From Thermoplasmatota archaeon (GTDB taxonomy: Archaea > Thermoplasmatota > SW-10-69-26 > JACQPN01 > JAIVGT01): a stretch of 64,000 nt of DNA. A model generated the notes under the pieces. It searched no databases, was not told where the DNA came from, and worked only from the letters and a program-made list of their open reading frames with translations. Position numbers and translations under genes: made by a program. Shown one piece after another: positions 1 through 64,000 of this stretch (position 1 is its first letter; every line of letters starts with the position of its first letter). The DNA is taken from the NCBI GenBank assembly GCA_035541015.1, contig DATLFM010000097.1, positions 719 to 64,718 of the forward strand. Reading direction: 5' to 3'.

Positions 1-30
1 CCCCGCGAGTTCGACACGAGCCTCGTCCAC

Positions 31-378
31 GTGATGGAGCGCGTGAAGCCCCTGTTCCAGAAGTGGACGCTTGAGATGCTCTTTGTCCTCGCCGTGGCCC
101 AGAAGCTTCGCTTCAACCAGATCAAGTCCCGCCTGGAGGGCATCAGCTCCCGCACGCTCTCGACGAAGCTCCAGGAGCTCGAGGCCATGGGCCTCGTCGA
201 CCGCAACGTGGTCAACGAGCGGCCCGTCCGCATCGAGTATCGCCTGAGCGAGCAGGGCCGCGTCATCGCGGGGCTCACGGCGCCGCTTGTGGTCTACATG
301 AGCCTCGAGCCCGCCCGCGTCGTGCCCGCGCTTGCAACGATCCACGCGGACGACGACGCGCCGGCCACGCAGGCCTAG
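31..378 (+). CDS. HxlR-family winged-helix transcriptional regulator. It may be 5'-truncated by the window edge, because the frame is open back to base 1.
   Basis: ORF 31..378. The motif LEGISSRTLSTKLQELEAMGLV...PVRIEYRLSEQG is typical of HxlR-type wHTH regulators. No upstream stop before window start. Confidence 0.6.
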   Translation: MMERVKPLFQKWTLEMLFVLAVAQKLRFNQIKSRLEGISSRTLSTKLQELEAMGLVDRNVVNERPVRIEYRLSEQGRVIAGLTAPLVVYMSLEPARVVPALATIHADDDAPATQA

Positions 379-381
379 CGC

Positions 382-978
382 ATGCGCGAGTTCCTCGTCG
401 CCTTCTCCCGCGCCCGGAGCGCCCCCGACGTTCCTCTCGACGACCTTCCGTCCTCCGGCGGACGCTTCGACCTCGTCTGCCGCGTCGTTGCCGCCGCGTT
501 CCTCGTCTCGAACGGGATCCGTCGCGACGTCCGCCTCACGCTCGTGCTGGAGGGTCCGCCCAAGCCGCCGCTTGCCGTGCGGCTCCGCGGCGACGCGCTT
601 CGCAACCTGCACCCTGACGAGCGGTCGATCGCCGCGTGGCTGCTTCGCGCGATGGCAAAGCCCTCGGTGCCGGGCGCTTGGCTTTCGGCCGGCGACGGCA
701 TCGAGCTGTCGCGCGCCTTGCCCTCGGACGTCCTGGCGGAGCGTCCGGACGCTCCGCTTGTCGTCCTTGCCGAGGACGGCGTTCCGCTGGAGAAGGCGGA
801 GCTGCCCGCGGGGGCATGGTTTGTCCTGGGGGACGACCGGGGCGTTCCGCCGTCGCTTGCGTCGGCGCTGTCGACGCGTCGGGCCCTCCGCCTCTCGGTG
901 GGTCCGGTGAGCCTCCACACGGACCAGTGCGTCGCGATCCTTCACAACGCGCTCGACCGGGCGGGCGCGACGCGGTGA
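382..978 (+). CDS. trmY: tRNA (pseudouridine54-N1)-methyltransferase TrmY (SPOUT, DUF358)
   Basis: 198-aa ORF. It begins MREFLV...PLDDLPSSGGRFDLVCR..AAFLVSNGIRRDV.L.LVL, which closely follows the archaeal TrmY pattern. Confidence 0.7.
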   Translation: MREFLVAFSRARSAPDVPLDDLPSSGGRFDLVCRVVAAAFLVSNGIRRDVRLTLVLEGPPKPPLAVRLRGDALRNLHPDERSIAAWLLRAMAKPSVPGAWLSAGDGIELSRALPSDVLAERPDAPLVVLAEDGVPLEKAELPAGAWFVLGDDRGVPPSLASALSTRRALRLSVGPVSLHTDQCVAILHNALDRAGATR

Positions 979-1089
979 GCGGGGACGGCCGGGAGGCGGA
1001 AGGCACGCCCCCCGGCCTGCGCGAATCCGCCTCCCTTCACTGCACCCTCATGTTTCGGAGGAAGCCCGCGCTTCCTCACGTGAAAGTCC

Positions 1090-3495
1090 TCATTGGACTT
1101 TCACGTTGTCGATGGCCCACCCGAGGTAGTTGTTGGCCGTCCCGTCGACCGAGTCGAAGAAGAAGCGGACCTTCGTGCCGCTGCTCTTGTAGCTCGACAG
1201 GCCGATCTCGACCGGGCCCCACGCCGTCTGGTCGGCGTTGCGGCTGTCGCGCTGCCAGAGGGTCGTCCACGACGTGCTGCCGGACACTTGCACCTGCACG
1301 CGCAGGATGTCGTAGGCGCCACCCGAATAGTTCTCCTTCACGTACTTCGTGTCGAAGGTGAGCTTGGGCGAGGCGATGTTGTTGAGGTTCATCGCCGGCG
1401 TGTCCGCGTTCCCGGTCGTGCGCGAGCCCGTCGCGTAGTTGCACGTGCTCGCCTGGTTGTACTGCAGGGAGTTGGGCGACGACACGGCTCCCGCGCACGT
1501 GCTGCCCACGCGCCACAGCCCGCTGAACGTCCAACCGGCAGGCGTGCCCGTTCCGCCGTCGAACTTCTCGTCGAGGACGGCCGTCGCAGCCTGGCACCCG
1601 CTGATGGACAGCGTGGCCGTGCCGGTGGCGCCGTTGTAGCCGCCAAGCTGGATGCGGTACGTCGTCCCGGAGGTGCAGGTGAAGCTGATCTGCGATTGCA
1701 GGCCGCCTCCCGTGTCGTCGTTGCAAGCGAGGTTCGCAAGTGAGCCAAGGCTGCTTCCGGTGTACGCGGCAACCACGGTGTCGTAGTTCGTGCTTCCGCC
1801 CACCGTGCTCACGGTCGCGGTGCCCGCGGCCGGCGCGGTCCAGCTGTACCAAACGGTCGCGCCGATGCTGCCGCACGGCCGCGGCTCGCCGGCCTCGAGG
1901 TCGGCCCCGCTCGTGCTTTGCGTGTTCGAGTAGGGCGATCCCGTGGCGGAGATGGGACTGCCAAAACAGTTGTTCGACGGTCCCGGACAGGAGGGCGTGG
2001 CCGAAACCTGGTTGCTGCGCGGTCCCTCGCCGACGGCGTTCACGGCGGAGACCTGGTAGTAGTACGTCACGCCGTTTGTCACGCTCGTGTCGGTGTACGA
2101 CGTCGTGACGCCAAGGCTCGCGTAGAGCGAGAGCGAGCCCGACGTGGTCCCCCGGTAGAGCCGGTAGCCCGTGATGGGGCTTCCGCCGTCGGAGGGCGTC
2201 GTCCACGAGAGCGACACTTGCAAGTTGCCGGCCGAGGCCGAAAGCGAAGGCGCCGAGGGCACTGAAGTCGCCGGAGCCGTCGCCGCGTCGGCGCGGATGC
2301 GGCCGTAGCCGAACTTGTTGTCGAAGCCCGCCGCGCCGAGGTCAAGGGCGGTGTTTCGCAATCGGTTCTCGATGTCCGTGAAGCCCCAGGACGGGTTGAG
2401 CGTCTTGAGGAGCGCGGCCGTGCCCGCCACGTGCGGCGTGGCCATCGAGGTGCCGCTCATCGTGCAGTAGCTGTTCGTGTTGGGGCCGCAGGCCGACAGG
2501 ATGTCGCTCCCGGGCGCCGAGACGTCCACTTGGGGCCCCTCGCTCGAGAAGCTCGAAAACCCGTCGGAGGAGGTCGTCGACGAGACGACGATCACGACAG
2601 ACGCCTTGTCGCGCCACGGGTAGGAGACGCAATTCGTGCACGGGCCCGAGTTGCCGGCGGCCGCGACGTGCGTGACGCCGCGGTCGTGCGAGTATTGCAC
2701 GGCGTCGTTCATGGCTGCGCTCGCGGCGCTGGAGCCCCACGAGTTCGAGGCGATGTGCGCGCCTTGGTCGCCGGCGTACTTGAGCGCGTTCACGAGCGTG
2801 GTGGTGGAGGACGTGCAGTAGATGCCGGAGACGTAGAACGCCTTCACGGGAAGGATCGTGTGCTGGCTCATGCCCGCGATGCCTTTGGCGTTGTTGATCG
2901 TGGCGCCGGCCGTGCCGGTGGTGTGCGTGCCGTGGTAGCCGCAGGCGCCTCCCTCGTCGTTCGGGTCGTTGTCGTTGTTCACGAAGTCGTACCCTTGCAG
3001 CACGCGGCCGGAGCCCGCGAACTCCTCGTGCGTCTTGACGAGGCCCGAATCCATCATCTGGACCTTGACGGAGGTGGAGCCAAGCGTCCGGTCCCACGCG
3101 GTCTCCGCGCCGATCTTCTTGCTGCCCCAGTGGCCCGAGTTGCCGTACAGGGAATCGTTGGGCACAAGCCGCAGGAAGGCCGCCATGGGGTTGTCCCATT
3201 CGTAGTAGCGCACGCGGTCGTCCGTGCGAACCTGCGCTTCGAAAAGCGAGGCTGGCTCGGCCCGCACGACGGCAAAGACGAGGTCCGCGTCGGTCCACAG
3301 CACGGTCGCACCGTGGTACGTCGCGCCCGGCTCGATCTCCGAAGGGATCCTGTCGAAGAACCCGACGATGTAGTCGCGCTCGCCCACCGGCGCGCGCGAA
3401 GGGTCCACGAGAATCGGATCGACGCTTGCAAGATCGGCCACGGCTGTGCCGTACGGGAAACCGAAGAACGCGATCGCGACGCTGACGCTCACCAA
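1090..3495 (-). CDS. Secreted subtilisin-like serine protease (peptidase S8) with C-terminal fibronectin-III/pre-peptidase beta-rich domains
   Basis: 801-aa ORF with a hydrophobic N-terminus. The catalytic S8 motifs are DSG..., GYHGTHTTGTAG and GTSMATPHVAG. The long Ser/Thr/Gly-rich C-terminal half is typical of surface proteases. Confidence 0.85.
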   Translation of the reverse strand: MVSVSVAIAFFGFPYGTAVADLASVDPILVDPSRAPVGERDYIVGFFDRIPSEIEPGATYHGATVLWTDADLVFAVVRAEPASLFEAQVRTDDRVRYYEWDNPMAAFLRLVPNDSLYGNSGHWGSKKIGAETAWDRTLGSTSVKVQMMDSGLVKTHEEFAGSGRVLQGYDFVNNDNDPNDEGGACGYHGTHTTGTAGATINNAKGIAGMSQHTILPVKAFYVSGIYCTSSTTTLVNALKYAGDQGAHIASNSWGSSAASAAMNDAVQYSHDRGVTHVAAAGNSGPCTNCVSYPWRDKASVVIVVSSTTSSDGFSSFSSEGPQVDVSAPGSDILSACGPNTNSYCTMSGTSMATPHVAGTAALLKTLNPSWGFTDIENRLRNTALDLGAAGFDNKFGYGRIRADAATAPATSVPSAPSLSASAGNLQVSLSWTTPSDGGSPITGYRLYRGTTSGSLSLYASLGVTTSYTDTSVTNGVTYYYQVSAVNAVGEGPRSNQVSATPSCPGPSNNCFGSPISATGSPYSNTQSTSGADLEAGEPRPCGSIGATVWYSWTAPAAGTATVSTVGGSTNYDTVVAAYTGSSLGSLANLACNDDTGGGLQSQISFTCTSGTTYRIQLGGYNGATGTATLSISGCQAATAVLDEKFDGGTGTPAGWTFSGLWRVGSTCAGAVSSPNSLQYNQASTCNYATGSRTTGNADTPAMNLNNIASPKLTFDTKYVKENYSGGAYDILRVQVQVSGSTSWTTLWQRDSRNADQTAWGPVEIGLSSYKSSGTKVRFFFDSVDGTANNYLGWAIDNVKVQ

Positions 3496-3596
3496 CCGAC
3501 GGAGGTTTCGCAGCCTCTCATGCCCCCGCCGCCGCAGCGTCCCGCCCCCCTATCAAGGTCGCGGGGGCGTTTCCGATGCGGGTTGCGTCGGAAGCT

Positions 3597-4673
3597 TCAT
3601 GGCCTGCGCGCGGCCGCGATCGCAACCCCGAACGCGAACAACACCCCGACCGGTTCGAGCGCGGGCGCACGGGCCGGAGGCGTCACGACGACGAAGCGCC
3701 ACTGGAACGAAAGCGTGCCGCCCTCGCTGTTGCGCGCCTCCAGCAGGACCGTGTGGTTGCCGGGAGCAAACCCACCAGCGGGAGCGTACGAGAAGGCGCC
3801 TTCCGAGAATGCCAACCGATCCGTGACTTCTTGCCGGTCCACAAACAGCCGAACGTGTCCGGTTTCGACGGCGCCCACAGGCGTGGAAAGCGTCACGCGG
3901 ACGCGCGCCGTGACGGGAACGACGGAGCCGTTGGCGGGCTCGTACGTTTCGAGCACGGGTCCCGGAACGAAGGTTCGCTCCGGCGTTGCAAGCGAGAACG
4001 TCGGCGAGCGCGCCGCGTTGCCCGAGAAATCGTGGCACGTGGCCCAATAGGTGTAGTTCGTTTTCGGCCGCAGCCCGATCACGGGGTAGTTCTGGAACCG
4101 GGCGGGTTCCGTCGTGGGGTACGGAACGGGCTCTGGCGCGCTCTCGCGGAGGATCTCGAGGTTGCACAAGGCGTGCTCGTCGGTCGTCGTGGAGATGAGC
4201 GCGCCGGCGTATGTGACGTTCTCCGGCGGCAGGAAAACGATGCGGGGCGGCGCGACGTCGCGGCGGAAGGCAAGCGAGTGGTTGCCGGCGGGAAGGCGAA
4301 CGCGGAACTCGACCAGAAACCCGTCGTCCTGCGCGCGGCCGGTGAGGTTGAACAGCGCGTGGTCGCCGGCGGCCTCCTCGAGCGCTGGGCTCGAGTATTC
4401 GTTGGGAATCGACCCGCCCACGGTGGGGACGACCTGCCGCGGGCGCTCGACGTCGAACGTGCCCGCGAATCGGATGCGCCCGTACACGGTGCGCTCGGCC
4501 GAGACGTTGAGGATCGCCGTATCGGCGTCGAGGCGGACCCACTGGGGGCCTTCCCCCTGCACGGTTCCTCGGGTGCCTTCCGCGTCCGCCTCGAAGTCGT
4601 CCGATGCCGCCTGCGCGACGCCGGGGAGGACGAGGACGCAAAGCGCGAACGCGAGCCTCCAATGCCCCCGCAT
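3597..4673 (-). CDS. Secreted hypothetical protein with signal peptide and C-terminal TM anchor plus basic tail (archaeal surface protein)
   Basis: The N-terminus MRGHWRLAFALCVLVLPGVAQAAS is a signal peptide. The C-terminus ...PVGVLFAFGVAIAAARRP is a hydrophobic segment followed by Arg residues, resembling PGF-CTERM-like anchors. Confidence 0.55.
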   Translation of the reverse strand: MRGHWRLAFALCVLVLPGVAQAASDDFEADAEGTRGTVQGEGPQWVRLDADTAILNVSAERTVYGRIRFAGTFDVERPRQVVPTVGGSIPNEYSSPALEEAAGDHALFNLTGRAQDDGFLVEFRVRLPAGNHSLAFRRDVAPPRIVFLPPENVTYAGALISTTTDEHALCNLEILRESAPEPVPYPTTEPARFQNYPVIGLRPKTNYTYWATCHDFSGNAARSPTFSLATPERTFVPGPVLETYEPANGSVVPVTARVRVTLSTPVGAVETGHVRLFVDRQEVTDRLAFSEGAFSYAPAGGFAPGNHTVLLEARNSEGGTLSFQWRFVVVTPPARAPALEPVGVLFAFGVAIAAARRP

Positions 4674-4741
4674 GGCTCCGGGGAACGCGTGGGGAAAAAT
4701 AAAGGCGAGGGGCGCCCCGCGGCGCCCCTCGGATCGTCACG

Positions 4742-5959
4742 TCAGGCCGCGCCGCCGCGGATGAGGCCCCAGCCGTACGTGCTGTCGTGGCCGGAGGCCC
4801 CAAGGTCCATCGCGGTGGACTTCAGGCGGTCGTAGATCTGCTGGGACGTGAAGCCCGGGTTGTTGCTCTTCACGAGAGCGGCAAGGCCCGCCACGTGGGG
4901 CGTGGCCATCGAGGTGCCCGACGAGAGCACGTAGCACCGGTCGGCGTTCTGCTTCGTGCACGGCTGCTTGTCCGTCCACAGCGAGGGAATGTCCTCGCCC
5001 GGCGCGGAGAAGTCGAGCTCGGGGCCTTTGCTCGTGAACGACGACACGACGTTCGTCTTGCCCGTGCTGCCCACGGCCGTCACGCCCGGGTACTTCGCGG
5101 GATACTCCACACAGTTGCTGCAGCCGCCGTTCCCCGAGGCCGCCGCGATAAACGCGCCCGCGTCGAGGGCGGCGTTGATGGCGTTTCGGATGGTGGACGA
5201 GTCGCCCGTGGTGCCAAGCGAGTAGCTGTGGATGTGGGCGCCCGAGCCCGTGCAGGAGTTGATGCCGTTTGCCACCTGGCTTACGGTGCCCGAGCCGCGG
5301 GTGTTCAAGAGCTTCACGCCGCCGATGGCGACCTTCGTGATGCCCGCCACGCCCTTGGCGTTGTTCGGCATGGCGGCAATCGTGCCGGTGACGTGCGACC
5401 CGTGCCCGTTGTCGTCGTAGGCCGTGGTCTTGCCGTTGATGGCGTCAAACCAGTGGTACCAGGTCACGCCCTGAAAGTCCTCGTGCGTCCTGCGTTGGCC
5501 GGTGTCGCCCACGCAGACCTTCGTGGACGTCGTCCCGAAGCCTTTGTCCCAGGCAAGCTCCATGTTCGTGGTCGCGGGTTTCATGTCGTACTGGTAGTTC
5601 GCGTAGTGCGTGTCGTTGGGGACAAGCGAGGCCCGCACGACCTCAAGGTCCCGCTCGACGTAGCGCACGTTGTCGTCGCGTGCCGTGGTCGCGAAGAACT
5701 CGTGCGGAGTCGAAACGTCCACGACGAAGAACCGGAGGTCCTCGTTCACCGAGACGACGGTCTGGCCCGCGTACGTGGACCGGTCCTCCGGCAGCTCGTG
5801 GAAGGCCACGATCCACAGGCCCGACGACGCGCGCTCCGAAACGCCGGCCGATGCGAACTGCGGCGGTCCGGCGTCGGTCATGCCGACCTGCGGGACGGCC
5901 GAGGCGGTCGAAACTCCAAGCACAACGAACATCGCGATCACAACGACGATTCCTTTCAT
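4742..5959 (-). CDS. Secreted subtilisin-like serine protease (peptidase S8)
   Basis: The true start is probably the internal Met MKGIVVVIAMFVVLGVSTASA (signal peptide) at about 5959, within ORF 4742..6223. S8 motifs VGDTG, DDNGHGSHVTG and GTSMATPHVAGLAAL are present. Confidence 0.85.
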   Translation of the reverse strand: MKGIVVVIAMFVVLGVSTASAVPQVGMTDAGPPQFASAGVSERASSGLWIVAFHELPEDRSTYAGQTVVSVNEDLRFFVVDVSTPHEFFATTARDDNVRYVERDLEVVRASLVPNDTHYANYQYDMKPATTNMELAWDKGFGTTSTKVCVGDTGQRRTHEDFQGVTWYHWFDAINGKTTAYDDNGHGSHVTGTIAAMPNNAKGVAGITKVAIGGVKLLNTRGSGTVSQVANGINSCTGSGAHIHSYSLGTTGDSSTIRNAINAALDAGAFIAAASGNGGCSNCVEYPAKYPGVTAVGSTGKTNVVSSFTSKGPELDFSAPGEDIPSLWTDKQPCTKQNADRCYVLSSGTSMATPHVAGLAALVKSNNPGFTSQQIYDRLKSTAMDLGASGHDSTYGWGLIRGGAA

Positions 5960-6137
5960 CCTTTCCACTCCCGACCTTCCGTCGTGAAAAGACCGACGGC
6001 GGCATCGAACTTCGGCCGCAGACGACGACGCGGCGATCCTGAAACGAACGTGCCTTGGCTCTCGAGCGTGCCCCCTTGCGGCCCGCGCCCCCGCGAGCGC
6101 ACAATATTCGGTGGCCGACGTTGAACCTGCCGCCGGA

Positions 6138-7646
6138 CTATTGCAACGATTGCACAGGAGCGAGCACCCGGCGGCCGTCCACGCCCGAAGGTGCGATCGG
6201 GGGCGCGTCCTGCCCGACTGCAAGCGCGGCGTGGGCGCCCGGCACGTGCGTCAGGATGACCCGCGCAAGCGCGCGTCGAATCCGGATGCCCGCCGTGCTC
6301 GCGCTTGCATGGATCTCGCGACCCACCTGCGCCAATCCGATGCGCCGGGGGGATGCAAAGAAACCGCCCTCGGCGGCCTTGCGCAGCGCGCGAAGGTCGG
6401 CGCCGGCGCGGTTTGCAAAAGAGGGTGCTTCCGGGATCTGCACGAACCGGTACCGGCCTTGCGCGAAGTCCCGCACGCCTTGGGCAAAGCGCGCAAGCCC
6501 CGGCTGCGATCCGTAGGCCGTAAGCCTTCCCGCGCCGTGGCGAAACTCGGTCGTGAGCGCGCCGGCCGCTCCGCAAGCGTCCCGGAGGAGGTGCTCGGGC
6601 GAGAATCCTCCGGAGCCCTCGCGCGGCCGGGCCCAGCGCTCGAAGATGACCCGACGTCCGAGGGACCGCTCGAGAACCTCCCGCGCCAGGATCGGTTGCG
6701 GAAGGGCCCCGCCCAGCTGGCGATCGAGCCGCGCTACCGCCTCGGGCGGGCCTTCCACGACGAGGATCTCCCAGGCCTCTGCGTCGACGACCGAAAGCGA
6801 TTCCACGCGACCCACGAGCGCGGGCTCCGACAGGATGGCCGAGCGAAGTCCCGTCGCCTCGACGGGTGCCCAAAGCTCCACGGCAAGCGATGGCGAGCCG
6901 CTTCGCTGCGCGCGGATCCACTCGAGGTGCAAGGCGCAAAGACGCGCCACGGCGCGACGGAGATCCTCCTCCAGCGCGCTCTTCGAGCGGTTCTGCCGCG
7001 CCGCAAGCAGCCGGATGGAGGTGCGCCGCGGCTCGTCGAAGTATCCATGGGAGAGGGCGTGAAGGAGGATCCTCTCGTCCGGCGGGGCAAGCCCCCCCGA
7101 TGCCGCCTTGGAAGGCGCCGGCCCAAGGCGCAGCAGGCGCAAGCGAAGCGAGGGAGCCAACGCCGTTCGCGCGGCGTCGACGAAACGCTCGAACGGGGCC
7201 TCGGCGGGCGCGGTGACGGTGACAAGGAGCGCGCCGGCTTCCACGCGGGCCGCGTAGGCCGCGCGGGGACCCAGCTCGCGCGCGCAAAGCTGGGGAAGCG
7301 ACGGGCGCCCGCGCCCGTCGTCGAGGTCCGGGTCGAAAAAGGCCAGCGAGCCCGGTTGGCGCGCCAGGGGCTGGAGGGTTCCGCCGGCGGCGGCTTCGCG
7401 CGCCAGCCGGGCCGAGAGCTCGTCGAGGTCGCGCTCGGGCCCCTGCACGATCACCAGGCGGGACACGGCGTCGGAGGTGGCGCAGGTGGTTCGGATCGTG
7501 GCGCGGAGCTTGGGGCGCGCCAAGAGAAGATCGTAGACGGGGCTGGGGCTCCGACCGGTCACGGCGAATTCGACTTGTCGGCGCACCGACTGCCCCCGCC
7601 GGGTCAACCGCCGCCAAGCGCAAGAACGTTGCGTCCCAAGCCGCAA
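6138..7646 (-). CDS. Hypothetical protein with an internal HTH_10 (Bat-type) helix-turn-helix motif. It may be two fused or adjacent genes.
   Basis: 502-aa ORF. Residues around 195-245, ERILLHALSHGYFDEPRRTSIRLLAARQNRSKSALEEDLRRAVARL, match the HTH_10 pattern (GYFD.PR...ELA...G.S.S..S..LRRA..KL). The opposite-strand ORF 6111..7823 is Arg-rich nonsense. Confidence 0.35.
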   Translation of the reverse strand: MRLGTQRSCAWRRLTRRGQSVRRQVEFAVTGRSPSPVYDLLLARPKLRATIRTTCATSDAVSRLVIVQGPERDLDELSARLAREAAAGGTLQPLARQPGSLAFFDPDLDDGRGRPSLPQLCARELGPRAAYAARVEAGALLVTVTAPAEAPFERFVDAARTALAPSLRLRLLRLGPAPSKAASGGLAPPDERILLHALSHGYFDEPRRTSIRLLAARQNRSKSALEEDLRRAVARLCALHLEWIRAQRSGSPSLAVELWAPVEATGLRSAILSEPALVGRVESLSVVDAEAWEILVVEGPPEAVARLDRQLGGALPQPILAREVLERSLGRRVIFERWARPREGSGGFSPEHLLRDACGAAGALTTEFRHGAGRLTAYGSQPGLARFAQGVRDFAQGRYRFVQIPEAPSFANRAGADLRALRKAAEGGFFASPRRIGLAQVGREIHASASTAGIRIRRALARVILTHVPGAHAALAVGQDAPPIAPSGVDGRRVLAPVQSLQ

Positions 7647-7680
7647 CCCTTACGAGAGGACGAGTCGTGCCCGAACCCCG

Positions 7681-9825
7681 ATGCGCGCGCTTCTGGCGAC
7701 GGCTGCCCTCGGTGCGGTCCTCCTGTCGGCCCTGTGGCTTGCCGGCGACGCGTCCGCTGCGCGGGAGTCGACCGTGGTCGCGCTTGCCTACAACGTCGAC
7801 GTTACCCAGCCGACCCTCCTTGACCAGGGCATCGTGCAGGTGACCCTGGAGATTCGAAACGCGCGCGATCGGGTCCTCAACTTCACGTTGCGCACGGCGA
7901 CGCACGAGTACGCTGTCCTGCGTCTCTTCAACGATCTTGGCGGGACCCTGCGGCAGCACGCGGGCGGCTGGAACTTCACGCCGACCTCGGACGTCGCGTC
8001 CTTCATGTACGAGATCAACGTGCGCAAGCCCGCCACCACGCCCAGCGAGTACAACAGCTGGCTCTCGCCGGCCTTTGGCGTCGTGAAGGCCGAGGCGTTG
8101 TCCATCCCGTTCGATTACACCTACTACTGTCCCGTCGGATGGACCGGCGGCCAGCCGTGCCCGGGCCCGAACTTCACGGCCGCGGTCACGTTCCGGCTGC
8201 CCGCCGGCTGGAACGTCGAAGCCCCATGGGAGGCCACGGGCCCCGGTCAGTTCGTGCTCCCGGCCGGCGACGCGATCCGCGGCGTGCTGCCGCGCGGCTT
8301 TGTCGCGCTGGGTCCGTTTTCGGGCGAGTCGCAGGAGCGCGCGGGCAAGACGTTCGTGTACGCGCGCCTCTCCGGCGAGCTTGCGGACCGCTCCGTGATC
8401 TTCGACTACCTCGAGGCGGCCACGCCCTACTACGCAAGCGTGTACGGCAACGTCACGCGCGACAAGATCCTCGTCATCAGCGCGGGCGCGCCCATGTTCC
8501 ACGGGGGCCTCGGGTCGACCGACTCCCTTTTCGTGCACCAGAACGCCACGCTGAAGACGATCGCGCACGAGTACGCGCACACGTACCAGATGTTCCAGGC
8601 GCACAACGTGGCCGGCGCCTCGACGATCTGGATCAACGAGGGCGACGCGGACTATCACGGCGCGATTTCGCGCTTCGTCGCGGGCTTCCTCTCGCTCGAC
8701 CTCCTCAACGCCGAGCTTCGAAGCGAGTACGAGAACCGCACCCAGGACCCCAACCGCGGCGAGGTTGCGCTCACGAGCCCCGTGTACGGGGCCGACGACC
8801 AGCAGGTCGCCTACCGCAAGGGCATGTTCACGCTTGCGCACCTGGGATCCGAGCTCTCCGGCGCCACGAACGGCCGCGCCACGCTTGCCACCATCATGAC
8901 CGCCCTCAACCAGGAGTACGTCGAGAACATCAGCCGGAACACGAGCCGGCTGCCACGCGTCACGAACGACGACATGCTCCGCGTGGTGAACCGGCTGGCG
9001 CGCTCCGACGGCGTGCTCGTGGACTTCTCGACGTTCTTTGATCTCTACGTCTTTGGCCCGACCTACCCGCCGTTTCGGGAGGTCGTCGCGCTCGAGGACA
9101 TCGTGCTCGAAGCGCTGCGGGCCTCACCCTCGCCCGCCCTGCCCGGTCAGCCGGTGCAGGTCACGGTGGAGGCGCGCAACCGCGGCCCCACGGCGGCGGA
9201 GCGCGTCATCACGCTTCGCGTGGGCGGTCAGGTCGTGGGGACGCAAACGTTGTCCCTTGGCATCGGGGAATCGGGAAGCGCCCGCTTCGTCTGGACGCCC
9301 GACGAGCCGGGCGACTACGTCCTTGAAGCGGCCTACCTGCAGCGGATCCTGCCCGTGCTCGTCCCGGCCGAGTTCGCCATCGTGGGTATGGACCCCACGC
9401 CCACGTTCCCCATGGCGCTGCGACCCTTCGACGTGGTCGTCTTCGTGCGCAACACCGGGCAGGCTCCCGGGGAGGCCCTCGTGCGCGTGAATATCGGCGA
9501 GACCGAACGCACGGCGGCGCTCTCGATCCCCGGCGGCGTCACCGCGCGCGCGAGCGTCGCGTTCACGCTCCCGGAGGCCGGCGAATACGAGATCGCCGCT
9601 CGGCTGGACGGGTCGGAGGCGCCGCCCCGGCGGCAGACCTTGCGCGTGGACGAGCTCGACAGCGACGGCGACGGCGTTCCCGACGCGCGCGACGCGTACC
9701 CGCACAACCCAAACCTTTGGGAATCGAATCCGGTGAACGACGTCCGCAACGCGACGCCGGCGTGGGAATCGCTGCCGCTTGCGGTGGGGTTCTGCGCGCT
9801 CCTCCTGCGTCGGCGGCGCGCCTAG
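7681..9825 (+). CDS. Secreted HExxH zinc metalloprotease with tandem CARDB domains, an Asp-rich Ca-binding repeat and a C-terminal membrane anchor
   Basis: The signal peptide is MRALLATAALGAVLLSALWLAGDASA. The zinc-binding motif is TIAHEYAHTYQ (HExxH). There are two CARDB-like beta-sandwich segments (PGQPVQVTVEARNRG... and FDVVVFVRNTGQAPGEA...). A thrombospondin-type-3-like DSDGDGVPDARDAYPHNP repeat is present. The C-terminus is LPLAVGFCALLLRRRRA. Confidence 0.7.
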   Translation: MRALLATAALGAVLLSALWLAGDASAARESTVVALAYNVDVTQPTLLDQGIVQVTLEIRNARDRVLNFTLRTATHEYAVLRLFNDLGGTLRQHAGGWNFTPTSDVASFMYEINVRKPATTPSEYNSWLSPAFGVVKAEALSIPFDYTYYCPVGWTGGQPCPGPNFTAAVTFRLPAGWNVEAPWEATGPGQFVLPAGDAIRGVLPRGFVALGPFSGESQERAGKTFVYARLSGELADRSVIFDYLEAATPYYASVYGNVTRDKILVISAGAPMFHGGLGSTDSLFVHQNATLKTIAHEYAHTYQMFQAHNVAGASTIWINEGDADYHGAISRFVAGFLSLDLLNAELRSEYENRTQDPNRGEVALTSPVYGADDQQVAYRKGMFTLAHLGSELSGATNGRATLATIMTALNQEYVENISRNTSRLPRVTNDDMLRVVNRLARSDGVLVDFSTFFDLYVFGPTYPPFREVVALEDIVLEALRASPSPALPGQPVQVTVEARNRGPTAAERVITLRVGGQVVGTQTLSLGIGESGSARFVWTPDEPGDYVLEAAYLQRILPVLVPAEFAIVGMDPTPTFPMALRPFDVVVFVRNTGQAPGEALVRVNIGETERTAALSIPGGVTARASVAFTLPEAGEYEIAARLDGSEAPPRRQTLRVDELDSDGDGVPDARDAYPHNPNLWESNPVNDVRNATPAWESLPLAVGFCALLLRRRRA

Positions 9826-9837
9826 CCCTCGGGCCGC

Positions 9838-10686
9838 TCAAAGCGCCTTTGCGACCACGCTTGCGACCGAGACGAGCGACGCCTGCCCCTCGATCGTGTC
9901 GGTGGCGACGACCTCGTCCACGCCGGAGGACAGGAGTTTCGGGAGCGCGTCCTGGATGAAAAGGCCGTGCGTGCAGGCGGCGACGACCTTCTTTGCGCCT
10001 TGCCGCTTGAGCTCGCCGGCCGCCTTCACCATCGTGCCGCCGGTGCTGATGATGTCGTCGAGGATCACGACCGTCCGCCCGTCGACGGCCATCTCCTTGG
10101 GCATCATGACGACCTCCGTCGACGTGAGGCGCTTCTTCTCCAGGTGGTCGCTCTTGGCCTTCAAGAACATGGCCGCCTCGTGCGCACGCTCGGCCGCCCC
10201 GGCGTCGGGAGCCAGCACGACCTCCACGCCAAGGTTGCGCAGGTGGTCGCAGATGGCCGGCACGGCCGTCACGGCGCGGCAGGGAACGTGGAACATGTGG
10301 CTGATGGCGGGCCGATGGGGATCGACGAGCAGCACGCGGTCGGTCGACCGCTCGATGATGCGCGCGACGACCTCGGCCGAAACGGCCTCGCCGTCCACAA
10401 AGACGCGATCCTGGCGAGCGTAGCCGAGGTACGGGATCACGGTCGTCACGCTGCGAGCGTTGCTGCGCCGGCACGCATCCTGGATGAGCAGGAGCTCGAC
10501 GAGCGCGCCGTCGGAGACCGTCGATTGCACGACGACGACGTCTTGCCCCCGAACCGGCGTCGTGAGGCGGGCGTACGCCTCCCCGTCCGGGAAGCGCTTG
10601 GTCTCCACGCGGGCAAGCGGCACGCCCAGTTGGTCGGCCAGGCGCTTGGACAAAACAGGGTTCTGCGGCCCCGACACGACCAGCAT
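9838..10686 (-). CDS. prs: Ribose-phosphate pyrophosphokinase (PRPP synthetase)
   Basis: 282-aa ORF with PRPP-synthase motifs (KRFPDGE, PYLGYARQDR, the DDIISTGGT PRPP-binding loop). Confidence 0.9.
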   Translation of the reverse strand: MLVVSGPQNPVLSKRLADQLGVPLARVETKRFPDGEAYARLTTPVRGQDVVVVQSTVSDGALVELLLIQDACRRSNARSVTTVIPYLGYARQDRVFVDGEAVSAEVVARIIERSTDRVLLVDPHRPAISHMFHVPCRAVTAVPAICDHLRNLGVEVVLAPDAGAAERAHEAAMFLKAKSDHLEKKRLTSTEVVMMPKEMAVDGRTVVILDDIISTGGTMVKAAGELKRQGAKKVVAACTHGLFIQDALPKLLSSGVDEVVATDTIEGQASLVSVASVVAKAL

Positions 10687-10874
10687 CGAGGCGGGAAACC
10701 GCCGATCCCTCCAAAAAGGAATGCCTTGATTTCAGCCCTGCTCCCGTTACCACAAATCATATATGTAGTGGGACCATGAAAGAAACTCGGACGTGGCCCA
10801 GCACCGGAGCCCTACGTTACTTATAACGCTCTTGCGCCGGTGAGGGGACCCGCGTCGATCCGCCAGGCGTTGCG

Positions 10875-12884
10875 ATGAACGAGACGAAACAGGTCGACGA
10901 GTGGGTCAAGGAGCAGGATTTCTCCACGACGGAGGACATCAAGGTTCCGGACCGGCTCATCGACCAGGTCATCGGCCAGGAGAAGGCCGTCGAGGTGATG
11001 CGGAAGGCCGCGGAGCAGCGGCGCCACGTCATGCTCATCGGCGACCCCGGAACGGGCAAGTCCATGCTCGCCAAGGCCATGAGCGAGCTTCTGCCGCCCG
11101 AGGAACTCGAGGACATCATCGCCTACCCCAATCCCGACGACAATCACCAGCCGCGCATCCGGGTCGTGCCGGCCGGCAAGGGCAAGGAGATCGTCTCCGC
11201 CCAGAAGGCCGAGGCGCAACGCAAGCAGGAGCGCAAGGCCACCATGCAGCTCCTCGTGGTCGTGGCCCTCATCGCGCTTGGCGTCGCCATGTTCCTTGCA
11301 AGCCAGCCGCACGAGCCCATGTTCCTCCTGCTGGGACTCTTTGGCGCGCTCATCCTCTTCATGATCATGCGGCAGATGACGGTTCGCGAGACGTCGCTTG
11401 TCCCCAAGCTCCTCGTGAGCCACACGCCCGGCGAGAAGCCCCCGTTCGTCGACGGCACGGGCAGCCACGCGGGCTCGCTTTTGGGCGACGTGCGCCACGA
11501 CCCCTTCCAGTCGGGCGGCCTCGAGACGCCCGCGCACGACCGCGTCGAGGCCGGGGCCATCCACAAGGCGCACAAGGGCGTGCTCTTCATCGACGAGATC
11601 AACATGCTCCGCATGGAGAGCCAGCAGTCGCTGCTCACCGCCCTCCAGGAGCGGAAGTTCCCGATCCTCGGCCAATCCGAGCGCTCCAGCGGCGCGATGG
11701 TGAAGACGGAGTCCGTGCCGTGCGACTTCGTGCTCGTCGCGGCGGGCAACATGGACGCGCTCAAGGGCCAGGAAGGCAACCCCTTCCACCCGGGCATGCA
11801 CCCGGCGCTCCGCTCGCGCATCCGCGGGTACGGCTACGAAGTCTTCATGAACAGCACGATGGACGATTCCGACGAGAACCGCTGGAAGCTCGTCCGCTTC
11901 GTGGCGCAAGAGGTCAAGAAGGACACGAAGATCCCGCATTTCGACAAGATGGCCGTCGCCGAGATCCTTCGCGACGCCCAGCGGCGCAGCGGCCGGCGCG
12001 GCAAGCTCACGCTTCGCCTGCGCGAGCTTGGCGGCCTCGTGCGCGTGGCCGGGGACGTGGCCATCGAAGCAAAGGCGCCGCTTGTCACGCAGACCCACGT
12101 CGTGAAGGCCAAGATGATCGCGCGCTCGCTTGAGCAGCAGGTCGTCGACCAGATGATCGAGCACCGCCGCGAGTACCGCACGTTCCGCGTGAGCGGCGGC
12201 GCCATCGGCCAGGTGAACGGCCTTGCCGTCTTCATGGGCGGCGAGGTGGGCGAGCCCTCGGGCATCGTCATGCCGATTGCCGCCGAGGTGACGCCCTCCC
12301 AAAGCAAGAGCGAGGGCAAGGTCATCGCGACGGGCAAGCTTGGCGACATCGCCCGCGAAGCGGTCCAGAACGTGGCCGCCGTGATCAAGAAGCACACGGG
12401 CGTCGACGTCACGACGCACGACATCCACATCCAGTTCGTTCTCGCGCACGAGGGCGTCGAGGGCGACTCGGCCTCCATCTCGGTGGCGACGGCCGTCATC
12501 AGCGCGCTCGAGGAGATCGAGGTCGACCAGGGCGCGGCCATGACCGGATCGCTGTCCATCCGCGGCGACGTGCTCCCCGTGGGAGGCGTCACGGCCAAGA
12601 TCGAGGCGGCCGCCGAGGCGGGCCTGAAGAAGGTCATCATCCCAAGGGCAAACCTCCAGGACGTCCTCATCGAGGAGCGCTACCGCGACCGCATCAAGAT
12701 CGTGCCCGTGGAGACGCTCGACGAGGTCCTCCAGGAAGTCCTCATGACAAGCCCCAAGAAGAAGGGCCTCGTGGAGAAGCTCGCCAAGTTCATGCACAAG
12801 ACGAGCACGACGCTTGGAACGGGCGTTCCGGGCGCCGGCGTGCCGGCCGGCGCAAGCGGCGCCACGAAGACGCCCGGCCTCTAG
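10875..12884 (+). CDS. lonB: Archaeal membrane-bound ATP-dependent Lon protease (LonB)
   Basis: 669 aa. It has a Walker A GDPGTGKS, a two-TM insertion inside the AAA+ module (LLVVVALIALGVAMFLA...LFGALILFMIM) and a C-terminal Lon protease domain with the EGDSASISVATAVISAL serine motif. Confidence 0.9.
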   Translation: MNETKQVDEWVKEQDFSTTEDIKVPDRLIDQVIGQEKAVEVMRKAAEQRRHVMLIGDPGTGKSMLAKAMSELLPPEELEDIIAYPNPDDNHQPRIRVVPAGKGKEIVSAQKAEAQRKQERKATMQLLVVVALIALGVAMFLASQPHEPMFLLLGLFGALILFMIMRQMTVRETSLVPKLLVSHTPGEKPPFVDGTGSHAGSLLGDVRHDPFQSGGLETPAHDRVEAGAIHKAHKGVLFIDEINMLRMESQQSLLTALQERKFPILGQSERSSGAMVKTESVPCDFVLVAAGNMDALKGQEGNPFHPGMHPALRSRIRGYGYEVFMNSTMDDSDENRWKLVRFVAQEVKKDTKIPHFDKMAVAEILRDAQRRSGRRGKLTLRLRELGGLVRVAGDVAIEAKAPLVTQTHVVKAKMIARSLEQQVVDQMIEHRREYRTFRVSGGAIGQVNGLAVFMGGEVGEPSGIVMPIAAEVTPSQSKSEGKVIATGKLGDIAREAVQNVAAVIKKHTGVDVTTHDIHIQFVLAHEGVEGDSASISVATAVISALEEIEVDQGAAMTGSLSIRGDVLPVGGVTAKIEAAAEAGLKKVIIPRANLQDVLIEERYRDRIKIVPVETLDEVLQEVLMTSPKKKGLVEKLAKFMHKTSTTLGTGVPGAGVPAGASGATKTPGL

Positions 12885-12957
12885 CGCGGTGCCTTCGTTC
12901 GAAACCTCTTGGATGCGTTTGCGCGAGCGTGCGCACGCACCCGAGCGAAACGGACCG

Positions 12958-12965
12958 TATATAAA
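12958..12965 (+). promoter_or_regulatory. TATA box (TATATAAA) for the NTPase gene
   Basis: An AT-rich octamer in GC-rich context about 35-40 nt upstream of the ATG at 12999. An upstream purine-rich BRE-like stretch is present. Confidence 0.5.
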
Positions 12966-12998
12966 GCCGGCCGTCGTTACGGCGCAACGCCGTCGCCC

Positions 12999-13544
12999 AT
13001 GCTCCAGGATATAAAGATCGGGATCACCGGCCTGCCGCAGGTCGGCAAGACCGCCACGCTTCTCAAGATCGTCGAGAAGCTCGAAGGACGCGACGTCATC
13101 GTGGGCGGCATGGTCACGGAGCCCTTCGTCGAGAACGGCAAGCGCGCCGGATTCAAGATCGTGAACTGGCTCACGAAGGAAGAAGGCGTCCTTGCGCGCG
13201 AGGGGGCGACCGGCGACGTGCGCACGGGCAAGTACGGCGTCGATCTCGACGTCCTCGAGACCGTGGGCGTCACGGCCATCCGACAAGCCATCGCGGAGGC
13301 CGAAGTCATCGTCATCGACGAGGTTGGCAAGATGGAGATGGAAAGCGACACCTTCTGCCAGGCGGTCAAGGACGCGCTCGACACGCCAAAGCCCCTCATC
13401 ATGACGCTCCACAAGAAGTCCCGCAACCCGCTCTTGCAGGACATCCGGCGGCGCGACGACATCCGCATCCTGGAAGTCACGCGGATCAATCGCAACTTGT
13501 TGCCGTACAAGATCGAGAAGCTCCTAGAAGGAGAGAACATCTAG
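12999..13544 (+). CDS. Nucleoside-triphosphatase THEP1-like (MJ1559 family NTPase)
   Basis: ORF 12909..13544. The likely start is the internal ATG at 12999 (MLQDIKIGITGLPQVGKT, Walker A). The motif DEVGKME is present. A canonical TATA box TATATAAAG lies about 40 nt upstream. Confidence 0.65.
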   Translation: MLQDIKIGITGLPQVGKTATLLKIVEKLEGRDVIVGGMVTEPFVENGKRAGFKIVNWLTKEEGVLAREGATGDVRTGKYGVDLDVLETVGVTAIRQAIAEAEVIVIDEVGKMEMESDTFCQAVKDALDTPKPLIMTLHKKSRNPLLQDIRRRDDIRILEVTRINRNLLPYKIEKLLEGENI

Positions 13545-13622
13545 GAGTGGCAAGAACGTCGCGAACGGAACGTCGAGAGCAGGCGCGCGACCCGTTCCGG
13601 GGCGCGCCCGACCCGCTTGGTC

Positions 13623-14567
13623 TCAGGGCAGCGTATGCGCCCCGTGCGCCAATAGTTGGCCCACGTGCGGCACCGTCACAACGGTACCACTCCCGAGGAA
13701 CGTGTAATAGCCATGGTCGGTGACCTCCGCGCGCACATAGAGCGCCGCTCCTGCGCCGTCGGCGGATCGGATCCACTGCAGGTCGTCGGCGGTGGGAGGC
13801 GAGACGCGAACGAGACCGCCTAGGACCGTCGATTCGGACGTCTTCACGCGATCCTCGTCGTACACGTAGTACGCCGAGACGGTGATCGCGTAGTCCCGCG
13901 AGCCTACGTTTGCGCAAAGGCACGTATTGCCCAGCGGGATGAGAGGACCCACGGGACCCAAGGTTGCCTTCGAGAGACAGGCGAGGTTGACGGTCTGCGG
14001 CGGCGCGTTGCCGCCCAGCCGCACGTCGAGGCAGATCTGGCCTTGCCCGTTGTCGTAAACGCTAAGGTTGCCCGCGGAAGCGGTTGCGCGAGGCGTCCCG
14101 CCGGGAACGGGGCGAACGACGGTTGGCGCCAAGAGATCCTTCACGACACCTCCAACGACAAACGACCACTCGCGCGTTTGGTATGTCCACTTGCAGTTCC
14201 AGCTTGCGTCGCACACGGTGCTGCTGTATTGCGCCCACGCACGGTGAACCCCGAAGGAAAATTCGGGGTCGGGCGAAAAGCTTGCGACGACGTCCTGGGG
14301 GGGAAGCAGGGAACCGTAGCGGTACACGGAACCCTCGGCGACCGCCTGCCCGTCGACGTGAAGCGCGACATACGAACTCTGGTAGAACACGTTTGGGCAC
14401 GACTCGTGCGAAAGCCGAGCCTCAACGACAGAGTTTGCGGGCAACTTGTGCCCGGTCGGAGTGCCCGACGGCGTGAAAACGCAGTCTTGTACGTTTGCGG
14501 ACGCAGGCGCGGGAAGCCCGGCGGACACGAGGGTGATCGAGAAGACTAGGACAAACAACAAGCGCAT
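13623..14567 (-). CDS. Secreted cysteine-rich hypothetical protein
   Basis: The N-terminus MRLLFVLVFSITLVSAGLPAPASA is a signal peptide. Nine Cys residues are spread through the mature part. Confidence 0.5.
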   Translation of the reverse strand: MRLLFVLVFSITLVSAGLPAPASANVQDCVFTPSGTPTGHKLPANSVVEARLSHESCPNVFYQSSYVALHVDGQAVAEGSVYRYGSLLPPQDVVASFSPDPEFSFGVHRAWAQYSSTVCDASWNCKWTYQTREWSFVVGGVVKDLLAPTVVRPVPGGTPRATASAGNLSVYDNGQGQICLDVRLGGNAPPQTVNLACLSKATLGPVGPLIPLGNTCLCANVGSRDYAITVSAYYVYDEDRVKTSESTVLGGLVRVSPPTADDLQWIRSADGAGAALYVRAEVTDHGYYTFLGSGTVVTVPHVGQLLAHGAHTLP

Positions 14568-14677
14568 GCGTCAACTCTCCCGGCCGTGCAGGCGGTCCAG
14601 GCGCTATATCAGGGTTTTCACGACAATCTGTTCGGAACGCACGCGGGAGCATCCGACATCATACGACGTTGCGAAGT

Positions 14678-15823
14678 TCACTTGAGCCCGATCGCGTCCC
14701 TCGCGATGACCAAACGCTGAATCTCCGACGTTCCTTCGTAGATCTCCGTGATCTTCGCGTCGCGCATGTAGCGCTCGACGGGGAAGTCCGTCGTGTAGCC
14801 GGCGCCGCCGTGCACCTGCACGGCGTCGATCGCGTTCTTCATGGCCGCTTCGCTCGCAAAGAGCTTGGCCATCGCGGAGGCCGTTCCGAACTTCTCGCCC
14901 TGCTGGCAGAGGAAGGCCGCGCGCCACGTGAGCACGCGGGAGGCCTCGGCCGCCACGTGCATGTCGGCGATCATGTGCTGGATCGCCTGGTGGTGCGCGA
15001 TGGGCTTGCCAAACGCGTGGCGCTCCTTCGCGTACGCGGCGGCGGCGTCCACGCACGCCTGCGCGATGCCGACGGCCTGCGCGGCGATGCCGATCCGGCC
15101 CCGGTCGAGCGTGGCCATGGCGATCTTGAACCCTTCACCCTCCTGCCCGAGGAGGTTCTCGACGGGGATTTCACAGTTGTCGAAGAAGAGTTGCGTGCTG
15201 TGCGCCGCGCGGATGCCCATCTTGTCCTCGGGCGGCGACCAGGTGAACCCGGGCGTGCCGGCCTCGACCACGAAGGCGCTGATGCCGCGGTGCTTGGCCG
15301 CCACGTCGGTCTTGGCGAAGACAACGTAGATTCCCGCGTGGCCGCCGTTTGTGATGAAGTTCTTCTGGCCGGAGAGGACGTACGAGCCGCCCTTCTTCAC
15401 GGCGACCGTCGTCATGGCGGCCGGGTCGCTTCCGGCGTTGGGCTCCGAGAGGGCAAACGCGCCAAGCTTGGCGCCCGTGGCAAGGGGGCGCAGGAAGCGC
15501 TCCTTCTGCGCGTCGTTCGAGAAGGCGTTGAGGGGGTAGCCCGCGAGCGTATTCGTGACGGAGACGATGACGCTCGTGGCCGCGCACGCGCGGGCGAGTT
15601 CCTCGAGCGCCACGACGTAGGAGACGTAGTCGAAGCCCGCGCCGCCCCACTCCGCCGGGGCCGTCATGCCCAGAAGGCCAAGCTCGGCCATCCGCGGGAT
15701 GTTCTCCGTGGGGAACCGCTTCTCGCGGTCGATCGCCGCGGCGATGGGGGCAACGTTCTTCTCGGCGAACTCGCGCACCATCTTGCGGACGGCTTCCTGC
15801 TCGTCGCTCAGGCGGAAGTCCAT
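14678..15823 (-). CDS. Acyl-CoA dehydrogenase (short/branched-chain type)
   Basis: 381 aa. It shows a full ACAD pattern (GxxGFD..., YxxGxSEPxAGSD, the catalytic Glu region ...IYEGTSEIQRLVIAR). Confidence 0.9.
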   Translation of the reverse strand: MDFRLSDEQEAVRKMVREFAEKNVAPIAAAIDREKRFPTENIPRMAELGLLGMTAPAEWGGAGFDYVSYVVALEELARACAATSVIVSVTNTLAGYPLNAFSNDAQKERFLRPLATGAKLGAFALSEPNAGSDPAAMTTVAVKKGGSYVLSGQKNFITNGGHAGIYVVFAKTDVAAKHRGISAFVVEAGTPGFTWSPPEDKMGIRAAHSTQLFFDNCEIPVENLLGQEGEGFKIAMATLDRGRIGIAAQAVGIAQACVDAAAAYAKERHAFGKPIAHHQAIQHMIADMHVAAEASRVLTWRAAFLCQQGEKFGTASAMAKLFASEAAMKNAIDAVQVHGGAGYTTDFPVERYMRDAKITEIYEGTSEIQRLVIARDAIGLK

Positions 15824-15829
15824 GCCCCG

Positions 15830-16132
15830 CTACCCGCCGACGGGAACCATCTCGTAGTGGTCCACGACCTGATCCTGGACGAAGTCGACCTCGTTGGCCA
15901 GGAGCTTGGGCTTTCGCCAGTTGGCCCCCGCGAAGGCGATGAGGTCTTCTTTGGATTCCCACACGCTCACGAGGACGTACTCCTCCTGGCCGCGTTCGAG
16001 GGGCCGGCCGAAGTTGACCCACCGCACGCCCTTCTGGGCTTGGAGCTGCGGGACGGCCGTCTGGATATAGTAGTCCTCCAGCGCCTTTTCCTTCCCAGGG
16101 CGCGGACGGGCGCGGAAGACGCGAACGATCAT
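15830..16132 (-). CDS. ABM-domain (antibiotic-biosynthesis-monooxygenase-like) small protein
   Basis: 100 aa, 6 bp upstream of the ACAD start (operon). The WESKEDLIAF segment resembles the ABM/Dabb fold. Confidence 0.4.
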   Translation of the reverse strand: MIVRVFRARPRPGKEKALEDYYIQTAVPQLQAQKGVRWVNFGRPLERGQEEYVLVSVWESKEDLIAFAGANWRKPKLLANEVDFVQDQVVDHYEMVPVGG

Positions 16133-16203
16133 CGGGGTACCCGAAGCAGGCAGGACGGGAAAAACGTTTGGGGCGGACTTGGCCGCCTGGGGTCCGCGGG
16201 CCG

Positions 16204-16656
16204 TCAGGACCGCCGAAGCGCCTCCTTGGGGCGCCGGCGCCGGGTGGCGCGGACAAGCTCGTCCGTGGCGCGGCGGACCAGCTGCTGCACGCCGCGCTTG
16301 GTGTAGCGGGAGAAGATGCGGATCATGAGGAGGCTTGCGGCCACGAGGAGGACGGCCTGGAGCAGGCCCAAGGCCGTCGTGATCGTCTTGAGCGTCCGAT
16401 CGTCGATGGACGGGACGAGCTGGTAGGTCACGAGGAAGGGAAGGAGGGCTTGAACGGATTCGAGGAGAAGGAACACGGCAAGGAGGGCCAAGGGAAGACG
16501 CAGCGCGTTGGCCCGAAGGTAGAGGATCTCCTGCGCAAAGGCGCCCAACGGGTTCGCGTACAGGAGCATCGCCAACCGGACGACGACCACGACGAAGGCC
16601 AACGCGGCAAGCGCCGACAGGGGTGGGAGGAACTCCTCGAGCGTCTCAAACGCCAC
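16204..16656 (-). CDS. Hypothetical membrane protein (3-4 TM)
   Basis: 150-aa ORF with hydrophobic helices and a basic C-terminal tail. It overlaps the upstream Roadblock gene by 11 bp. Confidence 0.45.
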   Translation of the reverse strand: MAFETLEEFLPPLSALAALAFVVVVVRLAMLLYANPLGAFAQEILYLRANALRLPLALLAVFLLLESVQALLPFLVTYQLVPSIDDRTLKTITTALGLLQAVLLVAASLLMIRIFSRYTKRGVQQLVRRATDELVRATRRRRPKEALRRS

Positions 16657-17086
16657 GCGCGATGACCTCCCGAAGCCGCTCGATGGCCTTGCGGACCTCC
16701 ACGAGCACGAGGATGTTGTTGGTTCCCGGCTGGAGCAGGGTCACAAGCGCAAGGCCGCTTGCGACCTGGAAGACCGCGATGGAGCCCCGGTCCGTCGTCA
16801 CGATGACGTTGCGCGAGCGCCCGAGGTCCATGAGCTCGGTGGTGCGCACGCCCGCGCGCGCGAGCATGGCGCCGGCGGTCGCGACGAGCGCGGGGTCGAC
16901 GCCGCCCCGGAGATCCCATGCGAGGGGGCTTCCCTCGTCGTCGACTAGGACGCTTCCCAAAAGGCCTCCGAGGTTGCGCTGCAGTTCCGCGAGCGATTCC
17001 CGAAGCTCGGTGGACAGGGCTTCCCCGGGCGACTGGGCGGGCAGAAGGTCGAACCCTTCGGTGGCGTCGCCCATCGGGGCGGCCAA
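16646..17086 (-). CDS. Roadblock/LC7 (MglB-like) domain protein
   Basis: 146 aa. The segment GSVLVDDEGSPLAW...ALVATAGAMLA...NVIVTTDRGSIAVFQV matches the Roadblock/LC7 fold pattern. Confidence 0.65.
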   Translation of the reverse strand: MAAPMGDATEGFDLLPAQSPGEALSTELRESLAELQRNLGGLLGSVLVDDEGSPLAWDLRGGVDPALVATAGAMLARAGVRTTELMDLGRSRNVIVTTDRGSIAVFQVASGLALVTLLQPGTNNILVLVEVRKAIERLREVIARGV

Positions 17087-17181
17087 CGCGATGGCGCCTT
17101 TTCAGGGTTTCGGGAACCGTTCCGGGTTGATGGGTATGCCGTAACCTTCATGCGTGGGAACGGTCAGAGTGCTCGCGGGGG

Positions 17182-17373
17182 TTGTGTTTGGGCGGCAAGC
17201 AATGCACGTCCTGCGGGGCCGAGCTCGACGGGGTCGAGACCGCCGGCGGGGTCATCTACGAGTGCGGAACGCACGGCGTTCGCGATTGGGTCTTCGAGGA
17301 CCAGACGCACACGGAGTACGCCTTGCGCGTTCCCCGTGCTCCGGTTTCCCGTCTGTTTCCGGAACGATTGTAG
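17182..17373 (+). CDS. Small zinc-ribbon-like protein (C-x2-C...C-x3-H)
   Basis: 63-aa ORF, MCLGGKQCTSCGAELDG...YECGTHG. The start is uncertain. Confidence 0.25.
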   Translation: MCLGGKQCTSCGAELDGVETAGGVIYECGTHGVRDWVFEDQTHTEYALRVPRAPVSRLFPERL

Positions 17374-17400
17374 GGATCGTACGCAGCGGGCGCGCAGCGG

Positions 17401-18147
17401 GTGCAAGTCTCGTGCACGTTCCAGTCGGAGGCCTCATGGACTGACCGTGGGTTTGCCGCCCGCCCGATGCCATCACGACTCACGCCGCCTGCACCCGCCC
17501 GCGCGATCGTTCGCGCAAGCGTGCGGAAAGCCGGGGGCGCCGCCGTCGCCGCGTTTTCCGCGCCGGGTCTGCCGTTCTTGCCGCGCGAGGTTCGCCTGGC
17601 CCGGGACCGGCCGCTGGCGGACGCGCCCGTCCAGTCGCCCATCGTCCTCCACGTCCTCGAAGGCCACGTGCATCCGCGGATCGACGGACGCAACGGGAAC
17701 GTGCTGTCCACGGGCGACGCGTGGACGCTTCCTTCGCACGCGCGCACGTGGGGCCTCGACCCGTCGCCCGAGGACACACGCGTGCTGTGCGTCGAGCTGA
17801 CCGGCGCCGACGGCGTCCCCGAAGTGGCGCCCGTTCGCGCCCACGCGCCTGGGCGCTCCGAACGGGAGGGCGCGCGAATCGCGGTCGTTTCCTTCCGCGA
17901 GCCCACGCTTGCGTGCGTCGGCTTGCGCTGGGAGGACGTGGAGCTTGCGCCCGGCGCCGTCTTCGTGCGACCCGTCGAGGAAGGACGAGCGGCGTTCGCG
18001 GCCGTGCTGTCCGGACGCGCGACCTGCGGCGAAGGGTTCGACCTCGACGAGGGAACCGGCTTCCTCTTGCGGCGCGCCGACGCCGTGGGCTTCCGGGCGG
18101 TCGTTCCCACGCGGCTTGCTTTCTGGACCTTCCCGTCGCCGGCCTAG
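17401..18147 (+). CDS. Cupin-like hypothetical protein
   Basis: 248-aa ORF. The region PIVLHVLEGHVHPRIDGRNGNVLSTGDAWTLPSH resembles cupin motifs (G..H.H...E....G). The start may be the internal Met near 17467. Confidence 0.35.
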   Translation: MQVSCTFQSEASWTDRGFAARPMPSRLTPPAPARAIVRASVRKAGGAAVAAFSAPGLPFLPREVRLARDRPLADAPVQSPIVLHVLEGHVHPRIDGRNGNVLSTGDAWTLPSHARTWGLDPSPEDTRVLCVELTGADGVPEVAPVRAHAPGRSEREGARIAVVSFREPTLACVGLRWEDVELAPGAVFVRPVEEGRAAFAAVLSGRATCGEGFDLDEGTGFLLRRADAVGFRAVVPTRLAFWTFPSPA

Positions 18148-18866
18148 GCCGCGCCGTCGTCGAACGCGTAGACGATCCGCTCGGTCTCCTTGCCCTTGCC
18201 CTCCTTGCGAAGGACGCGGATGCGCCCGATCTCGCGCGTGTTCTCGACGTGCGTTCCCGCGCACGGGCAGAGGTCGACGTCGCCGATCTCGATCACCCGA
18301 AGCTTCTGCACGGCCATGGGCAATCGGTCCCACTGAACGCGCGGGCCAAGCTTCTCCTCGAGCGCGCGCCGGACCTCGTCGTACACGCGGATCGGGATGC
18401 CCTGCCGGAACGCCTCGTTGGCGGCGGCTTCGAGCGTCGAGAGGTCCTCGTTCGAGAGCTTCACGGGATGGAGGTCCACGCGGGAGTGGTCGCGCCCCAC
18501 CTGGTTGCCCACGGTGCGCGCGCCAAAGAGGTGGTGGGCAAGGCCGGAGACGACGTGCTGGCTCGTGTGCATGCGCATGAGCGCGTAGCGGTTCTCCCAA
18601 TCGATGAGCCCCGTGACCTCGGCTCCTTCCGGCGGCCGGTCGCCTTCGAGGACGTGCTTCACCACGCCCTTCTGGCTCACGTACTTCACGCGCGCGCTTC
18701 CGCCCGCCCAACGGAGCTCACCCACGTCCGAAGGCTGCCCGCCCCCCTCAGGATGAAATGCGGTCACGTCGAGGCGAACCCAGTCGTCCAGCGCCTTTGT
18801 CACGCGCGCGCGGAACTCGCGGGCGTATTGAAGCGCCGGATCGCGGAAGTACAGGAGCTCCGTCAC
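18144..18866 (-). CDS. alaX: Alanyl-tRNA editing protein AlaX-M (AlaRS editing-domain homolog)
   Basis: HTSQHVVSGLAHHLFG and CPCAGTHV zinc-binding editing motifs are present. The likely start is the GTG at about 18866 (VTELLYFRDP...), inside the longer ORF 18144..19394. Confidence 0.75.
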   Translation of the reverse strand: MTELLYFRDPALQYAREFRARVTKALDDWVRLDVTAFHPEGGGQPSDVGELRWAGGSARVKYVSQKGVVKHVLEGDRPPEGAEVTGLIDWENRYALMRMHTSQHVVSGLAHHLFGARTVGNQVGRDHSRVDLHPVKLSNEDLSTLEAAANEAFRQGIPIRVYDEVRRALEEKLGPRVQWDRLPMAVQKLRVIEIGDVDLCPCAGTHVENTREIGRIRVLRKEGKGKETERIVYAFDDGAA

Positions 18867-19221
18867 GGATTCGCCCAGAGCCGCCGCGAGCCTTGTATCT
18901 TGCGACGGGGATCGACGTTGACCGGGCAACCGTCCGGCCGGGCGCGACGATCGCATATACTTGAGCCGGCAGACCGTTTGCCGATGAGCGAGGCGCGCGA
19001 AGGAGCCGGGCTGGACGCGAGGGTCTCGTTTCCGGCCGTCGGAGCCCCTTCCGGCCGCCTCGCCGTCGTCGGGCTCATCACGGACGCCGCCTACGCCGCC
19101 GAGGTCTCCGACATCCGCGACATCTCCACCGTGCTCACGCGGATGCAGCTTCGGACCCGCCGCGCCCTCGCCGGCTAGCCAAGCGGCCAACGCTATGTAG
19201 CCGCACGGGCCTTCCGGCGCG

Positions 19222-19794
19222 GTGAAGCTCTCCTTCGTCACGTCCAACAAGGGCAAGTTCGAGGAAGCCCGCGCCGCGCTGTCCCTCCACGGCATCGAGC
19301 TTCTCCACCGGCTCGTTCCCCACCCGGAGATCCAGGCCGACACGCTCGAGGAGGTTGCCCGCGAGCGCGCGCGTTTTCTCCGCGACGCCATCACCGGCGA
19401 ACCGTACTTCGTCGACGACGCCGGCCTCTTCGTCGACGCCCTCGCGGGATTTCCGGGCGTGTACTCGGCCTACGCCTACAAGACGATCGGCGTCGCCGGC
19501 ATCCTGAGGCTCCTTGCCGGCGAAGCCAACCGAGCGGCCCGGTTCGAGGCCGTCCTCGCCTACATGGAGCCCGCAAGCGTCGCCCCCGTCCTCGTCAAGG
19601 GCGTCTGCCGCGGCCGCATCCTCGAAACGCCCGAAGGCGCGGGCGGCTTCGGGTTCGACCCCGTCTTTGCTCCCGACGGGCACACCGAGAGCTTCGCGCG
19701 CCTGCCGCTCTCCGCCAAGAACGAGCTCTCCCACCGCGGGCGCGCGCTTGCGAAGCTCGTCGAACATCTTCGGGCCGCCGGCAAAATTCCGTGA
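19222..19794 (+). CDS. Non-canonical purine NTP pyrophosphatase (Ham1/RdgB/ITPase)
   Basis: 190 aa with a GTG start. Motifs are SFVTSNKGKFEEA, GFGFDPVF and SAKNELSHRGRAL. Confidence 0.85.
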   Translation: MKLSFVTSNKGKFEEARAALSLHGIELLHRLVPHPEIQADTLEEVARERARFLRDAITGEPYFVDDAGLFVDALAGFPGVYSAYAYKTIGVAGILRLLAGEANRAARFEAVLAYMEPASVAPVLVKGVCRGRILETPEGAGGFGFDPVFAPDGHTESFARLPLSAKNELSHRGRALAKLVEHLRAAGKIP

Positions 19795-19857
19795 CGAATC
19801 AAACGCGCCATCCAATCTTCCTATACCCCCCGCCGTCGTGGTTGGCGTGGAGTTCCC

Positions 19858-20667
19858 ATGCGAGCGCGCGGATCGTTGCTTGCCCTGCTCGGTTGCCTTG
19901 CCCTCGTCGCCCTGCCCACGGCCTCCGCCGGCCCCTTCGAGGACGTTCCGGGCCTCGTCGAGGACGCCCGCGCGCTCGCGTGCGGAACCGCCGGCGGCGC
20001 GCCCGTCGCCGGCGACACGCTGCAGGAGCTTGGCGTCTGCGAACCGCCCGGCTCGCCCGACGTGCCACCGCCCGAAGTTCCGGCCGAGGCGGAGGCGCCC
20101 CTTGCGGACGAGGCCGCCGAGGTCGCCGACGAGATCGTCGGCGCCGCGCTTGGCGCCGTCGACGCCATCCGTGAAAACCCCGCGGACGCCCCAAACGCGC
20201 TCGCCGCGTTCCTCGAAGCCGTCGTGGCCGCCCTCGGCAAGCTCTTCGACGCCGCGGCCCAAGCGCTGGGCCTTGCCGCAAGCCTGCCCCTTGCGGCCGC
20301 CGACCTTGGAAGGGGCGCGCTCTCCGCCGTCGCCGACGCGCTAGCGGGCGCAGCCGACGGGCTTGCGACCGCCGCCTCCGGCGGAGCGCAATCCGTCGCC
20401 GACGCAGCCTCGGGCGCCACCCGATCGGTCGCCGGCGCGGCCGGCGCAACCGCGGACGGGCTCGCCTCCGGGCTTCACGCCATTGCCGACGGCGTCGCTT
20501 CGGCCGCGCGCGCGGTCGCCGACGCCGTCGCCTCCCTCTTTGCCGCCTCCCAGCCTCCGGCGCCCGGCGGGAACGCTCCGCTCCCCGTGGAGCTTCCCGC
20601 CGCGCGCGGGCTTCCCTCGTCCCTTCTCGACGAGGTCGGCCGGACGGTCGACGGGCTTGCGCCGTGA
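19858..20667 (+). CDS. Secreted alanine-rich low-complexity protein
   Basis: The signal peptide is MRARGSLLALLGCLALVALPTASAGP. It is followed by about 240 aa of Ala/Gly/Asp-rich helical repeats. Confidence 0.45.
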   Translation: MRARGSLLALLGCLALVALPTASAGPFEDVPGLVEDARALACGTAGGAPVAGDTLQELGVCEPPGSPDVPPPEVPAEAEAPLADEAAEVADEIVGAALGAVDAIRENPADAPNALAAFLEAVVAALGKLFDAAAQALGLAASLPLAAADLGRGALSAVADALAGAADGLATAASGGAQSVADAASGATRSVAGAAGATADGLASGLHAIADGVASAARAVADAVASLFAASQPPAPGGNAPLPVELPAARGLPSSLLDEVGRTVDGLAP

Positions 20668-20696
20668 TGTATACGGAGGTATACGTTTGTATACAT
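20667..20696. repeat. Array of three GTATAC hexamers at exact 10-bp phasing (ATGTATAC-GGAG-GTATAC-GTTT-GTATACAT) in the 36-bp gap between convergent genes
   Basis: Read directly: GTATAC at 20669, 20679 and 20689. The outer half-sites ATGTATAC and GTATACAT are inverted repeats. The element is AT-rich in a 70% GC genome. Confidence 0.7.
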
Positions 20697-20703
20697 CGCC
20701 CGA

Positions 20704-21585
20704 CTAGCGCGAAAGCCCGCGCGCCGCGCGCACCGTGTTTGCAAGCAACATGGCGATCGTCATGGGCCCCACGCCGCCGGGCACGGGCGTGATCGCTGAA
20801 GCGACCTTCGAGACCTCCTCGAAGGCGACGTCGCCCACGATGCGCGATCCCTTCGGGTGGGAAGGATCGGCCACGCGGTTGATGCCGACGTCCACGACGA
20901 CCGCGCCGGGCTTCACGTGGCGCGCGCGGACGAACTCCGGCTGGCCCATGGCCGCGACGAGGACGTCGGCCTCGCGCGTCGCTTGCTCGAGGTTTGGGGT
21001 GCGGCTGTGGCAGACGGTTACGGTCGCGTCGCCGCCGCGGCCCTTGCCGAGAAGGAGCACCGAGAGAGGTTTGCCGACGATGTTGCCGCGGCCGAGGACG
21101 GCCACGCGCTTTCCTTGCGGCGAGTGGCCGTTTCGTTCGAGGAGCTCGACGACGCCGGCCGGCGTGCACGGGACAAAGCCGGGGCGTCCGGCGAGCAGGC
21201 GGCCGAGGTTCTCGTGCGTGAAGCCGTCCACGTCCTTTCGCGGATCGAGCGTTGCGAGGACGGCCTCCTCGGAGATCTGCGGCGGAAGCGGGAGCTGGAC
21301 GAGGATGCCGTGCACGGCGGGGTCCGCGTTGAGGGCGCGCAGGACGGCCAGAAGCTCGGCCTCGGTCGTCGCGGCGGGGAGGCGTCGCGTGCCGTGCTCG
21401 ATGCCCACTTCGGCGCACGCCTTGTTTTTGTTCTCCACGTAGACGACGCTTGCGGCGTTGTCGCCGACGAGCACGAACTGGAGGTTCGGGACGACGCCCT
21501 GCGCGCGGAGGGTTTCGACGTCCTTGCGGATCTCCGCGCGCATCGTGGCCGCGAGGGCTTTTCCGTCGAGGATGCGCGCTCCCAT
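20704..21585 (-). CDS. folD: Bifunctional methylenetetrahydrofolate dehydrogenase/cyclohydrolase
   Basis: 293 aa, MGARILDGKALA...ILVQLPLP...GRGNIVGKP, the canonical FolD pattern. Confidence 0.9.
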   Translation of the reverse strand: MGARILDGKALAATMRAEIRKDVETLRAQGVVPNLQFVLVGDNAASVVYVENKNKACAEVGIEHGTRRLPAATTEAELLAVLRALNADPAVHGILVQLPLPPQISEEAVLATLDPRKDVDGFTHENLGRLLAGRPGFVPCTPAGVVELLERNGHSPQGKRVAVLGRGNIVGKPLSVLLLGKGRGGDATVTVCHSRTPNLEQATREADVLVAAMGQPEFVRARHVKPGAVVVDVGINRVADPSHPKGSRIVGDVAFEEVSKVASAITPVPGGVGPMTIAMLLANTVRAARGLSR

Positions 21586-21593
21586 GAAGGCCC

Positions 21594-22931
<1,338 letters not shown>

Positions 22932-23551
22932 GACGGGGTTCGAACGCCGACTCTCCCTTTTAATGGCTGCGTTGGCGGGCGCTCGATCGTTGCGCCGTTT
23001 CCCGGAACAGGAGCGCCCATCCGAGGACCCGGACCATCTCCTCGACGACCGGAAGCTCGGAGGCGTCGGGCCTCCCGGCCACGCGCGGAACGGGCTCCGC
23101 GGCTTGGTAGTTGCATCCCATGGACGGAGGAAAGGCCGGCGGCGCCGTCAAGCCTCGTAGGAACCGACCCGCCGACGGCACGTGGGCCGATTGCGCACGC
23201 TCCGGTCGTCCGTGCGTCGGTGGTGTGCGGGGCTCTGTCCGCCCCTGGCCACGGACGGGGCGACGCCAATCACGGACGGGGCCCGACGCGCTCGCTGAAG
23301 TGGAGCCTCCACGCGACGACGATCGCAAGGTCTCCGATCGCCTCCGCGTCGCGCGCCTCGACGAGGCCCGCAATGCGGAAGTCGGGGAAGTTGGGCGGGA
23401 TCCACCCGGGGAGGTGGGGCTTGAGGGAGGGCTCATGCCCGTGTCCGTCCGGCGTCGCGTGGCAGGCGTCCACGAGAATCGTTCTGCCCGAGCCACCATA
23501 AGCGTGTTGGATGCGTTCGCTAACGGCCGAACGGCGGCGGTTACCGCAACG

Positions 23552-24334
23552 TCACCGCGGCGGGCGGGCTTGGGCGCGCTCGGCGCGATACAGCCGCAGC
23601 ACGCTGATGCGCCATCGGAGGTGCAGCGCGTTTCCGACGAATCCGAACAGTTGCCGGAAGCCGAGCTTGGAGGCGCCGTGCTCCCGCTCGCGGAAGGTGA
23701 TGGGCACCTCCTCGATGCGGAAGCCCTTCCGGTAGACGATCGCGAGGAAGGACGTGAGGAAGGAATATCCCTTGTTGGCCTGGAGGTGGTCCCACGGGAT
23801 GGCCTCCACAACCTCGCGCGTGAAGGCGCGGTAGCCGTTCGTGTTGTCGCGCACGGGGTAGTTGCCGGCGATGAGGCGCGCGACGAGGAGGTTGGCCACG
23901 CGCGTCGTGAGCCGTCGCATCCACGGGCGGCCCACGACGACGCTCCCGCGCGCCAGGCGCGAGCCGATCGCAAGATCGGCTCCCGCGTCGAGCCGATCCA
24001 GCAGGCGTGGAAGGTCCGCGGGGTCGTGCGAGAGGTCCGCGTCCATCGAGAGATAGCGGTCGGGATCGAACCGGCGGCGGATCGTCTCGACCGCGTCCTT
24101 GTACGCGGCGCCGTAGCCTTCCTTGGCCGCGCGGTGGTGGACCGTGACGAAGTCGGGGTGGCGCCGCGAAAGCTCGTCGGCGACCTTGCCCGTGCCGTCG
24201 GGGCTGTTGTCGTCCACGACGACAAAGCGCGCGTTTGGGAGGCCAAGCGCCCGGAGCCGCTCGACGAGGAGCGGGAGGTTCTCGCGCTCGTTGTACGTGA
24301 GCGTGAAAAGGACTAACGACGGCGCTTTGCTCAT
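23552..24334 (-). CDS. GT2-family glycosyltransferase, dolichol-phosphate sugar synthase-like (DPM1/GtrB-like)
   Basis: The N-terminus SLVLFTLTYNERENLPLLVERL...VVVDDNSPDGTG carries the DxD-type GT2-A signature. The ORF extends to 24361, but the Met at 24334 precedes the conserved N-terminus. Confidence 0.8.
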   Translation of the reverse strand: MSKAPSLVLFTLTYNERENLPLLVERLRALGLPNARFVVVDDNSPDGTGKVADELSRRHPDFVTVHHRAAKEGYGAAYKDAVETIRRRFDPDRYLSMDADLSHDPADLPRLLDRLDAGADLAIGSRLARGSVVVGRPWMRRLTTRVANLLVARLIAGNYPVRDNTNGYRAFTREVVEAIPWDHLQANKGYSFLTSFLAIVYRKGFRIEEVPITFREREHGASKLGFRQLFGFVGNALHLRWRISVLRLYRAERAQARPPR

Positions 24335-24402
24335 CGCCCGCTCTCCTTGCGCATCGGCCACGGAACCTTTATGATGGCATCCCCGCGTGGCGGCCCCATC
24401 CG

Positions 24403-25695
24403 GTGGCTGCGATGACGGGCGACGGCGCGGCGGAAACCATCGAGCAGGTCAACCGACTCGTGGACAAGTACTTTTCGCGAGACCCCGCGTCGTTCTCCGT
24501 TCCCAAGGGACGGCTCCCGCTCGTCGTCCCAAGCTACGGGCCCGAGGAGGTCAAGGAAGCCGTCGAAGCGCTCCTGACAAGCTACGTCACGATGGGCGCA
24601 AAGGTGCGTCAGTTCGAGGAAGCCTGGTCGCAGTACCTTGGCTCCCGCTCGAGCATCATGGTGAACTCGGGCTCGAGCGCCAACCTGCTGGCCCTCTTTG
24701 CCGCCGCCAACCCGCACACGCGCGGGCGCCTCATGCCCGGCGACGAGGTCCTCGTTCCGGCCATGTGCTGGTCGACGACCGTGTACCCCATCGTGCAGGC
24801 GGGCGCGATCCCCGTGCTCGTCGACGTCGACCCGCAGACGCTCACCATGGACCCGCAGGCGGCGCGCGCGGCCCTCACCGACAAGACGCGCGCGATCATG
24901 CCCGTGCACCTCCTTGGCAACGCGGCCGATATGCGCGAGCTCTCTCGCCTGGCCGACGAGCGGGATCTGTGGCTCATCGAGGACTGCTGCGAGGCGCACG
25001 GCACGACGATCGACGGACGCAAGGTGGGAACCTTCGGCGACCTTGGCACGTACAGCTTCTTCTTCTCGCACGCCATCACGACGATCGAGGGCGGCGCGAT
25101 CAACACCGACGACGACGATCTCGCCGAGCTGCTGCGCCCGCTGCGCGCGCACGGGTGGATCCGGGAGATGAAGACGCGCGAAGCCATCGCCGCGCGTCAT
25201 CCGAACGTCGACCCCCGCTTTTTCTTCGTGAACGTCGGGTTCAACGTGCGGCCGACCGACCTGCAAGGCGGCTTTGGCATCCACCAGGTCCGCAAGCTCG
25301 AGTCCTTCGTCGAGGCGCGCCGACGCTACGCGCACGCGATCACGAAGGGCCTCTCCCGCCATGCCTCGGTGCTCGAGCTTCCGACCGAGCGCCCCGGCAC
25401 CCGGCACTCGTACTTCACGTATCCCGTGATCGTGCGCGAGGGCGCGCGCTTCCGGAAGGAGGACCTCATGCGCCATCTAGAGGCCCACGGCGTCGAGACC
25501 CGTCCGATCATCTCGGGGAACTTCGCCGAGCATCCTGCCTTCGGGCTCCTTCCCGCGCGCGTGGCGGGCTCGCTTCCCGCGGCCTCGCACGCGCACCGCG
25601 ACGGGTTCCTCTTCGGCGCACACCACCGCTTCGGCGAGGAGCAGGCGCGCTACGTCGTCGAGTGCTTCGATTCGTTCCTGCGCAAGCAGGACTGA
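24403..25695 (+). CDS. DegT/DnrJ/EryC1-family PLP enzyme with the ColD/E1-type 3-dehydratase signature (active-site Lys replaced by His)
   Basis: 430 aa. In the motif CEAHGTT...GTYSFFFSHAITTIEGG the canonical SF..K..TTGEGG lysine position is His. The start is GTG 24403 or ATG 24412. Confidence 0.8.
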   Translation: MAAMTGDGAAETIEQVNRLVDKYFSRDPASFSVPKGRLPLVVPSYGPEEVKEAVEALLTSYVTMGAKVRQFEEAWSQYLGSRSSIMVNSGSSANLLALFAAANPHTRGRLMPGDEVLVPAMCWSTTVYPIVQAGAIPVLVDVDPQTLTMDPQAARAALTDKTRAIMPVHLLGNAADMRELSRLADERDLWLIEDCCEAHGTTIDGRKVGTFGDLGTYSFFFSHAITTIEGGAINTDDDDLAELLRPLRAHGWIREMKTREAIAARHPNVDPRFFFVNVGFNVRPTDLQGGFGIHQVRKLESFVEARRRYAHAITKGLSRHASVLELPTERPGTRHSYFTYPVIVREGARFRKEDLMRHLEAHGVETRPIISGNFAEHPAFGLLPARVAGSLPAASHAHRDGFLFGAHHRFGEEQARYVVECFDSFLRKQD

Positions 25696-25753
25696 CGCGC
25701 GGGGCGCTCGCGTTCCCGAAACCTTCTTGTGCGCGCTTTGGCTTGGGGTCGGC

Positions 25754-26722
25754 ATGAAGCGGGCGCTCATCACGGGCATCACGGGCCAGGACGGCTCGTA
25801 CCTCGCCGAGCTCCTTCTCCAGAAGGGCTACGAGGTGCACGGGCTCGTCCGGCGCCTGAGCGTCCCCAACTTCTCGAACCTCGAGGCCATCAAGGACCGC
25901 ATCGTCCTCCACGACGGCGACATGCTCGACTCGGCCTCGCTCCAACGCATCGCCGCCGACGCGAAGCCCGACGAGGTCTACAACCTCGCGGCGCAGTCGT
26001 TCGTGCACGTCTCCTTCGGCCAGCCCGTTCTCACGAGCGACGTGACAGGCGTGAGCGTCTTCCGCCTGCTCGAAGCGGTTCGGCAGCGGGCGCCCGACGC
26101 GCGCTTCTACCAGGCGAGCTCCTCCGAGATGTTCGGCCTTGCCGCCGTCTCGCCGCAGGACGAGCGGACGCCGTTCCACCCGCGCAGCCCCTACGGCGTT
26201 GCCAAGGTCATGGCCTTCTGGGCGACCGTGAACCACCGCGAGAGCTACGGCATGTACGCGACAAACGGCATCCTCTTCAACCATGAGTCGCCGCGGCGTG
26301 GGCTCGAGTTCGTCACGCGCAAGATCGCGCGCGGCGTCGCCCGCATCGCCGAGGGCCTCGACCGCAAGCTCGTGCTTGGCAACCTCGACGCCAAGCGCGA
26401 CTGGGGCTACGCGCCCGAGTACGTGGAGGGCATGTGGCGCATGCTGCAGCACCCGCAGCCCGACGACTTCGTGCTGGCGACGGGCGAGTCGCACACGATC
26501 CGGGAGTTCTGCGAGCTCGCGTTCAAGGAGGTCGGCGTCGGTAATTGGGAGAAGCACGTCGAGAGCGACCCGCGCTTCTTCCGCCCCGCCGAGGTCCACG
26601 CGCTCTGCGGCGACGCGACGAAGGCGCGCACGCTCCTTGGCTGGAAGCCCAAGACGACCTTCCCGCAGCTCGTCTCGCTCATGGTGCAGGCCGAGCGCGA
26701 GCGGCTTCGCGCCAAGCCGTGA
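25754..26722 (+). CDS. gmd: GDP-mannose 4,6-dehydratase
   Basis: The sequence MKRALITGITGQDGSYLAELLL...YNLAAQSFV...YGVAKV...NHESPRRG... is a near-textbook Gmd. The start is the internal ATG at about 25754, within ORF 25727..26722. Confidence 0.9.
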   Translation: MKRALITGITGQDGSYLAELLLQKGYEVHGLVRRLSVPNFSNLEAIKDRIVLHDGDMLDSASLQRIAADAKPDEVYNLAAQSFVHVSFGQPVLTSDVTGVSVFRLLEAVRQRAPDARFYQASSSEMFGLAAVSPQDERTPFHPRSPYGVAKVMAFWATVNHRESYGMYATNGILFNHESPRRGLEFVTRKIARGVARIAEGLDRKLVLGNLDAKRDWGYAPEYVEGMWRMLQHPQPDDFVLATGESHTIREFCELAFKEVGVGNWEKHVESDPRFFRPAEVHALCGDATKARTLLGWKPKTTFPQLVSLMVQAERERLRAKP

Positions 26723-26725
26723 CGC

Positions 26726-27178
26726 TCAGCGCCGGCCGTAGGTCCAGTGGAAGTTGAGCGCGTAGTTGAACGAGAAGGCGCACAGCACGGCAAACAGCGC
26801 CGAGACCATGTAGGGGAAGCCCGCAAGCTCGGTGAAGGCAAAGAGCGCCGCCACGTTGATGCAAAGCCCGCCGAGGTTCACGACCTCGTAGCGGGCGAAC
26901 CGGCCGGCCCGAAGCCCGCTTCGCCGGTCGTGGAACGTGAAGGCGTCGTTGAGGAGAAAGTTCGTGACGATGGCCGTCTGGGTGGCGACGGCGCCGCTTG
27001 CGAGGTAGTACAGACCCGCGAACTCCGTGAGCGTGTAGAGCACGGCGAGGTTCACGCCGACGCCGCTTGCGCCCACGAGCATGAAGCGCAGCAGGCGGTG
27101 CGCCTCGAGGAAGGCGAGGCGGCGCCGGGCGTGGCCCGCAAGATCGAGCGCGCCAAGCCCGCCGCGCGGGGGGTCCAT
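26726..27178 (-). CDS. GtrA-family membrane protein (putative polyprenyl/dolichyl-phosphate-sugar flippase)
   Basis: 150 aa with 4 TM segments, forming the C-terminal portion of spurious ORF 26726..29218. The sequence RFMLVGASGVGVNLAVLYTLTEF...NFLLNDAFTFH is the GtrA family pattern. Confidence 0.7.
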   Translation of the reverse strand: MDPPRGGLGALDLAGHARRRLAFLEAHRLLRFMLVGASGVGVNLAVLYTLTEFAGLYYLASGAVATQTAIVTNFLLNDAFTFHDRRSGLRAGRFARYEVVNLGGLCINVAALFAFTELAGFPYMVSALFAVLCAFSFNYALNFHWTYGRR

Positions 27179-27259
27179 GGACTCCGCAAGACGCGCGCTC
27201 CGCATAAAGGAACAGGATTTGGAAACCCTTATCCGAGCGCTCGCTTTGCGTTGGAACCG

Positions 27260-29398
27260 ATGCTCGGGATCGCGCGGTGGGCGCTCCTCGGGTACGTCGG
27301 GCTCGCGCTTGCGCTCACCGCCCGGCTGCTCGCCTCGTTCCCGCACACGTGGCCGCGCGGTCCCGACCTCTACAACCTGTTCCTCCACCCGTTCCTCACG
27401 GCGCAGGGCGACTGGCTTTGGACCTCCCTTTCCGGCGCGGGCCACCCGCTGCACGCGCACCCGTTCAGCAGCACGTGGTACCCGCTCACGACCGGCCCCG
27501 TCGCGCTTCTGGGCCCCGAGCTTGGCGTCTACGCCATCCTCCTCGTGCACCTGGTCCTGGGCGCCGTGTTCTTCGACGTCCTCGCGCGCCGGTACGTTCC
27601 CGACCCGGCGTGGCGGTTCGTCGGCGCGTCGATCTTCCTGCTCGGCGGCTGCTTTGCGTCCCGGGTGTTCGCCGGCCACCTCGTGTTCCTTCCCAGCATC
27701 GCCTGGGCCCCGCTTGCGCTCCATTTCCTGCTGCGCGTCGCCGACGGCGAGGGCCTCCGGCCCGTGGTTGGCGCGGGCGTGGCGATCGGCGTCATGCTGC
27801 TGGGCGACGTCCACGTTCCCTTGTACATGGGCTTGGCCGCGCTTGCGCTCATGGCGACGGACGGCTTCGAATGGCCGACGGGGCGCTGGGCTCTCCCGCG
27901 CCTGCGGCCGCGGGTCCTGCTCGCGCTTGTGGCGGTCTTCCCCGTGGCCGCCGCCGTTGCGGCCGTGAAGGTGCTTCCGCTTGCCGAGTTCAGCTTCGTC
28001 GTAGGCCGCGTGGTCGAGCCCCTGTACGCGAGCATGGGCCTCTACGACCAGATCGCGTCCTTCCTCTCGAACGCGCGGTGGCAGATCCCGCAGGTGAACT
28101 TCGAGGAGCGCAACGTCTTCATCGGCCCGCTCGCGTTTGGCCTTGCGATCGCCGGCGCCTTTGCCTTCCCCGAGAAGCGCCGGATGCTCGCCCTCGTCGC
28201 CGTGCTCGTGATCTGGATCCAGGGGTTCTTCACGCCGCTTGGCGTCCTGCACCAGCTCCCCGTCCTGTCGATGCTTCGCGCGCCCGCGCGGGCCATGATG
28301 GTGCTCTTCCCGCTCGTGGTGCTCCTGGCCGCCGTGGGCCTTGCACGCCTGCCCCACTGGCTCGACCGCCTGGCGCCGGACCGTGCGCGCTGGCTTTGCC
28401 GCGGAACGCTTGCGCTTGCGGGCCTGCAGGCGCTTGAGATCGTGATGCCCGCGCTCGTGTTCCTCGTCATGCCGGCGATGTACGCGCGGTTCACCGAGAT
28501 CACGTCGTACGACGTGCGCCCGCTCGACCTGCTGTCGGTCGTGGCCGGCGTGCTCGTGGCCGCGCTCGTGCTGTCGCGCATGGGGCAGCCGATCCGTTGG
28601 CCTCCCCGTTGGCTTCCCCAGGGGCTGGCGCTGTTCATCGTGGGCTCGCTCCTTGCCGTGAACGGAAGCCTCTTCACGCCCGCCCCCTACCCCGGGCAGA
28701 CGGACGCGAGCGCGGAGCTTGCCGCCGCGCTTCCCCAGGAGGGCTACCATCTCGTGGAGCCCGACGGCGTGACCGACCTCTTCCTCGTCGCGAAAGGCGT
28801 TCCGACGCTGGAGGGCGTCGAGGGCCACAGCCTCGAGTGGATCAACGAGCCAAGCCTGCTTCTCGGGCGGGGCCCGCGCGCCTACCGCGTGGGCGAGCGC
28901 GTCCTGCATTGGCGCGACTACCTCGTGACGAACGCCACAGCGGAGAAGCACGCCAACGACTCGTCGCTGCGCCTTGTACAGACGCTCCACACGAAAGCTT
29001 TGGGCCCCCTTCTCCTGTACGAGGATCTGCAAGCCGCTCCACCGGCCTTCGTCGTGCGCGGAAGCGACGTGCAGCCCGCGAGCCTGCGGGCGATCGGCGG
29101 AGGCTCGATCGTGATCGATGCGCCGGCGCTTTCGGCGGGGGAGCGCGTGACGGTCAAGCAGACGTACTACCCCGGCTGGACCGTCTCGACCCCCGGCTTC
29201 CGCGTGGTCGACGATCAAGGCATGATCGCGGCCGAGGCCACGGCCGACTTCGCCGGAGGCGACGTTCGCCTTTCGTTCTCGCCGCCGCTTTTCTGGATCG
29301 GCGCGGCCATCGCGATCCCGACGCTTGCCGCGGCGGCCTGGGTTCTGGCTGGGGGCCGCGCCGCACTTGCGCCAAGGATCGGGCGTCTCCGGCCCTAG
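27260..29398 (+). CDS. Large polytopic membrane protein with a C-terminal extracytoplasmic domain. It may be a GT-C-like, dolichol-phosphate-sugar-dependent glycosyltransferase (AglS/YfhO-like).
   Basis: 712 aa from the ATG at about 27260, inside ORF 26747..29398. It has at least 12 predicted TM helices, then a 230-aa soluble domain and a final TM. It is divergent from the GtrA gene across an 81-bp intergenic region. Confidence 0.55.
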   Translation: MLGIARWALLGYVGLALALTARLLASFPHTWPRGPDLYNLFLHPFLTAQGDWLWTSLSGAGHPLHAHPFSSTWYPLTTGPVALLGPELGVYAILLVHLVLGAVFFDVLARRYVPDPAWRFVGASIFLLGGCFASRVFAGHLVFLPSIAWAPLALHFLLRVADGEGLRPVVGAGVAIGVMLLGDVHVPLYMGLAALALMATDGFEWPTGRWALPRLRPRVLLALVAVFPVAAAVAAVKVLPLAEFSFVVGRVVEPLYASMGLYDQIASFLSNARWQIPQVNFEERNVFIGPLAFGLAIAGAFAFPEKRRMLALVAVLVIWIQGFFTPLGVLHQLPVLSMLRAPARAMMVLFPLVVLLAAVGLARLPHWLDRLAPDRARWLCRGTLALAGLQALEIVMPALVFLVMPAMYARFTEITSYDVRPLDLLSVVAGVLVAALVLSRMGQPIRWPPRWLPQGLALFIVGSLLAVNGSLFTPAPYPGQTDASAELAAALPQEGYHLVEPDGVTDLFLVAKGVPTLEGVEGHSLEWINEPSLLLGRGPRAYRVGERVLHWRDYLVTNATAEKHANDSSLRLVQTLHTKALGPLLLYEDLQAAPPAFVVRGSDVQPASLRAIGGGSIVIDAPALSAGERVTVKQTYYPGWTVSTPGFRVVDDQGMIAAEATADFAGGDVRLSFSPPLFWIGAAIAIPTLAAAAWVLAGGRAALAPRIGRLRP

Positions 29399-30081
29399 GC
29401 CCGGACGCCTTCGGCTTGCAGGAACTCCTGCCAGTCCAGGCGCGGCCAGCCGCGCGCCGTCTCGAGCGCCTCCCGGTTCGAGGGTCCCACGAGGGGCGCG
29501 ATGCGTCGGGCCGTCGCCAGGAACTGGATGACGCGCAGCGTTTCCAGCGGCTCGCGGGCAAACGCGTGGGCGGAATCGACGATGTCCCCGTACGCGGCTT
29601 GCGTGTGCTCCAACGTGTCGCCCGCGTCCACGACCTCCGGGCAGTCGATGCAGACGCCAAGCTCGCGACCCATCGGTTTCAAGGGAAAGGCGCGGCAGGC
29701 GAGCGGCCTTTCATCGTACACCGAGCAGACGCCGCCTGGCGCGCCGGAGGGGCCGACGATCCAGGACGGGTCGCCGGGCGAGAACTCGCGGAAGAAGACG
29801 CACGTGTCGTGCGTCGCGCGGTAGCCCACGACGAGCACGCGCGAGGAGGCGAGGTCGAGCACGCCGTCGGTGGGCTCCATCTGCCACGCAAGCCCGCGCC
29901 GGCTCGCGACGGGCAGCAGGCGCGCGCGCTCGGCGCTCGTGAGGGGAAGGCCGGCCGTGTCGCTCAGCCGGTAGACCGGCCCTCGGCGGTCCGGCCACTC
30001 GTACACGTGCTGCATGAGGGAGCGGCAGCAGTGGCCGCAGGAGGTGCACTCGAACCGCGTTTCGGGGGCGGTGCCGTTCAA
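29395..30081 (-). CDS. YkgJ-family cysteine-cluster (CxxCxxCC) Zn/Fe-binding protein
   Basis: The N-terminus is MNGTAPETRFECTSCGHCC. A second Cys cluster lies downstream. Confidence 0.65.
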   Translation of the reverse strand: MNGTAPETRFECTSCGHCCRSLMQHVYEWPDRRGPVYRLSDTAGLPLTSAERARLLPVASRRGLAWQMEPTDGVLDLASSRVLVVGYRATHDTCVFFREFSPGDPSWIVGPSGAPGGVCSVYDERPLACRAFPLKPMGRELGVCIDCPEVVDAGDTLEHTQAAYGDIVDSAHAFAREPLETLRVIQFLATARRIAPLVGPSNREALETARGWPRLDWQEFLQAEGVRA

Positions 30082-30293
30082 CGGCCGGACCCAGGCGGGT
30101 CGTGCCTGAAGAGCTTTGCGCCCGTGGACGCGCGGCTGAACACCTGCGTCCAGGCGAGCGTGGAGGCGATCTCGGCGAGGTCGCGCGCGTCCTCGACGCC
30201 GTGGGGCGAGCCGGCGTAGCGGATGGACGCGATGGCGCAGCGGCGGAGGTGGTCGCAGGCGGCTTCGAGGGTCGCGTCCGAGGGGCCGTGCAT
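30078..30293 (-). CDS. Small hypothetical protein (71 aa)
   Basis: Its stop overlaps the YkgJ start by 4 bp, which supports translational coupling. No recognizable motifs. Confidence 0.25.
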   Translation of the reverse strand: MHGPSDATLEAACDHLRRCAIASIRYAGSPHGVEDARDLAEIASTLAWTQVFSRASTGAKLFRHDPPGSGR

Positions 30294-30347
30294 GCGACGT
30301 CCTTGGGCGCGAGGAGGTCTAGGCTTTCGGGCGCACGGCTCGAAGCG

Positions 30348-31484
30348 TCAACGCCCAAGGTCCGAAACGACCCTTGGGAACGCCTCGGCGAACCGCTTGC
30401 AGTCGGCCGCGGGAACCGTGAACGAGACGCGCACGAACCGCCGGCCGAACCGTTCGGAGACGTACGCTCCGCCGCGCACGAACACCCCGTGCTCGAACAG
30501 GAGCTTCTCCTCGATTGCGGCCGGGTCGACGCCCGTCGCGGAGACGTCGATCACGAACAGGTTGGCGTGGGACGGGTAGACGGGCAGGAAGGCGCCCTCG
30601 ATCTTCGCGACGGCGTCCTTGATGAGCGCCTGGTTCTCCCGGCAGGTCCGAAGCATCCCCGGCAGCCACTCCTTCTTCGTCTCGAGCGCGGCCTTGGCCG
30701 CCGCCTGCGCGAGCACGTTTACGCCCAGGGGGTTCGTATCGTAGGGCTTGCACTTGGCCATCCAGTCCGGCGGGCCAACGAGCGCGCCCACGCGGAGGCC
30801 CGCGAGGCCCGCCCACTTGCTGAAGCTGTAGATGAGGACGGTGTTCTCGGGGTAGAACTCGGTGGCAAGCGCGGGCGCTTGCGCGAAGTCGCGGTACGTG
30901 ACGTCGTGCACGAGCAGGAGGCTCCGCTCCCGCGCGAGCTCGGCGATCGCGCGCACCTCGTCGCGCGTGTAGGCGGTGCCCAGCGGGTTGATGGGGTCGA
31001 TGAGCAGGATCGCTCGCGTGTGGTCGGTGAGGGCGTCGCGGATCTGCGAGACGGTGAGCTTCCAGGGGGGCGCGTAGATGGGAAGCTCCACGGGCGTGGC
31101 CTCCGAGAGGCGGATCTGCGCGTGGATGGGGAGGAACGACGGGTCGCTCGCCACGACCTCGTCCCCGGGCGACAGGACGGCGCGCCAGAGGATGTAGCTC
31201 GCCTCGAGGCCGCCGTGCGTGATCAGGACGTCGTGGTTGGGCGTTCCGAGGTCGTCCCGGACGAGTTGGGGAAGGCCCGGGAGGCCCTTCTTCAGCGGAT
31301 ACTGGTGGTGGAGCCCCCGATCCATGGCTGCCAAGACGGCACCCCGGATCCGCGGCGAGCCGGGGAGGTAGTTCGTGTTCTGGCTCATCCAGACCACGCC
31401 GGGCGTGCGGTGGGCGTGCTCGAACGGGTCGACCGCCATCGCGCCGGATAGCCGCTCCGCGGCCAAAACGCTTGTGCTCTCCAT
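30348..31484 (-). CDS. Pyridoxal-phosphate-dependent aminotransferase, class I/II
   Basis: 378 aa. The PLP-lysine region is YSFSKWAGLAGLRVG, in an aminotransferase fold-type I layout. Confidence 0.8.
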   Translation of the reverse strand: MESTSVLAAERLSGAMAVDPFEHAHRTPGVVWMSQNTNYLPGSPRIRGAVLAAMDRGLHHQYPLKKGLPGLPQLVRDDLGTPNHDVLITHGGLEASYILWRAVLSPGDEVVASDPSFLPIHAQIRLSEATPVELPIYAPPWKLTVSQIRDALTDHTRAILLIDPINPLGTAYTRDEVRAIAELARERSLLLVHDVTYRDFAQAPALATEFYPENTVLIYSFSKWAGLAGLRVGALVGPPDWMAKCKPYDTNPLGVNVLAQAAAKAALETKKEWLPGMLRTCRENQALIKDAVAKIEGAFLPVYPSHANLFVIDVSATGVDPAAIEEKLLFEHGVFVRGGAYVSERFGRRFVRVSFTVPAADCKRFAEAFPRVVSDLGR

Positions 31485-31498
31485 TTCCCGCTGCCCTT

Positions 31499-31759
31499 CT
31501 AGCCGCCGGAGCCGGGCGCGTCCTCGTCGGCGGAGATGCGGAGGAACCGTAGGGCCGTGACCACCATCATGACGTCGAACACGAGGTTGCCGGCGATGAT
31601 CACAAGGCCGAGCACCTGGTAGCGCACGTTGTCGAGCCGGATGCCCTGCTCCACGAAAATGGCGCCCACGAGGATGGGCAACAGGACAAGCCCGGGGGCG
31701 AGGAAGAGCTCCGCCCGGACGCCGCGCCGCAGGAGGTTCCGCTGCTTCACGCGAGCCAC
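31499..31759 (-). CDS. Small membrane protein (2 TM)
   Basis: 86-aa ORF that overlaps the end of the upstream membrane-protein gene by 13 bp. Confidence 0.3.
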   Translation of the reverse strand: MARVKQRNLLRRGVRAELFLAPGLVLLPILVGAIFVEQGIRLDNVRYQVLGLVIIAGNLVFDVMMVVTALRFLRISADEDAPGSGG

Positions 31760-32445
31760 GAGGGCACCTCCACGGTGGTCGTGATGGGATCGGGCGGAAG
31801 GCCGATGCCCAGCGCGGCGAACAGGCCGCTTGCCGTGATCGCGTACAGCGCCGCAGCGGGCAGCATGGGCATGAGGAAATCGTCGTCGAGCCAGCGGATC
31901 TTCACGCGCTCGGCCACGATCATGAGCGCCGTGCCGAAGACCGCAAGGAGCGGGTGGAAGTCGATGAGCAGGAAGACGCCAAGCACGAAGGCCGACCCGG
32001 CGACCACGCTTGCGGCCGGAAGGTTGGCCCGGCGGAACTCGCCCACGATGGGATCGCCGATGGCGGCCGCGAGGATGCAGGCGACGGCGATGGGCTGCGG
32101 GAACAGGTACACGAGCAGGAGGACCGAGAAGCCGAAGTACACGTAGCCGGAAACGCGCCGGCGCTCGTACTCGCGAAGCCCGAAGAAGGCCTCGGTGGGC
32201 ACGCGCCCGCTCATGCGGTAGAGCTCGAGCCCCACCGCGCCGGCGAAGATGGCCAACGGCAGCACGTCGCGAAACAGGCCGACGGTGCCCTCGGAGGGCA
32301 GGAGGTAGTAGGCGACAAACGCGGCGCCAAAAGCGTGGAAGGCGCGGCGGAACCAGTGGGGATCGAACTCGACCTGCTGCGCGATCGCCTGCTCGATGCG
32401 ATCGGCGACGTCGCGGACGGCGTCGCCCACGTCGCGCGCGGCCAA
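31747..32445 (-). CDS. Membrane protein of the CTP-dependent polyprenol/dolichol/phytol kinase type (CTP_transf_1-like)
   Basis: 232 aa and polytopic. The segments LREYERRRVSGYVYFGFSV and ILAAAIGDPIVGEF resemble the Sec59/VTE5/CarS family GD motif. Confidence 0.4.
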   Translation of the reverse strand: MAARDVGDAVRDVADRIEQAIAQQVEFDPHWFRRAFHAFGAAFVAYYLLPSEGTVGLFRDVLPLAIFAGAVGLELYRMSGRVPTEAFFGLREYERRRVSGYVYFGFSVLLLVYLFPQPIAVACILAAAIGDPIVGEFRRANLPAASVVAGSAFVLGVFLLIDFHPLLAVFGTALMIVAERVKIRWLDDDFLMPMLPAAALYAITASGLFAALGIGLPPDPITTTVEVPSWLA

Positions 32446-32461
32446 CGCAACCTCCCTTCGC

Positions 32462-32704
32462 TCACTCGTACATCGAGAGGTGGTTGTCGAGGAGGTTGCA
32501 GAAGATGCGCGCCTCCTCGTGCTTGAGTTCGAACTGGTGGGTCTCGAGGACCTCTTGCCCGTCCTTCACCGCCGCGGCGCGGAAGATGAGCAGGAGCCCC
32601 CCGTAGCCCGTGGTCTCGACCTCGAGCTTGTACTTGCCGTCGAAGGCCTCGTGGATGAGGGTCATGCGCGCTCCGCCTCCCGCGAAGGGACGCAACCGCT
32701 TCAA
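32462..32704 (-). CDS. Small hypothetical protein
   Basis: ORF of 80 aa with a probable start at MTLIHEAFDGKYKLEVETTGY. No recognizable motif. Confidence 0.3.
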   Translation of the reverse strand: MKRLRPFAGGGARMTLIHEAFDGKYKLEVETTGYGGLLLIFRAAAVKDGQEVLETHQFELKHEEARIFCNLLDNHLSMYE

Positions 32705-32719
32705 GCTTTCCGTTGCGCT

Positions 32720-33028
32720 CTAGCGAAGGACCTCGCGCTCGAGGAGCGCCTTGCCAAAGCGCGCGGCAAGCTCGGCGTCCTGCGGCGAAAGCGCGATGAC
32801 GTAGACGCCTCGCTCGCCCAAGCCCGGAATGGCCGTGTGCCAGCCCTGGCCCGAAAGCTCGTGCTCGTCCCACGCGAGCGTCTCGCGCAGGTCCTTGCGA
32901 AGCGCCACGAGAACGTGGTCGAGCTTCCGCGAGCCGCCGGCCGAGGGCGTGCGCGCCGTCGTCGTGCGCGTCCCGCGGGAGGTCGTCTGGCGGAACCGGG
33001 CGTAGAACCGTTGCGGGAAGACGTCCAT
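32720..33028 (-). CDS. Hypothetical protein (102 aa)
   Basis: ORF with no recognizable motif. Confidence 0.3.
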   Translation of the reverse strand: MDVFPQRFYARFRQTTSRGTRTTTARTPSAGGSRKLDHVLVALRKDLRETLAWDEHELSGQGWHTAIPGLGERGVYVIALSPQDAELAARFGKALLEREVLR

Positions 33029-33080
33029 GCGTCCGGGAGATACCGCGAAGCCTTAATGCACGCGGTCCCATCGCGGCCGC

Positions 33081-33569
33081 GTGGAAGGCTTCGTCCTGCG
33101 GCGCGACCTTTCCGACGGCGTGCACCCGCTGTCGGCGCTTGCCACGGGCCTCGACGCCGTTCCGGTGCTCGTGCGCCTCGTCGGCGGCAAGACGGCGCTC
33201 GCCCGGTTCGTGGAAAGCGTGGAGGTGCACGTCGTGCCGGGGGACGGCTACATGTGGATCGACGACGTGCACGGCCGCCTGTGCGTCGCGCAGTCGTACC
33301 TGCGCGAGGGGCCCGATCGGGGCATCTACGTGGACCTCGTGCACGAGCTCGTGCACATCGTGCAATGGAAGGACGGGCGCGAGCTCTTCGACCAGACGTA
33401 CACCTACGTGGACCGGCCCACGGAGATCGAGGCCTACCGCGCCGGCGTGGAGGAGGCCCGACGCATCGGCATGACGGAGGAGGAGATCGCCGAGTACCTT
33501 CGCGTGGACTGGGTGGGAGACGAGGACCACCGGCGGCTGTGCCAGCATTGCGGCGTCAAGCCGCCGTGA
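33081..33569 (+). CDS. Hypothetical small protein with an HExxH motif (possible minimal zinc metallopeptidase)
   Basis: 162 aa. It carries VDLVHELVHIVQW followed by ...TEIEAY, a candidate third-ligand Glu. Confidence 0.4.
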   Translation: MEGFVLRRDLSDGVHPLSALATGLDAVPVLVRLVGGKTALARFVESVEVHVVPGDGYMWIDDVHGRLCVAQSYLREGPDRGIYVDLVHELVHIVQWKDGRELFDQTYTYVDRPTEIEAYRAGVEEARRIGMTEEEIAEYLRVDWVGDEDHRRLCQHCGVKPP

Positions 33570-33578
33570 GCGGCAAGC

Positions 33579-33968
33579 TCAGAACCGCGGCGCGAGGACG
33601 AAAAGGAAGGCGCCGACGAGGACCGCCGTGAAGCCCAGCACCACGAGCCACCCGGCCGCGAGAGCCTCCGTGCCGCCGCCTTCGGGCGAGAGCACGAAGG
33701 CGGCGGCGTAGGAGACAAGCAGGCCCGCGAGCACGAGGACGACGCCCACGAGCGTCTCGCGGCGCGCGCGAAGGACCGGCGTCAAGCGTTCCCCGGGTCC
33801 TTCCGCTTGGGGCGGATCTTGCCGTCGACGAGCTCGAACTCCTGCTCGCTTGTGCCCTCGATCCGGACGTCGGGCATCTTGCGGCCCTTGCGCATCGGTC
33901 TCCCGAACCCCGCCGCCCCGGAAGACGTTTTCGGATTCAGGGCCCCCGCGGGCCCGGCTCCGGGCCAA
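33579..33968 (-). CDS. Hypothetical membrane protein (2 C-terminal TM). The start is uncertain and may be TTG at about 33786.
   Basis: The C-terminal region is LVGVVLVLAGLLVSYAAAFVL...LAAGWLVVLGFTAVLVGAFLFVL. A 37-aa Lys/Arg-rich mini-ORF (33782..33895) overlaps upstream. Confidence 0.3.
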   Translation of the reverse strand: MARSRARGGPESENVFRGGGVRETDAQGPQDARRPDRGHKRAGVRARRRQDPPQAEGPGERLTPVLRARRETLVGVVLVLAGLLVSYAAAFVLSPEGGGTEALAAGWLVVLGFTAVLVGAFLFVLAPRF

Positions 33969-34004
33969 ACGGGTCGCGGGGATGGAAGGGCAGCCTCGGA
34001 TCGC

Positions 34005-34157
34005 TCATGCCTTCTGGAGCTCCTGGATGCGCTCCTTCACGCCCTTGAGCTCGTTCTCCAGCTCCTTCGCGTAGTCGTTCAGCCACTCGAGCTTCTCGTC
34101 CCGGGAGAGGTACCGTCGTCCGCCGTATCCGGGCCCGCAGCAATTCGCGTACGTCAT
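34005..34157 (-). CDS. Small DUF5320-like protein (Gly/Cys-rich N-terminus plus coiled-coil), 50 aa
   Basis: Not in the ORF track because it is shorter than 60 aa. The manual translation is MTYANCCGPGYGGRRYLSRDEKLEWLNDYAKELENELKGVKERIQELQKA. Confidence 0.35.
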   Translation of the reverse strand: MTYANCCGPGYGGRRYLSRDEKLEWLNDYAKELENELKGVKERIQELQKA

Positions 34158-34253
34158 CGTTGCACTCCGCGGCACGTTTGCCGCAAGCAGGCGTATGTCC
34201 GGCCGCAGGCTTGCTGACGAAGCGGCGCGACGACCGGGTCACGCTTCGCCCGG

Positions 34254-34916
34254 TCACGCGGCAAACGTGCCGCGGTCCGAAAGCGTGGCAAGCCCGCGGG
34301 AGGGCCCCGCCGACACGCCGTAGAGGTCGGCCACGGCCGCCACGATGTGACGCGAAGCGGCAAACGCCTTCGTGGAGCCAAGCGGCCCCTCGGCCTCCAC
34401 GGCAAACGAGCCGCCGGACATCCGGACGCGGACGGCCGACCCGTCCGGCTCGGCAAGCCACGTGAGCGTCGTCTCGCCGGGCCCCTCGGACTTGCCGTAC
34501 CAGCGCAACCCGCGGAACCAACGGCCCGAAAGACGCTCCACGACCGCCTCGGAACTCACGTGCGGCGGAAGGAGCGCCTGGAGAATGGGAACGGAAGGCG
34601 CGGCAAGCCGAGGCGCGGAGACGGCCCCCATCGCAACGGCGACGCGGCAGCCGGCGTCCGTGAGCCGATACCCGTTCTCGTCGTGCGCCACGAGGCCGTC
34701 GTCCTGCAAGCGCTTGAGCGCCCGCGCCAAGGCCTGCTGGTGGACGTGGAGGCGGCGGCGCAATCCCTGGAAGGCGACCGTGGCCTCGCAATCCTGCGCA
34801 AGTTCGGAGAGGACGCGGGCGTCCCGCTCGTCGATCGACGGAACGGGGCCCGGCGAGGCCTCGCAATCGCAAGCCGGAAGGGCAGGAGCGGAGATCTCCC
34901 GCTCGGTCGTTGCCAT
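34254..34916 (-). CDS. Winged-HTH transcriptional regulator with a C-terminal domain of unknown function
   Basis: The N-terminal segment RVLSELAQD.EATVAFQGLRRRLHVHQQALARALKRLQDDGLVAHDENGYRLTDAG is a MarR/TrmB-like wHTH. Confidence 0.55.
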   Translation of the reverse strand: MATTEREISAPALPACDCEASPGPVPSIDERDARVLSELAQDCEATVAFQGLRRRLHVHQQALARALKRLQDDGLVAHDENGYRLTDAGCRVAVAMGAVSAPRLAAPSVPILQALLPPHVSSEAVVERLSGRWFRGLRWYGKSEGPGETTLTWLAEPDGSAVRVRMSGGSFAVEAEGPLGSTKAFAASRHIVAAVADLYGVSAGPSRGLATLSDRGTFAA

Positions 34917-34940
34917 CGCGGAAGACTATGTGAGCGCTCC

Positions 34941-34948
34941 GTATATGA
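34941..34948. promoter_or_regulatory. Shared bidirectional TATA element (GTATATGA) in the 57-bp divergent intergenic region
   Basis: It lies about 28 nt from the start codons of both the minus-strand regulator (34916) and the plus-strand SGNH hydrolase (TTG at about 34974). Confidence 0.45.
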
Positions 34949-34973
34949 TGACTCACTTCGGGGAACGATAGCA

Positions 34974-35507
34974 TTGGACCTGCGACCCGTCGTCGCCTTC
35001 GGCGACAGCCACACGGAAGGCATCGGAGCGATTCCCGAGCGCGCGTACCCCGCCGTGCTCGAACGGCTGCTTGGCGTGCCCGTCGAAAACGCGGGCTGGC
35101 GGGGCGAGACGGCCTTCGAAGCCCTCTCCCGCCTCCCGCAGGAGGTGCTCGATCGCGACCCGCGCCTCGTGCTCGTCGAGTTCGGCGGAAACGAAGCGCT
35201 GCGCGGGGAACCCGTCGAGCGCGCGCTTTCCGGCCTCGACGCCATCCTCGCGGAGCTCTCCTCCCGACGCGTCCCGACGATCCTCGTCGGCGTCACCATT
35301 CCTGAATACGGAAGCGCGTGGGACGACGGGCTGCGCGCGCTTGCGATCCGCCACGACGCGGAGCTTGTCCTCCACGCACTCGACGGCATCCTTGGCGACC
35401 CCGCGTGCACGAGCGACGACGAATGGCACCTGAACGCGAACGGCTACCGCAAGCTCGCGGAACGGCTGGCGCCGGTCGTCGAGAAGGCGCTCGAACGGGC
35501 GCGATGA
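34974..35507 (+). CDS. SGNH/GDSL-family hydrolase (lipase/esterase)
   Basis: The block-I GDS motif is VAFGDSHTEG. The block-V DxxH is SDDEWHLN. The likely start is TTG at 34974, in frame within ORF 34347..35507. Confidence 0.7.
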   Translation: MDLRPVVAFGDSHTEGIGAIPERAYPAVLERLLGVPVENAGWRGETAFEALSRLPQEVLDRDPRLVLVEFGGNEALRGEPVERALSGLDAILAELSSRRVPTILVGVTIPEYGSAWDDGLRALAIRHDAELVLHALDGILGDPACTSDDEWHLNANGYRKLAERLAPVVEKALERAR

Positions 35508-35539
35508 ATGATCATCGCAGTGCGATGAATGATCATCGC
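35501..35539 (+). repeat. Tandem direct repeat, 2 copies of GCGATGAATGATCATCGC with 21-bp period
   Basis: The copies are at 35501..35518 and 35522..35539. The first copy contains the SGNH stop codon. Each unit contains the palindrome ATGATCAT. Confidence 0.8.
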
Positions 35540-35565
35540 GTCCGCTTAATCTCGCATCGGCACCC

Positions 35566-35586
35566 GGCGCCGCCTTCGGCGGCGCC
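35566..35586. terminator. Perfect 9-bp GC hairpin (GGCGCCGCC-ttc-GGCGGCGCC)
   Basis: Read directly. It lies between the SGNH gene and the tRNA. Confidence 0.5.
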
Positions 35587-35616
35587 GACCGATGCTCGGG
35601 CTTCGGTGACTTCGCT

Positions 35617-35666
35617 CTGCGCGCGCCTGCGGCGCGCGCAGTCGCTCGTCACCTCGCCACGTTTTT
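35617..35666. terminator. Perfect 11-bp GC hairpin (CTGCGCGCGCC-tgc-GGCGCGCGCAG) followed by an oligo-T tract. This is the probable terminator for the plus-strand SGNH transcript.
   Basis: The stem is at 35617..35627 and 35631..35641. TTTTT is at about 35662..35666. Confidence 0.5.
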
Positions 35667-35692
35667 CTCGGTCGCTTCGCTCCCTCGAAAAA

Positions 35693-35775
35693 CGTGGGCG
35701 CGGGGATTTGAACCCCGGAGTCCATGAGACACAGGATTAGCAATCCTGCGCCCTACCAGGCTAGGCGACGCCCAC
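35693..35775 (-). tRNA. tRNA-Ser (anticodon GCU) with a long variable arm
   Basis: Folded manually. The acceptor stem is GTGGGCG/CGCCCAC, the D-arm GCCT-AGCCTGGTA-GGGC, the anticodon stem CAGGA/TCCTG with loop TTGCTAA, the 14-nt variable arm stem GTC/GAC and the T-arm CGGGG-TTCAAAT-CCCCG. No encoded CCA. T5 lies immediately 3'. Confidence 0.85.
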
Positions 35776-36041
35776 AATCCAAAGCGGCGCTCGAATGCAG
35801 GCTCTCGCTATTAAAACAACGCGGTGGTCGGTTCCTCCTCGCGGTGACAGGGAATCCCTTAATGCCCGCCCGTTCAACGTCAGGCCAACGCTTGCGCTGC
35901 AAGCGCCAACGACACCAACAGCCCCGACCAAAAACGAGGCGGCGACCTCGTTGGCTCCCCCGGGCCGCACCCCGGGGGAGCGTCCCACTCCTTCCCGCGC
36001 GCAAGCGGCAGCCCTTTTTGCGCCCGCGCCGTTTGCCCCGC

Positions 36042-37613
36042 GTGCCCGCCTCGCTGCTGTTCCGCAACGGCACGATCCTCACCATGGACCCCGCCCGCCC
36101 GCGGGTCGAGGCCCTCGCCGTCGGCGGCGGGCGCATCCTCGCCGCAGGCTCGCTCACGGAGGCGCGCGCGTTCGCAGGTCCGGGCACGCGGGTCGTCGAC
36201 CTTGGCCGACGCTGCCTGCTTCCGGCCTTCGTGGACGCCCACACGCATCTCACCCACTTTGGCCTCGACCTCTCGCGCCTGGACCTCTCGCAGGCCCGAA
36301 GCCTCCGCTCGGCGCTCGCCTCCCTGCGCGTCCGCGCCGCGCGCGCCAAGCCCGGCGCTTGGATCGTCGCACACTCGTTCGACGAGACGCGCTGGCCCGA
36401 GAACCGGCTTCCCACGCGCGCGGACCTCGACGCCGTCGCGCCCAACCGCAAGGTCCTTCTCCGCCGCGTGGACGGCCACAGCGCCGTCGTGAGCTCCGCC
36501 GCGCTCGTTCGGCTGGACCTGCGGGGGGTCGAAGGCGTCGAGCGCAAGGCGGGCGTCGCCACGGGCGTGCTGCGCGAGGACGCGGCGGACCGCGCGTACG
36601 AGGCCGCCCGGGCCACGCGCGAGGAGGTCGACGCGGGCTTGCGGAGGGGGGCGCGGCGGTTGCACGCGATGGGCGTGGCAAGCGTGGCCGAGACCTCCGA
36701 AGCGTGGGAGGCACGGGCGTATCGTCGCCACGCCCGCTCCGGGCGGCCGCTTGTTCGGGCGTACCTCAAGGCGCGCGAGTCGTTGCTCGACGAGGCGCTC
36801 GCCCGGGGCACCGCGGGCGACGCGTGGATCCGCTGGGGCGGCGTGAAACTGTACCTCGACGGGAGCTTTGGGTCGCACACGGCTGCGCTCTCGGAACCGT
36901 TTGCCGACGCGCCCGACGTGCGCGGGCTCCTCACGTACTCGGATGCGCGCTTGCGGTCGATCGCGCGGCGGGCGCACGCGGGCGGGCTGCAGCTTTGCAT
37001 GCACGCGATCGGCGACCGCGCGATCGACCAGGCGTTGGCGGCCGCGGCCGACGCGCAGCGGTCGCGCGCCCGCGCCGACGCGCGTCATCGGATCGAGCAT
37101 TTCCTTCTTCCCTCGCAGGACGCGATCGAGCGGGCGCGGCGCCTGGGCGTCGTGGCAAGCGTGCAGCCGAACTTTTTGGGCCGCTGGGGCGGCAAGGACG
37201 GGTTGTACGAGCGACGGCTGGGCGTGCGGCGCGCGTCGCGGTTGCTGCCGCTTCGCGACATGGCCGACGCGGGCGTGCGGATCGCCCTCGGGAGCGACGG
37301 CATGCCCTACGGTCCCCTGTTTGGCATCCATTCGGCCGTGAACGCGCGTTACCCCCGCCAACGGCTGACGGTCGACGAGGCGCTGCGGGCCTACACGGCC
37401 GACGCCGCTTGGGCGTGCCATGCGGAGGATCGCGTTGGAAGCCTTTCGCCGGGGAAGCTTGCGGACCTCGTCGTGCTCTCGCGCGATCCGCGTGAGGACC
37501 CGACCCGCATCGACCGGCTCTCCGCGGTCGCCACGTACCTCGACGGAAAGCTCGTGCACGGGGCCGTCTACCGCAGGCTGTCGAGCCAGCGGTCGGCGCG
37601 CAGCAGGCCGTAG
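36042..37613 (+). CDS. Metal-dependent amidohydrolase (Amidohydro_3/YtcJ-like)
   Basis: The metal-binding motifs are HTHL, MHAIGD, the IEH block and ALGSDG. The likely start is GTG at about 36042 (VPASLLFRNGTILTMDP), in frame within ORF 35724..37613, whose 5' part overlaps the tRNA. Confidence 0.8.
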   Translation: MPASLLFRNGTILTMDPARPRVEALAVGGGRILAAGSLTEARAFAGPGTRVVDLGRRCLLPAFVDAHTHLTHFGLDLSRLDLSQARSLRSALASLRVRAARAKPGAWIVAHSFDETRWPENRLPTRADLDAVAPNRKVLLRRVDGHSAVVSSAALVRLDLRGVEGVERKAGVATGVLREDAADRAYEAARATREEVDAGLRRGARRLHAMGVASVAETSEAWEARAYRRHARSGRPLVRAYLKARESLLDEALARGTAGDAWIRWGGVKLYLDGSFGSHTAALSEPFADAPDVRGLLTYSDARLRSIARRAHAGGLQLCMHAIGDRAIDQALAAAADAQRSRARADARHRIEHFLLPSQDAIERARRLGVVASVQPNFLGRWGGKDGLYERRLGVRRASRLLPLRDMADAGVRIALGSDGMPYGPLFGIHSAVNARYPRQRLTVDEALRAYTADAAWACHAEDRVGSLSPGKLADLVVLSRDPREDPTRIDRLSAVATYLDGKLVHGAVYRRLSSQRSARSRP

Positions 37614-38641
37614 CCGTACCGATCGTCGTGCGCAAGTCCCGACGCGCCGGCAAGCGGCCCGATCTTCTGCGCCGAGGCGGCAAGCGCGCTCTTCACGGCG
37701 CCGATGTGGCCGGCCCGGCTTCCCTCGCGCTTGAATTCGGGCTTGGCCTCGAGAAGGAGCGCAAGGGCGGCGGCCACGTACGGCGCGGCTTGGCTCGTGC
37801 CGTCGGCCGTCGCGTACTGCCCGCCGCGCCAGGGCCCGAGGATGCCCACGCCCGGCGCGACGATCTCGGGCTTGCGGTCGGGATTCTGCCGCGCGCCCAC
37901 GAGGCCGCCCACCACGCCGCCGTTGTCGCCCCGCTGGCTGAACGACGCGATGCGAAGGTTCCGGTCCACGGCGCCCACGGCGATCACGTCCTTCACGCTC
38001 GCCGGGCTTGCGACGTCGCCGTTTCCGCCGCCCTCGCGGTTGCCCGCGGCCGCGACGACGAACACGCCCGCGCGCAGCGCGTCGGAGACGGCGTTCTCCG
38101 TTTCCGTCCCAAGGAGGAGGCCCTTGGCGCCGCCCAGGCTCATGAGGATGACGTGCGCGCCTTGCGTCTTGGCCGTCGTGACCGCGCGCGCGACCGTCGT
38201 GTCCGATCCCTCCCCGCCGGCCCGGATGGCCTTGATGACGAGGAGCTCGACGCCCGGCGCGGAGGGCGCAAGCTTCACGCCGCTTAGGATCTCGGCCCAG
38301 AGACCCGTCGCGCCGACGACGAGGCCCGCCACGTGCGTGCCGTGCCCGTTGTCGTCGTACGGCTTGCCCTGCCCGTTCACGAGATCGGCCCATCGGACGG
38401 TGCGGCCCGCAAACGCCGGATGATCGGGATCGATGCCCGTGTCGATGATGGCAAGCCGCACGCCCGCCCCCGTGAGCCCGCGTCCGGCGAGCGTGGAAAG
38501 GCCCGTGGCCTCGCGAGCCCACTCGGTCTGCGCCACGCAGCCGGCAAGCGAGGGGACGAGGAGGAGGGCGGCAAGGGCAAGGCCAAGCGGCTGCGCGCGC
38601 ACGACAACGCGGAAGCGCCCGCGCGGGAAAACGTTTTTCAT
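37568..38641 (-). CDS. Subtilisin-like serine protease (S8), predicted lipoprotein
   Basis: The likely start is MKNVFPRGRFRVVVRAQPLGLALAALLLVPSLAGC, with a lipobox LAGC. An alternative GTG start is at about 38602. S8 motifs IIDTGID, DDNGHGTHVAG and GTSQAAPYVAAALALL are present. Confidence 0.8.
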   Translation of the reverse strand: MKNVFPRGRFRVVVRAQPLGLALAALLLVPSLAGCVAQTEWAREATGLSTLAGRGLTGAGVRLAIIDTGIDPDHPAFAGRTVRWADLVNGQGKPYDDNGHGTHVAGLVVGATGLWAEILSGVKLAPSAPGVELLVIKAIRAGGEGSDTTVARAVTTAKTQGAHVILMSLGGAKGLLLGTETENAVSDALRAGVFVVAAAGNREGGGNGDVASPASVKDVIAVGAVDRNLRIASFSQRGDNGGVVGGLVGARQNPDRKPEIVAPGVGILGPWRGGQYATADGTSQAAPYVAAALALLLEAKPEFKREGSRAGHIGAVKSALAASAQKIGPLAGASGLAHDDRYGYGLLRADRWLDSLR

Positions 38642-39743
38642 GCCACCCCCGGCTGCGGAGCCGATGCCCGGCGCGCTGCTTTTGGCCCACGACCGCTTCG
38701 ACCCGCTGTGGGGGAAGACGGCCGTATGCATCCTCCGCTACAACCCCGGCCGCGCGGTGGCCGTCGTGGACCGCAGCAACGCCGGCCGCGACGCGGGCGA
38801 GGTCGTTGGCCCCGTCGGCCGCGGCGTGCCCGTCGTCGCGTCGGTCGAAGAGGGGCTGCGATTTGGCCCCGACGAGGTCGTGATCGGAATCGCGCCCGTG
38901 GGAGGCGCCCTCCCGGACGCCTGGCGGCCGGACCTCCGCGCGGCGCTCGACAACGGCCTCGGCGTCGTCTCGGGCCTTCACACCTTCCTCGCCGACGACC
39001 CCGAGCTGTCCGCGCTTGCGCAAAAGAGCGGCGCAAGCATCGTGGACGTCCGCCGGCCGCCAGCCGAGAAGCGCATCCTCGACGGCTCGGGGCGCCGGGT
39101 CCGCGCGCCCGTCGTCCTCACGGTCGGCACGGATTGCTCCTCCGGCAAGATGACGACCGCCGTGGAGATCGTGCGCGCCGCCCGCGCGCGGGGCCTTCGG
39201 GCCGCGTTTGCCGCGACGGGGCAGACGGGGATCATGATCGGCGCCGACGCGGGCGTCGCCGTCGACGCCGTCGTCTCCGACTTCGTGGCGGGCGCGACCG
39301 AGCGCCTCGTGCTCGAATGCGCCCGCTCCGACCCCGACCTCATCGTGGTCGAGGGTCAAGGCACGCTCACGCATCCCGCCTACGCGGGCGTCACGGCAAG
39401 CCTTCTGTTCGGGGCCTGCCCCGACCTCCTCGTGCTCTGCCACGACGCGCGACGCAAGGAGATGAAGGGCTTTGGCGCAAAGCTCCGCTCGCCGCGCGAG
39501 GAGATCGCCCTCAACGAGACGCTCCTGTCCGGTTGGACGCGCGGGAAGGCGTGCGCCGTCTCGCTCATGACGCTTGGTCTCTCCGAGCGCGCGGCCAAGG
39601 ACGCCGTCGCCCGCGTGCGCCGCCAGACCCGGCTGCCCACGACCGATCCCGTGCGCTCTGGCCCAAAGCCGCTGCTCGACGCGGTGCTCGCGCGCGCCGG
39701 AAAGATCCCCGGCAAGCGCGCCCTCCGGAGGCTGAAGCGCTGA
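38640..39743 (+). CDS. DUF1611-family protein (Rossmann-like, typically partnered with dipeptide epimerase)
   Basis: The start ATG at 38640 overlaps the opposite-strand S8 start codon. The alternative Met at 38664 gives MPGALLLAHDRFDPLWGKTA. The family assignment rests on overall pattern and on the conserved partner gene downstream. Confidence 0.6.
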   Translation: MPPPAAEPMPGALLLAHDRFDPLWGKTAVCILRYNPGRAVAVVDRSNAGRDAGEVVGPVGRGVPVVASVEEGLRFGPDEVVIGIAPVGGALPDAWRPDLRAALDNGLGVVSGLHTFLADDPELSALAQKSGASIVDVRRPPAEKRILDGSGRRVRAPVVLTVGTDCSSGKMTTAVEIVRAARARGLRAAFAATGQTGIMIGADAGVAVDAVVSDFVAGATERLVLECARSDPDLIVVEGQGTLTHPAYAGVTASLLFGACPDLLVLCHDARRKEMKGFGAKLRSPREEIALNETLLSGWTRGKACAVSLMTLGLSERAAKDAVARVRRQTRLPTTDPVRSGPKPLLDAVLARAGKIPGKRALRRLKR

Positions 39744-40771
39744 AGCTCTCCGTGGGCGTCGTCGACCTTCGGCTCTCCCGCCCGTTTGTCATCAGCGCCG
39801 GCGCCGCCACGACGGAAAGGACGCTCGTCGTGGAGCTCTCGCACGACGGCCTCGTCGGCCTTGGCGAGGCCTCGCCGAGCGCGCGCGTGTGCGGAGAGAC
39901 GCTCGACGACGCGTCGCGCTTCCTCGACGGCGTAGCGGCGCGAATTGCGCGCGGCGAGCTTTCGGACCCCGTCGCGCTTCTCTCCTGGGTCGACAAGCAA
40001 ACGGGCACGCCCGCCGCGCGGTGCGCGGTCGAAACGGCCGTCGCCGACCTTCTGGGCAAGCAGCGGAAGAAGAGCGTGGCGCAGCTTCTCAACCTGCAAC
40101 CGGCGCGGCTTCCCACGAGCGCCACCGTGAGCCTGGGATTGCCCGAGGCCATGGCCAAGCAGTCCGTCGAGTACGTCGAGCGGGGTTTTAGGGTCCTAAA
40201 AGTGAAGGTGGGCGAGGCCGCGCGCGACGTCGAGCGGGTGGCGGCGATCCGCGACGCATGCCCGGAGGCGGCGATCCGTTGCGACGCCAACGGGGGCTGG
40301 AGCGAGGCGGAGGCCGTCCGCGTGACCTCGGCCTTGGAAAAGCTCGAGATCGAGCTTCTGGAGCAGCCGCTTGCGCGCGGCAGCGAGGCGGCGATCCGAA
40401 GGCTTGCGGGCTGGACGGACGTCCCGATCTTCCTCGACGAGAGCGTGCTCTCGTTCGCGGACGCGCAGCAAGCGGTGGCGGACCGCGTGGCCGACGGCAT
40501 CAACGTGAAGCTCATGAAGACCGGCGGCCTGCACGAGGCCCTGCGCATCGCGCGGCACGCCCGCGCGCACGACTGGCCGCTCATGATCGGCTGCATGATC
40601 GAGACGTCCGTTGGCATCACGGCCGCAAGCCATCTTTTGGCCGCCTTCGACCACGCGGACCTCGACGGCGCGTTCCTCACGGCGAACGATCCGTTCGAGG
40701 GGGCGACCCTCCGCGACGGATTTGTCGCGCCACCGCCGGGGCCGGGTCTTGGCGTGCGGCCGAAACCGTGA
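39740..40771 (+). CDS. Enolase-superfamily dipeptide epimerase (L-Ala-D/L-Glu epimerase-like)
   Basis: It contains KVKVG, CDANGGW, LEQP, IFLDES, NVKLMKTGG and the MIGCMIETSVG catalytic-lysine and metal-ligand layout of MR/MLE enzymes. The start is CTG or GTG at 39740-39752 and overlaps the DUF1611 stop. Confidence 0.75.
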   Translation: MKLSVGVVDLRLSRPFVISAGAATTERTLVVELSHDGLVGLGEASPSARVCGETLDDASRFLDGVAARIARGELSDPVALLSWVDKQTGTPAARCAVETAVADLLGKQRKKSVAQLLNLQPARLPTSATVSLGLPEAMAKQSVEYVERGFRVLKVKVGEAARDVERVAAIRDACPEAAIRCDANGGWSEAEAVRVTSALEKLEIELLEQPLARGSEAAIRRLAGWTDVPIFLDESVLSFADAQQAVADRVADGINVKLMKTGGLHEALRIARHARAHDWPLMIGCMIETSVGITAASHLLAAFDHADLDGAFLTANDPFEGATLRDGFVAPPPGPGLGVRPKP

Positions 40772-40835
40772 ACGGGCCGCGGCGAAACCGTCGCGCGGCG
40801 CGCGGATTTCGCGCGCTCTGGCCGGCCCCCCGACA

Positions 40836-40845
40836 CCTATTAATA
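40836..40845 (+). promoter_or_regulatory. Palindromic TATA box (CTATTAATAG) of the A1AO ATP synthase operon
   Basis: It lies about 34 nt upstream of the atpH ATG (40875), which gives a leaderless or short-leader transcript. Confidence 0.55.
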
Positions 40846-40874
40846 GTGCAACCCGATTCCCCGCCCGAAGTTCC

Positions 40875-41204
40875 ATGGACGCCAAGGTGGAGGCGCTCCG
40901 TCGCGTCAAGCAGGCCGAGGAGGAGGCCCGGCGCATCCGCGAGGAAGCCTCTCGCAACGCCGAGACGATCGTCCGCGAGGCCCAGCTTTCGGCCGCCCGC
41001 GTCCTCGAGGAGGCCCGGACCGCCGCCGACGCCGAGCACCGCACGGGCCTCGCGCGCGCCAAGGACGAGCTTTCCCGCGAGCGCGAAGCGGCCCTCCAAA
41101 AGGGCCGCCGCGAGGCCGACGCCATCCTTGCGCGCCGCAACTCCAAGTCCTTCGAGAAGGCCGCCGAGCTCCTCCTTTCGCGGTTCGAGCAGAGGGTGGC
41201 CTAG
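40875..41204 (+). CDS. atpH: A-type ATP synthase subunit H
   Basis: 109-aa charged coiled-coil protein MDAKVEALRRVKQAEEEARRIREEA..., first gene of the operon. The start is the internal Met of ORF 40611..41204. Confidence 0.75.
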   Translation: MDAKVEALRRVKQAEEEARRIREEASRNAETIVREAQLSAARVLEEARTAADAEHRTGLARAKDELSREREAALQKGRREADAILARRNSKSFEKAAELLLSRFEQRVA

Positions 41205-41207
41205 CGC

Positions 41208-43346
41208 ATGAAACCCGCGCGCATGGCCCGACTCCTCGTCGTCGCGCCGCGCGCGCGCCTTCGCACCGTCGTCGACACGCTCTACGGGCTCGAGCTTGCC
41301 CATCTCGTCGAGCACGTCGAGAGCGACGACCCCGAGTTCTCCGAGTTCAAGCTCGGCCGGCCGCTTCCGGAGGGAAGCGGCGCAAGCGAGCGCCTCGTCA
41401 AGCTGCGCGGCCTCCACCGGCACCTCGGCCTTGCCGCCGAGGAGGCCACGGCCGCGCCGGGCGCGCCGCGCGTCCCCGCGTCCGACATCCGCCGCAAGCT
41501 CGATCAGGCCATCGCGCAGATGGAGCTCGACGTCGCCTCGGCAGCCGAGGGCCGCAACCGCATCCAGCAGGAGCTCTCCGACCTGCAGAAGCGCCGCGAG
41601 CCCCTCGCGCCGCTTGTTCCCCTTTCGCTGTCGCTTGACGACTACCGAGGCTACGAGAGCCTGGCCGTGATCGTCGGCTCCTGCGAAGCCGATCCCCGCA
41701 AGATCGAGGGCGACCTCTCGCTTGCGACCTCCGGCGAGCACGAGATGTTCGAGGCGCCCCCCGTCTACGCGATCTTCGTGCCCCGCCGCCTGCTCGCGCC
41801 CACCCAAGAGGCCCTGCGCGCGCTCGGCTTCAAGGAGCAGGAGCTCCCCGAGGGGCAGGGCAGTCCCGCCGACGAGCTTGCGCGCGTCGAGCGCTTCGAG
41901 GCCGAGCTTAAGGCGAAGCTCGAGCGCGCCGAGGGCGAGCTCGCCCGCCTCCGCGAGCAGCACCGGCAGTTCCTCGTCGCCGCCGAGGAGGACCTCACGA
42001 TCGAGGTCGAGAAGTCCGAGGCGCCGATCTCCTTTGCCACAAGCGAGCACGCCTTCGTGGCCGAAGCGTGGGTCCCCGCCTCCGACGTTGCGAAGGTCCG
42101 CTTGGCGCTCGAGCGGGCCAGCGGCGGCGACGTGCACGTGGACGTGCTCGCCCACGCGGTCGCCCACGCCGACGCTCACCACGGCGGCGCCCACGCCGCG
42201 CCCCAGGCCGAGCCGCCGACGAAGTACGAGAACGCGCGGGCCTTCCGGCCCTTCCAGTTCTTCACCGATCTCGTGAGCACGCCGAAGTACGACGAGATCG
42301 ACCCCACGCCCGTGCTCGCCCTCATCCTGCCGCTGTTCCTTGGCTTCATGATCGGCGACTTCGGGTACGGCATCCTCATGGTCCTCATCGGCGTCCTGCT
42401 CGTGCGCCGCCTGGGCCACCTCCAGGGCGTCCGCGAGCTTGGCATCGCCGTTGCGCTTGCGGGCATCGTGGCCGGCGTGCTGGGCGCCGTCGTGTTCGCC
42501 GAGGCCTTTGGCATCCACTTCTTCATCCCCAACTACGAGTACGAGCACATCAAGCACGTCCTCGAGGACAAGCACGCGGCCATCACCGCCGCCAGCGTGT
42601 GCTCCACGCTCTACCACGAGGGCGCCGTCTCGTGGGGATGCCTCTTGGGCATGGATCTCCACGCCGATCCGATGCTCTCGAAGCTCACGCAGGTCACCGA
42701 CCTTCTCGTGCTCTCGGTCCTCGCGGCCTTCGTCCACATGGGTCTGGGCCTCGTCTTTGGCATGGTCAACGCCTGGGGCCACTCGAAGCGACACGTGCTC
42801 GCCAAGTTCGGCTGGCTTGCGCTCATGATCGGCTTCTTCGTGCAGATCCTCTACATGGCCGGCTACGAGGGCGGCAACCGCGTCGCGCTTGGCGCCTGGA
42901 ACGTGCTGGGCGTGCCGGAGGCCACGATCGCCGTGGCCGGCGTGGGCTTCCACGTTGCGCTTTTGGCCGCGCTTGTTCTCGGCGCGATTCTCCTGGCCGT
43001 GGGCGAAGGGCCCATCACCGTGCTCGAGCTTCCCGCCATGCTCTCGAACCTCCTCTCCTACACGCGTCTTGCGGGCCTTGCCGTCGCCAAGGCGGCCATG
43101 GCCGCGGCCTTCACGAGCCTCACGCTCGTGGCGATGGTCCTCGACGGCACCGATCTCCTGTTCCTCGTGATCGGGCTCGTGCTGTTCGTGATCACGCAGC
43201 TCTTCGTGTTCGTGCTCGGCGTCTTCTCGAGCGGCATCCAGGCGATCCGTCTCAACTACGTCGAGTTCTTCAACAAGTTCTACACGGGCGGAGGCAAGCC
43301 CTTCGCGCCGTTTGGAAAGCGACGAATCCACACGATCGAAACGTAA
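41208..43346 (+). CDS. atpI: A-type ATP synthase subunit I (membrane a-subunit)
   Basis: 712 aa. It has a soluble N-terminal half and a polytopic C-terminal half with conserved Arg-containing helices. Confidence 0.9.
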   Translation: MKPARMARLLVVAPRARLRTVVDTLYGLELAHLVEHVESDDPEFSEFKLGRPLPEGSGASERLVKLRGLHRHLGLAAEEATAAPGAPRVPASDIRRKLDQAIAQMELDVASAAEGRNRIQQELSDLQKRREPLAPLVPLSLSLDDYRGYESLAVIVGSCEADPRKIEGDLSLATSGEHEMFEAPPVYAIFVPRRLLAPTQEALRALGFKEQELPEGQGSPADELARVERFEAELKAKLERAEGELARLREQHRQFLVAAEEDLTIEVEKSEAPISFATSEHAFVAEAWVPASDVAKVRLALERASGGDVHVDVLAHAVAHADAHHGGAHAAPQAEPPTKYENARAFRPFQFFTDLVSTPKYDEIDPTPVLALILPLFLGFMIGDFGYGILMVLIGVLLVRRLGHLQGVRELGIAVALAGIVAGVLGAVVFAEAFGIHFFIPNYEYEHIKHVLEDKHAAITAASVCSTLYHEGAVSWGCLLGMDLHADPMLSKLTQVTDLLVLSVLAAFVHMGLGLVFGMVNAWGHSKRHVLAKFGWLALMIGFFVQILYMAGYEGGNRVALGAWNVLGVPEATIAVAGVGFHVALLAALVLGAILLAVGEGPITVLELPAMLSNLLSYTRLAGLAVAKAAMAAAFTSLTLVAMVLDGTDLLFLVIGLVLFVITQLFVFVLGVFSSGIQAIRLNYVEFFNKFYTGGGKPFAPFGKRRIHTIET

Positions 43347-43360
43347 GGAAAAGGATACCC

Positions 43361-43693
43361 ATGAGCGGCAACAACGTCGTCAAGATCGGGATCGGGATGC
43401 TGGCGGTCCTCGCCCTTGCGGGCACCGCGGCGGCGCAGGAAACCGGATCGGACCGCGGAGCCCTTGCCGAGGGCGCCGGCCTGATGGTCATCGGCGCGGG
43501 CCTTGCCCTTGGCCTTGCCGCCATCGGCACGGGCATCGCCCAGTACGGCATCGGCGCGGCCGTCGTCGGCGCCGTGGCGGAAGACCCGGCGTTCCTTGGT
43601 CGCGGCTTCATCCTGCTCGCCTTCGTCGAGACGATCCTCATCTTCGGTTTCGTCGGCCTCATCCTGCTCTCCGGCAGGATCCCGACGCTCTGA
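43361..43693 (+). CDS. atpK: A-type ATP synthase proteolipid subunit K (c-subunit)
   Basis: 110-aa two-helix-hairpin proteolipid, GAGLALGLAAIGTGIAQYGIGAAVVGAVAEDP...LAFVETILIFGFVGLILL. An RBS-like AGGAAAAGGA lies upstream. Confidence 0.9.
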   Translation: MSGNNVVKIGIGMLAVLALAGTAAAQETGSDRGALAEGAGLMVIGAGLALGLAAIGTGIAQYGIGAAVVGAVAEDPAFLGRGFILLAFVETILIFGFVGLILLSGRIPTL

Positions 43694-43719
43694 AGCGGAA
43701 ACGAACCCCAGGTGGAACC

Positions 43720-44268
43720 ATGGCCCTCGAGAACGTGGTCGACGGGATCCGGGCGCAGGCCCGCAGCGAAGCCGACGCCCAGGCGGCAAAGGCCCGCGCG
43801 GAGGCGGAAGCGCTCCTTGCTGCCGCGCGCGAGAAGGCGGCCAAATTCCGCGAGCAGCGCTCGCGCGAGCTTGCCGACGAGATCGTCCGCGTCTCGCGCC
43901 GCGAGCGGGCGGCCGCCGAGCTCGAATCCCGCCGGCTCAAGCTCGAGGCCGAGAAGGCCCTGCTTGCCGCCCTGCGCGCGGCCGCGGAGACCCGCCTTCG
44001 AGAGCTTCCGCCCGAGGTCCGCGCACGCCACGTGAAGCAGCTTGCCGCGCGCGCGGGCATCCCCGGCGGCCGCCTCGTCGTGTCCGAGAAGGACCGCGCG
44101 GCCGCCGAGAAGCTCGGGGGCCCCGTGACCACGGGCGCCTTCCTCGGCGGCGTCGTCGTGGACGCGCCCGACGGATCCACCCGCGAGGACCTGCGCTACG
44201 AGTCGCTCCTCGACGAGATCTGGCAGGCGAACCTGAAGGACGTCGTGTCGGTGCTGCTGGAGAAGTGA
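43720..44268 (+). CDS. atpE: A-type ATP synthase subunit E
   Basis: 182 aa. It has an Ala/Arg/Glu-rich N-terminal helix and a globular C-terminus. Confidence 0.8.
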   Translation: MALENVVDGIRAQARSEADAQAAKARAEAEALLAAAREKAAKFREQRSRELADEIVRVSRRERAAAELESRRLKLEAEKALLAALRAAAETRLRELPPEVRARHVKQLAARAGIPGGRLVVSEKDRAAAEKLGGPVTTGAFLGGVVVDAPDGSTREDLRYESLLDEIWQANLKDVVSVLLEK

Positions 44269-44269
44269 C

Positions 44270-45340
44270 ATGGCCAAGCTGACGTTGGCGTCGTTGTCCT
44301 CCCGCCTGTTCTCGGGCAACTACCCCTACGTCACGGCGCGCGTCCGCGCCAAGAAGCCAAAGCTCCTCCCGAAGGAGCAATACCAGCGCCTGGCGACGAT
44401 GAGCCCGCCCGAGATCGCGCGCTCGCTGCAGGAAGGCACGTACCGCAAGGAGATCGACGAGCTCGCCCAGCGGTACACGGGCGCCCGGCTCGTGGAGATG
44501 GCCACGCGCCTCAACCTCGCCCGCACCTACACCGAGGTGCGAGGCTTCGCGCGCGGCGAGGTCGAGACGGTCGTGACGCTCATCCTCCAGCGCTACGACG
44601 TCTACAACGTGAAGACGATCCTGCGCGGGAAGTTCGCGAACGTGCCCCCCGAGGAGGTCCAAGACCAGCTCGTCCCCGCCGGCGCGCTGTCGGCCGACGA
44701 CCTTGCGGGCCTGCTTCGGCTGGGCAGCATGGAAGAGGTCGTGGAGCGCCTGCAAGCGACGCCGTACGGGGACATCCTCAAGGAGAGCCTGGCGCGCGGC
44801 GTGCAGAGCCTCACGGACCTCGAAAACGCGCTCGACAAGCGCTACTACGCGCAGCTCCTCCACGCCGTCGAACCCGGAAACGAGCCCAACCGCGCGTTCC
44901 TCAAGTGGGTCCGCTTCGAGATCGACGCGCTCAACCTCAAGACGGCGCTTCGCCTGCGGGCCGACCGCATCGAGGAGCTTGGCGACCTCCACGTCCCGGG
45001 CGGCTCCGAAACGCCGGAGGAGCGCGTCAAGCGCTGGCTTCGCGCAAGCCCCGACGAGCTCCAGAGCGACGTCGCGAGCCTTCCGTTCGGCAAGGGCGCC
45101 CTGGCCGAGAAGCTCCGAGGCTTTGTCGAGCGCGGCGAACTCTCCGGCGTCGTGGCCGCGCTCGACAAGCAGCTCATCCTCTCGGCGCAGAGCTTCAGCC
45201 ACCGCTACCCGCTGTCGGTGCTTCCCGTCGTCGACTACGTGCTTCGAAAGAAGGTCGAGGTGGACAATCTGCGCGTGCTTGCGCTTGGCAAGGCCGCGGG
45301 CCTTCCCGAGGCCACGCTCAAGGAGCTCCTGATCGTATGA
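44270..45340 (+). CDS. atpC: A-type ATP synthase subunit C (d-subunit)
   Basis: 356-aa helical protein starting MAKLTLASLSSRLFSGNYPYVTARVRAKK, which is typical of AhaC. Confidence 0.85.
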   Translation: MAKLTLASLSSRLFSGNYPYVTARVRAKKPKLLPKEQYQRLATMSPPEIARSLQEGTYRKEIDELAQRYTGARLVEMATRLNLARTYTEVRGFARGEVETVVTLILQRYDVYNVKTILRGKFANVPPEEVQDQLVPAGALSADDLAGLLRLGSMEEVVERLQATPYGDILKESLARGVQSLTDLENALDKRYYAQLLHAVEPGNEPNRAFLKWVRFEIDALNLKTALRLRADRIEELGDLHVPGGSETPEERVKRWLRASPDELQSDVASLPFGKGALAEKLRGFVERGELSGVVAALDKQLILSAQSFSHRYPLSVLPVVDYVLRKKVEVDNLRVLALGKAAGLPEATLKELLIV

Positions 45341-45639
45341 AGGAAATCGCCGTGCTGGGTCCCGAAGAGTTCGTCGTGGGCTTCCGCTTGGCGGGCGTGT
45401 CCCGCACGACCACGACGGACGAGGGCGCCTTCGCCGCCGACCTCGAGAAGCAGCTTGCGGCCGGCAACGTCGGGATCCTCGTCGTTCCCGGCGAGTGGGC
45501 GGCCAAGGCCCCCGCGAGCCTGCGCCGCCGGCTCGTCGAGTCGATCGACCCCGTCGTGATCCAGCTTGGCGGCGAGGCGGGAACCGACGACCTGCGCGAG
45601 AAGGTCAAGCGCGCCATCGGCATCGATCTCTACAAATGA
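45337..45639 (+). CDS. atpF: A-type ATP synthase subunit F
   Basis: 100 aa, MKEIAVLGPEEFVVGFRLAGV... There is a 4-bp ATGA overlap with the atpC stop. Confidence 0.85.
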   Translation: MKEIAVLGPEEFVVGFRLAGVSRTTTTDEGAFAADLEKQLAAGNVGILVVPGEWAAKAPASLRRRLVESIDPVVIQLGGEAGTDDLREKVKRAIGIDLYK

Positions 45640-45668
45640 CGGAATTGCAGCTCACCAGGTGAACCACA

Positions 45669-47426
45669 ATGGCAACCGCGCAACTTGCAACGGAGAAGGG
45701 CGTCGTCTACCGCGTGGCCGGTCCGGTCGTCACGGCCTCGGGCCTCCGCTCGCGCATGTACGACGTCGTGTTCGTCGGCAAGGAGGAGCTCATGGGCGAG
45801 GTCATCGAGATCGCCGGCGACAAGACGGTCGTCCAGGTCTACGAGGACACCTCCGGCATCCGCCCCGGCGAGCCCGTGCGCGAGACCGGCCAGCCGCTCG
45901 TGGTCGAGCTTGGCCCCGGACTTCTAACCTCCATCTACGACGGCATCCAGCGCCCGCTTGTCGTCCTCAAGGACAAGATGGGCGACTTCATCAGCCGCGG
46001 CGTGCTCGCGCCCGGCCTCGACCGCGCGAAGAAGTGGGACTTCACGCCCACGGTCAAGCGCGGCGACACGGTGGGCCCCGGCCAGAAGATCGGCACCGTG
46101 CAGGAGACGCCCACGATCCTCCACCACATCATGGTGCCGCCCAACGCCAAAGGCGGCAAGGTGGCCGAGATCAAGTCCGGCTCGTTCACGGTCGAGGACG
46201 TGATTGGCAAGCTCGACGACGGCACGGAGCTTCGCCTCATGCAGAAGTGGCCCGTCCGCCAGTCGCGCCCCGTCAAGGAGAAGCTTCGCCCCGACATCCC
46301 GCTTGTGACGGGCACGCGCATCCTCGACGGCCTGTTCCCCGTCGCCAAGGGCGGCACGGCGGCGATTCCCGGTCCCTTCGGCTCGGGCAAGACGGTCACG
46401 CAGCAGACGCTTGCCAAGTGGTCGGACGCCGAGATCGTCGTCTACATCGGCTGCGGCGAGCGCGGCAACGAGATGACCGAGGTCCTGACCGAGTTCCCCG
46501 AGCTCAAGGACCCCAAGACCGGCGGTCCCCTCATGAACCGCACCGTGCTCATCGCCAACACGAGCAACATGCCCGTCGCGGCGCGCGAGGCGTCCGTGTA
46601 CACGGGCATCGCCATCGCGGAGTACTACCGCGACATGGGCTACGACGTCTCCCTCATGGCCGACTCCACCTCCCGGTGGGCCGAGGCCATGCGCGAGATC
46701 TCCTCGCGCCTCGAGGAGATGCCCGGCGAGGAAGGCTACCCCGCCTACCTCGCGGCCAAGCTCGCCGAGTTCTACGAGCGCGCCGGCCGCGCCGTCACGC
46801 TCTCGGGCGAGACGGGATCCGTCACGGCCATCGGCGCCGTCTCGCCGCCCGGCGGCGACTTCTCCGAGCCCGTCACGCAGAACACGCTTCGCATCGTGAA
46901 GGTCTTCTGGGCCCTTGACGCCAAGCTCGCCCAGCGCCGGCACTTCCCGAGCATCAACTGGCTCAACTCGTACTCCCTCTACCAGGACCTCCTGCAGGAC
47001 TGGTACAGGAAGAACGTGGCCGAGGACTGGAGCCAGATCCGCAACTGGACCATGGACACGCTGCAGACCGAGGCCGAGCTTCAGGACATCGTGCAGCTCG
47101 TGGGCTCGGACGCGCTTCCCGACGAGCAGCAGGTCACGCTCGAGGTCGCGCGCATGCTGCGCGAGATCTTCCTCCAGCAGAACGCCTTCCACCCGATCGA
47201 CACGTTTGCGCCCCTTGCCCGCCAGTACAAGATCCTCACGGCCATCAAGAAGTTCGACACGCTTGCCCGCGCGGCGCTTGCCCGCGGCGTGCCGGTGAAG
47301 GCCATCCAGGGAATCAAGGCCAAGGCCGAACTCTCGAAGGCCCGCTTCGAAGCGAACTTCGACGAGCTGTACGTGAAGATCGTGCAGCAGATGGACCAAG
47401 AGTTCGCCGGGCTCGAGAAGGCGTAG
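45669..47426 (+). CDS. atpA: A-type ATP synthase catalytic subunit A
   Basis: 585 aa. It carries Walker A GPFGSGKT, the non-homologous insert region and the C-terminal helical domain. Confidence 0.95.
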
Positions 47427-47483
47427 GTGCTGGCCGCCCAGACGCGTCGCTCCAGGCTTCCACTTTGGCCCCGGCGGCCGGCG

Positions 47484-47849
47484 CTAGAGTTCCCACGCTT
47501 CGCCGGCCCTCACAAGAGGCTCGTCCTCCCCGCCGCTTGCGACCTGCGGCGCCTCCTCAAGGCCGACGCTCTCGACGAGGGCCTTCAGCGAAGCAAGGTA
47601 GGCGTGGAACGCCTCGATTCCCCGCGGCGTGATCCGAAACCGCACCTCAAACGAAAGGTCCGCCAACACGCGCGAACTCTCCAGAAAGCCCGCTTCCTCC
47701 AGCTTGGCCGCATGGCTCGCGAGGTTTCCGCTCGTTAGCCCAAGTCCCCTCTGAAGGACCACGAACGAAGCCTGACGATTCCGGTACAACGCCGCAAGGA
47801 TGCGCAGACGTTGCGGCTGATGGATCACAGGATCGATCGCTGGGAGCAC
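47484..47849 (-). CDS. Winged-helix transcriptional regulator (ArsR/PadR-like)
   Basis: 121 aa. The segment QRLRILAALYRNRQASFVVLQRGLGLTSGNLASHAAKLEEAGFL is a wHTH. It is convergent with atpA. Confidence 0.55.
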   Translation of the reverse strand: MLPAIDPVIHQPQRLRILAALYRNRQASFVVLQRGLGLTSGNLASHAAKLEEAGFLESSRVLADLSFEVRFRITPRGIEAFHAYLASLKALVESVGLEEAPQVASGGEDEPLVRAGEAWEL

Positions 47850-47852
47850 GCG

Positions 47853-48650
47853 CTACCCCCGCAGCGCCTGCCAGAGGCCGGCCACAATGGGAACGCCGCC
47901 TGTGACGACCGACCCCGCCAGCAACAAGTTCGTAAGCCGAACGAAAACGTCCGACGGATCGCCCGCGATCCCCGGCAAGGCGTACGTGACCCCGAGCGCA
48001 GCCACAAACATGGCCACGCCGATGATCATCGTTACCCTGCGGCCAAGCGCCGTTGCGCCATGCAAATTGAGAAGGCCCAACGCATACCAGGCCAGCCCCA
48101 AACCTGCGAAGATCGCGCCCGGGCTTCGGGCCGGCGGCAGGAGCCAGGCCATGATGCCCACGCCGGCGAGCACGAAAAATGCGAAGAGGCAAACCGCAAG
48201 GGCGCGCTGCCAAAAGACGCGGCCGAGCGGCTGGACAAGCGCCGCGACGCGCCAAAGGACGTGCGTCACCGCCAGGCCCAGCAGAATCCACAGGACCGCA
48301 AGCAGATACATTTCCAGGCCCGGCTCGTACGTCCGCACGATCGTTTGTGTCCCCGACGGAATCGGGGATGAGAGGTCGACAAGCGCGCGGATCGAGGCCT
48401 GCTGGAACATGGCAAGAAAACTCAGCAGGAAGCCGAGCGTGACGATGCCCCAGGCCATCCACGTAAGGCCTTCGGTGCGCCTGCGAAACGGCTCCTCGAA
48501 GCGTGTCGCCGCATCGATGATGTCGATCGCCCGGCCAACCGACAGCGCATTTGGACCTTGCGTCACGTGCATCGCCTCCGGATTCCTCGTTCCCTTCAAA
48601 GAACCGCCGGTTCGGCGGGGCGGTACGCGGGGCGCGCGCAACGGAAGCAA
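47853..48650 (-). CDS. Hypothetical polytopic membrane protein
   Basis: 265-aa ORF with 6-7 TM segments. It sits 3 bp upstream of the regulator gene (operon). Confidence 0.4.
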   Translation of the reverse strand: MLPLRAPRVPPRRTGGSLKGTRNPEAMHVTQGPNALSVGRAIDIIDAATRFEEPFRRRTEGLTWMAWGIVTLGFLLSFLAMFQQASIRALVDLSSPIPSGTQTIVRTYEPGLEMYLLAVLWILLGLAVTHVLWRVAALVQPLGRVFWQRALAVCLFAFFVLAGVGIMAWLLPPARSPGAIFAGLGLAWYALGLLNLHGATALGRRVTMIIGVAMFVAALGVTYALPGIAGDPSDVFVRLTNLLLAGSVVTGGVPIVAGLWQALRG

Positions 48651-48829
48651 AGGCTTGATACGACCAAGCCCTCAAGCCGGAGCCGGGGACACAAGCCGAT
48701 CGTTCCCGCGCACTTGCAGCACCGCACCGGGACTTGCTCGCTCATGCGTCAACGTAGGCGCACCTGGATCATAGCGAGCCCCGCCTTTTTGGCCCGCAAA
48801 GACGGTTTGCGGCGCAAAGAACCGAAACT

Positions 48830-49801
48830 CTAGGAGATCGTCAGCATCGCCTGGTACGTCGCCGAGACGCCCGAGCCCAACGGCGCGGACGAGGACAACC
48901 GCACCGAAAGCTCGTACGCTCCCGGCGCCCGCAGGTCGTAGCGCGCGTAGGTCACGCGGCCCGAGGCTTGCGAGGTCGTCGGAGCGATCTCGGAGCCGCC
49001 AAGCAGGATCGAGAACTGCGCGGAGTCGGTCGGAAGCGATCCGCCGTACTGGAACGAGACCTCAAGCGTGCGGTCGCCGGGGCCCACCTCGAAGGAATGG
49101 CTGTCCCGCGGCCGCACCGCGTCCACCGTTCCCTGGAACTGCAGCACGCGCGCCTGCGGCGGCGGGGGATCGATGGGCGGGATCGTGAAGTTGCGGTCGC
49201 CCGTCACGCGATTGAGCACGTCGCCTGCGCGCGCGCCCAGCGTCGCGATCGCAAACCGCCCGCGCTCGCGGCTCTCCGCGTGCACGGACCACACGGGGTC
49301 CGACGCGGCGTCGGGCATGGCAAGCACCAGGAACATCCGCGCGTCGGCGGCCTCCACGATCGTCTGGAACTCGGCGTCCGCGCGCGCGATCTCGACGGCG
49401 CGCGTGCTGTCGACCTCCCAGCGGGCGAGGGGGACCTTGGGCATCTGGGGACCCGGCCCGTAGTCGGATCCGGCCGCAAGGACGGTGCCGTTGCGGAACG
49501 CCATCGTCACGAACGTCGCGTTGGCGCCGGCGCTGTACCAGAGGACCTGCCAGGCCGTCGCGCGCCCGTCGCCCACGTTTGGGTCCTCCTCCATGCGCAC
49601 GGAGAAGCCGGGCATCTCGAAGAGATCGCCGCGCATCTCGGCGCCGGCAAGCGCGACCGGCTGCGCGTCGCCCTGCCATTCGCGCGCTCGCGACTCGCTT
49701 CGGGCCACGGCGTCCTTGGCGGTGATCCCCGCGTCGGAGCCGCCCAGGCAACCGGCGACGAAGGATCCGACGAAGAGCAAGGCGACGAGGGCGTGGCGCA
49801 T
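48830..49801 (-). CDS. Secreted hypothetical lipoprotein
   Basis: The N-terminus MRHALVALLFVGSFVAGCLGG has a lipobox VAGC. No catalytic motif is recognized. Confidence 0.5.
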   Translation of the reverse strand: MRHALVALLFVGSFVAGCLGGSDAGITAKDAVARSESRAREWQGDAQPVALAGAEMRGDLFEMPGFSVRMEEDPNVGDGRATAWQVLWYSAGANATFVTMAFRNGTVLAAGSDYGPGPQMPKVPLARWEVDSTRAVEIARADAEFQTIVEAADARMFLVLAMPDAASDPVWSVHAESRERGRFAIATLGARAGDVLNRVTGDRNFTIPPIDPPPPQARVLQFQGTVDAVRPRDSHSFEVGPGDRTLEVSFQYGGSLPTDSAQFSILLGGSEIAPTTSQASGRVTYARYDLRAPGAYELSVRLSSSAPLGSGVSATYQAMLTIS

Positions 49802-49849
49802 GCGGCGGCAATCGTGCGGGCGACCGTGAAGCTTTCCACCGGACGCGCG

Positions 49850-49877
49850 ATGTATACGTACGTATACATCCGTATGC
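49850..49877. repeat. Perfect 20-bp palindrome ATGTATACGTACGTATACAT plus a third degenerate hexamer. Together they give three GTATAC-like units at 10-bp phasing in a divergent intergenic region.
   Basis: GTATAC is at 49852 and 49862, and GTATGC at 49872. The palindrome spans 49850..49869. It lies between the lipoprotein gene (minus, start 49801) and aguB (plus, start 49911). Confidence 0.75.
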
Positions 49878-49910
49878 GTCGGACGTGCGGGGCGCCCGCC
49901 GCGCGGACGT

Positions 49911-50822
49911 TTGCTGCGGAACGCTTATGCCGGCGCGTTCGTTCGAGTCGCGATGAGCCCGACCGTGCGCGTGGCCCTGCTCCAGACGCACGCAAGCGCG
50001 GACCCCGAGGACAACCTTCGCCGCACGCTTGCGCTTGCGCGCGAGGCGGCCGCCCGCGGCGCGAAGATCGTCTGTCTGCAGGAGCTGTACCGGACGGAGT
50101 ACTTCCCGCGCGAGGAGAGCCAGGCGAACTTCCGACTCGCCGAGACGATCCCGGGGCCCAGCACGGAGGCTTTCTCCGCCCTGGCGCGCGAGACGGGCGT
50201 CGTGCTCGTCGTCCCGATCTTCGAGAAGCGCGCGGCCGGGCTTTACCACAACAGCCTCGCCGTGATCGACGCCGACGGGCGCCTCGTTGGCGTCTACCGC
50301 AAGATGCACATCCCCGACGACCCGTGCTTCTTCGAGAAGTTCTACTTCGCGCCCGGCGACACGGGCTTTTGCGCCTTCGACACGCGGTACGGCCGCGTGG
50401 CGGCGCTCATCTGCTGGGATCAGTGGTACCCCGAGGGCGCGCGGCTGGCGGCGCTTGCGGGCGCGCAGTTCCTCTTCTATCCGACCGCGATCGGTTACCA
50501 CCCCAACGACGCGGGCGTGGCGCACGTGCAGCGCGACGCGTGGGAGACGATCCAGCGCTCGCACGCGATCGCAAACGGCGTCTTCGTGGGCGCGGCCAAC
50601 CGCGTGGGGCGCGAGGACGAGGTCGTCTTCTGGGGCGCCTCCTTCGTGGCGGGCCCCTTTGGCGAGGTGCTCGCGCGCGCCTCGCAGGACAAGGAGGAGA
50701 TCCTGCTTGCCGATTGCGATCTTTCGCAGATCGAGAGCGCGCGTCACGGTTGGCCCTTCCTGCGCGACCGGCGCATCGACGCCTACGACGGCCTGACGAA
50801 GAGGTTCCTCGATGCGGCCTAG
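49911..50822 (+). CDS. aguB: N-carbamoylputrescine amidohydrolase (nitrilase-superfamily C-N hydrolase)
   Basis: The sequence VRVALLQT...IVCLQEL...ICWDQWYPE... shows the catalytic Glu-Lys-Cys triad layout. The ORF starts at TTG 49911, and the internal Met at 49953 is the likely start. Confidence 0.8.
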   Translation: MLRNAYAGAFVRVAMSPTVRVALLQTHASADPEDNLRRTLALAREAAARGAKIVCLQELYRTEYFPREESQANFRLAETIPGPSTEAFSALARETGVVLVVPIFEKRAAGLYHNSLAVIDADGRLVGVYRKMHIPDDPCFFEKFYFAPGDTGFCAFDTRYGRVAALICWDQWYPEGARLAALAGAQFLFYPTAIGYHPNDAGVAHVQRDAWETIQRSHAIANGVFVGAANRVGREDEVVFWGASFVAGPFGEVLARASQDKEEILLADCDLSQIESARHGWPFLRDRRIDAYDGLTKRFLDAA

Positions 50823-51876
50823 CGAAGCGCGCAAGGCAAGCCCTCCGGGTCCCACGCCCCGCGAGCTTGGCTACGCCATGCCTGCCGAGTGGGCGCCGCA
50901 GGAGACCGTTTGGCTCGCGTGGCCGCACGATCCGCTCACCTTCCCCGGCCGCATCCCGCAGGTGGAGACGATCTACCACCAGGCCATCCGCGCGCTCACG
51001 CGAAACGGCCGCGTGGACCTTCTCGTGAGCAACGCCGACGAGCGGCAGCGCGTGGAGGCGTGGGCGTCTCGCGAGGGCGTGGGGAACCTCCGGCTGCACG
51101 ACGTCCCGGTGGCCGACGTGTGGATCCGCGACTACGGCCCCACGTTCGTGAGGGGTCCGCGCGGCGTGGCCATGGTCGACTGGCTGTTCAACGCGTGGGG
51201 CGACAAGTACCCGACGCTTCGGCCCGACGGCGTGGTTCCTCGGCTCCTTGCGCCCAAGCTTGGGGTCCCCCGCTTCGAGCCGCAGGTCGTCATGGAGGGC
51301 GGAAGCTTCGACGTGAACGGCGAGGGCGCCGTGCTCACGACCGAGCAGTGCCTTCTCCACGAGAACCGCAACCCGCACCTCTCGCGCGAGCGCATCGAAG
51401 GCGTGCTGCGCGACTTCCTTGGCGCGGAGACGGTCCTTTGGCTGGGCGAGGGCGTCGTGGGGGACGACACGGACGGGCACGTGGACGACGTCGCCCGCTT
51501 CGTCGCGCCCGACACCGTGCTCGCTTGCATGGAAGAGGACCCGCACCATCCCAACCACGCGATCCTCGCCGAGAACGGGAAGCGACTTTCGTCCATGCGC
51601 GATCCGCGCGGGCGCCCGTTCAAGCTCGTTCCGCTTCCCATGCCCGGAGACGTGCTCGACGACGAGGGCGAGCCGCTGCCGGCAAGCTACGCGAACTTCC
51701 TTGTCGCAAACGGCGTCGTGCTGCTGCCCGTGTTCGGGCACGCCAACGACGAGCGCGCCGTCCGCACGCTCGAAGCCTGCTTCCCGGACCGCGCCGTCGT
51801 CCCCCTGCGGTGCGAGGACATGGTCCACGGCATGGGCACGCTGCATTGCGCAAGCCAACAGCAGCCCGCCGCGTGA
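50812..51876 (+). CDS. aguA: Agmatine deiminase (PAD-type)
   Basis: RELGYAMPAEWAPQETVWLAWPH... and the C-terminal catalytic Cys in ...HGMGTLHCASQQQP are present. It overlaps the aguB end by 11 bp. Confidence 0.85.
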   Translation: MRPSEARKASPPGPTPRELGYAMPAEWAPQETVWLAWPHDPLTFPGRIPQVETIYHQAIRALTRNGRVDLLVSNADERQRVEAWASREGVGNLRLHDVPVADVWIRDYGPTFVRGPRGVAMVDWLFNAWGDKYPTLRPDGVVPRLLAPKLGVPRFEPQVVMEGGSFDVNGEGAVLTTEQCLLHENRNPHLSRERIEGVLRDFLGAETVLWLGEGVVGDDTDGHVDDVARFVAPDTVLACMEEDPHHPNHAILAENGKRLSSMRDPRGRPFKLVPLPMPGDVLDDEGEPLPASYANFLVANGVVLLPVFGHANDERAVRTLEACFPDRAVVPLRCEDMVHGMGTLHCASQQQPAA

Positions 51877-51925
51877 CCGGTGCAAACCGAAACGCACAAA
51901 GCCCCGGCCGAAGCCTTTTCCCTTG

Positions 51926-52204
51926 ATGCCCGAGTTCGAGACGCTCGAGTCCAACAAGATCGACTTCAAGGACGGCGGCGAGTTCCTCGAACTCTCCATC
52001 AATGTCGTGCGCGACGGCAAGCGCGAGACGCGCTACCTTCGGCTGGCGCGCGGGTACTACGACAAGGAGGGCCAGCCCAAGTACAAGAAGGGCGGCGTGA
52101 CGCTCCCGCGCGACCCCGAGGCGCTCGCCAAGCTGGGCGAGGCCCTGAAGGCCGTGGACCTGTCCAAGCTTGGGGCCCCGGCCGGCGGCGCGGAGCCCGA
52201 ATAG
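51926..52204 (+). CDS. PC4/YdbC-like ssDNA-binding small protein (transcriptional coactivator p15 fold), 92 aa
   Basis: It forms the C-terminal portion of ORF 51419..52204. The sequence KIDFKDGGEFLELSINVVRDGKRETRYLRLARGYYDKEGQPKYKKGGVTLPRDPEALAKLGEAL matches the PC4 C-terminal domain pattern (vsv.e..gk.y.diReyy..dG...PtkKGisL...ew..L). Confidence 0.5.
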   Translation: MPEFETLESNKIDFKDGGEFLELSINVVRDGKRETRYLRLARGYYDKEGQPKYKKGGVTLPRDPEALAKLGEALKAVDLSKLGAPAGGAEPE

Positions 52205-52254
52205 GCGGCCGTCCCACCGAAATTGCTTTGCGTGCGGCGCCGGATGTGCGCCCG

Positions 52255-52875
52255 ATGGACCTCGAGCGCATCAAGGGACTGGGACCCAAGTTCGCGGCGG
52301 CGCTTCGCGATCAGGGCGTCCGCGGCCTGGAAGAGCTTCGCGACGTGGACGTGGCCCGCGTCTCGGCCGCAACGGGCATCTCCGAGGCCGTGCTCGCCGA
52401 GTGGCAGCGGGAGGCGACCCTCCTCCTGTCCCGGTCGGTGGACGCGGCCGCCGGCGCGATCGAGTCGGCAAGCGCGATTGCCTCCCGCATGATGGACGAG
52501 AGCGAGCGCACGCTTGCGGACGTCACGCACGCGGCCGACGACGCCACGCGCGAGCTTCGCGTCGTGCTCCAGGATCGAGCCAGAGGAGCGCTCGTGCGCG
52601 TGGGCGCCACGCGGGTCCTCGACGACCTGCCCGTGTACGTCGCCAAGCTGCAGGAGAAGGAGGAGGAGATCCTCCGGCGCGTCCAGCACGACGTGGTCGT
52701 GCTCCGCGAGAAGGCCGATACGGCCCTCGTCCGCGTGGAGGGCGTCGTCCACGAGAACGTTCCCGTCTTCCGGAAGGCCCTCGAGCGCGGCGCGGAGGAG
52801 GTCCGCGTGGCCGTCGACGAGGCGCGCGAGGGCGGACCGGCGACGCTGCTTCGCCGGTGGCTCAAGAAAGCCTGA
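52255..52875 (+). CDS. Helix-hairpin-helix (DUF4332-like) domain protein with a coiled-coil C-terminus
   Basis: The start is the internal Met MDLERIKGLGPKFAAALRDQGVRGLEELRDVDVARVSAATGISEAV, an HhH motif, within ORF 51880..52875. Confidence 0.4.
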   Translation: MDLERIKGLGPKFAAALRDQGVRGLEELRDVDVARVSAATGISEAVLAEWQREATLLLSRSVDAAAGAIESASAIASRMMDESERTLADVTHAADDATRELRVVLQDRARGALVRVGATRVLDDLPVYVAKLQEKEEEILRRVQHDVVVLREKADTALVRVEGVVHENVPVFRKALERGAEEVRVAVDEAREGGPATLLRRWLKKA

Positions 52876-52876
52876 C

Positions 52877-53539
52877 TCAAAGGTAGCCGAGGGCGTCCTC
52901 GAGGCGGTTCATCTCGGGCCCCGTCGTGAGCTTGCCGATCGCCGCCCCGTGCGAGTTCGCCACGACGCCGGCGCCGATGAACGGCATGCCGTGGTTGATC
53001 GTGCCGATCTCCACCGGCACCTTGAGCGTCTCCTCGACCACGACGATCTCCTCCTCGGAGATCTTGGGGTGGCAGAGCACGCCCTTGTTCGTGGCGGCGG
53101 CGGCGCTGCCGACCGTCTTGTGGCCGGCGATCGTGCCGCGCGCGACGGGCACGCCAAGGGCCCGCTCGATCTCGCGCACCGACGCGTCGTCGAGGTCCGC
53201 GTTGACAAGCGCGCCGCGGTCGTTGGCAAGCACGTTGTTGCCGGCGGCGTTCCACGTCCCGCCCAGAAGCGCCACCTCGAGGCCGGCGCGTCGGAGCTTG
53301 GCGATCTCCTCCTGCTCGGCGAAGTCGGCCACGACGGCGCCTCGACGGTTGAGCGCGACGCAGGCGCCGACGATCGTGGCGCCCCCGACGAGGATGGGCA
53401 CGGGCGCGGTGGCGAGCGATTCCGCGATGCGCCGCACGGCGGACGGCTCCGTGGGGGTCGGAACGAGCACGAGCGCGTCGGACGCCTTGGCAAAGACGCC
53501 GACGTGCGGGCTGCCCGCGAGCTCGAGCGTGAAGAGCAT
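52877..53539 (-). CDS. eif6: Translation initiation factor 6 (aIF6)
   Basis: 220 aa with the five-fold pseudo-symmetric repeats typical of eIF6 (AGSPHVGVF, VGGATIVG, NDRGALV...). Confidence 0.9.
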   Translation of the reverse strand: MLFTLELAGSPHVGVFAKASDALVLVPTPTEPSAVRRIAESLATAPVPILVGGATIVGACVALNRRGAVVADFAEQEEIAKLRRAGLEVALLGGTWNAAGNNVLANDRGALVNADLDDASVREIERALGVPVARGTIAGHKTVGSAAAATNKGVLCHPKISEEEIVVVEETLKVPVEIGTINHGMPFIGAGVVANSHGAAIGKLTTGPEMNRLEDALGYL

Positions 53540-53551
53540 GGGGCCCTGGCC

Positions 53552-54001
53552 CTAGCCCTTCGTCTTCTCGGGCTCTTGCGCGGCGGGGGGCGCGGGCTTC
53601 TCGTCCTTGGCCTTCTCGGGCTCCGCCGGCTCCTCGGCCTTCGCGGGAGCCTCCTCGGGCTCGCCCTTCGGGAGGGCCTCTTCCTTGGCCTTCTCGCGCT
53701 CCTGCGCCATCTCCTCGCGTCGCGAGCCGGCCTTCTCCGTCTCGGGCAGCGAGACCTCGATCACGCCGTCCTCGAACTTGACGGCCTTCACGCGGATGCG
53801 CGGGGGCGGCTTCTGGATGCTGCGGGCCCACAGGGCCTCGTTCACGGGCCCGTCGAGCCACACCTTGTCGAGCTCGGCCTTCATGTGGCGCGAGACGTAG
53901 GCGCGGACTTCCTGCACGGCGCGCTCGGCGCGCTTGGTGCGGGGGACGCGGTGGGCCATGCGAAGCGGGATGGTGTAGAGACGCTCGTCGTCGGTGGGCA
54001 T
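53552..54001 (-). CDS. rpl31e: 50S ribosomal protein L31e with a long Lys/Glu/Pro-rich C-terminal extension
   Basis: The L31e core is MPTDDERLYTIPLR...VSRHMKA.. .VWLDGPVNEALWARSIQKPPPRIRVKA. It is followed by a low-complexity tail of about 60 aa. Confidence 0.9.
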   Translation of the reverse strand: MPTDDERLYTIPLRMAHRVPRTKRAERAVQEVRAYVSRHMKAELDKVWLDGPVNEALWARSIQKPPPRIRVKAVKFEDGVIEVSLPETEKAGSRREEMAQEREKAKEEALPKGEPEEAPAKAEEPAEPEKAKDEKPAPPAAQEPEKTKG

Positions 54002-54005
54002 GGGT

Positions 54006-54161
54006 TCAGCTCTCCTTCAGCCAGCTGCGGCGCCAGTGGTGGCGCTTGGGGTGGTTCGTGAAGCGGCGCGCCGTCCGCATGACGATCCACGCGGGGACGC
54101 GCCGGTTCTGCTTGAGCGTGCTTCCGAGCCGGAGCTTCTTTGCCAGGGTCTTCTTGCCCAT
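54006..54161 (-). CDS. rpl39e: 50S ribosomal protein L39e
   Basis: 51 aa, [51 protein letters not shown]. It is the C-terminal portion of spurious ORF 54006..55700. Confidence 0.85.
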
Positions 54162-54162
54162 G

Positions 54163-54525
54163 TTACCGCCTCTCGATCTTGATGTCCTTCTTGCTGGGCG
54201 CAAGCTGCGCCAGGATCCGCTTGAACGTCGCGTCGTCGATCTGGCCGCGCACGCGCCCGGTCTGGTAGAGCGCAAGGAGCTGGTCCTCCACGGTCTGGGC
54301 GACCTCGGGGTAGGCCATGGACACCCGCGTGAGCCGTTCGCGGGCCTCGGGCGTGAGGAGCTGCCGCAGCACGGCCTTGCGCGCCGCGTCCTGCTGCGCG
54401 CGCGCGGCGTCCTGCTCCTGACGCGCCGCCGCATGCTGCTGGAGCTCGGCAAGCTTCCGCCGCCGGAGCGCCTCAAGCTCGTCGTCCCCCGCGGCCATGC
54501 CCGGTCCTCCGTCAGTACTTCGCAA
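54163..54525 (-). CDS. DNA-binding protein (PDCD5/TFAR19-like, conserved archaeal ribosomal-cluster member)
   Basis: 120-aa helical protein. Its position between rpl39e and rps19e is conserved in archaea. The start is possibly the internal Met at about 54498. Confidence 0.7.
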
Positions 54526-54964
54526 GCCCGGGGATCGTCTCCACGAGCTTGCCTGCGACCTCGTGGGCCGCGGCGTCGCAAAGCTTGCGACCCTTGGCGG
54601 TCACGCGCCGTCCCTGGCCCTTCACGGGCTCGACGAGGCCCGCGGCCTCGAGCTGCTGGAGCGCCTCGCGGGCCACGCTTCCGGAACCCGACTTCGCGCG
54701 GTTGGGCGCGGCGCCGCGGTCGCGGGGGCCGCCGTAGGCGGCGCGAAGGCGCTCGGCGCCGATGGGGCCCTCGGCGTACACCTTGCGAAGGACCGCGGCC
54801 AGGCGCACGTTCCACCAGTTGGCGTCGCGGGGAGCCTTCTCGCGGTGGACGCCCGTCTTTGCAAACTGGGCCCACTCGGGGCGTTTGATGGCCGGCTCCT
54901 GCGAGAGGCGGCCGGCGAGGTTCTGGATGAGGGGCGTGGCGGGCACGTCGTAGACGAGCGTCAT
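54512..54964 (-). CDS. rps19e: 30S ribosomal protein S19e
   Basis: [20 protein letters not shown]...[20 protein letters not shown]. The ORF extends to the GTG at 54973. The ATG at about 54964 gives the canonical N-terminus. Confidence 0.9.
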
Positions 54965-54986
54965 CAGGGTCACTCCGAAACGAGTG

Positions 54987-54996
54987 TTTTATAAGC
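54987..54996 (-). promoter_or_regulatory. TATA box (TTATAAAAC on minus strand) for the rps19e-rpl39e-rpl31e-eif6 operon
   Basis: It is centered about 27 nt upstream of the rps19e ATG, giving a leaderless mRNA. A second TATA (CTTATAAGC, about 55035..55043) serves the divergent plus-strand cupin gene. Confidence 0.55.
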
Positions 54997-55119
54997 CCCG
55001 GGGCAGGGCGCAAGGCGGCAGAATGGGCTTCCCCCTTATAAGCGTTCGTGTGCCGGCGAGCCTTACGCCGGCAGGCGGCCATCGAATCCCTTTTGCGAAG
55101 GAGCACGGTACGCCGTTTG

Positions 55120-55443
55120 ATGCCCTTCCCCCCGAACGTCACCCGCCTGCCCGAGGGCGTCCTCCTGGACGGGCTTCGGGCGTGGGTCCAGCAGGCGCCC
55201 CGCTCGCAAGTCGTCTTCATCGAGGCCCTCCGCGACGTCACGGTTCCCCCCCACACGCACTCGGAGGAGTGGGGCTGCGTCCTCGAAGGCGAGATCGAGA
55301 TGACAATCGACGGCAAGACGCAAACCAAGCGCGCAGGGCAAGAGCACCACATTCCCGCAAACGTGGTGCACTCGTTCGCGTGGCGTCGCGGCACGCGCGC
55401 GGTGCTGTTCTTCGACGAGCCTTCGCGCGTGAAGCTCAAGTGA
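55120..55443 (+). CDS. Cupin-domain protein
   Basis: The sequence ...[45 protein letters not shown] matches the cupin motifs G(x)5HxH(x)3-4E and P.G..H. The ORF starts at 55048, but a TATA at about 55035 argues for the Met at 55120. Confidence 0.5.
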
Positions 55444-55447
55444 TCCC

Positions 55448-55612
55448 ATGCGAACCTTGCGCCACGAGCAGAACTACGATTGCCTGTTCTGCGGAAAGCC
55501 GCTTGCCGACTGGTTCCTCGCCTGGTACGAGCACATGCGCGAGAGCCCCGGATGCGAGAAGACGTGGGTCGAGTGGATGGGCAACGTGCGGCGCGAAGCG
55601 GGCGGGACGTAG
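55448..55612 (+). CDS. Small CxxC protein (54 aa, putative zinc finger)
   Basis: Not in the ORF track. The translation is [54 protein letters not shown]. Confidence 0.25.
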
Positions 55613-56056
55613 TCACCGCTTTGCGACCTGTCGCCTCGCCTTGCGCTCGGGCTTGTGTTTCGCGGCACCCGCGCGCCGGGCAGCCCGCGACGCGCGCCAC
55701 GCCTTGTTCTGCGCCACGCGGGCCTTCACGACCTTGCGCACGAGCGACGCGGGGAACGGCTTGTCGGGCGGGCAGTGCAGCGTCGCGCGGCCCGCAAGAT
55801 AGCGTTTGGCCTCAGGCACGGCGGCCACGAGGTCCGCGTTGGCCGGAAACAGGCTGCAGTGCTTGGGGAACGCGGCGATCCACACCACGAAGTTGCCGCC
55901 GGGCTCGCGGAAGCCGGGGATTCCGTAGCTGATGCGCTCTTCTGCGCCCGGCAGCGCCGCAAGGATCGCGCGCCGCATCGCCTGCAGCGTTCGGCGGTGC
56001 GGCTGCGGGGTGCTTGCGAGGTAGTCGGCGACGGTCGCGGGCTTGGCTTGCGTCAT
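55613..56056 (-). CDS. DUF1801 (YdhG-like) domain protein
   Basis: 147 aa. The segment [41 protein letters not shown]...[14 protein letters not shown] is the DUF1801 pattern. A 4-bp overlap with the upstream gene indicates an operon. Confidence 0.6.
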
Positions 56057-56481
56057 GCGGGCTTGAGCCTCGCAAACCGCAGCTCGCGCCCGACCTTGCA
56101 CTCCACCTTCTCGCCCACGCTCTCGATCGTGCACATCGTCCCCTCCGGGACGGCGGCGGGGCGGCAGAAGCGCTTGTAGAGGCAAATTGCGCCGCATTCC
56201 TCGAACCGCTGCGTGATGCCCACGCCCTTGAGCGCGGACTCGGGGATCACGCCCCGTGGCGTGACGGGCTCCACCTCGACGAGCCGCATGCCGCCCTCGA
56301 AGAAGCCCGCGGGGCACTCGTGGTGGACGTCGCGGACCTTGGCCACGCGGTACGGCCGGTTGGCCGCGAGATCGTGGCAGACCGTCTTCAGGCGGCAGCC
56401 CGCGCACTCGGGCTGGGTTCCGACGTAGGTGAACTCGACGCCCGGCTTTGCGAAAGCCTCGCCCACGAGCGTGAGCGTCAC
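56053..56481 (-). CDS. UPF0179-family archaeal protein (function unknown, Cys-rich)
   Basis: 142 aa from the GTG at 56481, TLTLVGEAFAKPGVEFTYVGTQPECAGCRLKTVCHDLAANRPYRVAKVRDVHHECP... It matches the conserved archaeal UPF0179 layout. It overlaps the egsA stop by 4 bp. Confidence 0.65.
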   Translation of the reverse strand: MTLTLVGEAFAKPGVEFTYVGTQPECAGCRLKTVCHDLAANRPYRVAKVRDVHHECPAGFFEGGMRLVEVEPVTPRGVIPESALKGVGITQRFEECGAICLYKRFCRPAAVPEGTMCTIESVGEKVECKVGRELRFARLKPA

Positions 56482-57542
56482 GGCGACACGCCCGTGACGT
56501 GCAGGAGACGCGAGGCCGCCTCGCGCGTGAGACCGTTGTCGCCGAGGATCGTGTAGCGGTCGCGGCGGATCTCGTGCGCGCGCACGAGGGCCTCCACCAT
56601 CGTCTCCTTCGGGATGCCAAGCGCCTTGCTCGTCGTCGGCGCGCCGATGGAGGAGAGCGAGTCGCGGATGCGCTCCCAATCGCCGCCGTGCAGGTACATC
56701 GTGACGATGCTCGCCACGCCGCACTGCTCGCCGTGCAAGGCCTGCCCCGGCGCGAGGCGGTCGAGCGTGTGGCTGATCATGTGCTCGGCGCCCGAGGCCG
56801 GGCGCGAGGAGCCCGCGACGCTCATCGAGACGCCCGAGACGATGAGGCCCTTCACGACGACCCAGGCCGCCTCCTCGAGGCCAGGCTTGATGACCTCCGC
56901 GTTCTCGAGGATGATCTCCGCGGCCGTCTCCGCGAGCGCGGCGGCGAAGCTCGAATACTCCTCGCCGCGCAGGCGGTGGGCGAGCTTCCAGTCGAGGACC
57001 GCCGTCTCGTTGCTGATGGCGTCGGCGCAGCCGGAGGCGAGCATGCGGTAGGGGGCCTGCGCGATCACGCCCGTGTCGGCGAGGATGGCGGCGGGCATCG
57101 AGGCTTCGATCGAGGACGGCGTTCCCGCGTCCTTGATGGAAGCGCGAGGGCTCGTGATGCCGTCGTGGCTTGCCGAGGTGGGAACGGAGACGAAGGGCAG
57201 ACGCGCGCGGTGCGCGCCGAGCTTGGCCACGTCGATGACGCTTCCGCCGCCCACGCCAACCACAAACGTGGCCGCTTCCTTGCGGGCGCGCTTCTCCACG
57301 GCTTCGACCTCGCTCAGGGAAGCCGACGCGGCCGCTTCGTGGACGACCTTGACGCCCGAGGCGGAGAGCGACTGCTCGACGGCGTCGCCGGCGATCTTTC
57401 GCGTGCGCGGGCCGGCGACGAGAAGCGCCGTTCCGTGCAGCTCCACGTTGGAACACAGCGTGCCCGCTTCCGACAGGACGCCGTGGCCCACGAGCACGTG
57501 GCGCGGAAAGACCATGAGCTTGGACTTCCGGAACTCGCCCAT
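56478..57542 (-). CDS. egsA: Glycerol-1-phosphate dehydrogenase [NAD(P)+] (archaeal lipid backbone enzyme)
   Basis: 354 aa. It contains GVGGGSVIDVAK, the metal-binding DGITSPRASIK and the GAEHMISHTLD motifs of G1PDH. A TATA TTTTATATTC lies about 30 nt upstream. Confidence 0.9.
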   Translation of the reverse strand: MGEFRKSKLMVFPRHVLVGHGVLSEAGTLCSNVELHGTALLVAGPRTRKIAGDAVEQSLSASGVKVVHEAAASASLSEVEAVEKRARKEAATFVVGVGGGSVIDVAKLGAHRARLPFVSVPTSASHDGITSPRASIKDAGTPSSIEASMPAAILADTGVIAQAPYRMLASGCADAISNETAVLDWKLAHRLRGEEYSSFAAALAETAAEIILENAEVIKPGLEEAAWVVVKGLIVSGVSMSVAGSSRPASGAEHMISHTLDRLAPGQALHGEQCGVASIVTMYLHGGDWERIRDSLSSIGAPTTSKALGIPKETMVEALVRAHEIRRDRYTILGDNGLTREAASRLLHVTGVSP

Positions 57543-57600
57543 TGCCGACGCCGGACTATACCGCGCCCGAATATAAAACGGGCGGGTGCGCCGGCGGAAC

Positions 57601-57999
57601 CTAACGCATCGGCCGCCCCAGCGCCCGCTCCATCTCCTCGTACGGGTCCTCGGGGAAGGCAAGCGGAGCGACCTCGGAGAGCCGACGCACGAACCGCCAT
57701 TCTCCGATGGATTCCTCCGCGTGCGGCCGCCAGTCGGGCACGGGGGGACCCAGAAGTCCCTCGAACACCCAGGCGGTCCCATTGGCCTTTTCCTGCCGCA
57801 CGAGGAGCCGCGCATCGACAAGCTCGCGCCCGATCTCCTCGCGGAACTCGCGAAGCGCGCAGGCGAGCGCGTCCTCGCCCGGCTCCAACCGTCCGCCCGG
57901 CAGCTCCCAACCGCGCGACCGGTGCAGCGCGACGAGGAAGCGCTCCCGCCGCGAGTTTTCGAAGCAAACCACGACCGTGTACGCGACGCCCGTGCCCAC
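57601..57999 (-). CDS. NUDIX hydrolase
   Basis: The Nudix box is [23 protein letters not shown]. Confidence 0.8.
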
Positions 58000-58066
58000 G
58001 CGATTCGGGCAAGGGGCCGGATCGGTAAAAGAGAATGCTTTTGACGCCGGAGGGGATGGCCCCGGC

Positions 58067-59500
58067 GTGGCCGACCCGGAATCGGCGGAGGCGACCGCGG
58101 CGTCCGACGACGCGCCAGCGCCCGCGCCGCAGCCGCCCGAGACGCCCGGCGCCGCGCGCGAGCGGCTGGCGGAGTTCTATGCCCGAAACAAGAGCGCGCT
58201 CTGGACCGCGGCCATCCTCGGCCCCATGCTCGTCGTCCTCGTCGGAAACTTCGTCGCGCCGCAGATCTTCTGGGACCAGTTCCTCTGGAAGGAATTGTGG
58301 GGAAGCGCCGTCGCCGACGCGTCGGGGCAGGGTCGCGCCTGCTGGGACACCGTGCAGCGCCAGGTCGCCTTCGCCGTCCCGGCCGGGCGGTCGCCCGCCG
58401 AGTTTGTCTGCGTCCGCGAGGACTATTCGCTCGCAAGCGAGCTCATCTACGGCGCGATCACGGCGCTGGCGCTCTTGGGCATCTACGTCCATCTCGTCAA
58501 GCGCTTCTCCGTGGAAGTCGACGCGCGGTTCATCGGCGCGCTCCTGCCGTTCATCCTCTTTGGCCCCGCCGTGCGCACGCTCGAGGACACGGACGCCTTC
58601 GGCCGCCCGTACTCCTACTTCACGATCAGCCCGTTCCTGTATCTCCAGATCGCCGTCTACGTCGTCCTCTTCATCCTCCTTGGCGTGACCCTCGCGCGCC
58701 GGCGGGACCTTCCCTGGCTCACCCGCACGGCCGCCTTCGCCGCCGTGCTGTTCGCCTTCGTCGCGGTGGCCACGCTCGCCTACGCGGCCGACCCGCAGAA
58801 CATCACGCGCGCCGCGCATCCTGCGTACTTCGCCCTTGGCGCCCTCGTCGGCACGGCCGGCTTCGGCTACGCGGCGCGGGAAGGGCGCGACGGCGTGAAC
58901 GCCTCGCTCCTCTTCGCGGGCCTTGCCTTCCTCGTCCCCGCGCTTGCCATGATCGGCGTGTGGCTCTCGGGGAACCCTTGGCCCTCCGTCTTCACGGGCG
59001 CGCCGTCCATCAAGTGGGCCTGCCCCACGCTTGGCACCGATCCCGGCGCGTGCCTGTTCACCCACGCCGTGCCGTGGGTCCTCGGGATCGCCGCCGCCGT
59101 CACCGGCGCGGTGCTCCTCGTGAGCCGCGTCGCGTCGGCGAAGATCCCCGCGCTTGCCGCCTACGGCGTGCCCGTCAACCTCGCGCTCGTGCTGGGCCAC
59201 CAAATCGACGGGTGGGCGACGCTCGTTGCCATCCACGACCCCTTCGGGCTCGGATTCGACGCGCTCGGCTACGGCGAGAAGCACGTCGTGAGCGACTTCT
59301 TCCTGCAGATGGGCGGCGGGTTCGGGTTCCCCATCATCAAGCTTCTCGTCGTGCTCGCGATCGTGTACTTCCTCGACGTGGCCTACAAGGACGACCTCAA
59401 GCAGGATCGCAACCTCGTGGGCCTCGTCAAGATGGCCATCCTCGTCGTGGGCCTTGCGCCGGGGCTTCGCAACCTGTTCCGCATGACGATGGCGACGTGA
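58067..59500 (+). CDS. Hypothetical polytopic membrane protein (at least 9 TM)
   Basis: It lies in frame within ORF 57707..59500. The likely start is the GTG at about 58067. An Asp/Ala-rich N-terminal tail precedes the first TM. Confidence 0.5.
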
Positions 59501-59503
59501 GGC

Positions 59504-59950
59504 TCACTCGCCACTTGGCCAGACGTGCCAGGTTCCCTGCGCCGTCGCCAGGAGCTTCCCCTCGGCGTCGAAGGCGCGCCCTTCGGCAAACGCGGCGCGC
59601 TTGGCGCGACGCGTGACGACGCCCTCGGCCCGAACGGGCCCCGGCGTCACGCCCGCAAGGTAGCTCACGGAGAGCTGGAGCGTCGCGCACCATTCGTCCT
59701 CGCCAAGCGTGCTCACGACGGCGGCGCCCATGACCGTGTCGAGGAGGCTTGCGGCCAAGCCCCCGTGGGCGACGCCGCCGAGGTTCGTGTGCTCCTCCTT
59801 CACCGCAAGCGACGCCTCGCACCGCCCCGGTTCGCGGGACGTCACCTCGATGCCGAGCATCTTCGAGAAGTGGGAGGCTTGCGGCTGCCGCAGGCGTTCG
59901 AGGAAATCCTTGCGCGTGGCGGGCTTGCCGGCGGGCTCTTCGCTTGCCAT
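59504..59950 (-). CDS. PaaI/YbgC-type hotdog-fold thioesterase
   Basis: The segment HFSKMLGIEVTS...EEHTNLGGVAHGGLAASLLDTVMGAAV is the PaaI-like pattern. Confidence 0.75.
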   Translation of the reverse strand: MASEEPAGKPATRKDFLERLRQPQASHFSKMLGIEVTSREPGRCEASLAVKEEHTNLGGVAHGGLAASLLDTVMGAAVVSTLGEDEWCATLQLSVSYLAGVTPGPVRAEGVVTRRAKRAAFAEGRAFDAEGKLLATAQGTWHVWPSGE

Positions 59951-59960
59951 GGGCGCCGCC

Positions 59961-61244
59961 TCAGGCGACCTCGAGCGTCTGCTCGCGGCCCGGGCCCACG
60001 CTTACGGTGCGGATCGGCGCGCCGATCTCCCGCTGGACGAACTCGAGGTACTCGCGCGCGCCGCGCGGGAGCGCCGTGAGACCGCGCGCGCCCGGGGCAA
60101 GCGAGATCGCCCCAAACCCGTCGAACTCCTTCCAGACGGGCTCCGCCTCCGAAAGGTCCCGGCCGGCCGGCGGGAACCGGACTTCCATGCCGTCGACGCG
60201 GTAGGCCATGCAAACGCGGAGCGGACCGAGGTCGGCGAGCACGTCGAGCTTCATGACCGCAAGCGACGTGAACCCGTTCACGCGCGCGGCGTGGCGGAGG
60301 AGCGGAAGGTCGAGCCACCCGCAGCGCCGCTTGCGGCCGGTGGTCGTGCCAACCTCGCGGCCCACCTGCGCGATGCGGTCGCCCGTGGCGTCCGAAAGCT
60401 CCGTCGGGAACGGGCCGAGGCCCACGCGCGTCGTGTACGCCTTCATGACGCCGAGGACCTCCGAGATGGCCGTCGGCGGGATTCCGGTTCCCGTGCACGC
60501 GCCGCCCACCGTCGTGCTGCTGCTCGTGACAAACGGGTACGTGCCGTGGTCGAGGTCGAGGAGCGTCCCCTGCGCGCCTTCGAGGAGCACGCGTTGGCCC
60601 TGCGCGAGCGCCTCGTGCAGAAGGGCCGTCGTGTCGGCCACAAACGGCCGAAGCCGCGCGCCGTAGGCGCCGTACTCGCGCTCGATCGCCGCCGCGTCGA
60701 GGCGCTCCTTCGAGCCCATCGCGTCGAGCACGCGCTGCTTCTCGGGGACGATCCCCGCCAGGCGCGCCGAAAGAAGGCGCGGGTCGCAAAGCTCGGCCAT
60801 GCGGATGCCCGAGCGCGCGACCTTGTCCGTGTACACGGGGCCGATTCCGCGCTTGGTGGAGCCGACGGCGCTTTGGCCCTGCTCGGCGAGCGCGTCGAGG
60901 ATCTTGTGCCACGGAAAGATGACGTGGGCGGAGGCCGAGATCGCAAGGTTGCCGACGGGGCGCCCGCGCGCGGCAAGCTCGTCGATCTCCTTCAGGAGCC
61001 CGGGGGGATCGACGACGACGCCGTTTCCGACGACGGCCTTCTTCGAGGGGTGCAGGACGCCCGCGGGCAGGAGGTGCAGCTTGAACTCCTGCCCGGCCAC
61101 GACGATCGTGTGGCCCGCGTTGTTGCCGCCTTGGTAGCGGGCGACGACGTCGGCGCGCTGCGCCTCGTAGTCCGTGATCTTGCCCTTCCCCTCGTCGCCC
61201 CATTGCGCCCCGACGATCGCCACGGCGGGCATGCGGCCAGCCAA
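59961..61244 (-). CDS. purA: Adenylosuccinate synthetase
   Basis: The N-terminal AIVGAQWGDEGKGKITD and GGNNAGHT motifs are present across the full length. The start is possibly the Met at 61232. Confidence 0.92.
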   Translation of the reverse strand: MAGRMPAVAIVGAQWGDEGKGKITDYEAQRADVVARYQGGNNAGHTIVVAGQEFKLHLLPAGVLHPSKKAVVGNGVVVDPPGLLKEIDELAARGRPVGNLAISASAHVIFPWHKILDALAEQGQSAVGSTKRGIGPVYTDKVARSGIRMAELCDPRLLSARLAGIVPEKQRVLDAMGSKERLDAAAIEREYGAYGARLRPFVADTTALLHEALAQGQRVLLEGAQGTLLDLDHGTYPFVTSSSTTVGGACTGTGIPPTAISEVLGVMKAYTTRVGLGPFPTELSDATGDRIAQVGREVGTTTGRKRRCGWLDLPLLRHAARVNGFTSLAVMKLDVLADLGPLRVCMAYRVDGMEVRFPPAGRDLSEAEPVWKEFDGFGAISLAPGARGLTALPRGAREYLEFVQREIGAPIRTVSVGPGREQTLEVA

Positions 61245-61317
61245 CGGCGACGGCCTTTAAAAGCGCATGCGGCCGCCGCCGGTTTTAGGGTCATAAAACG
61301 ATCCCCGCTTCGAAAGG

Positions 61318-62616
61318 GTGAAGAACGGCGCCCGCGGTGCCGCGCCCATGTCGGACGTGCCCGCGCGCGTGGTCGGCTTCTTTGCGATCGCCGCCGTGAT
61401 TCTGGGCGCGTCCTGGGCCGTCGCCCAGTGGGACCCCGTCCCCTCGGCGGCCGCGCAGGCGGTCGAGGTGCGCGAGATCTCCTCGCTGGGCCTCGTCGCG
61501 CCGGGCACGCAGGCCACCTTCGCGCTTCTTGTCACAAACGGCGGCGGGGCGGAGCAGACCCTCGCGCTCTCGCTGCGCGCGCCGCCTGGCTTCGAGGGCC
61601 GTTTTGTCCCCTCCGCGCTCACGCTTGCGCCCGGGGAATCCCGCGGCGCCTTCCTCACGGTGTCCGTTCCCGACGGCGCAAACGGGGCGGCCACGCTTGT
61701 GGCCGAGGCGCGCGGCGAGACGCAGCGCGGCTCCGTCGTCCTGCCGCTTGCCGTCGGCCGCGGGAGCGCCGGGCCGCTTCCGGGCGAGAGCGCGACCGCC
61801 TTCCTCACGGGCCGGACGCTCGACGGCCGCGTCTTCTGGACGTCCTCGGCCCGCGTGCAGGACGCCGTCGTGTCGCTTGGCACCGACGTGCCCGCGTTCC
61901 TCCGGCACGAGGCCTACGAGCAGTTCCCGCGCGGCGACCTTCTGCTGCGCATGGACCCCGACGCGCGGCCGGCGGGCCTTCGGCTGGGCATCCTCGACAT
62001 GCGCGCGGGCGAGTCGCGCACCTTCATCGTGCCGCCCGAGCTTGCCTTCGACGCCGGGCCGGTGCCGATCACCCTCTCGCGCTTCGAGGAGTTCGCGCGC
62101 GTTCGGACGGTCGACCCGAATCTCGCGCTTCCGGCGGGCGCGTTTGCGGAGCTTCCGCGCGTGGGAGACGCGATCGTGCGGGAGAGCCACCTTGGGGCGG
62201 GCCAAGCGACCTACCGCGTCGCGTCGGTCACGGCCGCAAGCGTGCACCTCGTCCTCGATCTCTCGCCGGGCGACCGGCTCGCGCTTGGCGACCGGTTCTC
62301 GGGCCTTGGCGCCGCGTGGGAGGTGCGCTCCGTGGACGGCCGCGCGACCATCTCCTTCGAGGCGCCGCCGGGGACCTTCCTCACGTTGTACCCGCCGCTT
62401 GCCGGCCAGACGGTCGTGGATGCCCTCACGGAGACCACGGTGCGGCTCGACACGGCGCCTCCGGTCGGGTTCGAGTTTCCGACGCCCGGCTATGGCTGCG
62501 CGCAGACGGGCCGCGTGACGGCCGTCACCGAGACCGAGGTCGTCGTGCTCGCTCCGCGGCACGAGCTTTGCGGCGTGACGGTGGCCTTCGACGTGGACGT
62601 GCGGTCGTTCCGCTAG
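61318..62616 (+). CDS. Signal-anchored protein with an FKBP-type peptidyl-prolyl isomerase-like domain
   Basis: The N-terminus has a TM or signal segment. The sequence FLTGRTLDGRVFWTSS...GLRLGILDMRAGESRTFIVPPELAFDAG matches the FKBP pattern (G.L.DG..FDSS...G...M.GE.R...IP..LAYG). Confidence 0.5.
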   Translation: MKNGARGAAPMSDVPARVVGFFAIAAVILGASWAVAQWDPVPSAAAQAVEVREISSLGLVAPGTQATFALLVTNGGGAEQTLALSLRAPPGFEGRFVPSALTLAPGESRGAFLTVSVPDGANGAATLVAEARGETQRGSVVLPLAVGRGSAGPLPGESATAFLTGRTLDGRVFWTSSARVQDAVVSLGTDVPAFLRHEAYEQFPRGDLLLRMDPDARPAGLRLGILDMRAGESRTFIVPPELAFDAGPVPITLSRFEEFARVRTVDPNLALPAGAFAELPRVGDAIVRESHLGAGQATYRVASVTAASVHLVLDLSPGDRLALGDRFSGLGAAWEVRSVDGRATISFEAPPGTFLTLYPPLAGQTVVDALTETTVRLDTAPPVGFEFPTPGYGCAQTGRVTAVTETEVVVLAPRHELCGVTVAFDVDVRSFR

Positions 62617-63121
62617 GCGGGCGCCCGCGGGCCACGTGCACGAGGTGCGAAAGCTCGGGTAGAAGGATCGCGCGCATCGCCAGCCGGCAGCCCTGCGGCG
62701 AGCCCGGCAGGGCCGCCACGATCTTGCCCTCCCGCGTCACGCCGGCAAGCGCGCGGCTTGCGATCGCCGCCGTGCCCACCTGCGCGGCGCTTGCGCGGCG
62801 GAAGGCCTCGCCAAAGCCCGGAAGCTCGCAGCGGAGAAGCGGCGCGAGCGCCTCGGGCGTCACGTCGCGGGGCGAGGCGCCGGTGCCGCCGTTCACCAGA
62901 AGCGCGTCGGCGTCGCGGAGGAGGTCCCGCGCCGCGGCGCGGATCGCGCGCACGTCGTCCTTCACCACGCGGTAGCCCGCGATCGCGTGGCCAGCGCGGG
63001 CCAGGAGCTCGACGAGGAGGTGGCCCGAGTCGTCGGTGGCCGCGCTTCGCGAGTCGCTTGCCGTAAGCACGGCGACGCGCAGGCGCGCGGGCGCGGCGCG
63101 CTTGTGCTCGCGGACGCTCAC
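62525..63121 (-). CDS. moaB: Molybdenum cofactor biosynthesis protein B (MoaB/MogA family)
   Basis: GTG start at 63121. It contains RVAVLTASDSRS...DDSG, GGTG and LPGSPQG motifs. The long ORF 62525..63817 has a spurious N-terminus. Confidence 0.8.
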   Translation of the reverse strand: MSVREHKRAAPARLRVAVLTASDSRSAATDDSGHLLVELLARAGHAIAGYRVVKDDVRAIRAAARDLLRDADALLVNGGTGASPRDVTPEALAPLLRCELPGFGEAFRRASAAQVGTAAIASRALAGVTREGKIVAALPGSPQGCRLAMRAILLPELSHLVHVARGRPPSGTTARPRRRPPSRRKARAAERARRPRSR

Positions 63122-63594
63122 GCGCGACGCCTCCGGGGCGATTGGCCCTTGCGCTTCTCGAGCACGCGCAGGCTCTCGATGCGCGTGCGGGGGTACTGCC
63201 CGCGCGCGTCCTTCTCGAGCGGCTTTACCATGTCCCACACGCAAAGGAGCGCGGCGGCGGCGCCCGTCAGGGCCTCCATCTCGACGCCCGTCCGGTACTC
63301 GGCGGCGACCTCGCACCGCGCGACCACGCGGTCCTTCTCCAGCCGAAGCGTGACGTGCGCCGACGTGAGGGGGATCGGGTGGCACAGGGGCAGCGTCTCG
63401 GGCGTGCGCTTCACCGCCTGGAGGCCGGCCACGGTCGCCGTCGCGACGACGTCGCCCTTTTCGATCGTGCCCCGGCGGATGGCCTGCACGGTGCGGGCGG
63501 AGAGCCGGAGCACGCCCTCGGCGACGGCCCGCCGCGCAACGAGATCCTTGTCGCCCACGTCGACCATGCGCGCCGTCATGGGGCTCCCACCCAT
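63118..63594 (-). CDS. moaC: Cyclic pyranopterin monophosphate synthase MoaC
   Basis: MVDVGDKD...KGDVVATATVAGLQAVKRTPETLPLCHPIPL...TGVEMEALTGAAAALLCVWDM. Its stop overlaps the moaB GTG (GTGA). The start is the Met at 63594 or 63579. Confidence 0.85.
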   Translation of the reverse strand: MGGSPMTARMVDVGDKDLVARRAVAEGVLRLSARTVQAIRRGTIEKGDVVATATVAGLQAVKRTPETLPLCHPIPLTSAHVTLRLEKDRVVARCEVAAEYRTGVEMEALTGAAAALLCVWDMVKPLEKDARGQYPRTRIESLRVLEKRKGQSPRRRRA

Positions 63595-63902
63595 CGGGCC
63601 CGCTCGACCACGCCGTCCTTGCCCACGTGCTCCTTCTTCCAGATGGGAACGCTCGCCTTGAGCTCCTCGACCATCCATCGGCAGGCGGAAAACGCCGCGT
63701 CGCGGTGGGAGGCGCTTGCGGCCACCCACAGGACGGGCTCGCCCACCGCAAAGCGCCCCGCGCGGTGGACCACGCGCGCCTTGCACAGGCCAAAGCGCTC
63801 CACGGCCCGCTCGGCAAGCGCCTGGAGCTTGGCCTCGGCCATTCCCTCGTAGAACTCGTACTCGAGGGCCACGACGGGCGACCCCCCGCTCTCCGACCGC
63901 AC
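63576..63902 (-). CDS. moaE: Molybdopterin synthase catalytic subunit MoaE
   Basis: 108 aa with VVHRAGRF.VGEPVLWVAASASHRDAAF.ACRWMVEELKASVPIWKKE. It overlaps the moaC start region. Confidence 0.7.
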   Translation of the reverse strand: MRSESGGSPVVALEYEFYEGMAEAKLQALAERAVERFGLCKARVVHRAGRFAVGEPVLWVAASASHRDAAFSACRWMVEELKASVPIWKKEHVGKDGVVERARWVGAP

Positions 63903-64000
63903 GGTCCCGACGAACGAGGCGACGGCGCCGGCGGAGGGATCGGAGACTTCCCGCAGAAGCTCGTCCAGGCTTGCCGCGTGGGGCTGGATGCGAGCGCCGG

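What the first reader, a model, noticed from the sequence alone, without database searches (positions are those of the whole stretch)
49850..49877. Perfect 20-bp AT-rich palindrome ATGTATACGTACGTATACAT with three GTATAC-like hexamers phased at 10 bp in a divergent promoter region
In a genome of about 70% GC, a 20-bp perfect palindrome that is 70% A+T is highly non-random. The hexamers sit exactly one helical turn apart at 49852, 49862 and 49872. The same architecture recurs at 20667..20696. The element lies between divergently transcribed genes, a secreted lipoprotein and aguB. It could be a phased operator for a dimeric or tetrameric wHTH regulator. It could also be a pair of overlapping bidirectional TATA/BRE elements of an unusual GTATA-type. 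Single copies of the ATATAC and GTATAT variant sit about 28 nt upstream of other start codons at about 34941 and 18954. The 3x phased arrays look like a specialised version of that element.
Basis: seen in the sequence. Interest (0 to 1): 0.65.

Follow-up and report, generated by a model that had tools for sequence, protein, structure and literature searches.

The report
Orphan three-hexamer GTATAC protein-binding arrays
Two 36-bp elements in this archaeal genome each carry three GTATAC palindromes exactly one DNA turn apart, the same layout that small antitoxin repressors bind in front of their own genes in many other archaea and on the E. coli F plasmid, but here the elements have no such gene beside them and mostly lie at the ends of genes, so their role is unclear.

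Summary
GTATAC occurs five times in 64 kb, and all five lie in the two arrays (expected 0.41). The window comes from a ~69% GC Thermoplasmatota archaeon. Two more copies were found on other contigs of the same metagenome. All four derive from one symmetric element, GCGATGTATAC-N4-GTATAC-N4-GTATACATCGC.

[quoted passage not shown] Where checked, a ParE-type toxin gene follows. The F-plasmid ccdAB operator is the characterised precedent.

The best reading is a binding array for three dimers of a ribbon-helix-helix (RHH) type protein. It is not a wHTH operator and not a special TATA/BRE element.

The window arrays are atypical for such operators:
- no RHH or toxin gene lies near them;
- site 2 and one further copy fill gaps between convergent genes;
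- the array is absent upstream of aguB in relatives.

Hexamers and phasing are conserved while spacers vary, and all copies are intergenic, which argues for function. What that function is remains inferred: trans-regulation at site 1, and possibly a roadblock or boundary elsewhere.

The parts
49847..49882 (.). Site 1: 36-bp element GCGATGTATAC-GTAC-GTATAC-ATCC-GTATGCGTCGG. Its right arm is degenerate, two transitions away from GTATACATCG.
49850..49869 (.). Perfect 20-bp palindrome ATGTATACGTACGTATACAT (hexamers 1 and 2 with their AT/AT extensions)
49852..49857 (.). Hexamer 1, GTATAC
49862..49867 (.). Hexamer 2, GTATAC
49872..49877 (.). Hexamer 3, GTATGC (one A-to-G change)
20664..20699 (.). 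Site 2: 36-bp symmetric element GTGATGTATAC-GGAG-GTATAC-GTTT-GTATACATCGC with three perfect hexamers at 20669, 20679 and 20689. The TGA stop of the upstream gene (20665..20667) overlaps its left end.
48830..49801 (-). Lipoprotein-like ORF (323 aa, lipobox VAGC) with no detectable homologues. Its start codon is 48 nt from the array. It may head an operon with the two genes below.
47853..48572 (-). Multi-pass membrane protein (239 aa as called in the ENA contig), no Pfam hit
47484..47849 (-). The comparative data do not link it to the array.
49953..50822 (+). aguB (N-carbamoylputrescine amidase, CN_hydrolase). Its start is 76 nt from hexamer 3. aguA follows at 50812..51876.
49923..49930 (+). GCTTATGC, a candidate ordinary TATA box for aguB, 28 nt upstream of the ATG (the typical distance in this genome). 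It lies downstream of the array.
   Evidence: inference
19858..20667 (+). Ala-rich secreted protein (signal peptide, no Pfam hit). Its stop codon is fused to the left end of site 2.
20704..21585 (-). folD. Its stop codon lies 7 nt beyond the last base of the ATGTATAC...GTATACAT core of site 2 (20696), convergent with the secreted-protein gene.

Best explanation
Each element is a protein-binding array of three identical, self-symmetric subsites (GTATAC), centred exactly 10 bp apart and so on one face of the helix. The outer subsites are extended to (GC)GATGTATAC.

The most likely ligand is a small dimeric ribbon-helix-helix (RHH) type protein of the antitoxin class (DUF7557/VapB-like). One dimer would insert its two-stranded beta-sheet into the major groove at each palindromic hexamer. 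Three neighbouring dimers would bind cooperatively, possibly bridged by a partner toxin as in CcdA-CcdB.

In other archaea this same array is the autoregulatory operator of DUF7557-ParE (or VapB-like/PIN) toxin-antitoxin operons. [quoted passage not shown]

In this Thermoplasmatota genome the arrays are 'orphan' copies with no adjacent RHH gene, so the binding protein would act in trans from another locus.
- At site 1 the array lies upstream of both divergent core promoters (lipoprotein operon and aguBA). It could modulate one or both.
- At site 2, and at L132, it fills a gap between convergent genes. There it cannot be a classical operator. A bound protein array could act as a transcription roadblock or boundary, or as a decoy that titrates the repressor.

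Shown: the sequence architecture, its non-randomness, its recurrence, its conservation pattern, and its association with antitoxin genes in other archaea.
Inferred: the RHH fold of DUF7557, the binding itself, the existence of a cognate protein in this organism, and every functional consequence.
For: 1. Non-randomness.
2. Association with antitoxin genes. A genome-collection scan found the identical 3xGTATAC/10-bp array directly abutting the 5' end of a ~79-aa gene in Woese-, Aenigm-, Undin-, Nano- and Micrarchaeota, Methanosarcinales, Methanofastidiosum and DHVE2.
3. Identity of those genes. 20 of 21 such proteins hit Pfam DUF7557, and 5 also hit VapB_antitox. The next gene is ParE_toxin in 5 of 5 tested, and PIN in Natrinema.
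4. Other array-adjacent proteins hit RHH_8/RHH_1 (L020) and, weakly (E=0.095), RHH_3 (L082).
5. Operator layout is BRE/TATA, then 3 hexamers, then ATG, with conserved hexamers and variable spacers.
6. Characterised precedent. The centre of the F-plasmid ccdAB operator holds three GTATAC palindromes bound by RHH CcdA dimers bridged by CcdB (PMC5389731). An F-type operator read here shows ATATAC-12-GCATAC-11-GTATGT upstream of ccdA.
7. Further copies. Two more copies of the same 36-bp element lie on other 67-68% GC contigs of the same metagenome.
8. Conservation pattern. Across the four copies 1 of 18 hexamer columns varies against 6 of 8 spacer columns (p=8e-4), and spacer length is invariant.
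9. Location. All four copies are intergenic although only 7.7% of the sequence is (P about 1e-5 to 3.5e-5).
10. Fold. The AF2 secondary structure of DUF7557 is an extended N-terminus, two helices and then C-terminal helices, which is RHH-like.
Against: - No RHH, DUF7557, VapB or toxin gene exists in the 64-kb window or next to the two extra copies. The cognate protein in this organism is hypothetical.
- Three of four copies lie at gene 3' ends, two of them in convergent gaps. No RHH operator is known from such a position.
- The array is absent upstream of aguB in the nearest relatives, so it is not a conserved regulatory site of aguBA.
- The RHH fold of DUF7557 is not demonstrated. The AF2 model is low confidence (pLDDT 55), no PDB sequence match was found, and hhalign against one RHH protein was uninformative.
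- In some bacteria similar arrays sit next to GntR-family genes or an unrelated ~100-aa protein. GTATAC arrays are therefore not exclusive to RHH proteins.
Confidence: 0.5

Rival explanations
1. Operator for a winged-helix regulator. A dimer or tetramer of the HTH_34 protein encoded at 47484..47849, or another wHTH, would bind the 20-bp palindrome ATGTATAC-N4-GTATACAT. It would autoregulate the lipoprotein/membrane-protein/HTH_34 gene string and perhaps aguBA.
For: - The half-sites are 10 bp apart centre to centre, which suits wHTH dimers.
- The HTH_34 gene is the last of three co-oriented genes whose first start codon lies 48 nt from the array.
- Small wHTH regulators are commonly autoregulated (general knowledge).
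Against: - Three other copies of the element have no wHTH gene nearby, and two lie between convergent genes.
- A third, equally conserved hexamer in phase is not explained by a single dimer.
- In about 30 loci from other archaea the array's partner is an antitoxin-type small protein, never HTH_34.
Confidence: 0.13
2. A small dispersed palindromic repeat (REP/MITE-like) that spreads to, or is tolerated only in, extragenic DNA, especially between convergent genes. It would act, if at all, as an RNA or DNA hairpin (mRNA 3'-end stabiliser or terminator) and not as a dedicated protein operator.
For: - At least four copies of a ~36-bp symmetric element have unrelated flanks, and all are extragenic.
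- Two copies fill convergent gaps, and in two the upstream gene's TGA stop is fused to the element.
- Site 1 lies at a synteny break relative to relatives, where a tRNA gene precedes aguB.
- The element can form hairpins.
Against: - No terminator-like hairpin with a T-run was found on either strand at either window site.
- Fold z-scores are only -0.35 to -3.0, as expected for any palindrome.
- The stems are A+T-rich and weak for a 69% GC genome.
- Copy number appears low: four hits to the strict pattern in the whole JGI collection, three from one sample.
- Variation concentrated in the spacers, with invariant spacing and three identical palindromic hexamers, is not what hairpin maintenance or neutral copying predicts.
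- No REP-associated transposase is known in archaea (own knowledge), and none is in the window.
Confidence: 0.17
3. A specialised bidirectional archaeal promoter. The GTATAC hexamers would serve as TATA-like boxes bound by TBP/TFB, driving transcripts in both directions: the lipoprotein and aguB mRNAs at site 1, and antisense RNAs at site 2.
For: - The hexamers are the only A+T-rich sequence in the site 1 intergenic region.
- Ordinary TATA boxes of this genome include GTATAT and ATATAC variants.
- In Natrinema the distal hexamer lies 24-29 nt upstream of a probably leaderless start codon, and in AT-rich archaea it is fused to the TATA box.
Against: - The generic boxes here are TTTAWA-like and lie about 27-30 nt from start codons. 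The arrays lie 48 and 76 nt away, and aguB has its own box at the normal distance.
- Three of four copies face gene 3' ends.
- Three identical phased palindromes are not a TBP/TFB requirement.
- GTATAC is absent from all other promoters in the window.
Confidence: 0.08
4. Centromere-like or chromosome-organising sites bound by a SegB-like RHH protein, dispersed along the chromosome.
For: Archaeal SegB is an RHH protein that binds about 35-46 dispersed palindromic sites built from two hexameric palindromes (PMC12284271). The window arrays are dispersed, are not tied to promoters, and are of RHH-operator type.
Against: - The SegB motif is TCTAGA-S-TCTAGA and about 83% of its sites are intragenic. 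The present arrays are GTATAC x3 and strictly intergenic.
- No segA/parA or segB-like gene is in the window.
Confidence: 0.05

Closest known systems
F-plasmid ccdAB operator bound by the RHH antitoxin CcdA (PMC5389731)
   Same: - Three short GTATAC(-like) palindromic hexamers lie about one helical turn apart.
- Each is a subsite for one RHH dimer.
- High affinity arises only from multivalent binding of several dimers, bridged by the toxin.
- The F core even reads ATGTATAC-like (ATGCATAC in the variant read).
   Different: - The ccd hexamers are 11-12 bp apart and mostly imperfect, within a 113-bp operator holding 8 sites.
- They lie in the promoter of ccdAB itself.
- The system is bacterial and plasmid-borne.
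- The window arrays are strictly 10-bp phased, nearly perfect, only 36 bp long, archaeal and chromosomal, and have no TA genes next to them.
Operators of archaeal DUF7557-ParE (and VapB-like/PIN) toxin-antitoxin loci
   Same: The array is identical: GTATAC-N4-GTATAC-N4-GTAT(A/G)C with a T, often AT, before the outer hexamer. Hexamers are conserved and spacers vary.
   Different: - There the array lies between the BRE/TATA and the antitoxin start codon, which is often fused to the last hexamer (GTATAC|ATG).
- There is one array per cassette.
- In the window the flanks are GC-rich (GCGAT...ATCGC), no antitoxin or toxin gene is adjacent, and most copies lie at gene 3' ends.
aCcr1-box of Sulfolobales (RHH cell-cycle repressor; PMC9976878)
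   Same: A small RHH protein acts in trans on several chromosomal promoters through a short palindromic motif. [quoted passage not shown]
   Different: There are one or two 9-bp boxes and no triple phased array. The boxes are promoter-located. No aCcr1 homologue was identified here.
SegB binding sites (archaeal RHH segregation protein; PMC12284271)
   Same: An RHH protein binds dozens of dispersed chromosomal sites that are built from repeated hexameric palindromes and are unrelated to local gene regulation.
   Different: The motif is TCTAGA-S-TCTAGA (7-bp register), the sites are mostly intragenic, and they cluster near segAB and oriC.
Bacterial REP/BIME extragenic palindromes
   Same: Short (~35 bp) palindromic elements confined to extragenic DNA, often between convergent genes.
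   Different: REPs occur in hundreds of copies and carry a conserved 5' GTAG-type tetranucleotide and a G+C-rich imperfect hairpin. They are linked to RAYT transposases and are not known in archaea. None of these features is seen here.

Membership tests
RHH-antitoxin operator (ccdAB / DUF7557-ParE type) | Two or more short palindromic or repeated subsites spaced about one helical turn apart | tested here: met
   Three hexamers at exactly 10-bp spacing in both window sites and in L130 and L132
RHH-antitoxin operator (ccdAB / DUF7557-ParE type) | Subsite sequence matches that of characterised or comparative members (GTATAC) | tested here: met
   archaeal TA operators; ccd operator
RHH-antitoxin operator (ccdAB / DUF7557-ParE type) | Located in the promoter of its own antitoxin-toxin operon, overlapping the TATA/-10 to start-codon interval | tested here: not met
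   No antitoxin or toxin gene within 64 kb. Site 2 and L132 lie in convergent gaps.
RHH-antitoxin operator (ccdAB / DUF7557-ParE type) | Bound by an RHH dimer at each subsite | not testable with these tools
   Needs EMSA, footprinting or a structure. The RHH fold of DUF7557 is itself only inferred.
Archaeal core promoter (BRE/TATA) | A+T-rich box about 25-30 nt upstream of the transcription start (roughly the start codon for leaderless mRNAs) | tested here: not met
   The arrays lie 48 and 76 nt from the flanking start codons, whereas other genes have TTTAWA boxes at about 27-30 nt. Three of four copies face gene 3' ends. No TSS data are available.
wHTH (MarR/PadR/HTH_34-type) operator | Inverted repeat with half-sites about 10 bp apart near the regulator's own operon | tested here: inconclusive
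   The palindrome geometry fits, and an HTH_34 gene lies 2 kb away in a co-oriented gene string. The other copies have no such gene, and the comparative partners are antitoxins.
Intrinsic terminator / RNA hairpin element | Stable G+C-rich stem-loop followed by a U-tract, more stable than shuffled controls | tested here: not met
   No terminator-like site at either window site. z-scores from -0.35 to -3.0, A+U-rich stems. No Rfam family.
REP/MITE-like dispersed repeat | Many near-identical copies with conserved termini, extragenic, with differences spread evenly along the element | tested here: inconclusive
   Extragenic location is met. Only 4 copies were seen. Differences are concentrated in the spacers. 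The whole genome could not be scanned.
SegB-type centromere-like site | TCTAGA-S-TCTAGA-like motif, mostly intragenic, clustered near segAB | tested here: not met
   Different motif, intergenic location, and no segAB in the window

The most novel reading that the evidence does not exclude
Operator-type arrays for an RHH (antitoxin-derived) protein have been detached from their toxin-antitoxin genes and recruited by an archaeal host chromosome. They would act as protein-bound boundary elements placed in the short gaps between convergent genes and upstream of divergent promoters. A three-dimer protein block on the DNA would stop read-through or antisense transcription. In a 69% GC genome, where T-rich terminators are scarce, this would be a previously undescribed protein-roadblock mode of transcription-unit insulation in archaea. 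It would also be an example of host domestication of a TA repressor.
Probability: 0.1. Interest if true: 0.7.

Novelty: new variant of a known kind. Interest (0 to 1): 0.4.

Why it matters
If the reading is right, it matters in three ways.
1. It gives a ready-made, testable operator for a very large, uncharacterised archaeal antitoxin family: DUF7557, about 2,700 clusters at 90% identity, with no literature. The operator follows the same logic as the textbook ccdAB system, across the two domains.
2. It shows that such operators can exist as orphan, selectively maintained sites in a host chromosome, at places where classical repression is impossible. This points to trans-regulation, repressor titration or transcriptional insulation by TA-derived proteins in archaea.
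3. For annotation, it warns that A+T-rich palindromes in high-GC archaeal intergenic DNA are not automatically TATA boxes.

Tried and rejected
- Lipoprotein homologue search: none found, so no orthologous loci could be compared through that gene.
- Conservation upstream of aguB: four relatives (66-73% identity) lack any GTATAC array. A conserved aguBA operator is rejected.
- tblastn of array-associated antitoxins against the window: only chance-level hits. The recurrent weak hit at 6657..6746 lies antisense within an HTH_10 regulator gene.
- Pfam screening of essentially all window genes and small ORFs found no RHH, toxin, ParA/SegA or Orc1/Cdc6.
- Promoter/terminator consensus scans at both sites found nothing.
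- Rfam found only a tRNA-Ser in the window.
- RNA folds gave palindrome-level stability only.
- TA cassettes flanked by two arrays (a mobile-cassette idea) were rejected: there is one array per cassette.
- The viral-contig scan found AT-rich iteron-like GTATAC repeats, not informative for this organism.
- The AF2 monomer of DUF7557 had too low confidence for a fold search.
- A PDB sequence search with the family profile gave no significant hit. hhalign against one RHH protein was uninformative.
- The first ccdA plasmid hit had a non-canonical upstream region, so a second was used.
- A look-up of the window's last gene, to extend the contig, found no record. The left-end extension (L188) carried no array and no RHH gene.

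Full report
**Observation**

The sequence is as described. A perfect 20-bp palindrome ATGTATACGTACGTATACAT lies at 49850..49869. GTATAC hexamers start at 49852 and 49862, and a GTATGC hexamer starts at 49872. The second site, 20667..20696, reads ATGTATAC-GGAG-GTATAC-GTTT-GTATACAT and has three perfect hexamers.

The window is about 69% G+C. GTATAC occurs five times in 64 kb, and all five lie in these two arrays; 0.41 are expected and no shuffle out of 100 reaches five. The two-hexamer pattern with up to two mismatches gives four matches against 0.01 expected. A three-hexamer scan allowing up to five mismatches finds nothing outside the two sites. The arrays are therefore all-or-none and far from chance.

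**Organism and gene context**

The window is archaeal. It encodes eIF-6, ribosomal proteins L31e, L39e and S19e, and an A-type ATPase. Its aguB is annotated in NCBI as coming from a 'Candidatus Thermoplasmatota archaeon' MAG.

Site 1 lies in the 151-bp gap between two genes. One is an orphan lipoprotein-like gene (48830..49801, minus strand). It is followed on the same strand by a membrane protein and an HTH_34 winged-helix regulator. The other is aguB-aguA (plus strand).

Site 2 is not in a promoter. It fills the 36-bp gap between the stop codon of a signal-peptide-bearing, Ala-rich protein gene (19858..20667, plus) and the stop codon of folD (20704..21585, minus). Both genes were also called in an independent ENA assembly.

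Ordinary promoters in this window carry TTTAWA/TATAAA-like boxes about 27-30 nt upstream of start codons, which implies mostly leaderless mRNAs. aguB has its own candidate box (GCTTATGC, 49923..49930) at the normal distance. The array lies 48 nt from the lipoprotein start codon and 76 nt from the aguB start codon, which places it upstream of both core promoters.

**What the same array is elsewhere**

I scanned one genome per prokaryotic species for TGTATAC-N4-GTATAC-N4-GTAT. After discarding one repeat-laden Nitrospirales MAG and chance hits in A+T-rich genomes, one pattern dominated.

In Woese-, Aenigm-, Undin-, Nano- and Micrarchaeota, Methanosarcinales, Methanofastidiosum and DHVE2 Thermoplasmatota, the array sits immediately upstream of a ~79-aa gene. 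When the loci are aligned on the gene, the layout is GAAA..TTTAAATATAC-N4-GTATAC-N4-GTATACA-(0-12 nt)-ATG. A BRE/TATA is fused to the distal hexamer, and the start codon is sometimes fused to the proximal one.

- Twenty of 21 such proteins match Pfam DUF7557, and five also match VapB_antitox.
- The gene that follows overlaps or abuts the first. It is a ParE_toxin family member in five of five tested (all above Pfam's cut-off) and a PIN-domain gene in Natrinema.
- Other array-adjacent proteins hit RHH_8/RHH_1 (L020) and, weakly (E=0.095, below Pfam's cut-off), RHH_3 (L082).
- By eye, several bacterial neighbours also look like RelB/CopG-type RHH proteins.

These arrays are therefore the autoregulatory operators of type II toxin-antitoxin loci. 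The DUF7557 family is large (2,742 clusters at 90% identity). No paper in the library mentions it.

**Characterised precedent**

[quoted passage not shown] Dimers of the ribbon-helix-helix (RHH) antitoxin CcdA bind them and are bridged by CcdB, so that weak individual contacts add up to a strong repressing complex (PMC5389731). In an F-type plasmid read here, the region upstream of ccdA shows ATATAC, GCATAC and GTATGT spaced 12 and 11 bp apart.

A self-symmetric hexamer matches the two-fold symmetry of an RHH dimer (established knowledge of the Arc/MetJ/CopG family). Three hexamers at 10-bp spacing would place three dimers on one face of the DNA.

The RHH fold of DUF7557 itself remains an inference. 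It rests on the weak VapB_antitox and BfmA/BtgA N-terminal matches and on the predicted layout: an extended N-terminus (TTIKI), helix 10-23, helix 27-43 and then two C-terminal helices. The monomer model is of low confidence (pLDDT 55), so I ran no fold search. PDB sequence searches and one hhalign comparison were uninformative.

**More copies in the same organism**

All three outer half-sites in the window read GYGATGTATAC. A metagenome scan with GYGATGTATAC-N4-GTATAC-N4-GTAT returned four contigs.

- One is the window's site 2 (99.9% identical).
- Two others come from the same JGI sample and have the same 67-68% G+C (L130, L132). They carry new copies.

The four copies align to a symmetric 36-bp element, GCGATGTATAC-N4-GTATAC-N4-GTATACATCGC. 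Site 1's degenerate right end (CGTATGCGTCG) is two transitions away from the consensus.

L132 is again a convergent gap. The plus-strand gene's TGA stop is fused to the element exactly as at site 2 (…TGATGTATAC…), and a minus-strand gene's TAG stop follows 24 nt later. In L130 the element lies about 20 nt beyond the stop of a membrane-protein gene, with about 545 bp free of convincing ORFs on the other side.

**Signs of function**

- All four copies are intergenic. Only 7.7% of the two ENA-annotated stretches is intergenic, which gives P of about 1e-5 to 3.5e-5 for random placement.
- Among the four copies only 1 of 18 hexamer columns varies, against 6 of 8 spacer columns (Fisher p=8e-4). The 4-nt spacer length never changes.

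This is what selection on three equivalent, phased protein subsites predicts. It is not what recent neutral copying predicts, nor the mere maintenance of a hairpin.

**What does not fit a classical operator**

- The window contains no RHH, DUF7557, VapB or toxin gene. tblastn with the array-associated antitoxins gives only chance-level hits. Pfam screening of essentially all genes and small ORFs finds only wHTH-type regulators.
- The closest aguB loci (66-73% identity) have no GTATAC array. In two of them a tRNA gene precedes aguB, so site 1 lies at a lineage-specific synteny break. The lipoprotein has no homologues at all.
- TA cassettes elsewhere carry only one array, so the window arrays are not the two ends of a cassette.
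- No terminator-like hairpin with a T-run is present at either window site, no Rfam family matches, and predicted RNA hairpins are no more stable than expected for a palindrome (z from -0.35 to -3.0).

**Most likely mechanism**

I commit to this reading. The elements are binding arrays for three dimers of a small RHH-type, antitoxin-class protein encoded elsewhere in this genome. They are orphan copies of a TA-type operator.

At site 1 the bound complex would sit just upstream of two divergent core promoters and could modulate the lipoprotein operon, aguBA or both. At the convergent-gap copies it could act as a roadblock or boundary for converging transcription, or simply as a decoy that titrates the repressor.

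Confidence that the element is an RHH-type multi-dimer binding array is about 0.5. Confidence in any particular downstream role is lower.

Rivals:
- wHTH operator, for example for the nearby HTH_34 protein (0.13);
- REP/MITE-like dispersed palindrome (0.17);
- specialised bidirectional TATA-like promoter (0.08);
- SegB-like chromosome-organisation site (0.05). SegB binds TCTAGA-S-TCTAGA, mostly inside genes (PMC12284271).

The aCcr1 system of Sulfolobales shows that small archaeal RHH proteins can act in trans on multiple chromosomal promoters through a short palindromic box (PMC9976878). That makes a trans-acting reading plausible, although the aCcr1-box is not a triple phased array.

**Comparison and novelty**

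In architecture the element works like the ccdAB operator and the DUF7557-ParE operators. It fails one defining membership feature, location in the promoter of its own TA operon, so I do not file it as a TA operator proper. It is best described as a new variant of a known kind.

Two things are new:
1. a pan-archaeal, undescribed TA family with a sharply conserved operator;
2. orphan, apparently selected copies of that operator at gene boundaries in a high-GC Thermoplasmatota genome.

Interest is moderate (0.4). The molecular nature is ordinary, and the placement is the unexplained part.

**Limits**

All binding and functional statements are inferences from sequence and comparative context.

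Noticed in passing
L005, L016, L019, L027, L028, L034, L045, L051, L060, L061, L065, L067, L080, L084, L086, L102, L105, L121 (arrays and adjacent genes): A very widespread archaeal type II toxin-antitoxin module: a DUF7557 antitoxin (~79 aa, 65-85% identical across phyla) with a ParE-family toxin (~84 aa). The family has 2,742 clusters at 90% identity. Its operator is sharply conserved: BRE/TATA fused to 3xGTATAC. No paper in the library mentions DUF7557. The cross-phylum sequence identity suggests recent horizontal spread.
   Followed up: partly
L047, L104, L108 (Micrarchaeota); L019, L034, L045, L084, L105: The antitoxin start codon is fused to the operator. In Micrarchaeota ATGTATAC itself encodes Met-Tyr-Thr of the protein (MYTTIKV...). 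In DHVE2, Methanosarcinales and Woesearchaeota the ATG follows the last hexamer directly (GTATAC|ATG).
   Followed up: no
L012, L013, L015, L023, L024, L038, L041, L055, L081, L094, L095, L098, L103, L118 (Solibacillus, Lysinibacillus, Ureibacillus, Psychrobacillus, Paenibacillus, Bacillus): In Bacillales, TTGTATAC-N4-GTATACAA-N2-GTAT(T/G/A)C arrays lie just upstream of the RBS of a ~85-118-aa protein with a conserved GA(Q/K)TFRRGRAL.FY motif. It has no convincing Pfam or NCBIfam family. In at least L012, L041, L055 and L098 it is divergent from a CN_hydrolase gene, the same superfamily as aguB next to site 1. This may be a coincidence.
   Followed up: partly
L124/L126 about 60-135 nt upstream of aguB; L128 about 60-130 nt upstream of aguB: In the closest relatives a tRNA gene lies immediately upstream of aguB. 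In the window that position is occupied by the array and an orphan lipoprotein/membrane-protein/HTH_34 gene string. This marks a lineage-specific synteny break at site 1.
   Followed up: partly
L130 about 727..1271: About 545 bp with no convincing ORF (by GC3) lies next to the L130 copy of the array. That is unusually long for this compact genome. Rfam (gathering threshold) finds nothing.
   Followed up: partly
L003, L009, L018, L033, L035, L037, L044, L052, L056, L064, L074, L075, L077, L106 (Nitrospirales MAG CBDBCZ01): One long-read Nitrospirales MAG holds hundreds of (T)GTATAC-N4 phased repeats spread over many kilobases on several contigs. This could be a satellite-like 10-bp periodic repeat or an assembly or contamination artefact.
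   Followed up: no
L139, L148, L166, L168, L170, L175-L177, L182 and other IMG/VR contigs: Phage and viral contigs carry longer iteron-like direct repeats of GTATAC/CGTATAC with 10-11-bp periods. They may be replication-origin or repressor iterons. They are not associated with DUF7557.
   Followed up: no
window 22957, 24368, 34942, 54985, 57569, 61255, 61291 and others: A+T-rich TTTAWA/TATAAA boxes sit about 27-30 nt upstream of many start codons, which implies predominantly leaderless transcripts in this high-GC Thermoplasmatota genome.
   Followed up: partly
L006, L007, L021, L025 (bacteria): In some bacteria, three-hexamer GTATAC arrays lie next to proteins whose N-termini look by eye like GntR-family regulators (not checked against Pfam). 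Phased GTATAC arrays may therefore also serve HTH regulators, and the motif alone does not identify the binding protein.
   Followed up: no
window 6138..7646 (-): A 502-aa HTH_10 / HVO_2928_N (bacterio-opsin-activator-like) regulator gene. My GC3 filter missed it, and weak antisense tblastn hits fall within it.
   Followed up: partly
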